Shown piece by piece: positions 1 to 31,547 of a stretch of DNA of 31,547 nucleotides (the first letter of the stretch is position 1; each line of letters opens with the position of its first letter). The DNA is from a virus (Duplodnaviria > Caudoviricetes). Under the pieces are notes generated by a model. The model was not told the origin of the DNA, searched no databases, and saw only the letters and a list, made by a program, of their open reading frames with translations. The stretch spans positions 1 through 31,547 of the IMG/VR virus record IMGVR_UViG_3300005758_000683. One strand, written 5' to 3'. Both the position numbers and the translations under genes were made by a program.

Positions 1-1212
1 AGCTGGACCACAAGTTGGAGTACAAGTATATCTACTACTGCTTCAACTACTTGGAGCACTAGTCAAGCAACAACCACAACGTGGAGTACTACCTGGACTA
101 CTGCATGGTTAACTAACAGAACCACTAGCATTAGCACCAGTCAAACAACTACAGTATCTCGAAGCACAAGCCAAGCAACTACAATACTTACAAGTTGGAC
201 CACCTCGTGGAATACAGCAGGTAACACTAGCGTTACTACAAGTAGTTCTACTAGTCAAAATACTGTAAAAAGTGCGAACTGTACACAAACACAAGCTGGC
301 GTGACTTGGTATGATAACTGCCCAACAAACTATATTAATTATACTATCAATTCTGTTTGCGGACCTAGTATAAATTGCTCAAATTTATGTACTTCCAATG
401 ATTGTCGTTTTTATCAAATAACTTATAACTATAACGCAACAACAAGCTGGACTACAAGTTGGACTACAAGCTGGGCCACTACAAAAACTACGAGTGTAAC
501 TACAAGCATAAATACCTCTGTTACAACTACCTGGACAACTAGTTGGTCGCAAGCAACAACTTGGAACACTAGCTGGACTACTGGTTGGAATACTAGTCAA
601 AGCACTAGCGTATCTACAAGTCAGTCTACAACCACCAGCTGGTCAACTTCTAGAAACACTACTTGGACTACTACTTGGACTACAAGCCAAGGAACCTCAC
701 AAAGTACTACTAGATCTACAACTACTACGTGGACCACTGACTGGACTACTACATGGGCTACAACAGGTACCACAAGCCAAAACACAGCAATTAATACTGC
801 AATTAGTACTACCACAACTTGGAATTCCGTATGGAATACTAGTTGGGGTACAACAGATACAACAAGTCAAAGCACTAGTAGGACCACCCAAATATCTACA
901 GGTGTTAGTACTACTACAACTTGGAATACTAACTGGAGTACTTCGTGGAATACAACAGGTACAACAAGTCAAAATACTAGTACAGCAACAGTTATAAACA
1001 CTAGTCAAGTAACTGCCACTAACTGGAATACTAGCTGGAATACTAGCTGGAATACAGCAGGTAACACCAGCCAGTCTACCAACATAACCACTGTTATTAA
1101 CACTACACAAACTACTTCAACTACTTGGAATAGTACTTGGAATAGTACTTGGAATACGAATGGTATTACTAGTATAGGTACAAGTATTAGTACCTCGACC
1201 TGGACTCAATAA
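1..1212 (+). CDS. Thr/Ser/Trp-repeat putative tail fibre or virion appendage protein with central Cys-rich knob (5'-truncated)
   Basis: Frame 1 is open from base 1 (SWTTSWSTSI...) to TAA at 1210-1212, so the track start at 301 is internal. Tetrapeptide (T/S/N)T(S/T)X repeats flank a 6-Cys segment. Directly upstream of a tail-assembly-chaperone-like gene. Confidence 0.7.
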   Translation, partial: SWTTSWSTSISTTASTTWSTSQATTTTWSTTWTTAWLTNRTTSISTSQTTTVSRSTSQATTILTSWTTSWNTAGNTSVTTSSSTSQNTVKSANCTQTQAGVTWYDNCPTNYINYTINSVCGPSINCSNLCTSNDCRFYQITYNYNATTSWTTSWTTSWATTKTTSVTTSINTSVTTTWTTSWSQATTWNTSWTTGWNTSQSTSVSTSQSTTTSWSTSRNTTWTTTWTTSQGTSQSTTRSTTTTWTTDWTTTWATTGTTSQNTAINTAISTTTTWNSVWNTSWGTTDTTSQSTSRTTQISTGVSTTTTWNTNWSTSWNTTGTTSQNTSTATVINTSQVTATNWNTSWNTSWNTAGNTSQSTNITTVINTTQTTSTTWNSTWNSTWNTNGITSIGTSISTSTWTQ

Positions 1213-1220
1213 GGATACAT

Positions 1221-1715
1221 ATGTTTATAGCTAGAATTGAAAATGATATTGCTGTTGAATATCCTATTAGTGAGAAACAGTTTCGAAATCGGTTCAAAGA
1301 TGTTTCATTACCAAAAAGATTAACTTCTGAAATACTTAAGTCTCTTGGATATGTTTTTGTGGAAAATGCAGATTTAGACAAGTTTCCACAAGCTACAAAA
1401 GATTTTAGGGTAGTACTTGACTCAGTAGTCAAACAAGGCGATAGGTGGGTACGTACTTATAAGCTAGAACCAGTAGTATTACCCATAGAAAAAAATGCAA
1501 GAATACGTAGACAGTGGGAGCTTGTACGAAAACAAAGAGATGAACTAATCAAACAAATAGAGTGGAAAGTTTCTAGGTACAACAGAGAAATAGCTTTAGG
1601 AATTACTCCCACTGACGATATAGTAGAGCTACATAAGTACATACAAGAACTAACAGATATAACAAAACAGCCAGACCCATTTTTGGTAAAATTTCCTACA
1701 CCTCCCGGAGAATAA
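1221..1715 (+). CDS. Phage tail fibre assembly chaperone-like protein
   Basis: AAGGA RBS. C-terminal W-x2-VR-x2-RD-x-L...YIQELTDITKQPDPF-x3-P pattern typical of Phage_tail_APC/Tfa-like chaperones. Follows the fibre-like gene. Confidence 0.7.
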   Translation: MFIARIENDIAVEYPISEKQFRNRFKDVSLPKRLTSEILKSLGYVFVENADLDKFPQATKDFRVVLDSVVKQGDRWVRTYKLEPVVLPIEKNARIRRQWELVRKQRDELIKQIEWKVSRYNREIALGITPTDDIVELHKYIQELTDITKQPDPFLVKFPTPPGE

Positions 1716-1721
1716 ATTTAA

Positions 1722-2618
1722 ATGCGATTTGCAGATGAGCGGATGACTGATCCAGCTATACAAGAAAAGAAAATAGGTACTTTTGCTAAGCGTAGTAATC
1801 GCAATCAAATAGCAGAAAAGTACGAAGACTTAATAAGAGATAATGCTCCATACCCTATTTCTTATGACGTTAGTCAAATTCAACCACTTAATTTTTCAGA
1901 GTATACTTACACAGAACTATTAAGTGGTTTCTGGATAGCAACACAGTCACTAGAAATAAATTGTAGACTGCTACAAGAAGCAAGCAATTACAACAACATA
2001 GACTCAGCTTTAATACCAGAAAAGATTGTGGCAGATAAGTACATACTATCTGACGACATAGAAAAATACAAACACGTAAAAAGAATATGTTTTTTACCAG
2101 GACATAATATGTTAGACGTAGCTAGTGTAGAAATTATTTCTAGACTACTACATGAGAATGACGATATTATGCTTAAGCCACATCCAATAACCAACCAAGA
2201 ATCTTTGAATATTTTTGGAAGTAGGTTTGGATGGAATAAAGTAATTCCCAAAGACGTATCTGGAAATGCTTTATTAAAAAACTGCGACGTAGTTTATACT
2301 ACTACTGCTTCAGAAATGGCAATATCTGGAACGCTTATGGGTAAAAAAGTTGTAAATATTTCTAACTTTTTTAATGAGGGTAGCGGAGCCTATCATCCAA
2401 TAAGCAGAATTTTATTTTCTGCCCACAAACACAGTGTGCACAAAGCACAAGAGTGTTTGCTACGAATTTTTTCGTGTCCTTGGTCTGGTATAGTAGTAGA
2501 GGGTGCTGATAGCCCTGAGTCCAGAATTCACGAGTATTACAAAAAATCGCTAGAATATAGAGACTTTTACAAACCTCTAGCATCTCCGCGAGGAAATAAT
2601 CCTAATAAAAAGGCTTAA
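1722..2618 (+). CDS. Putative glycosyltransferase-like protein (GT-B / capsule-biosynthesis-like)
   Basis: KPHP motif followed by LLKNCDVVYTTTASEMAISGTLMGKKV, resembling the C-terminal Rossmann domain of KpsS/KpsC- or sialyltransferase-like GT-B enzymes. Located next to sugar genes. Confidence 0.45.
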   Translation: MRFADERMTDPAIQEKKIGTFAKRSNRNQIAEKYEDLIRDNAPYPISYDVSQIQPLNFSEYTYTELLSGFWIATQSLEINCRLLQEASNYNNIDSALIPEKIVADKYILSDDIEKYKHVKRICFLPGHNMLDVASVEIISRLLHENDDIMLKPHPITNQESLNIFGSRFGWNKVIPKDVSGNALLKNCDVVYTTTASEMAISGTLMGKKVVNISNFFNEGSGAYHPISRILFSAHKHSVHKAQECLLRIFSCPWSGIVVEGADSPESRIHEYYKKSLEYRDFYKPLASPRGNNPNKKA

Positions 2619-2620
2619 TA

Positions 2621-2830
2621 ATGAGTAACCCAGTTGCTGTGAGAATAGAACTGTGTAAAGCATGTGATAGGTTAAATAAACTAAATTTTTGCTCAGAATG
2701 CGGCTGTTTTATGCCGGCCAAAGTAAGATTTAAGTCGGCTAGCTGCCCTATAGGTAAATGGGGTCGGGTAGAAACTTCACAAGTACCGGATAACACTTTA
2801 ACGACTAACTCAAACCAAACAAATAAATAA
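2621..2830 (+). CDS. Small Cys-rich protein (DUF6171-like)
   Basis: R-x3-CKAC...CSECGCFMPAKV...CPIGKW pattern. Stop overlaps the next start (TAATG). Confidence 0.6.
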   Translation: MSNPVAVRIELCKACDRLNKLNFCSECGCFMPAKVRFKSASCPIGKWGRVETSQVPDNTLTTNSNQTNK

Positions 2831-3873
2831 TGTTAAAAGAAAAAACTACTGTTCTTGTCACAGGTGGTGCAGGCTTTATTGGTCACCACCTAATACGTCG
2901 TCTTTTAAAGCACCCCAATATTAGTGTAGTATCGTTAGATAGATTAGATTTTTCTGGAAACTTAAACAGGCTACATGAATTATCTAAAGAGTTTTCAAAG
3001 GACGACATGTCTAGGCTCAGAGTAGTATATCACGATTTACGAGCAGAAATTAACGATACTTTAGCTAAACAATTGGGTGAGATTGATTATATTATTCACA
3101 TGGCTGCTGGAAGTCATGTGAATAGATCGATTCAAAACCCAATGCTATTTGTACAAGATAACATCGTAGGCACATGCAACTTGTTAGAGTATGCTCGTAA
3201 ACACTTACCAAAACTAAAGAAATTTATTAATTTTGGTACCGACGAAGTATTTGGTTCGGCCCGAGAAGGCGTTGAGTATACAGAATACTCCAGGTACAAT
3301 AGTAGAAGCCCTTATTCAGCAACAAAGGCTGGTGCAGAAGAGTTGTGTGTTGCATACGAAAATACTTACGGTATGCCAATTTACTGTACGCATACAATGA
3401 ATGTATTTGGTGAAAGACAGCTAAACGAAAAGTTTATAGCTATAGTTATTAATAAACTTTTAACCAATCAAGAAGTATTAATACATGCAGATCCAGAAAC
3501 TGGTACAAAATCAGGGCTGCGTCACTGGATACACGCTGCTGATGTTGCAGATGCTACTGTTTTTATAATGGGGTTACCACACAAACAATTTAAACTGGCA
3601 GACAGCAGCGGAGACTTTACTTGCCCAAAATTTAATATTGTTGGGCCAGTAGAGCACAGCAACTTATATGTAGCAGAAAAAATTGCTTCCATAATGAAAC
3701 TACATTTAAAATATAGGTTGGTAAGTTACGATAACCAACGGCCGGGACACGATTTCAGATATAGTTTAAGTGGCCAATATATGAAAGAGCTAGGCTGGGA
3801 ACCAAAATATGACTTTGATACCAGACTAGAACAGGTGGTAACTTGGACCCTAAACAATAAACAGTGGCTATGA
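2830..3873 (+). CDS. rmlB: dTDP-glucose 4,6-dehydratase (extended SDR)
   Basis: GGAGFIG NAD-binding motif, HMAAGSHVNRSI, TDEVFG catalytic segment, YSATK (YxxxK), RPGHDFRY. Confidence 0.9.
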   Translation: MLKEKTTVLVTGGAGFIGHHLIRRLLKHPNISVVSLDRLDFSGNLNRLHELSKEFSKDDMSRLRVVYHDLRAEINDTLAKQLGEIDYIIHMAAGSHVNRSIQNPMLFVQDNIVGTCNLLEYARKHLPKLKKFINFGTDEVFGSAREGVEYTEYSRYNSRSPYSATKAGAEELCVAYENTYGMPIYCTHTMNVFGERQLNEKFIAIVINKLLTNQEVLIHADPETGTKSGLRHWIHAADVADATVFIMGLPHKQFKLADSSGDFTCPKFNIVGPVEHSNLYVAEKIASIMKLHLKYRLVSYDNQRPGHDFRYSLSGQYMKELGWEPKYDFDTRLEQVVTWTLNNKQWL

Positions 3874-5036
3874 GCTATACACCTATTACAAATTGCTTAG
3901 CTTGTAATTCTAGTAAACTATTTAAGTTTTTAGATTTAAAATCTCAACCGCCGGCAAATTCTTATGTAGAAACACCGTGCCAGCAGCCAAGTTATCCTTT
4001 AGGGCTGCAATATTGTGAAACCTGTACTCACGTGCAGCTAACTGTTCAAGTAAATCCTGACGAATTATTTAAAAACTACTTGTATGTGTCCGGCACAAGT
4101 AAAACCGGCCAACAGTATTTTAAAGACTTTGTTGGTGTTACACAAAAATACGTTGAATCAATAAATAATGTTTTAGACATAGCTTGCAATGACGGATCAC
4201 AGCTTGCGTGGTATAAGTCTGCAGGATATAATACATACGGTATTGACCCTGCAGAAAATTTACTGCCGCTAAGTTCTGCGCACGGTAAGGTAGTGTGTGA
4301 CTATCTAACGCAGAATAATATCAAAAGTTTTGGTGTAGATTTTGATGTTATTATAGCACAAAACGTATTTGCACACATTAGCTACACAGAGGACTTTTTA
4401 CAATACTGCAAATCAGTGTTGTCGGATACTGGTGCTATATTTGTACAAACGTCCCAAGCAAACATGGTATTTAACGGCGAGTTTGACACAGTATACCACG
4501 AACACTTGTCGTTTTTTAGTCCAGAATCGGTGTTGGCTTTAGCCAAGCGTGTTGGTTTGTATCTGGTAGACATATTGACCCCCAGCATTCACGGCACTAG
4601 CTATGTATTTATTTTACGCAAACACGGAAGTCACGTAGATATTACTAAGTTTCGTAAAGTTACTAAAAGCACGGTAGAGTCTTTTTCTTTAAAAGTAGTT
4701 TCTATTGTTTCAGCCACTAAACAAATTATTGATAACTATAGAAGTGCCGGGTACAAGGTAGTAGGTTATGGTGCTGCCGCTAAGTCTAACACGTTTATAA
4801 ATTTTAGCGGAATAACTTTAGATTATATACTAGACGATAATTCACTAAAACAAGGGCTGTATACTCCCGGAAGTAATATTTTAATTAAAGCACCTAGTAC
4901 TTTACTGCACGAGTCAAACAAATTGCTAGTAATACCACTAGCTTGGAATTTTTATGATGAAATAAAGTCCAAGGTACTAAGAGCACTTCCACAGGCTCAA
5001 TTTTTACGATACTATCCCTACATACATATTGAATAA
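3870..5036 (+). CDS. SAM-dependent NDP-sugar C-methyltransferase
   Basis: N-terminal Zn motif CLAC...CETCTHVQL, LDIACNDG SAM motif, YHEHLSFFS, IHGTS, GYGAAAKSNT, KQGLYTPGS (TcaB9/EryBIII-type architecture). ATG at 3870 overlaps the rmlB stop (ATGA). Confidence 0.85.
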   Translation: MSYTPITNCLACNSSKLFKFLDLKSQPPANSYVETPCQQPSYPLGLQYCETCTHVQLTVQVNPDELFKNYLYVSGTSKTGQQYFKDFVGVTQKYVESINNVLDIACNDGSQLAWYKSAGYNTYGIDPAENLLPLSSAHGKVVCDYLTQNNIKSFGVDFDVIIAQNVFAHISYTEDFLQYCKSVLSDTGAIFVQTSQANMVFNGEFDTVYHEHLSFFSPESVLALAKRVGLYLVDILTPSIHGTSYVFILRKHGSHVDITKFRKVTKSTVESFSLKVVSIVSATKQIIDNYRSAGYKVVGYGAAAKSNTFINFSGITLDYILDDNSLKQGLYTPGSNILIKAPSTLLHESNKLLVIPLAWNFYDEIKSKVLRALPQAQFLRYYPYIHIE

Positions 5037-5767
5037 TGCAACATTATAAAATAATAGTATTAGTAATAGCTACTACCGGTGGCGTTTATGATGAGTTTCG
5101 TAAAATATACAGCAAATACTCCGATACAAATAATCATATAAAAGTATTGTTTGCGTATGGTAAGCCTAGTATTGGCGATCATCAGTACTCAAGTAAAGAT
5201 TTAGTGTTTGATACTATAGAGGATAATTATTATCCCGGAATGCTAAAGAAAACCCTGTATGCACTAAAACATATAAATAATACCTATAGTTATGACTTTT
5301 TAGTGCGTACTAACTTGAGTACTTTTTGGGTTTTTGACAAGTTATTGCAAAGAGTATCGTCACTGCCTACAACCAACGTGGTATCAGGTACATTTAGAAA
5401 AGCTGTGGATAACTTTGGTAGGCAATTGCCAGAATATATTTCAGGAACTGGTATAGTGCTATCCAGAGATATGGTAGACGTTCTAGTATCGGATAAAACC
5501 ATACTTGATACAGAATATCCTGAAGATTTTGCCATTAGTAATTGTTTTGTAACAAAAGGAATACGCCTGACTAGAGCAGTACCCAGACCAATATGCTTAC
5601 TAGAACAAAATAGGGCTATAAACCCTAGCGACATTGAAAAGCTGTTAGAGCTAAACACCAGTACAAATATCGACCACTACAGGATTAAAAGCAGTGTTGA
5701 TTTAAGACACCAGGATATACACATAGCAAATAAGCTGTTAAATTTTTACTATGGCAAAACACTATAA
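5036..5767 (+). CDS. Putative GT-A-fold glycosyltransferase (GT31/galactosyltransferase-like), paralog 1
   Basis: KKTLYALKHI...YDFLVRTNLSTFW...YISGTGIVLSRDMV...PEDFAIS follows the GT31 motif order, but the canonical DxD is absent. Confidence 0.6.
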   Translation: MQHYKIIVLVIATTGGVYDEFRKIYSKYSDTNNHIKVLFAYGKPSIGDHQYSSKDLVFDTIEDNYYPGMLKKTLYALKHINNTYSYDFLVRTNLSTFWVFDKLLQRVSSLPTTNVVSGTFRKAVDNFGRQLPEYISGTGIVLSRDMVDVLVSDKTILDTEYPEDFAISNCFVTKGIRLTRAVPRPICLLEQNRAINPSDIEKLLELNTSTNIDHYRIKSSVDLRHQDIHIANKLLNFYYGKTL

Positions 5768-6470
5768 GGCCATTATACTAGTACTAGCATCTGAAGGGCC
5801 GCTGTATAATGAATTTAAGTCTTTGTATGAAAAGTATTTAGACTGTAGTCCAGATATTAAGGCATTTTTTACTTATGCAGGAAAAGTATCGTTTTCTCCA
5901 AAAGAACACGATTTAGTATACCCGGACTTGCAAGAAAATATACTACAACCTTGGCCAACTAAAAAAGTAGTTAGAGCCCTAGAGTATATTGACGCTAATT
6001 ATTCTTATGACTACATAGTAAGAACAAATTTAAGTACTTTTTGGGTGTTTAACAGATTAATAGCTAGGTTAAATACTCTACCTAAACACAATGTTATAAG
6101 TGGAAGAGTTGGATATATACCTCCTGAATTTGTGGTTGGTACTGATATGGTGATATCAAGAAATTTAATACAAGCACTGATTCACAATCAGCACCAGGCT
6201 TTTAAAGACTATAAGGGAAAATACATAGCTGAAGATAGGATACTAAGTGAGTTTTTTACTGAATTTTGCGGAGTCCCTCTAATACCGGACAACAAATCCG
6301 TACGAAATGTAGAAAGACTAACAGAATATTCCCAAATCTATGTACAAAAATGTATTTCCAGAGACCCAGCGTATATAGACCATTACAGAGTTAAAAATGT
6401 AGCGGATCGACAAATAGATATTAACGTAATCAAAGATTTAATATCTTATTACTATGGTATAAACGCCTAA
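5751..6470 (+). CDS. Putative GT-A-fold glycosyltransferase, paralog 2
   Basis: YDYIVRTNLSTFWVF, FVVGTDMVISR, AEDRILS, DHYRVK are colinear with the upstream paralog. Confidence 0.6.
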   Translation: MAKHYKAIILVLASEGPLYNEFKSLYEKYLDCSPDIKAFFTYAGKVSFSPKEHDLVYPDLQENILQPWPTKKVVRALEYIDANYSYDYIVRTNLSTFWVFNRLIARLNTLPKHNVISGRVGYIPPEFVVGTDMVISRNLIQALIHNQHQAFKDYKGKYIAEDRILSEFFTEFCGVPLIPDNKSVRNVERLTEYSQIYVQKCISRDPAYIDHYRVKNVADRQIDINVIKDLISYYYGINA

Positions 6471-6491
6471 ACTATTTACATTGAGGCAAAC

Positions 6492-6965
6492 ATGCTAGAA
6501 ACAGGACTAATAGGTGGCATACTAGGCGGATTATTCCGCCTAGCACCAGAAGTATTGAAATTTTTTAAGTCTAAATCAGAAATGAAGCACGAGCTGGAAA
6601 TGTTCAAGCTTCAAACTGACCTGGAGAAAACTCGCGGTGAGTTGCGGATTGAGTCTAAATACGTGGACTTTAACACCGCGGGCCTACAAGCCATAGCCGA
6701 AGCTAATCGCGCAGAGGTGGAACTAGCCAAAAATAACTACCGGTGGATTAATGCTTTTATTAGCCTGCAACGTCCATACATTACGTTTACCATATTTACA
6801 CTATACGTGTTTATAAAGCTAATAACACTGGCGTATGGTATTCAAACTGACATGACGCTCTTGGAAATTGTCGGTCAAGTGTGGACTGAAAACGACGTTG
6901 GTGTGCTAATGATGATCCTAAACTATCATTTTATAGGACGCAGCATTGAAAAGTATCGAAAGTAA
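6492..6965 (+). CDS. Putative holin-like membrane protein
   Basis: GAGG RBS. Gly-rich hydrophobic N-terminus, charged helical middle, hydrophobic C-terminal segments and basic tail. Overlaps the endolysin gene. Confidence 0.55.
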   Translation: MLETGLIGGILGGLFRLAPEVLKFFKSKSEMKHELEMFKLQTDLEKTRGELRIESKYVDFNTAGLQAIAEANRAEVELAKNNYRWINAFISLQRPYITFTIFTLYVFIKLITLAYGIQTDMTLLEIVGQVWTENDVGVLMMILNYHFIGRSIEKYRK

Positions 6966-7467
6966 TTTTATTGAAACTGCCAAGCACACGTGTACCACAC
7001 AGCTGTTGGTGCCGTGGGAAGGCACAGGACCTCGTACTCCAAGCGGCGGCTTTGCGGCGTACCCAGACCCGGGCACTGGTGGTGCACCGTGGACTATTGC
7101 GTGGGGGCTTACGTACCATCCTGACGGTAAGCCGGTGCAGCCAGGTGAAACGTGGACGTATGACTACGCACTGCAAGCCAAGGCACAAGTACTAGACAGT
7201 TTTGTGTTAGGCGTGCTGCAGCTGTGCCCCGGGCTGGTGCATGAACACCCCAACCGTCTAGCCGCGGTCACCAGTTTTGCGTACAACTGTGGACTACGCA
7301 ACTTGCAGATTTCTACGCTGCGCCGTAAAATCAACGAGTGTGAGTGGCACGACGCTGCACGCGAGTTTTTACGGTGGAACAAAGCCGCTGGGCGTGTGCT
7401 GCGTGGCCTAACTCGCCGTCGCCAAGCAGAGTCGGAGTTATTTCTACGTGTTACAACACCACAGTAA
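6946..7467 (+). CDS. Endolysin, GH24 lysozyme
   Basis: WEG...AYPDPGTGGAPWTIAWGLT (E/D/T catalytic set), SFAYNCG, STLRRKIN, RWNKAAGRVLRGLTRRRQAE. TTG start with AGGA upstream; exact start uncertain. Confidence 0.9.
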   Translation: MKSIESNFIETAKHTCTTQLLVPWEGTGPRTPSGGFAAYPDPGTGGAPWTIAWGLTYHPDGKPVQPGETWTYDYALQAKAQVLDSFVLGVLQLCPGLVHEHPNRLAAVTSFAYNCGLRNLQISTLRRKINECEWHDAAREFLRWNKAAGRVLRGLTRRRQAESELFLRVTTPQ

Positions 7468-7476
7468 ATTTTTGAT

Positions 7477-7505
7477 TTGACCTCAAGTATGTAGTGTGAT
7501 ACAAC
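7477..7505 (+). promoter_or_regulatory. Putative sigma70-type promoter for phoH
   Basis: TTGACC-17 bp-TACAAC (imperfect -10, preceded by TG), with an AAATTTT tract upstream as in the other promoters of this window. Confidence 0.45.
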
Positions 7506-7545
7506 AATTACACACAGCAATTTTATCAACCACCCAAGGAAGTAT

Positions 7546-8223
7546 ATGGCAAGTGGCAAAAAAGCGCGTCGTGAGCAAACACCGCAAAATCCAGTAGAGT
7601 ATGGTTTTCGCGATGTAAAACCACTGAATTTTATTCAAGGCGAGTACCTACGGGCAATTCAAAGCAATGAGATTGTGTTTGGAATTGGCAGTGCAGGCAC
7701 AGGTAAAACATACGTGGCAGCAACCTACGCAGCAGGTGAGCTATTTCATCGTCGTGTAGAAAAGATTATCCTAACACGGCCGAATGTAGAAACTGGACGT
7801 GGACTAGGATTCTTACCCGGCACACTTGAAGAAAAGTACGCACCCTACTTAGACCCGTTTGATCAGGTATTTGTACGCTCACTAGGCAAAGGCTTTTACG
7901 AGTACGCACTTAAAAATAAAAACATCGACCCTAAACCGCTGGGTTTTATGCGAGGTGCAACCTTTGACAACTGCATTGTGTTACTCGACGAAGCGCAAAA
8001 CGCTACTCGTGAGGAAATGAAAATGCTACTATCGCGTGTGGGCAAGAACTGCAAAATGATCGTCAGCGGTGATGTAGATCAGGCTGATATTCCTGACAGT
8101 GGGCTTAGTGATGCAGTACGCAGGCTAGAGCATATTCCGGGCATTGAGGTAGTGCGATTCCGTGACGAGGATATTGTGCGATCACCAATGTGTAAACAAA
8201 TTATCTTAGCATACAAGAACTAA
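7546..8223 (+). CDS. phoH: PhoH family ATPase
   Basis: GSAGTGKT Walker A, LGFLPGTLEEKYAPY, FMRGATF, LDEAQN, SGDVDQAD, DIVRS. Confidence 0.95.
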   Translation: MASGKKARREQTPQNPVEYGFRDVKPLNFIQGEYLRAIQSNEIVFGIGSAGTGKTYVAATYAAGELFHRRVEKIILTRPNVETGRGLGFLPGTLEEKYAPYLDPFDQVFVRSLGKGFYEYALKNKNIDPKPLGFMRGATFDNCIVLLDEAQNATREEMKMLLSRVGKNCKMIVSGDVDQADIPDSGLSDAVRRLEHIPGIEVVRFRDEDIVRSPMCKQIILAYKN

Positions 8224-8224
8224 C

Positions 8225-8866
8225 ATGGCTAAAACATACAAACCAACATCCGGCATGGCAACTGCCGCTAAACGTGCCCTGAAATGGAAAGACGAAGGCA
8301 AGTCAGGCGGTACACTAGTTGGTTTGGCTCGTGCTAACCAACTCAAAGATCGTGAACCACTAAGTGCGTCGACAGTACTACGCATGTACAGCTTTTTCAG
8401 TCGCCACGAAGTGGACAAAAAGGCAACTGGATTCTACGCAGGCCAAGAAGGCTACCCCAGCAAAGGTCGTGTAGCGTGGGACTTGTGGGGCGGTGACGGT
8501 GGATATAGCTGGAGTAAGTCCAAACGCAATCAAATCATGCGTGAGCGTGAAGGCAAAGCACTGCGAATACTGCAGCTAGCAACCAAAGCCGCAATTCCAC
8601 CTATGCTACTAAACGCGGCTGCCCAAATGCTGGAAGACTACGCCAATGAAAATATTAGCGAAGAGCTGGACGCATTTGGTCAGTTTATGTACCACGCGCA
8701 ACTACTACGCAATAACCACTTAGATGTATATTTAATGGACTTGTACCAAGTTGAACAGCCGTATCGTGACATACTAGTAATGGTGTTCAGTGAGTTGAGT
8801 ACCGACGATGAAGATAGTGATGCCGAGGTGGACACAGAAGACTCGGATGAGGACACAGCACCATGA
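8225..8866 (+). CDS. Hypothetical phage protein (basic N-terminal AWDLWGG domain, acidic tail)
   Basis: Long ORF starting 1 nt after the phoH stop and ending at a terminator. Contains RMYSFFSRH...GRVAWDLWGGDGG. Confidence 0.75.
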   Translation: MAKTYKPTSGMATAAKRALKWKDEGKSGGTLVGLARANQLKDREPLSASTVLRMYSFFSRHEVDKKATGFYAGQEGYPSKGRVAWDLWGGDGGYSWSKSKRNQIMREREGKALRILQLATKAAIPPMLLNAAAQMLEDYANENISEELDAFGQFMYHAQLLRNNHLDVYLMDLYQVEQPYRDILVMVFSELSTDDEDSDAEVDTEDSDEDTAP

Positions 8867-8902
8867 AAAAAGCCCCCAACCATTGCTGGTTGGGGGCTTT
8901 TT
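8866..8902. terminator. Bidirectional rho-independent terminator
   Basis: AAAAAGCCCCCAACCA-TTGC-TGGTTGGGGGCTTTTT perfect stem with U-tracts on both strands, between convergent gene blocks. Confidence 0.92.
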
Positions 8903-8908
8903 GTTTTA

Positions 8909-9082
8909 TTATAGCTGTGGTTCTGTAGACGGTAGTTGTTGTTGGGCCTGTTGTTGGATCTTCATACTAAGTGGATTACAAATTTTAGCAGGTAGCTCTT
9001 GTAAGCCCGCTAGTAGGTTGTTAATTTCTTCCACGCTTAGTTCTAGTTTTAGAACAGTATCTTTTGTTACTTCTGTACTCAT
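8909..9082 (-). CDS. Small hypothetical protein
   Basis: ATG at 9082 overlaps the RNR stop (ATGA). Reads MSTEVTKDTVLKLELSVEEINNLLAGLQELP... with a Gln-rich tail. Confidence 0.65.
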   Translation of the reverse strand: MSTEVTKDTVLKLELSVEEINNLLAGLQELPAKICNPLSMKIQQQAQQQLPSTEPQL

Positions 9083-11043
9083 TTTATTGGACATGCTCCT
9101 GTTGCACAATCTGCTTCCGTGATTTCATCAAACGAATTGGTATCGTTTAAATCTACCGGTAACAAGTTCTTTGTATACTCTTTAAAAGTTTCTTCGGCTA
9201 CTACTTCTTGTGGCAGGTATAGGTAACCGAGATCTTTGGCTGTTTTGGTTGGGTCTGTGCGGTAAATAAAGCTCACTCCAACATAACAGTCCCAGTTGTC
9301 CAGCAACCAGTCAACAATATCGTTAACTTCGCTCGGGTCGTAGCTAATAGTTACTGACGTGTTTTGCTGATTCCACGAAGTTTGCAGCAGCTTGTAACGC
9401 TCTAGTTGAACCACAGCACTTTCAAGGTTAACATGTTTACCGTCAACTACGTCAAACGGCACACCTTCCCAAGCAACTGGGAATGTTACTAGTACGCCAC
9501 TTTCGTCTACTGGATGGTTGATAACGTTGTAGTTAGCTGCACGCAACTTTTCTACAACCGGATCGTGTTTACTAAACTGCACATTATTGAAAATGTACTT
9601 GCCTAGTGGCTTGTGCACACCTTCAGTAGTATCCATTATCTTTGACAATGTACCCGATGGTTTCACACACGTCACGTTTTTAGGACGTGGCAAACCCAGT
9701 TCGTCAGCCATGCCGATCGCAGCACCAGTTGCAGTACGCTTTAGGTATTCATAGTCATACGCACCCATATCAGGACGCATTGCAATACCTGTTAATCCAA
9801 CACCACACAACCTCATAAAGTAGTTGTTCAGGTGCCACGACTCTTGCAAGATGCCGTCCTGCAGGTTCACACAAGTCTGACGATAGTTTGCTCGCGCTGC
9901 GAGACGAATAGCTTCGTGTAATCCGGCCGTGTCACCTTTAAACTTGGCAATGTCAGTTTCAGTAAGGTTACAGAAACTTTTGTTTCCAAGTAAGATTTCC
10001 ACACAGGGATTTGCTCCTTTAAACCAAGGGGCACGACGTAAGGCTTCAACTTCATTGATAAATCCTGGTTCACTACCACCAGCTTCTTGCATTAACTGGA
10101 AAATATGTGTTAGCTCTTCGCGCAGTGGCTTTTCTTTGAATACTAGGCTGTTATTACTCTGAGTGCGGTGAGCGTTATTATGCAGCCACCAGTCTTTTTT
10201 GGCTACTGCAAATTCTTGCCACTCTGGTTGTCCGTAGTCGAAAAGAGCAATTTCAGCACTACGACGGCTTGACAGGATAGTTCCCAACCAATTGACAATA
10301 TCAAGAATATCCATCCGAGTAAGTAGGCTATCGGCACGACCGTTAAGTATATTAGCAATCGCAACATAAGCTGTCGAAATTGCACTGTCGCCGCTGCTAA
10401 TCCACCCATAACCTTTTAACCTTTCACCTGCTGGACGTAGTTGTGAAAAATCAAGTACCAGAGTATTAGCAGGATACTTACCCGCAAGCAGCTTGCCAAT
10501 AGACTTTGCCCAAGCCTCTGCCGAATCTCCGACTTGAATAGTCCAGGTTTTAGTTTCTGGATCCCATGTTTCCACATTATGTTCATTTCCACCCTTTGCG
10601 GTACGCGTACTACGCACTACACGGATATTTTTAATTGGTTTGGAGAAGCCGTTGAGCGTACCCACAATTGGCTTAAATCCAACACCACAGCCTTGTAGCA
10701 GCAGCCATAAGACGTCTACTACGTCGTAGACTGTTTCTACGTTTGTAAAGCTGCAATTGAATTGTGATGCTTCACGATGTTTGGCAACTGCTGTACCACC
10801 AAGCCACAGTGTGCGACCACTCATTAATACCTTGCGATCTAGCATTAGTTGTTCTAGGTCAAATAGTTCGCCATACTCCTGGTCGTTTAGTTCACGACCG
10901 ACCGCACGCTCCCATAACCACGCTTGGTGATCAATAACGCGTGCAACTGTTTCTTGCCAGCTTTCAAATTGTTTTCCATCGTCGCTGGTAGGCCTGTTGT
11001 AGGTTCTACGTGTAATTACTTGCGCTCGTGTTGAAACTGTCAT
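9079..11043 (-). CDS. nrdJ: Class II (adenosylcobalamin-dependent) ribonucleotide reductase, monomeric RTPR-like
   Basis: SGRTLW, FNCS, GCGVGF, RRSAEI, NPCVEI (thiyl Cys), FCNLTE, TCVKPSGTLS and a C-terminal Cys pair (DCATGACPIK). No terminal Tyr-Tyr dyad and no beta subunit nearby. Confidence 0.88.
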   Translation of the reverse strand: MTVSTRAQVITRRTYNRPTSDDGKQFESWQETVARVIDHQAWLWERAVGRELNDQEYGELFDLEQLMLDRKVLMSGRTLWLGGTAVAKHREASQFNCSFTNVETVYDVVDVLWLLLQGCGVGFKPIVGTLNGFSKPIKNIRVVRSTRTAKGGNEHNVETWDPETKTWTIQVGDSAEAWAKSIGKLLAGKYPANTLVLDFSQLRPAGERLKGYGWISSGDSAISTAYVAIANILNGRADSLLTRMDILDIVNWLGTILSSRRSAEIALFDYGQPEWQEFAVAKKDWWLHNNAHRTQSNNSLVFKEKPLREELTHIFQLMQEAGGSEPGFINEVEALRRAPWFKGANPCVEILLGNKSFCNLTETDIAKFKGDTAGLHEAIRLAARANYRQTCVNLQDGILQESWHLNNYFMRLCGVGLTGIAMRPDMGAYDYEYLKRTATGAAIGMADELGLPRPKNVTCVKPSGTLSKIMDTTEGVHKPLGKYIFNNVQFSKHDPVVEKLRAANYNVINHPVDESGVLVTFPVAWEGVPFDVVDGKHVNLESAVVQLERYKLLQTSWNQQNTSVTISYDPSEVNDIVDWLLDNWDCYVGVSFIYRTDPTKTAKDLGYLYLPQEVVAEETFKEYTKNLLPVDLNDTNSFDEITEADCATGACPIK

Positions 11044-11055
11044 AATTTCCTTGTA

Positions 11056-11529
11056 TTATTTTCCTGTGGAACCAAAACCGCCGGTTCCTCGCTGCGTGTC
11101 ATTCCATACATCAACAAAGCCTACTAGCTCTACTCGCTGTACCACTAACTGGGCAATGCGGTCGCCATGCTCAATTTTGTATGGGTCTTCTGAATTATTT
11201 TTTAGCAGGACTTTGATATTGCCACGGTAATCCGCGTCTATCACGCCTACGCTGTGAGGGATACTAATTCCCTTTTTTCCTTGACTCGATCTGTTATATA
11301 CAAACCCGGCGAAGCCTTCTGGAATTTTGATCGCTACTCCGGTATCAACAAGTTTTTGTTCTCCGGGATAGATCTCGATCGTATCCTCGGGCAGCCACGC
11401 ACGCAGGTCCGCGCCTGCATCTGTGGGGTGTGCACGCTGCGGTAAGTGTGCGCCAGCTTCTAGTTTGCAGGAGAGGCTTGGTCGTATTTCGTCGCCTCTA
11501 ATATATCCGTTAATATCGAATGCGCTCAT
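11056..11529 (-). CDS. dut: Trimeric dUTPase
   Basis: DAGADL, RSS, GVIDADYRG, GDRIAQL, RGTGGFGSTG. Confidence 0.96.
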   Translation of the reverse strand: MSAFDINGYIRGDEIRPSLSCKLEAGAHLPQRAHPTDAGADLRAWLPEDTIEIYPGEQKLVDTGVAIKIPEGFAGFVYNRSSQGKKGISIPHSVGVIDADYRGNIKVLLKNNSEDPYKIEHGDRIAQLVVQRVELVGFVDVWNDTQRGTGGFGSTGK

Positions 11530-12371
11530 TGTGTGTATAACTCTAAAATTTGGTCAATTTGTTGGCAGTTGGCCGGACCCAGTGCTTCTTCACAGTGCGT
11601 TACCAAGTCCATTAGTTTGTAGTTTAGGATAAGTTGATCCTTGCACCCATTCAGTGCTTCAATATATTTGTACTTACCGGCAATTGGAATACTGGCAATG
11701 ATATCCCAAGTGCTGCCATACTCACTAACCAGTGAAATGGCACGCTTAGGTCCAATACCAGGCACACCAGCAACATTATCGCCGCTGTCACCTGTAAGAC
11801 ACTTAATGCTAATATAATCTTCGGGACTGAATTCATAGTGAGTATTCCAGTTAGTATGTGTGACTTCTTTGCGTGTTACGTAACTAAAGCGGCTTACACC
11901 AGGTTGTACCAGCAAGTCCCAGTCACGGTCGCTGGAGATCAACCAAATATCATCAAACGGTAGCTGCTTGCGTTTGCCGACTATATACGCAGCAATATCA
12001 TCAGCTTCTACGCCGGGGAAGCGTAATACAGGATACTTAGTTTCTTCTTGTATTTTCAACATAGTTCTTTCAAATTCTTGAAAGAATAATTCAAAAGCAG
12101 CTTTTTCTGCATCTGTTTGTAATGCTTGCTTATCTTTACGATTTTGTTTGTATTCCGGGCTTAGAGCCTTGCGGTAACTACTAGAACCTTTATCGCAAGC
12201 AATAATTACATGACTAGCTTTGTATGACTTTTTGAAGCTATTTACCACCTGGATGTATTCATCACAAAAGTCGGCAGCTCCAGAGTGTTTCCAGCGAAAT
12301 CCCATATTGATTGCGTCAATAATGAGCAGATTGTTATTATCAGCCGTAGCTTGTTTGAATGATAGTGACAT
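11526..12371 (-). CDS. D15: 5'-3' exonuclease / flap endonuclease (T5 D15-like)
   Basis: YKQNR, GVEADD, SSDRDWDLL, GDSGDNVAGVPGIGPKRA. Lies upstream of dut as in T5. Confidence 0.92.
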   Translation of the reverse strand: MSLSFKQATADNNNLLIIDAINMGFRWKHSGAADFCDEYIQVVNSFKKSYKASHVIIACDKGSSSYRKALSPEYKQNRKDKQALQTDAEKAAFELFFQEFERTMLKIQEETKYPVLRFPGVEADDIAAYIVGKRKQLPFDDIWLISSDRDWDLLVQPGVSRFSYVTRKEVTHTNWNTHYEFSPEDYISIKCLTGDSGDNVAGVPGIGPKRAISLVSEYGSTWDIIASIPIAGKYKYIEALNGCKDQLILNYKLMDLVTHCEEALGPANCQQIDQILELYTQ

Positions 12372-13251
12372 TTTTATCTTTATTTATTAATTCGTTTAGT
12401 ATTTCTAATGAATGCTCAGAAACAAGCTCAGTACTACCAGAAAACTTTTTAATACTACATGCTTTTTCAACGGATTCATCATGCAGTATACGTTGTTCTA
12501 ATTGTATAATACTCTTACCGTCGCCTTTAACTAAAATAAGTGGTTTTATTAGTAGTAAATCATCGCCTATACTGGAAGAAATTTCATTTATTCGACGAGC
12601 TATAGGTCTGGAAGTAATACCTACTTTTAGATACCTATGTCCACCAAACAATATTATCTCTAAAACATATAATACTGCTCTGTCTGGATAATGCTCTTTG
12701 TCGAAGTATCCGAAGCCTTTATTACATAATGGGCATCCAGATCCTTGCTGAATATAGCTATACTTAGTGTCCCATATATGACCACAGGACTTATGTCGGA
12801 CAGTAATTGTGGATAATGCTCCTATATACTCCGATAATAATTCTAAGTTTGCAGACTCCAGTACACTAAGTACCTTATCAAGGGAATTTTTTCTGGTTTT
12901 AAGGTCACATGCAGGGCACCTAGCGCCTGGTTTCATTAGTGCCTGAGGCCTGGTTTTCCACTCGTGATCACAAATACCACACATGTGCAATATAGGCACA
13001 GTACTGCCCTTATAAGGCTCTAGTGGTACAAAATCTGTGTTAAGTTCTAAAAACTTAACGTACTGCTCGTTAGTTCTAGCTTTAGTGACTCCATAAATAA
13101 CTTTTAAACCTAGCCTATTAGCCTTTAAACATATGGCATCTAAATTTCTACCAGGTAACTTGTCTAGTAAAATTTCGCTTCTACCATAAATAGGATACAG
13201 TTCTTTTAATAAGGATATTTCTTCAGGAGTCCAATTAGGGTATTTCGACAT
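12340..13251 (-). CDS. Putative free-standing homing endonuclease (Myb-like N-terminus, Zn-ribbon repeats, C-terminal GIY-YIG-like domain)
   Basis: WTPEEISLLKELYP; CGICDHEW...CPAC and SCGHIW...GCPLC repeats; LYVLEI...YLKVGITSRPIARRINE. AT-rich insert between D14 and D15 with its own promoter. Confidence 0.7.
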   Translation of the reverse strand: MSKYPNWTPEEISLLKELYPIYGRSEILLDKLPGRNLDAICLKANRLGLKVIYGVTKARTNEQYVKFLELNTDFVPLEPYKGSTVPILHMCGICDHEWKTRPQALMKPGARCPACDLKTRKNSLDKVLSVLESANLELLSEYIGALSTITVRHKSCGHIWDTKYSYIQQGSGCPLCNKGFGYFDKEHYPDRAVLYVLEIILFGGHRYLKVGITSRPIARRINEISSSIGDDLLLIKPLILVKGDGKSIIQLEQRILHDESVEKACSIKKFSGSTELVSEHSLEILNELINKDKNVTIIQTSYG

Positions 13252-13274
13252 AGGTATTCTCCAGCAATACTTAT

Positions 13275-13303
13275 ATTATACTATAAGTAGCATGGGAAGT
13301 CAA
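13275..13303 (-). promoter_or_regulatory. sigma70-type promoter within an inverted repeat
   Basis: TTGACT-17 bp-TATAAT. The -10 lies between the TACTTATA/TATAAGTA arms; GGAG RBS downstream. Confidence 0.85.
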
Positions 13304-13328
13304 TGACAAAATTTTAACTATCAATATG

Positions 13329-13784
13329 TCAAGTTACAAATTGTGGTTGCTCGAAGTTCAGCCAGTCTTCTAGTAGTGCTACAAAAAACTCGTGGCCCTC
13401 AACGTTGACTAGTAAACAGCGATAGCCTGTGTGAGTGGGCATGTCTTCAAACGCCACAAATATCTTCGACCTGTCAAACTTAAATATTAACAGCGGCTTT
13501 TTGCCCACTTGATGTGCTTGGCGAACACTCTGTTTCCAGAACTCTAGCAGCTGTGGATTCTTACCAGTCAGTAGTGTGCTGTTGATATGATCTTCAGCGT
13601 AACCTTTCACTTCCACCGCCCACAGGTTGGTTCGCCCCGGCACGTATAAGTCTGCTTTTAGCTGATGTTTAGGGTCTAGTGCACCACTACCAGGTACACG
13701 CTCCCACCCTAAACCGGTGTGTTTACGAAGTGCGTCACGTACTGCCGTCTCAGTACGTGCGCCTTTTGCTCGACTATCAACCAT
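13329..13784 (-). CDS. D14: Holliday junction resolvase-like PD-(D/E)xK nuclease (T5 D14-like)
   Basis: SRAKGARTE, RVPGSGA, ADL...VEVK. Synteny D13-D14-D15. Confidence 0.85.
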   Translation of the reverse strand: MVDSRAKGARTETAVRDALRKHTGLGWERVPGSGALDPKHQLKADLYVPGRTNLWAVEVKGYAEDHINSTLLTGKNPQLLEFWKQSVRQAHQVGKKPLLIFKFDRSKIFVAFEDMPTHTGYRCLLVNVEGHEFFVALLEDWLNFEQPQFVT

Positions 13785-14098
13785 TACTTGCGCTTAGACT
13801 TTGCCGGAAACACTATTTTGGGTTTGTTTTCCGTTGTAGCAACCACTGGGGGTTCGGCAGGTGTGGGTGTTGTGGTAGCGGTGGTTGGATCACTAACTGT
13901 TTCAGGACTTTTGGTGGCGGTGGCACTACGTGACACCACCTCCTGCTCGTCAATCGAGTACACCACCGTGCCGGACTCGACTTCCAGTGTGTCTAATTCA
14001 GATTTTGAAATTAGCTGGTGCAAGAATGCACGTTGGCGCACACCACTTCGCACAAACCAGATACTGGCGTCGGGGGATAATTTTTCTATTTTTACCAT
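13784..14098 (-). CDS. Hypothetical protein with Pro/Thr-rich linker and basic tail
   Basis: GGA RBS. Stop overlaps the D14 start (TAATG). Confidence 0.65.
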   Translation of the reverse strand: MVKIEKLSPDASIWFVRSGVRQRAFLHQLISKSELDTLEVESGTVVYSIDEQEVVSRSATATKSPETVSDPTTATTTPTPAEPPVVATTENKPKIVFPAKSKRK

Positions 14099-14111
14099 AT
14101 TAAAATTCCAT

Positions 14112-14690
14112 TTAACCTAGTCTGTCACTATATACGCACCAACCTGTAACAATATCTTTTACTTCTTTTTCAGCAGGCAATCCCTTGTGTATATGTGTCC
14201 AACCAGCAGGCCATATAAGAGTTAAACCTTTTTGAGGCCTAACTCTGCACTTTTGATATAAAAACTCGGTTTCGCCACCTTCTTGAATATCATTCAAGTA
14301 CGTTATAAACGTAAGTATTCGTAAAAACTTTTTAGGTTCAGGACCGTAGCTTTCGGTATGCCACTCACTGTAGTGCTTTCCCGGTGCGTATCGTTGAAGA
14401 TTGTACGGATCGCTTATACCCCATGTAAGATTATTTCTGTATACTGAAGGATATAGCTGTCCATACGCTTGTAAACACTCTTGTAATATTGCTTTGTACT
14501 CAACGTCTACACTTTTGTCTATATCAGTATTTACTAGTCTGTGATATTGTCGCATATCATCTGAATACTTTATAAGTTTACTGTGTTTTTTAAACTGTTC
14601 AGTAAGCTTATCGCATATATTAGGTCCTACATTAAAAGCACCTATAAAAGCGTAAGACTCAATAGGTATATCAGCAAGCTCTATAGCCAT
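14112..14690 (-). CDS. 2OG-Fe(II) oxygenase (prolyl-4-hydroxylase-like)
   Basis: WHTE (HxD/E), ITYLNDIQEGGETEF, WPAGWTHIHKG distal His, K-x-IVTGW. Confidence 0.85.
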   Translation of the reverse strand: MAIELADIPIESYAFIGAFNVGPNICDKLTEQFKKHSKLIKYSDDMRQYHRLVNTDIDKSVDVEYKAILQECLQAYGQLYPSVYRNNLTWGISDPYNLQRYAPGKHYSEWHTESYGPEPKKFLRILTFITYLNDIQEGGETEFLYQKCRVRPQKGLTLIWPAGWTHIHKGLPAEKEVKDIVTGWCVYSDRLG

Positions 14691-14691
14691 G

Positions 14692-16530
14692 TTATACCTC
14701 TATCTTTGAAATATTGTTGTGTTTAACTACGTGCACTTTTTCCAGTAACGGGTGTGTGAATCCGTGTGATACTAAAAAAGTGTTTAGGTGTTCTTCGCGT
14801 AGTAGGACTTCTACCAGCTTTTCCTTACCGTCCACATCTAGGGTTTCTACCGTTTCGTCTAGTATCAGCAAATTAATTCGTGAACTTGACAGTGCTTGCA
14901 TTAGTTTGCGAATTGCCAGCAAGGTAGCAACGTTTACTCTGGCACGCTCACCACCGCTAAGTGCGTGAATTTCAATGTCACGACCGTTGTCTGTGATAAC
15001 CACGTTTAGTTTATCACTTGCACTAATCTTGAAACTGATTTGGAATCGTCCGTCCGACAAGTCTACAAGGTACTGGTTTGTGATTTCCTCCAAGTCCTTG
15101 ACCAAGCACTCGATCTTGTATGCCACTAGTCCAGTTGTCGAAAAAGTTTTTGTGAGTATGTTTACAATACTCATTTTTTCCGACAAGTCGTGCAGAAGGC
15201 TGCTGTGCGTTTCTAGCTCACACCGCATCTCATCCAGCTGCTTGGTCAGCAACTCAACTTTTGAGTTATGTGCAGCTGCACCACGATTGTGTGCTTCCGC
15301 AGCTTCTATGCGTTGCTTGGTTTCACGTATTTGGCTATCTAGTGTGGCTAGCTGTGCTTGCAACTGTTGCTTGTCTAGCTGAGTCTCTGGCAGTTGAGGG
15401 TCGATAAGTTGGTGATACTTTTCCCATTCTTGTTGAGCTTTGGTGGCACTTTCCCATGCAGCTTTTTTACTGTGGTAGTCTGCTAGTGCTTGTTTTATTT
15501 CATCAGCAGCTTTTAACAGTGCTTGCAGCTTTTGTTCAGCCACTTGCTGTATAGAATTTTGCTCACTAACAAGCTCTGCAATTTTGTATTCGTTTATATC
15601 TTGCAAACACGTAGGACATGAACCATGCAATTTGGTTATTTTTGCAACAAATGCCTGACTGTCTTTGAGGGTCTTCTTAACTTCTACTAATTGTGCGTCT
15701 ACTTCTGAAGCAGATGTACTTAGTGTTTTGTCAGCATCTTCTGGCTTAGCAGGTATAGGAAATAAGTTTATCTTTGCTTGTAGCTGCTTGTATGTATTAT
15801 TTTGAGCAATCTTCTTGTTTGTTTGCTCAATTGAACCAATACTTGCTCGCAGCGCGCTCGCTTGTGTTAGCACATCTTGGTCTAGTTCTGGCACTGGTAG
15901 GGGATCTTGCAGTGCCATGTTTTGACGTTCGTATTTGTCTAACCAGCTACGCACAGTGTTTACTTTAGCTTGTGTGGACGCAATGTCTTTGCCCAGCTCG
16001 CCTGCTACTTCCTTGAATACCTCTTGTGCACGAGTGTAGTGGCCCAAGTTTAGGATTTCAATCAAGAACTTTTTGCGTGCCGTGTCTGGTGCAGTTAAAA
16101 ACTCCAGACTTGACGCATTGCTTTGATACACAATCTGTGCAAAAGTTTTGTGGTCAAAGCCTAGCACTTCTTCAATGTGCTTGTACGTAGCGGTTGCGGT
16201 GTGTGAGCTAACGTCAACGCCACTCTTGTATAACTTGACTGTTTGTGAGCTACCACGCTGCGACTTGATAGTATAGTCCACACCGTCACGCTCAAAGTCT
16301 AGTTCAATTGTGTAGGCCTTGTCACGAACGTAACGGTTAAGAATATCGGCTTTTTTAATGCCTTTGCTGTTTTTGTTAAACAGCACTTCTTCTAGGATAA
16401 GTGCAATCGAACTTTTACCGTGACCATTACGACCCACAAGCTGTGTAAGTGGTGCTTCGCTAAAGTCAATTTGGTTGTTGGAGCCGTAGCTAAAAGCATT
16501 GCTCCAACGCATTTGTTTAATTGTTATCAT
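14692..16530 (-). CDS. D13: SbcC/Rad50-like ATPase (T5 D13-like)
   Basis: GRNGHGKSS Walker A, coiled coil with CPTC zinc hook, LSGGE signature, LILDE Walker B, VSH. Confidence 0.93.
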   Translation of the reverse strand: MITIKQMRWSNAFSYGSNNQIDFSEAPLTQLVGRNGHGKSSIALILEEVLFNKNSKGIKKADILNRYVRDKAYTIELDFERDGVDYTIKSQRGSSQTVKLYKSGVDVSSHTATATYKHIEEVLGFDHKTFAQIVYQSNASSLEFLTAPDTARKKFLIEILNLGHYTRAQEVFKEVAGELGKDIASTQAKVNTVRSWLDKYERQNMALQDPLPVPELDQDVLTQASALRASIGSIEQTNKKIAQNNTYKQLQAKINLFPIPAKPEDADKTLSTSASEVDAQLVEVKKTLKDSQAFVAKITKLHGSCPTCLQDINEYKIAELVSEQNSIQQVAEQKLQALLKAADEIKQALADYHSKKAAWESATKAQQEWEKYHQLIDPQLPETQLDKQQLQAQLATLDSQIRETKQRIEAAEAHNRGAAAHNSKVELLTKQLDEMRCELETHSSLLHDLSEKMSIVNILTKTFSTTGLVAYKIECLVKDLEEITNQYLVDLSDGRFQISFKISASDKLNVVITDNGRDIEIHALSGGERARVNVATLLAIRKLMQALSSSRINLLILDETVETLDVDGKEKLVEVLLREEHLNTFLVSHGFTHPLLEKVHVVKHNNISKIEV

Positions 16531-16777
16531 GCTGTGTTAGTTTTAATTTTAGTTCATGTAGACCACCCACGTATTCACCATCCAAGAAAATTTGTGGAAC
16601 ACTGCGTGCTGTGGGAACTACCGCAATCAAGTCTTTTTTGGTGTAGCCATTAACACCAATCATTTTTTCGTGATACTGTATGCCGTGACGGTCCAGCAGC
16701 TGTTTGGCTTGAGAACAGGCCGGGCAGTTAGTTTGCGACCAGACCTCGGCTGTGTGATTACGCAAATTTTTCAGCAT
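16517..16777 (-). CDS. Glutaredoxin
   Basis: CPAC active site, SVPQIF, YVGG. Confidence 0.9.
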   Translation of the reverse strand: MLKNLRNHTAEVWSQTNCPACSQAKQLLDRHGIQYHEKMIGVNGYTKKDLIAVVPTARSVPQIFLDGEYVGGLHELKLKLTQHDNN

Positions 16778-17720
16778 GATTTTGTAGCTCCTTTAGAACT
16801 GCCGTAACCGTAGGTTCCGGTAGTTCTAGTATGTACATAAGATAGTCACGTACTTCTTCGTTTAGTGACATTTCAGGCGTCAAGATAAGCGCACTGTCGG
16901 TGTCGCGCTTGATTACTTTTGACGCAATCAGCTCACTATCTTCTAGCACTTGTAGTTCTTGCATGTCGCCTTCAATCTCGTAGATTGTATGGTCAAAGGC
17001 GGTGGCTGGTGTTGGCTCGCCTGCGCGAATAGTCTTTTTAATTAGCTGCGGGAGGTTGAAGCTGGTCCAAACGTGATCCAAAGTAGTTGTATCAAGCAAA
17101 ATAGCTCCAGTGTCCACGGGATGTCGATGAAAGCTAGTAGTATAAGGACTACCTGGATACAGAATATTACGTTGCGAGTTTTCATAGCTGTGTAAGTCAC
17201 CTGCTAGTACCACGTCCCAGCGGTCCAGTAACTCCAGTGGAATTTCTGGCTTTACGTGTGGTGGAATCTCACCACGAACGTGCGTGCACAGGATTTTACC
17301 GTGAAAGTCTAGTGTGCTGTAGTTATCAACAAAGTCTTTTAGCTTGTTGTACGGAATTATGTCTATGTCAAAACCCACGTTGTAGTAGTAGTCGTCTATT
17401 ATACTGACCAGTGGGTTTAGGCGATGCGTAGCACGTTTAAGGTGAGTCAAGAAGCTGGTGTCTTTTTTGAGCGCTTCGTGATTACCTGGGTAAATTAGTG
17501 TAGGTTTTTTAAAGCTGGCTACTAAGTCAAAGTACAGTTCTACTTCCTCAGTATTGGGTAGTTTGTCAAACACGTCACCACCAATTACTACTAAGTCAGC
17601 GTGTTGCTGCATTTCCGCAAACTGGTCTACGAATAACTGAAACCTATTTTTAGCCCAGTCTACCGGAACGTTTTTCTGACCTAGTTTGATGTGTATGTCT
17701 GCTGTAAAAAGTATTTTCAT
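16758..17720 (-). CDS. D12: SbcD/Mre11-like nuclease (T5 D12-like)
   Basis: ADIH, GGDVFD, PGNHE, TH, AGDLH, YPGSP metallophosphoesterase motifs. Confidence 0.93.
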   Translation of the reverse strand: MKILFTADIHIKLGQKNVPVDWAKNRFQLFVDQFAEMQQHADLVVIGGDVFDKLPNTEEVELYFDLVASFKKPTLIYPGNHEALKKDTSFLTHLKRATHRLNPLVSIIDDYYYNVGFDIDIIPYNKLKDFVDNYSTLDFHGKILCTHVRGEIPPHVKPEIPLELLDRWDVVLAGDLHSYENSQRNILYPGSPYTTSFHRHPVDTGAILLDTTTLDHVWTSFNLPQLIKKTIRAGEPTPATAFDHTIYEIEGDMQELQVLEDSELIASKVIKRDTDSALILTPEMSLNEEVRDYLMYILELPEPTVTAVLKELQNHAEKFA

Positions 17721-17726
17721 ATTAGT

Positions 17727-18371
17727 TTATTTAGTTTTAGCAAACCACACCAAGGTTAGCCTGTCTTCTTGTATACCTGAATGAAAATTATTAGCGCCGT
17801 GCCATATTTGAGTATCAAAGGTAACAAGCCTATTATAGATGTTGTCTACTCTAACTGTTTCTTCAAATTGATCGTAATGGTTTGCCACTTTTTTATAAAA
17901 ATCCTCTACCAGCACACCTGATTTATATAAAGCATGTTTTTCCGCAACAGCCATATTTACTTTAGACTGGTCTACGTGTGGTTTTAATTGGAAAGTAGAC
18001 GTACCACATCGTTTGTGTATACCTGGTGTAAGATACACTACTCCTGAAAGATTTGGATTAAAACTGTTACCGTCGTAAGCATCTATGTGAACAAATCCAC
18101 GATTTAAAATACTACTAGGGTCGTCAGAAAATTTAGGAATTATGTGAAAATACGACGCCAAATCAACAGACCTGACTCCTACAAATCTTATTGGTACTAG
18201 TTTTTCTACAAAATATTTGGCAAAATCTGCGTTAATGCTTCTTAAAAGTTCTGTTCTTTTCCCAGGCCATTTACCTACTGGACACGGCTCGTATTCTTGT
18301 TGAAGAGCAAATCTTCTTATATCATCAGGATCTTCAAAGAAGTCGTCCTGAATAATTGTACTGTGTGTCAT
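17727..18371 (-). CDS. 2OG-Fe(II) oxygenase-like protein (DUF6445-like)
   Basis: IIQDDFFEDPDDIR, WPGKR, VHID (HxD), GVVYLTP, GT, YNRLVTFDTQIWHGA, RLTLVWF. Confidence 0.75.
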   Translation of the reverse strand: MTHSTIIQDDFFEDPDDIRRFALQQEYEPCPVGKWPGKRTELLRSINADFAKYFVEKLVPIRFVGVRSVDLASYFHIIPKFSDDPSSILNRGFVHIDAYDGNSFNPNLSGVVYLTPGIHKRCGTSTFQLKPHVDQSKVNMAVAEKHALYKSGVLVEDFYKKVANHYDQFEETVRVDNIYNRLVTFDTQIWHGANNFHSGIQEDRLTLVWFAKTK

Positions 18372-18383
18372 ATTGTATCAGAC

Positions 18384-18417
18384 AAAAAAGCCCGCAAAGC
18401 TACTGATTTGCGGGCTT
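18384..18417 (-). terminator. Rho-independent terminator after D11
   Basis: Minus strand AAGCCCGCAAA-loop-TTTGCGGGCTTTTTT. Confidence 0.85.
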
Positions 18418-18423
18418 GTGGAT

Positions 18424-19071
18424 TTAACCTAGGTCTTTTACAGCTTCACGTTCGGCTTCGTCACCACCTTCGGCTTCATCAGTTTCCTGATTTGTGGTAA
18501 TCTTTTCCAGCAGCGCGCGAACTTCGGCTTCCGTCGGACGAGGAAACTTCTCGTCAATAGACTTGGCTGCATCTGCCATTGCGCGCTCTTCTGCGGTCAG
18601 TGCGCGAGGCTTGCAACGAAGCACTTGCAGTGTGTATTCAACATTAAAGGCAAGCGGGCCAGTTTTAACACGCTTAAACACAACGTCCCAACCAGTGTCG
18701 TAGTCTGTTGGGTCACCCAGGTCTTCTGCAGCAGTTACAATCTGCTCGAATAACTTCTTTTTAAGATTGAGTGCTACAACTTTGTCAGACTTAGGGTCGA
18801 TACAGTTAACTGAGTAACTCCAGCTGCATTTTGCATCAGGAAAGAACTCAGGTACAGCATCTTTTTCTACGTTGTCAAACTTCTCTTTTTCGCGGCTAAA
18901 AGCAAGACACTCAACTGGAATGTCTTTGTTGTTGCTTCCCTTGAGCCAGTAGATATACCGTGGTAGAAGTCCACCTACTAGGCGAACGACATTTTCGCCG
19001 TCTTTGTACTCGTAGGATTCAACTTTGTTGCTTTGTGCTTTGCCTTTGGTTTGTTTAAAGCTAAGTGCCAT
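18424..19071 (-). CDS. D11: ssDNA-binding protein (T5 D11-like)
   Basis: Synteny D10-orf-D11-D12. GENVVRLVGGLLPRYIYW, DLGDPTDYDTGWDVVFKR, acidic C-terminal tail. Confidence 0.8.
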   Translation of the reverse strand: MALSFKQTKGKAQSNKVESYEYKDGENVVRLVGGLLPRYIYWLKGSNNKDIPVECLAFSREKEKFDNVEKDAVPEFFPDAKCSWSYSVNCIDPKSDKVVALNLKKKLFEQIVTAAEDLGDPTDYDTGWDVVFKRVKTGPLAFNVEYTLQVLRCKPRALTAEERAMADAAKSIDEKFPRPTEAEVRALLEKITTNQETDEAEGGDEAEREAVKDLG

Positions 19072-19075
19072 TTTT

Positions 19076-19459
19076 TTAAATTTCCTCGTATTTGAAGTGT
19101 ATTTTGTTGTCAGTAATAGTTAACAGCGGATTTGTTTTGATTGCGTCTAGATTAATGTCAGTGTAGTAACTAAGGTCAAGGTGTTTGGTTTTGTAATACT
19201 TGTACTGAAAGTAATCTCGGCGACCCGCTAATCTAATGTATTGTGCTTTATAAGCTACATCTGTGGTTTTGTCGCTAAACAATGGAGCTGGGTTTAGTAA
19301 GTAATTGTTTCCCGATAGGTTTAAAAGTGGCTTCACTTTACTGTAACGATTTTTAGGGAATATTTTCTTGTTAAACCACAGTTCTAATGTTGTAACTAAT
19401 TTTTGTGGGTCACATTGTGTGCTTTGCTCAAGAGTGTAAAGGTCAAATAACAAAGCCAT
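19076..19459 (-). CDS. Hypothetical protein (T5-like, between D10 and D11)
   Basis: Fills the gap between D10 and D11 and is preceded by a promoter. Confidence 0.7.
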   Translation of the reverse strand: MALLFDLYTLEQSTQCDPQKLVTTLELWFNKKIFPKNRYSKVKPLLNLSGNNYLLNPAPLFSDKTTDVAYKAQYIRLAGRRDYFQYKYYKTKHLDLSYYTDINLDAIKTNPLLTITDNKIHFKYEEI

Positions 19460-19478
19460 AATTGCGAACTCAGACTAT

Positions 19479-19507
19479 ATTATATCATAAAGGCAATGTG
19501 CTGACAA
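19479..19507 (-). promoter_or_regulatory. sigma70-type promoter
   Basis: TTGTCA-17 bp-TATAAT, A-tract upstream. Confidence 0.85.
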
Positions 19508-19517
19508 GTGAAGATTT

Positions 19518-20813
19518 TTACATCGACACCACTTGCCAGCCTTTGCGTAGGTAGAAGCCAAGGCGATCATTGTTTTGCTTACGATCAGCGTGTCCAGCAA
19601 ATTGAATGTCTACTACTACCGGCTGCCGTTTACCCTCATACTGACGCTGAACGCGTCCAACAAGCTGTTCTAGCAAGCTGTCGTTGGAGATGGGAACGGC
19701 AAGAATAAGGCAGGATAAGACGTTGATGGAAATACCCTCCGAGAAGATTTGTCGCGATCCACAGATTGCCCGTTTAGCCCCACTAAGCAGCTGCTCTTTT
19801 GCAGCTTGTCGTTGGGCATAGTCGGTTTCGCCAGTAACCAGCAAACATTCATCACCAATATATTCCTGTACTTTTTGTAAAAATTCTACTCGGTCTGCTA
19901 CTACTAAGACGCTGTGACCAACTTCCATTTGCATCAGCGCAATGCTGGCAATGTATCGCTGGTACAGGTCGTCTTGTGTTAGCTCGTTGATCTTTTCCAC
20001 CCACGTTGCGCCGGGTTTTAGTATCCAGCCACTTTTAACAGCGTGTACAACCGGTATCATGGTATTAGCCAGTGCTGGCTTTAGTACATGGTCGCCAAAG
20101 TAGTCACGAAACACCACGTGCTTTTGATCTTTGCGGATCATTGTACCGCTTAATGCAATTCTGTATCGTGCATGAAACGCGTCGATGGTTTGTGCAAATG
20201 TACTAGCAGGGCAGTGGTGTGCTTCGTCCAAGATAACGGTGCCAAACTCTTTAGCTAGCTCACTCACATTCTTGCTGAGAGTTTGTATATTTGCCACTGT
20301 GATAAAGTGATCTTCGTGGTCAAATTGTCCACTGCCAATAATACCTGGCTTGCACCCAAATAACACTTCAACTTCTTCACACCACTGGTCACGTAGTGCG
20401 GTGGTGTGTGTGACAACAAGAGTTTTTTGTCCGAACTTGTGGGCGAGGTGTAGTGCTGTAAATGTCTTACCCCATCCTACTAGTGCGTTAATAAAGCACG
20501 TATCGTGGACTTGATCGTACACTTCACGCTGGTCATCGCGTAGTGGAAATAGTGGGTTGGGAAAAGGCACTGGTACCGTTACGCGTTTATCTACTACTTC
20601 ATAGTTGTCTGGGATAAGGTCTTGGCGACCTTGTGGTATGCTCAAGATACCTTTTACCAGCGACTTGTAGTTACGTATAGTTTCAATACTCTGAAACTTT
20701 TTATTACCAGTGTCTTTTTTGATTTTGTAAGTGAGTTCGTTAATTATCTTTTTTGTGTGCTCTACACCGGGGTTATCTAGGTAAATCCGGTTAGATATAA
20801 TTGCTTTCGGCAT
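19518..20813 (-). CDS. D10: SF2 DNA helicase (T5 D10 / UvsW-like)
   Basis: GWGKT, DEAHH, LSGT, SEGISI, EQLVGRVQR. Confidence 0.92.
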   Translation of the reverse strand: MPKAIISNRIYLDNPGVEHTKKIINELTYKIKKDTGNKKFQSIETIRNYKSLVKGILSIPQGRQDLIPDNYEVVDKRVTVPVPFPNPLFPLRDDQREVYDQVHDTCFINALVGWGKTFTALHLAHKFGQKTLVVTHTTALRDQWCEEVEVLFGCKPGIIGSGQFDHEDHFITVANIQTLSKNVSELAKEFGTVILDEAHHCPASTFAQTIDAFHARYRIALSGTMIRKDQKHVVFRDYFGDHVLKPALANTMIPVVHAVKSGWILKPGATWVEKINELTQDDLYQRYIASIALMQMEVGHSVLVVADRVEFLQKVQEYIGDECLLVTGETDYAQRQAAKEQLLSGAKRAICGSRQIFSEGISINVLSCLILAVPISNDSLLEQLVGRVQRQYEGKRQPVVVDIQFAGHADRKQNNDRLGFYLRKGWQVVSM

Positions 20814-21352
20814 TACACTAGCCTCCAGGTGGGTTTCAGTGGTGTGGTGGAGAATCCGTATAATAGTGTTACCATACCAAAATTGAGTAAGGCTGCATAC
20901 TGTTCTTCCGGTTTAGGGTGTGCAATAGACTTGAATCGCGTAACCAGACCTTCAACCTGCAACACACACCCTAGACCCGTCGCAGGTAACACTTGTGTGA
21001 TCTTGTGCGTTGTTAGTTTGGCGCGTGTGGATTTTTTGTGCTGAAACACCTGGCCGCTGCTGTCGATCCACCACGTAGTACTTTTTGCTAGTTTTACAAG
21101 GTCTGCTAGGAAGTACACGGCTGTACGTAGGGGAAATACTGCTGCACCGTCCATCTTTAGTTGCAGCCTACGCCTACCAAGTGTGTGGCCTGGTAGGTTG
21201 TGGTCGTCTACAATGCGTAGGGTGTGAGACAGCACAAGTTCCGAGTCTGTGTCTTGTTCATACTCGGAACTGTAGTACACAACACCATCACGTTGCTGTG
21301 GTTGTTTCTCACCCAGCCTGAACACGGGCCAGTTGATTGTTTGTAATTCCAT
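20813..21352 (-). CDS. Hypothetical protein (T5-like, between polymerase and D10)
   Basis: TAATG overlaps at both ends; same syntenic slot as in T5. Confidence 0.7.
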   Translation of the reverse strand: MELQTINWPVFRLGEKQPQQRDGVVYYSSEYEQDTDSELVLSHTLRIVDDHNLPGHTLGRRRLQLKMDGAAVFPLRTAVYFLADLVKLAKSTTWWIDSSGQVFQHKKSTRAKLTTHKITQVLPATGLGCVLQVEGLVTRFKSIAHPKPEEQYAALLNFGMVTLLYGFSTTPLKPTWRLV

Positions 21353-21999
21353 TACCTTTTAGCTCTATTATTATTTACTATTAAATCTACGTATTTTTCG
21401 TATTTTCTTGGTAAATAAACTGTGGCACCATTATATATCCAGTTTAAAAAACTAGTAGAGTCTTTTACGCCAAATTGAATATGCCAACAGTTAGCAGCTT
21501 TTTTCTGAATGGAACCGCCCACTACTATACTTTCAGATATTAAGAGTTGAAGTACCTCTTGTAAAAATACTAAACTACCACTTGTTAAAAATACTCTAAA
21601 AGTTGCTTTTGGCCTGTTATTAAAAAACGTAGTAATACACCCATCACCATCAAAAAACCCGCGTAAATAATGCTGATAATTGTCTAAGTTAGGCAATAGT
21701 GGGAGTATTAAGTTATGCGTTTTATCTACAGATACAGCATATTTATAATACAGATCACTAGTAATTATTGGGGAGCAAAACCCTACTTTGTACGAGTCTT
21801 TTTTATCATTATGTGATACTAAGTGCTCGGATTTGCAAAATTGTTTAAATCTAAAAACGTGGTCTTTATCTTTAGCTGCTAGTTCTACTCTTACTGTATT
21901 GTCTTTTCCTATACAACCATCGGCAGCCAGGAATCCGGCCCAATAGCAAGATTCCTGGGTATACTCTTTAAAAGCTGTCTCGTCAATTTCTTTTTTCAT
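21352..21999 (-). CDS. Double-motif LAGLIDADG homing endonuclease
   Basis: YWAGFLAADGCI and YLRGFFDGDGCI motifs, C-terminal YLPRKY. AT-rich, with its own promoter. Confidence 0.88.
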   Translation of the reverse strand: MKKEIDETAFKEYTQESCYWAGFLAADGCIGKDNTVRVELAAKDKDHVFRFKQFCKSEHLVSHNDKKDSYKVGFCSPIITSDLYYKYAVSVDKTHNLILPLLPNLDNYQHYLRGFFDGDGCITTFFNNRPKATFRVFLTSGSLVFLQEVLQLLISESIVVGGSIQKKAANCWHIQFGVKDSTSFLNWIYNGATVYLPRKYEKYVDLIVNNNRAKR

Positions 22000-22023
22000 A
22001 TTACGCTCCGTTGCATATTACAT

Positions 22024-22052
22024 ATTATACTATGCGTAATACAAAATTGCAA
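22024..22052 (-). promoter_or_regulatory. sigma70-type promoter within inverted repeats
   Basis: TTGCAA-17 bp-TATAAT, AAAAATTTTT upstream, GGAG RBS downstream. Confidence 0.82.
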
Positions 22053-22063
22053 GCTAAAAATTT

Positions 22064-24343
22064 TTATACCTTTATAAGGCTGCCTTCTGCTAATGTGTAT
22101 ACTTCTTCAAAGTGGCCAAAAGAATAATCATCACCAATATCCTGATCTACTCCAATAGGAGTGCCAGGAATAGAGCAACCTCTGTCCTTTTGAGTATTGC
22201 GTTTAAGTAATTCACAGTACTCTTGAACATGCTCATCTTTTACCAACGCCACGATAGAGTCGTGAACTAGCATAAATATTTTTGCGTCTAAACCTCGTGA
22301 CTTTACCTCGGCAGCAGTGTCCATAGCTCCCAGTAGGTTCATGTCGCTTGCAAGTGATTGTACCTCGGCATTAATACCACTTCGTACTTCGTGTGCCGCA
22401 ATACCTTTATCTTGGCTGAATACATTTGGCAGCCTACGTTTACGACCAAAGAAGCTGTAAGTATATCCATTTGCCTCAATAAACGCCTTGCGATTATCTA
22501 ACCATTGCTTTAGTTTATTGAACTTTGTAAAATACTGTTTAATATCATCCCTCGCCTGTTCTACTGGATAGCTCTCGCCAGTTGCTTTAGTAACGGTTTG
22601 CGAAACTTTATTTGCTCCGCTACCATACAAGATGCCGAATGAAATGGCTTTAGCACTTTGACGCATCGAAGGGTATAGTTTCTTTACATCTTCGACCGGG
22701 CAAGGTAAATTAAACACCATTTTAGCGATTGTCGAGTGAAAGTCACCACCACTGGAGAAGACTTGCTGCAGGTTTTTGTCGCCCGACAACACAGCAGCAT
22801 AGAACATCTCGGCGGTGGTCAAGTCTTGCGAAACAATTTTGTAACCTGGTGGAGCTTTGATGCAACCCTTGATAATAGGATCGTCCCGAGGAATTTGCTG
22901 AGCGTTAAACTTGCCACTACTAGAAAGACGGCCGCTAGTGGTAAAAGTAAGATTAAAATTGGTACGAATTCTACTATCTCGATCAAGCTCCGGTAGAATT
23001 TTTTGGATATATGTATTCTGAATCTTGCCAAGTTGTCGAACCTTTAAGATTGCCTTAGGCAGAGGATGTTCTTCTGATAACTGTTCCAGCACTTCAGCAT
23101 CGGTAGAGATAGCACCAGTGGCAGTTTTCTTGCCGGTGGGATTTAGGCCCAAGTAATCAAACAGCACAACCCGAAGTTGCATCACACTGTTGGGATTAAA
23201 AATCTTGCCAGTGTCCTGCTCAAACCGTTTGACTGCTTCGTAGCCATACAGTGCCTCTTTAGCGGCTTGAATCTCACGATCCAGGTACAAGTTAGCAGCT
23301 TCCATGCGCTCACAGCTAATGGGGATGCCAACTTCTTCCATGTCCATTAGGAATAGGGTACCTGGAATTAAGATTTCTTCGTAAACCTTACGCAGCTTGT
23401 CATTCTTTTGTACAATGGGCCAAAACTTCTGGAAAAGGTCGTATGTAACGGCTGTGTCAATCGCAGCGTAACGGCTAATAACATCGAACGGAATAAGGTC
23501 ATAGGTAAAGTCGTCTTGCAAGATACCGTGTTTAGCACAGTAGTCCTTTTTGAAGTCATCTAGTTCACTGTCGTAGTCGCCATAGTCTGTGTACTTCAGC
23601 GCAAGCTGTTTTAGGCCATGCGAATCAGCTTCGTCTAGCACATAGTGCATAACCATTGTATCATGTACGCGCTTACGATCAAAGTCTAAGCCAAGATGGT
23701 ATTTAATCATCTTGTAGTCAAACTTCATATTATGGAATACAATGGAGTATTCCTTAATAATTTTGCGAAGCAAATCCAAACATACATCGTCAAGACAATC
23801 AGTCAAGATATATCGGCCATGCTTAGATTTGTAACTCATGGATAGTCCTAGAACATATCCGTCGCGAGGATACAGAGCTGTTGTTTCCGTATCTAGTGCC
23901 ACATAGCCTTGAGCATTTTCTAATACTTCGCGAAAGAAGCGCTTTGCCTCATTAGTATCATCAATACCCTTATAATCGCCTTCACTAGCAGGCTTAAGAG
24001 TACCAGCAATGTACTTGTGGATCTTATCCACTGCCCGCTGAAAATCAGGCTTACCTTCTGGCTTAAAAGCTAACATAGCCGGATTGCTGATAGGAATAAA
24101 CTTATCATCCACCAACTGCCCGGCATAGTTAGTAACGCTAGTAATTTTTGCGTATTCCTTGGCTGCTTCAGCACCTACTAGGATCACGAAATCGTAAGGT
24201 TCGAGATCTACTTCAAGATCAACGTCTTTTTTCAACAGCTTGGTAATTGGCTTCGAACTCATGTGGTAGTGATGAAATTCAAAATTAAAGTAATCACTAT
24301 AACGAGTTCTATTAGGGGCTTTGTCAATTACTGCAATTTTCAT
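22064..24343 (-). CDS. pol: Family A DNA polymerase with 3'-5' exonuclease (T5-type)
   Basis: Exo I LDTETT, Exo II HNMKFD, Exo III YAAID, TSGRLSS, motif A QDLTTAE, motif B RQSAKAISFGILYG, motif C LVHDSI. Confidence 0.96.
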   Translation of the reverse strand: MKIAVIDKAPNRTRYSDYFNFEFHHYHMSSKPITKLLKKDVDLEVDLEPYDFVILVGAEAAKEYAKITSVTNYAGQLVDDKFIPISNPAMLAFKPEGKPDFQRAVDKIHKYIAGTLKPASEGDYKGIDDTNEAKRFFREVLENAQGYVALDTETTALYPRDGYVLGLSMSYKSKHGRYILTDCLDDVCLDLLRKIIKEYSIVFHNMKFDYKMIKYHLGLDFDRKRVHDTMVMHYVLDEADSHGLKQLALKYTDYGDYDSELDDFKKDYCAKHGILQDDFTYDLIPFDVISRYAAIDTAVTYDLFQKFWPIVQKNDKLRKVYEEILIPGTLFLMDMEEVGIPISCERMEAANLYLDREIQAAKEALYGYEAVKRFEQDTGKIFNPNSVMQLRVVLFDYLGLNPTGKKTATGAISTDAEVLEQLSEEHPLPKAILKVRQLGKIQNTYIQKILPELDRDSRIRTNFNLTFTTSGRLSSSGKFNAQQIPRDDPIIKGCIKAPPGYKIVSQDLTTAEMFYAAVLSGDKNLQQVFSSGGDFHSTIAKMVFNLPCPVEDVKKLYPSMRQSAKAISFGILYGSGANKVSQTVTKATGESYPVEQARDDIKQYFTKFNKLKQWLDNRKAFIEANGYTYSFFGRKRRLPNVFSQDKGIAAHEVRSGINAEVQSLASDMNLLGAMDTAAEVKSRGLDAKIFMLVHDSIVALVKDEHVQEYCELLKRNTQKDRGCSIPGTPIGVDQDIGDDYSFGHFEEVYTLAEGSLIKV

Positions 24344-24365
24344 ATTTGATTCCTTGTGATACTTT

Positions 24366-24394
24366 ATTATAGCGTATCTTGGCTAGTAATTCAA
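24366..24394 (-). promoter_or_regulatory. sigma70-type promoter for pol
   Basis: TTGAAT-17 bp-TATAAT, AAGGA RBS downstream. Confidence 0.82.
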
Positions 24395-24396
24395 GT

Positions 24397-25251
24397 TTAT
24401 TTTGTGACGTACTCTGCAATGCCGCGAACATCTTCCACATCCAGTTCACCTGGGTCTACACCATCCGGCAAGTTTACCACTTCAACCACAAAGCCTTCAG
24501 CTTCGAGCAAAGGTTTAAGAACTTGCGACGCCTTTCGTCCGGCGTCGTCACCATCAAATAGCAAGTATATATGTGTGATGCCCTGCGCCTTAAACGGAAG
24601 TAGCTTGCTTTTAGTATCATTTTGCAGTGTATTAGTGCCAAACGCACATACAACATTTTCGCATCCTTTGTCGTATAGGTTTAGCATGTCGAAAATGCCT
24701 TCAACTAATACCATCGACGAATAGCCGCTTGGCAGGTGTGCTGGAAATAGCGGCATCCGGACACCACTAGGGTAGTTTACGTATCGTGGGTTGCCATGCG
24801 ACAGTGTGTGACGTGCAACATACACTACCGTTTTCTTGCGAATGTCTTGGACCGGAAACACAATCCTGTCTTGTAGCTTTTCCACACTATTGGTATAAAA
24901 TGCACCAAAGTGTTTAAGTGTTGCTGGGCTGATACCGCGAAATGTTTTAGTCCACGGTGTGTGCCCGGGTGGTGGCTCCAGACCATCGCCAGCAGTTTTT
25001 AACTCGGCTAGCTTTTCCTTCAGCGCCGCAATCTTAACCGGCACTGGGTTGGTAAACACACCGTAGAACTTAAACAGATTGGTTTTAAATCCACACGCAA
25101 AACAGTGTGCAACACCCGACACCTTGTCTACACGGAATGACGGATTCGAATCCTCATGCTCCGGATTTAGGCACTGTATCAGGTAGTCACGACCCGATAC
25201 ACTGTATGCCAGGCCGTGTTTTTGTAGGAGGTCTAGTACTGGATCGCTCAT
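24397..25251 (-). CDS. DNA primase (Zn-binding + TOPRIM)
   Basis: CLNPEHEDSNPS...CFACG; VEGIFD; FDGDDAG; DPGEL. Confidence 0.93.
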   Translation of the reverse strand: MSDPVLDLLQKHGLAYSVSGRDYLIQCLNPEHEDSNPSFRVDKVSGVAHCFACGFKTNLFKFYGVFTNPVPVKIAALKEKLAELKTAGDGLEPPPGHTPWTKTFRGISPATLKHFGAFYTNSVEKLQDRIVFPVQDIRKKTVVYVARHTLSHGNPRYVNYPSGVRMPLFPAHLPSGYSSMVLVEGIFDMLNLYDKGCENVVCAFGTNTLQNDTKSKLLPFKAQGITHIYLLFDGDDAGRKASQVLKPLLEAEGFVVEVVNLPDGVDPGELDVEDVRGIAEYVTK

Positions 25252-25445
25252 ATAGTATCTCCACGTTTATGTGCTTTCCATACTTCAATTGCTTCTTTAA
25301 GCTGCTCACACTGCTCAAGACGAATATCGTCCATAATACTCATACCCAAGAACTCACTACGCATATTACGCATGGTGAGTTCCATTAGATTATCATGATG
25401 TTTTTGTAGTGTGTCTATCACTACGTCGTAACTTGAGTGTTCCAT
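25248..25445 (-). CDS. Small hypothetical protein
   Basis: Tightly packed between helicase and primase (1-nt gap; ATGA overlap). Confidence 0.6.
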   Translation of the reverse strand: MEHSSYDVVIDTLQKHHDNLMELTMRNMRSEFLGMSIMDDIRLEQCEQLKEAIEVWKAHKRGDTI

Positions 25446-25446
25446 A

Positions 25447-26838
25447 TTAGTTCCACGGCAGGTCTGCGCCGCTATCGTCTTGTTTTAGTTCTGCCTGTTG
25501 TGCTTCTTTTTTGCCTGCGCGTTTAACAGCTTCTTTAGCGGCTGGTTTATCCACAGACTGTGGGCTGATGCGTAAGGTATCCCAATCAATTGGGCAAGTG
25601 AATGCCATTTCCTTACCGCCGCGAATCTTCGTCGTCTCGAAGCTGACGGCGTTGGTTTCCTTATCATGGGCTTCCATAACAAGGGCAATGTCGGCCGCGT
25701 CAAGGATACCCTTTGCGAAACGAGCTTCCCCATCTTTGTCAATCTGATACGGCGATACCATGACCACTTCGTACTTACGGGCCAGATTTTTGAGCTTTTT
25801 GGAGACTTCGATCTGTGGTTTCCAGTCATATTGATCCGCACCTTCGAGAACAATTTGGTTAATGTAGTCAACAACCACGACTTTTAGCTTGTCACCAAAC
25901 TTTGCTTTGGCTTTGCCAATGTGCAAGTCGATGCTGCTTAGGGTCAAGTCACGGTCGTCAACAATAATCATTTGATTATCTGCTTTTAGCTGGTGGTGTC
26001 GTACAAGTTGTTCTTCAAATTTATAGCGATCACGGTGTCGCATGAAGTCTAGCACAGTTTGGTCTGCGTCTTGAAACATACCAGCACGTGCTTTAACAAC
26101 TTTTAAGACTTCTTCGTCAGTTAATTTGTTTTGTTTTAGGTTTTGTAAGCTAACACCAGCAAGAATCGAAAGATTACGTTGCATGGTCTCGAACGCAGTC
26201 ATTTCAATACTAAAATACAGACTACTATTACCAGACTCATATTGATTAACAAAAATGTTGCTACTAGTAATAGATTTACCAGAACCCCGTTTACCCCCAA
26301 TGAGTATGAGTTCCTGGCGAGCAACCCCACCAAGAACAGCATCAAAAGTATTGTTAAGGCCAAGATAAACACGTTCTTTTTCCATGTCGTCAGGATGCTG
26401 AAACATCATCATATCAGCCATCGTGAAGACTTTTTCCGACGTATGAGTCTTTTCTTCGATTGTTAGTGCAAGGTTAGCTAAGTTATCTTTTATTTCGTTT
26501 GAATCGTAAAGCGGTAGTTTGTCTACAAATTTGTCTAGTAATTTTACCGTTTCATTTTGAGTATACTGGTCGATTAACGCATCTAGTGCTACTTCTGCTG
26601 AAACGTCAGGAACCTCGGTTAACCGGAGAGTTGCTAACGTCTTAGACGCTGGTCCCTCCCTTAAGGTTAGTTCGAGTTCATCAAACGACGGTACTGCACT
26701 GTACTTTTCATAGTACTTGTTGATTGCACCGTAAAGGGAAGAGTACGCAGGGTCTAAAAATACCAACTTGAGCTTGGCCCAGATTTCTAGATTCTGCTCT
26801 GTTAGTAATTTATTTAAGACTACTGCTGATGTATCCAA
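25447..26838 (-). CDS. DnaB-like replicative helicase (T5 D6-like)
   Basis: GGKRGSGKS Walker A, FSIEM, VVVDYIN, SPYQ, ILDAAD, KIR. TTG start with AGGA RBS. Confidence 0.9.
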   Translation of the reverse strand: MDTSAVVLNKLLTEQNLEIWAKLKLVFLDPAYSSLYGAINKYYEKYSAVPSFDELELTLREGPASKTLATLRLTEVPDVSAEVALDALIDQYTQNETVKLLDKFVDKLPLYDSNEIKDNLANLALTIEEKTHTSEKVFTMADMMMFQHPDDMEKERVYLGLNNTFDAVLGGVARQELILIGGKRGSGKSITSSNIFVNQYESGNSSLYFSIEMTAFETMQRNLSILAGVSLQNLKQNKLTDEEVLKVVKARAGMFQDADQTVLDFMRHRDRYKFEEQLVRHHQLKADNQMIIVDDRDLTLSSIDLHIGKAKAKFGDKLKVVVVDYINQIVLEGADQYDWKPQIEVSKKLKNLARKYEVVMVSPYQIDKDGEARFAKGILDAADIALVMEAHDKETNAVSFETTKIRGGKEMAFTCPIDWDTLRISPQSVDKPAAKEAVKRAGKKEAQQAELKQDDSGADLPWN

Positions 26839-26841
26839 GGC

Positions 26842-27153
26842 TTATCCTACTTTAGATTCATTGTCAATGATAACTTGGTCAATAATTTCCGTTACTTTGT
26901 AAAGAACTTGTTCACGCAACTTTTTCAAGTCTTGCTGATACGCTGCATCTTTGTCGTATAGCAGGCTAAGCTGTTCGTGTGTAATAAGCTGTTGTAGCCC
27001 AAAGTAGATGTGATCGTATGCCATTGTTGATTCAGGCATAATCTCTACTTGTGCTGCTCGGCCGTAGTTGTGTACAGCCTGTTTTACAACTTCTTCTACC
27101 GTAAAGGAGTCGTTATCGTGGTATGTAATAGTTACTTTCATGCGAGTGTCCAA
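26842..27153 (-). CDS. Hypothetical protein
   Basis: ORF between the endonuclease and the helicase. Start uncertain (TTG 27153 or ATG 27138). Confidence 0.6.
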   Translation of the reverse strand: MDTRMKVTITYHDNDSFTVEEVVKQAVHNYGRAAQVEIMPESTMAYDHIYFGLQQLITHEQLSLLYDKDAAYQQDLKKLREQVLYKVTEIIDQVIIDNESKVG

Positions 27154-27827
27154 CCTTTATGTGATTTTCTTTGTTTAGTTAAAACTTTGTGCATATTTTG
27201 TGCTTGTAGGTTGTGCAACTCACAGAATTTATGGATATTATCTACAGTATACAATATACCTTCAGGTGATTTTACATCAGGATATACGATGCCTTTTGAT
27301 TTAGCTGAATTATCCCTAGTATATTTCTTGGACATTACAATACTATAATATTCAGGGCATAAATTTGCTAAATATCCATGTGCAGAGCCGCCCGATATAT
27401 GTTTAATAATATCTCTGCTTACACCAGTTATTTCAGATATTTTCGACGTACTAAAAGTGGTCGTAGCCAAATATTTTAGCACTTCTACATACTTATCTTC
27501 TGTATGTTTTGATGAATGTACTCCTTCACCATAACCACCGCCTTCGCCACCATTAGTAAGATTTAAGCCTGTTTTAAATGAATCAAATTCCTGAATATAC
27601 TGAATCTCTAATTCTTTTAGATTATCTGGGTGTGCCAATTCTAATATTTCGAAATTTGGCATACCATATTTATTGTAATAGTTTTGTAGTTTTTTATTTA
27701 CGTGTCTATTAGCTATTAAGGCACTTTTATGCTCCTGCTGCCTTACGTACAGGTTAGTGGACCTACCAATGTAAAACTCATTAGGATGTTGGTCAAAATA
27801 TATTGCATATATTCCGCAGTTATCCAT
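27138..27827 (-). CDS. GIY-YIG homing endonuclease (Seg-like)
   Basis: CGIYAIY...FYIGRS...R...H, E, N motifs and C-terminal SPEG...HKGW domain. ATG 27827 is preferred by alignment with the paralog; the track start 27857 lies inside a terminator stem. Confidence 0.85.
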   Translation of the reverse strand: MDNCGIYAIYFDQHPNEFYIGRSTNLYVRQQEHKSALIANRHVNKKLQNYYNKYGMPNFEILELAHPDNLKELEIQYIQEFDSFKTGLNLTNGGEGGGYGEGVHSSKHTEDKYVEVLKYLATTTFSTSKISEITGVSRDIIKHISGGSAHGYLANLCPEYYSIVMSKKYTRDNSAKSKGIVYPDVKSPEGILYTVDNIHKFCELHNLQAQNMHKVLTKQRKSHKGWTLA

Positions 27828-27846
27828 TGTAATCAATAACACAACT

Positions 27847-27883
27847 AAAAAAGGCATAGGTAGTCATACTACCCTATGCCTTT
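27847..27883 (-). terminator. Rho-independent terminator after D5
   Basis: Minus strand AAAGGCATAGG-GTAGTATGACTA-CCTATGCCTTTTTT. A second hairpin (AGCAACTA/TAGTTGCT) spans the D5 stop. Confidence 0.8.
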
Positions 27884-27898
27884 ATGATTTAGCAACTA

Positions 27899-28651
27899 TT
27901 AGTTAGTTGCTGCTTTGGCTTCTGCCTTTTGCTTTTTTGCGAAACCGTCATAGTCAGCAACTTTGATACCACGACGAGTCAGCAGTGTACGCAGACCACG
28001 CTCAGTTTTATCAACAGCAGCAGCGATTTCAGCAACAGTCATAGAGTGGATCTTGTCGCCAAGAGCAGTAACTGGATCAACAGTTTCTTTGGCATGAGAT
28101 TCACGCTGTGCAGGAATCTTGTCGATTTGGCCTTTGCGAGTCAGGCTTAGTGCCTTGCCGCGAACTGAAGCAACCGATTTGCCCAGAGCTTCAGCGATTT
28201 CTTCGATGAAACGGCCGCTTTGAGCCATGCTAATAAACTTGGCTTCTTCTGCTTCGGTATAGGTACGAGCAACTTCAACTTTTTCAGCAGGCTTAACACT
28301 GCCAGTCAGTTCAAGAGCAAGCAATTTACCTTGAATTTGTTTTGCGCTAAATTTGCCACCAGCAAAGTGTTCAGCGATTTCTTTGTACGTAAGATTACCA
28401 GCATTTGCTTGCACGAACTCAGCCAGAGCTTCGCCTTCGTCAGCAGTAAATGCGCTGGTCTTTTCCTTAGCTAGACTAGCAACTTCACGGTCCAGTTGAC
28501 GCAGTTTGCTGGCGATACTACGAGTAGTTTTGCCAAGGGCTTCAGCAGCACGCTCAACAGCTTCAACGCTAACAGGGCTTTGATTGCCAACAATGCTCAT
28601 CAGTTGGTCAACAGCTTCATCGGACCAGTTCTTAGTAGCTTTTTCAGTCAT
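27899..28651 (-). CDS. D5: DNA-binding transcription regulator (T5 D5-like)
   Basis: About 250 aa with repeated HTH-like units (ALGKTTRSIASKL, ALGKSVASVRGK, VDKTERGLRTLL). Lies between ligase B and the helicase as in T5. Confidence 0.82.
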   Translation of the reverse strand: MTEKATKNWSDEAVDQLMSIVGNQSPVSVEAVERAAEALGKTTRSIASKLRQLDREVASLAKEKTSAFTADEGEALAEFVQANAGNLTYKEIAEHFAGGKFSAKQIQGKLLALELTGSVKPAEKVEVARTYTEAEEAKFISMAQSGRFIEEIAEALGKSVASVRGKALSLTRKGQIDKIPAQRESHAKETVDPVTALGDKIHSMTVAEIAAAVDKTERGLRTLLTRRGIKVADYDGFAKKQKAEAKAATN

Positions 28652-29405
28652 TTTGATTTTCTTTCAAGAAAGTATTTAGGTTTGTGATAATTTGGATGCC
28701 GAGGCTTTCGGCTTTTTTACGCTTTGTACTGCCCTTATCTTCTTCATCAACCAAGTAGTCTGTGGTTTTAGTCACCGACTCTGTGGGCTTGAAACCAGCC
28801 AGTTCCAGAGCACGATGGGCTTCTGCTTTGGTTTTAAAAGAAGATAATTTTCCTGTAATACACACAGTTTTTGCGTTACTGGGTGTAGAGGAAACCTTTT
28901 GTGAACGAAACGAGAAGGGCAAAAACTCTCGAAGTTCGCGGAAATCTGTTTGTAGCCAGTTAAGTAAGTTCTGAGTTACTTTATCTCCTAGACCTGCACT
29001 TTTACAAGTTTTGTGAGTGATTTCATCAATATGTTGGACAACACTACACAACTTAGTTGCGGCTGTGTTACCAACCAGTGGTATGCTAAAACTAGCCAGG
29101 ACTGTTGCCAAGTCAGCGCCTCGTGCACGATCAATCTCGTCTAGTAGTTTGGAGGCTACTCGCTCACTGCCTAGTTGTGCTGATACCACGTCCAAGTCGA
29201 GATAAAAAAGTTCTGTAATGTCTGCTAGTTCGAGCTTCTCCACAGTTTTGGAACCCATGCCTTTAATGCCAAGCGTCTTGCAAAAATGCTCAACTTTTGA
29301 CTTTAGCTGAGCACCGCAAGCTGTGTTGCGGCAAAAGAGCTGATCGTTGACCAGTTCCAGTGGGTAGTCGCAGCACGGGCAGTGTGTTGGAATTTGGATT
29401 CTCAT
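28644..29405 (-). CDS. NAD+-dependent DNA ligase, subunit B (Zn finger, HhH, BRCT)
   Basis: PTHCPCC...FCRNTAC, LGIKGMG, IPLVG, VCITGKL...SVTKTTDYLV...KAESLGI. Confidence 0.92.
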   Translation of the reverse strand: MRIQIPTHCPCCDYPLELVNDQLFCRNTACGAQLKSKVEHFCKTLGIKGMGSKTVEKLELADITELFYLDLDVVSAQLGSERVASKLLDEIDRARGADLATVLASFSIPLVGNTAATKLCSVVQHIDEITHKTCKSAGLGDKVTQNLLNWLQTDFRELREFLPFSFRSQKVSSTPSNAKTVCITGKLSSFKTKAEAHRALELAGFKPTESVTKTTDYLVDEEDKGSTKRKKAESLGIQIITNLNTFLKENQND

Positions 29406-29431
29406 GGTTTCTTTATCAATTTACAGACTAT

Positions 29432-29460
29432 ATTATACTGGAAAAGAAGTGGCTACACAA
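29432..29460 (-). promoter_or_regulatory. sigma70-type promoter for ligase B/D5
   Basis: TTGTGT-17 bp-TATAAT, AAAATTTT upstream. Shares TATAATATAGTCTG with the 19479 promoter. Confidence 0.75.
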
Positions 29461-29492
29461 GTCAAAATTTTCTTTGCCCAACCACCGGAAAT

Positions 29493-30179
29493 TTAAGCAT
29501 CTACACGTCTCCAGCCTTTATGAAAATTACGTGTACCTTTTAATAGTTCTGTAACTTTTGGCTGTAATAGTCCGTGTTGTTTTGCAAAGTTTGTAACGTG
29601 TGTAACTTCGTGCACTATTCCTTCTGGAGAAATAAGTTTTGGATATTGTGTACCATAGTGATATGGTGAATCTTTTTTGAGCTGTTCTAGTTTTGCATAC
29701 AGCTCTGGTTCAACTTCTTTCATCCATGTGTGACTTTCTAATGCTGCTATATGGCGAATAGTGTATATAGATACGCCAGTTAGTTCTTCAATTTGACGTT
29801 TGTTTAGCGTTGGGCTATCTTGTACTAGCAATCGCAAAACATTTAAGTATTGCTCATTAGAATATTTTGATGTACCTGCCTTATCTCCAAATAATACTGG
29901 ATTCCCTGCTTCCGCGAGTGTATTAAATCCATTATTAACCGAGTCATATATTTCAATAGCTTCTTTTTCAAGAGCATTAAGCTCACTAATTCTACACTCA
30001 GCTAGAACTTCTAGTATCGGCATACCATATACATCGAAGCCTTTTTGCAACTTTGGTGTAGCTGCGTTTCTGTTAAAGGCACTTCTATGTTTTATGTATC
30101 TATCTTCTATGTCGATAGATTGACCAACATACACTTTATCAGTGTTACTAAACTTCAATAAATATATTCCACAAGACAT
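29493..30179 (-). CDS. GIY-YIG homing endonuclease (Seg-like)
   Basis: CGIYLLKF...VYVGQS...R...H, E, GFN and C-terminal SPEG...HKGW. GAGG RBS. Confidence 0.88.
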   Translation of the reverse strand: MSCGIYLLKFSNTDKVYVGQSIDIEDRYIKHRSAFNRNAATPKLQKGFDVYGMPILEVLAECRISELNALEKEAIEIYDSVNNGFNTLAEAGNPVLFGDKAGTSKYSNEQYLNVLRLLVQDSPTLNKRQIEELTGVSIYTIRHIAALESHTWMKEVEPELYAKLEQLKKDSPYHYGTQYPKLISPEGIVHEVTHVTNFAKQHGLLQPKVTELLKGTRNFHKGWRRVDA

Positions 30180-30200
30180 AAATTACCTCACATACTTATT

Positions 30201-30229
30201 ATTATAGCATATGAGGTATAATTTGTCCA
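30201..30229 (-). promoter_or_regulatory. sigma70-type promoter inside an RBS-sequestering hairpin
   Basis: TGGACA-17 bp-TATAAT. A 13-bp RNA stem (two G-U pairs) pairs 30206-30218 with 30184-30196, which includes GAGG. Confidence 0.8.
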
Positions 30230-30237
30230 ACCAAAAT

Positions 30238-31191
30238 TTAAGCGTCCACTTTGTGGACAATTTCCGGAATAATCATTCCTGCTAATCTAACAGCGATAGT
30301 ATCGCCAATTCGTAAATCAAGGGCTTCAATAAATCCAGGATTATTAAGTGTTGCTCTAGTAACCACTTTTCCGTCGATATTAACTGGTTCTAGGATTGCT
30401 ACTGGTGTGACCTTGCCGCTTTTGCCAACTTGCCACTCAACGTCTAGCAACTTGGTTTCTACGTGTGCTGCGCGCTCTTTTTTAGCGTATGCACCACGAG
30501 GGTGTTTGGCAGTGTAGCCCATGTCCTCAAATACACGGTTGTCGTTGACCCTGAACACTACACCGTCACACGGAAAAATCTTGTCCAAGTGTTCTTCAGT
30601 GATTACGCCAAAACCCCACTGCTTCAACAGGGTTTGATCTTCCCGGTAGGTTTTATTGGGACTGGGTGAGATACCATACGCAAAAAAGCTCAAGGCACGC
30701 TCACGGAACTCAGCTACGTCTTTGAGGTTAAGAGCACCCGCAGCATAGTTACGAGCATTCTCAATGTTGATGGGAGCTACAATCTCGCCAGTAACTTGTA
30801 CCACGCCATGATAGGGAATGGTGTGTGGTACAATGTGTGTAGCCAGCAGCTTATCCGTAATGATCTGACCCTCTACGCCGTCACCACGCGTAAGACCTCG
30901 CACAAGATCACCACCAACATAAAGTACGCTGATAGCTGCCCCGTCCAGCTTAGCACTAGCAACAACGTCTCGAATGCCTTCCAGAGGGCGAGCCTGACCT
31001 TCGTCTTCATAAAACTTTTGCAGTGAGTACATACGGTAAAGATGCTGCTCAACGTGGCCGTGCTGTTTAGCACCTACACGATTATACCCAACCGACTCTG
31101 CTAACCGATCAAACTGCTCGTCACTGATAACGGGGCTACCGGCGTAGTAAGCCTGCGATGCGCTATCTAAGAATTGTGTGATTTTGTTCAT
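30238..31191 (-). CDS. NAD+-dependent DNA ligase, subunit A (adenylation + OB)
   Basis: YY...ISDEQFD, MYSLQK, KLDG, TRGDG, GEI, DGVVFR, WQVGKSGKVTPVA, RATLNN, IIPEI. Confidence 0.94.
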   Translation of the reverse strand: MNKITQFLDSASQAYYAGSPVISDEQFDRLAESVGYNRVGAKQHGHVEQHLYRMYSLQKFYEDEGQARPLEGIRDVVASAKLDGAAISVLYVGGDLVRGLTRGDGVEGQIITDKLLATHIVPHTIPYHGVVQVTGEIVAPINIENARNYAAGALNLKDVAEFRERALSFFAYGISPSPNKTYREDQTLLKQWGFGVITEEHLDKIFPCDGVVFRVNDNRVFEDMGYTAKHPRGAYAKKERAAHVETKLLDVEWQVGKSGKVTPVAILEPVNIDGKVVTRATLNNPGFIEALDLRIGDTIAVRLAGMIIPEIVHKVDA

Positions 31192-31198
31192 AGATACT

Positions 31199-31227
31199 AT
31201 TATAACAGTTTAGGGTGGTGTTGACAA
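31199..31227 (-). promoter_or_regulatory. sigma70-type promoter, probably producing a leaderless ligase A mRNA
   Basis: TTGTCA-17 bp-TATAAT; only 7 nt to the ATG and no Shine-Dalgarno. Confidence 0.78.
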
Positions 31228-31503
31228 GTCTGAAAATTTCGCTGCGTAGTGCTGGACAATCTCACGTGCTTCGCCCTGAGCCACAATATCAAACAAGCCG
31301 TCTAGTAAGGCATAGATGTTTTCCACTGATGCTTCCATCGAAACCCCTTCACGGCTAGGTACAAAGTCGCCTTCGTAACTCTGAAAGTATTTACGAATGT
31401 TGAGATAGTATTTGTCACGAAATTCACTGAGTGTTAGTTTTAGCTGGTAAAATTTCTCGGTGTTCTCGTAGATTGTTTTTTCGTAGTGCAGGTTTTCACT
31501 CAT
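31210..31503 (-). CDS. PC4-like ssDNA-binding protein
   Basis: LTLSEFRDKYYLNIRKYF...FVPSREGVSM PC4-fold signature. T5 encodes a PC4 homolog near the ligase genes. Confidence 0.85.
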   Translation of the reverse strand: MSENLHYEKTIYENTEKFYQLKLTLSEFRDKYYLNIRKYFQSYEGDFVPSREGVSMEASVENIYALLDGLFDIVAQGEAREIVQHYAAKFSDLSTPP

Positions 31504-31547
31504 GCGTCCCCCTTGATGCCGTGGGCGGCTTCGATGGCTCGGGCAAA
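31500..31547 (-). CDS. 3' end of a truncated hypothetical phage protein
   Basis: Reads FARAIEAAHGIKGDA-stop; the TGA overlaps the PC4-like start (ATGA). Confidence 0.6.
   Translation of the reverse strand, partial: FARAIEAAHGIKGDA

Follow-up and report, generated by a model that had tools for sequence, protein, structure and literature searches.

Mirror-complementary Thr/Ser-rich proteins of aquatic phages: sequence evidence for a proposed zipper-like fibre architecture

A phage gene for a Thr/Ser-rich protein was found to encode two arms that mirror each other at the level of single residues. This mirror pattern is real and widespread, and the antiparallel complementarity on which it is based, found both in cis and in trans, is conserved in its rule and not in its sequence, providing strong sequence evidence for a zipper-like fibre architecture. 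Since the halves match position by position and relatives split them over two genes, a thin two-stranded fibre is likely. The reading that we consider probable is an antiparallel two-stranded β-ribbon of about 85 nm, which would be docked on the tip of a tail fibre, would carry a variable head and is possibly glycosylated.

The window, i.e., the whole stretch of 31,547 nucleotides that was analysed, contains genes for DNA polymerase A, a primase, a DnaB helicase, a split NAD ligase, SbcC/D, a D5-like regulator, an endolysin and PhoH, a set that we take to be T5-like. Contigs from two DNA sequencing runs cover the stretch piecewise, with no joints or indels. The mirror (hairpin) gene is an ORF of 403 codons that is open at its 5′ end; this part of the protein consists of 55% Thr plus Ser and contains 36 Trp and six central Cys residues. 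The gene, its parts and its neighbours are as follows:

1..1212, + strand: Thr/Ser-rich mirror (hairpin) protein, 3′ 403 codons of 583 aa, the other 180 codons lying upstream of the window
1..258, + strand: distal part of the outgoing arm, window residues 1-86 (full-length residues 181-266)
259..447, + strand: central knob with six Cys at window residues 94, 107, 120, 126, 130 and 135
448..1209, + strand: return arm, window residues 150-403, pairing at i+j=236 (596 in full-length numbering) up to the C-terminus
1221..1715, + strand: tail-fibre assembly chaperone (PF16778, E 4.6e-6)
1722..2618, + strand: KpsC/KpsS-like (Capsule_synth) protein of predicted GT-B fold (phrog_26179), the constant neighbour of the hairpin gene
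2621..2830, + strand: small Cys-rich DUF6171-like protein (E 1e-5, slightly below the Pfam cut-off) that travels with Cys-knob hairpins
2830..6470, + strand: sugar cluster with an NDP-sugar epimerase/dehydratase, a C-methyltransferase and two similar-looking ORFs

A preliminary description of this DNA had aligned the arms on both sides of the Cys segment antiparallel at i+j=236 and had named 22 pairs at the variable positions. All 22 are present in the sequence; 19 of them contain exactly one Trp and none contains two, as had been stated. The uniqueness of this register within the window holds by fraction, where S=236 ranks first at 0.85, and fails by raw count, since S=516 (19) and S=482 (18) exceed S=236 (17) and S=546 and S=550 tie with it. 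This ambiguity in the raw counts arises because the repeats are internally periodic.

Two loci (L001 and L002), retrieved with the downstream gene as query, supplied the missing 5′ part of the gene. Over 10,615 bases L001 and the window are identical; both loci may belong to the same virus population as the window and were used solely to supply the gene start. The reading frame extends upstream by 180 codons to an ORF of 583 aa, at least about 167 further codons having been predicted. Registers are scored in the following as triples, which for this protein give the numbers of Trp opposite Gln/Arg/Lys/Ile/Val/Leu, of Trp/Trp and of Trp opposite small residues. At the register fixed beforehand (596), the upstream arm proved complementary as anticipated, scoring 32/0/3, the best of 250 registers by a margin of only 2 over the runner-up S=562 (30). 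The whole 583-aa protein scores 49/0/6 at 596 and 39 net at the next register, and none of 300 shuffles of the repeat units reached 49 (mean 22.4, maximum 34). The coincidence of the breaks in the repeat period on the two arms, first noticed within the window, extends to 7 of 7 breaks in the full protein, and the C-terminus falls opposite residue 13. The register is settled by the missing 5′ part; by fraction, local hairpin registers do equally well in the full protein (0.905 for S=188 and 0.889 for S=154, compared with 0.891).

At register 596, one face of the ladder carries Thr/Thr in 61 of 127 pairs, alternating with Trp/Gln (25), Trp/Ile (11), Trp/Val (8) and Trp/Arg (5), while 241 of the 254 residues on the opposite face are small (S/T/N/A/G/D). 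A two-face alternation of this kind is the pattern expected for an antiparallel β-ribbon. The 254 pairs compute to 84–89 nm, in line with the earlier estimate of about 85 nm. Regarding the proposed pairing code, Trp opposite Gln, Arg or an aliphatic residue was confirmed, and the restriction to Trp has to be given up in favour of an aromatic residue opposite Gln, Arg, Lys, His or an aliphatic residue, alternating with Thr/Thr. The mirror protein is very likely a β-ribbon, and if it is one, the chain likely folds back on itself as a monomer. The AlphaFold2 models were uninformative and showed no long hairpin, neither for the full protein from a single sequence (pLDDT 32) nor for the central 165 residues with an alignment of eight rows (pLDDT 42), and a Foldseek search with the latter model gave no match at E<=0.001.

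Direct homology searches with the hairpin protein yielded no match in one case and a single marginal one in another, and an Atlas search returned scores below 0.9 and one model with a pLDDT of 0.27. Relatives were therefore reached via the neighbouring enzyme gene and via DNA motifs. An alignment of 68 enzyme proteins led to 125 further loci. Among three scans with stalk DNA motifs, one found no loci, while the first and second motifs gave 41 and 33 loci, respectively. A true hairpin-type ORF is present in 13 of the 41 loci, 10 of them new, and is adjoined by the enzyme in all 13; the other 28 are short or off-frame matches. Eight of the 33 second-motif loci lack a qualifying ORF. Many loci are related or redundant, and the family counts given here are not independent.

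The two arms are tightly coupled in length. Among the 38 of 47 distinct proteins that contain at least four Cys, the length before the first Cys correlates with that after the last Cys with r=0.993, the N-terminal arm exceeding the C-terminal one by a median of 12 residues; the Cys count is even in 36 of the 38. Indels in one arm were compensated within three residues by indels in the other in 19 of 28 within-group contrasts (e.g., 63/66, 48/48 and 76/78), and the nine uncompensated contrasts involve L020, L037 and L087. L020 and L021 as well as L037 and L049 are near-identical pairs in which a single repeat of 26 or 10 residues differs in one arm only; these are either evolutionary intermediates or collapsed assemblies.

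In many members the outer Cys pairs show a constant sum near the protein length plus 12, as in L047 with ten pairs at sums 377-382, and in L119 nested mirrored pairs continue up to the centre (sums 331-337). When a fixed score was applied to the first 60 residues past the overhang, their own reversed C-terminus was a better match than the parallel one in 32 of 36 proteins and exceeded the average foreign C-terminus in 30 of 36. When the register was fixed by the outermost Cys pair in 17 homologs, no peak of aromatic-partner pairs at zero shift appeared over the next 40 pairs.

Single ungapped registers were found in the 1,032-aa L064 (83/1/13, next 44), with Phe/Arg and Phe/Lys rungs, in L157 (82/3/8, next 45) and in the fused form L207 (106/0/28, next 62). 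L147 can be fitted only by a post-hoc extension of the rule that permits Phe opposite Trp, and the ungapped register is unclear in L003, L136 and Cr30 gp254. Cultured carriers of hairpin and enzyme include the Caulobacter phages Lullwater and DCM, with best registers of 229 (gp41) and 227, and the Vibrio phage KVP40, where KVP40.0254 has a single ungapped register (11/0/2, next 7); Cr30 encodes a hairpin candidate of 116 aa.

The stalk-and-knob architecture that had been proposed stood insofar as a Cys knob and complementary arms are present in the window protein. The knob is not a fixed part: across the family it is optional and exchangeable. A knob similar to that of the window is found on different stalks in L013, L015 and L075, and L064 and L157 have no knob and close in a short central turn. 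In L051 (6093-6971) the central insert is a helical-looking domain with no Cys knob and no Pfam match.

In several viruses the two strands are encoded by separate genes and match in trans at one ungapped register. The longest such match, of about 1,000 positions, is that of L180 (1,211 × 1,042 aa), which scores 214/4/29 compared with 125 at the next register and 64 at the best parallel one. Further split pairs score 187/5/8 (L181), 89/3/32 (L200), 83/2/38 (L210), 70/1/27 (L194), 69/1/44 (L213), 67/0/84 (L201) and 95/0/81 (L198, cut); two short pairs score 25/0/1 (L185) and 24/0/1 (L203), and the register is unclear in L184, L187 and L196. The upstream partners in L180 and L181 were retrieved after pairing had been predicted from a cut ORF. 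When the partners of nine pairs were compared in a 9×9 matrix, the own partner was the best in both row and column for all seven long pairs, and in the column only for the two short ones. The split form is not a frameshift artefact, because the enzyme gene separates the two strand genes in L185. The fused L207 and the split L194 have both termini in common. In L200, L201, L213, L198 and L210 the strand genes are separated by an additional ORF, of 185-349 aa in the cases listed.

The head-bearing chain ends in exchangeable domains, with a significant match to Gly_rich_2 and matches below the cut-off for Hint-like and S74-like domains. In L180 (6920-10552, + strand), L181 (6377-9724, + strand) and the L194 gene, a Hint-like domain takes up the head-bearing strand from the end of the arm onwards; its Pfam match is weak for L180 and absent for L194, and self-cleavage is possible. 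Together with the upstream arm, the arm lengths, compensating indels, mirrored Cys and split genes bear out the out-and-back antiparallel pairing originally suggested.

We propose that the chain would fold back into one continuous antiparallel ribbon, with the knob at the far end and both termini at the base. In the sequence, the order of the rungs and the period breaks makes up a code by which a single register is fixed, also between two gene products. Pairing could instead take place between chains, either in a strand-swapped antiparallel dimer or by packing of ribbons into a bundle or tube. That the code can operate in trans is evident from the split forms, and the tip domain encoded upstream is one that ends tail-fibre proteins, which are usually trimers; moreover, a lone two-stranded ribbon of 85 nm would be floppy. 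This arrangement nevertheless appears unlikely, as the nested mirrored Cys pairs that reach the centre in L119 and the short central turn of the knob-less L064 and L157 fit a fold-back within the chain.

The usual order of genes is tip domain, hairpin, chaperone, enzyme and DUF6171-like gene. Among 92 enzyme loci with 3 kb of upstream sequence, 85 contain a hairpin gene, i.e., pass the hairpin filter, and 78 the tail-fibre tip domain. The seven that miss the filter comprise L035, L054 and L101, with a Thr/Ser-rich ORF detected by another filter, the Cr30 candidate, and three with none. The upstream tip domain has matches among the PHROG families of tail fibres and forms the end of a T7-type tail fibre in Lullwater; against solved structures it gave no convincing match (best E 0.046). 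Members without a tip domain, L008 (6881-7471) and L064 (3505-3669), open with another small N-terminal domain, which suggests a second anchoring system; that of L064 has no convincing match among solved structures. In L136 (2487-3658), a prophage located in a Caulobacter chromosome, the tail-fibre gene of the module is broken by an insertion sequence.

No neighbour is as constant as the enzyme, which is kept where the knob, the chaperone and the DUF6171-like gene are missing. Its sequence matches KpsC/Capsule_synth weakly (E 0.019 and 0.15) and reaches 11.9 bits against PF05159, under the curated cut-off of 20; its predicted fold resembles predicted Capsule_synth models (GT-B, TM 0.62-0.64), and a KPH motif is invariant. 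The nearest Atlas cluster has 652 members, 92% of them viral, and the neighbour gene in L180 is an enzyme homolog with a probability of 99.7. Of 39 hairpins with at least four Cys, 38 come with the DUF6171-like gene, as opposed to none of nine with fewer Cys; these counts are inflated by related phages. In the window the sugar cluster (2830-6470) immediately follows the module, to which it may be linked; one of its two similar ORFs has a weak Galactosyl_T match (E 0.0023), and a similar epimerase gene lies 3′ of the enzyme in L148 and L157. Enrichment of N-glycosylation sequons was considered and rejected, N-x-S/T sites being at chance level (25/43). In L054 (5364-7001) a protein of hairpin type continues into a SASA acetylesterase domain at its C-terminus, and the upstream fibre of L001 carries a GDSL esterase domain.

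With these partners, the ribbon would be docked by its 12-residue N-terminal overhang on the tip domain at the C-terminus of the tail fibre whose gene lies just upstream. As a thin stalk it would extend the reach of an exchangeable head that binds the host. The neighbouring KpsC/KpsS-like enzyme may glycosylate or otherwise service the Ser/Thr face, and the DUF6171-like protein may help to form the knob disulfides. We regard a stalk that is docked on the fibre tip, extends the reach of a variable head and is glycosylated by the neighbouring enzyme as an evenly balanced proposition. According to a different view, the ribbon is a glycan-bearing scaffold, whisker or decoy for the glycosyltransferase product and no tail-tip adhesin. 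The constancy of the enzyme points in this direction, as do several long members that are headless (L064, L157 and L207) and the sugar genes that follow in the window, L148 and L157. We consider it quite improbable, since the hairpin gene lies directly 3′ of the tail-fibre tip domain in most loci and the heads, among them Gly_rich_2, esterase, Hint-like and S74-like domains, vary and are exchangeable.

Each unit of 30-34 residues might also fold locally, with its Trp block against its non-Trp block, into stacked short hairpins or a β-solenoid. Parallel shifts of 12-16 residues and local antiparallel registers likewise place Trp opposite Gln/Ile, yet this would leave the equal arm lengths, compensating indels, mirrored Cys, flush termini and partner-specific two-gene matching unexplained, and we judge it very unlikely. 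A disordered mucin-like linker, whose symmetry would have arisen incidentally through duplication, a DNA palindrome or misassembly, is in keeping with the low-complexity sequence, the low pLDDT and the near-identical tandem units of the N-terminal arm and is largely refuted, its remaining probability being minimal, by symmetry that recurs in unrelated sequences and across two genes, in one case with an enzyme gene between the strands, and by the lack of a DNA inverted or mirror repeat together with varied synonymous codons. At the DNA level, a palindrome was rejected as the source of the symmetry (best reverse-complement identity 0.38), as was an mRNA hairpin, only short, chance-like inverted repeats being present.

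The fold-back ribbon that we favour was compared with known systems, two of which had been invoked in the preliminary description. The bovine ultralong CDR-H3 has a β-ribbon stalk formed by the start and end of the segment with a disulfide-rich knob on top, as proposed here, the whole CDR comprising 50-70 residues inside an antibody domain (PMC8602281). The phage stalk, in contrast, is free-standing and comprises about 254 pairs, or about 1,000 in L180; its rungs follow a repeating code, and its two strands can come from separate genes. Six central Cys, with putative disulfides, lie between complementary arms of equal length, and the protein matches no Ig or other family; homology to CDR-H3 is not claimed. 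In thrombospondin type 1 repeats, Trp faces Arg/Gln/Lys/Ile of an antiparallel strand and Cys pairs occur, in a three-stranded domain of less than 100 residues with Trp at every third residue of a rippled strand (PMC2173040). The pattern of Trp opposite Arg/Gln/Ile of an antiparallel strand is present in the mirror protein at the sequence level, whereas its Trp recur at every fourth residue with six-residue breaks instead of the WxxWxxW period of three, both strands carry both rung types, and neither a TSP profile nor any other Pfam family matches at E<=0.5. The mirror protein is a member of neither class, resembling the stalk and knob of the former and echoing in its sequence the Trp/Arg-Gln chemistry of the latter.

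The phage enzyme is like KpsC/KpsS (PF05159) in predicted fold and KPH motif, and differs from them in that its sequence match stays below the cut-off and that it is tied to a phage fibre gene and to no capsule locus. The T-even gp37/gp38 and Mu gpS/gpU systems have the order fibre, tip-bound partner and chaperone, with a PF16778 chaperone and a short N-terminal anchor. The mirror gene occupies the corresponding place between a tail-fibre gene and an assembly chaperone. To our knowledge, described phage fibres are parallel trimers (β-helix, coiled coil or collagen) and known adhesins are compact. The 583-aa protein had no matches among Pfam and PHROG fibre families, and no such fibre is described in the literature searched, which lay mostly outside subscription journals.

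If correct, the proposal amounts to a new protein architecture, a free antiparallel ribbon spanning hundreds of positions or even a thousand, whose length is set by matched indels and whose partner choice follows a readable residue code. Such a programmable zipper, made of protein and natural in origin, would be of interest to design and materials science, and a fibre of about 85 nm would extend the reach of the virus. The existence of a viral fibre class of this kind seems to us about as plausible as not; its members would be two-stranded zippers of up to about 1,000 positions (about 340 nm), with register and partner given by a residue code akin to base pairing, built in cis or from two genes, with swappable heads and decorated by a dedicated phage glycosyltransferase. 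It also supplies a hypothesis on unannotated genes that form a family in aquatic phages with several types of tail, and it suggests that glycosylation of a putative virion protein may be phage-encoded. The idea is directly testable, because the cultured Caulobacter phages Lullwater, DCM and Cr30 carry short versions.

Apart from the module, genes for LAGLIDADG and GIY-YIG homing endonucleases lie among the replication genes of the window (21355-21999, 27141-27857 and 29496-30179), one of them between the two ligase halves.
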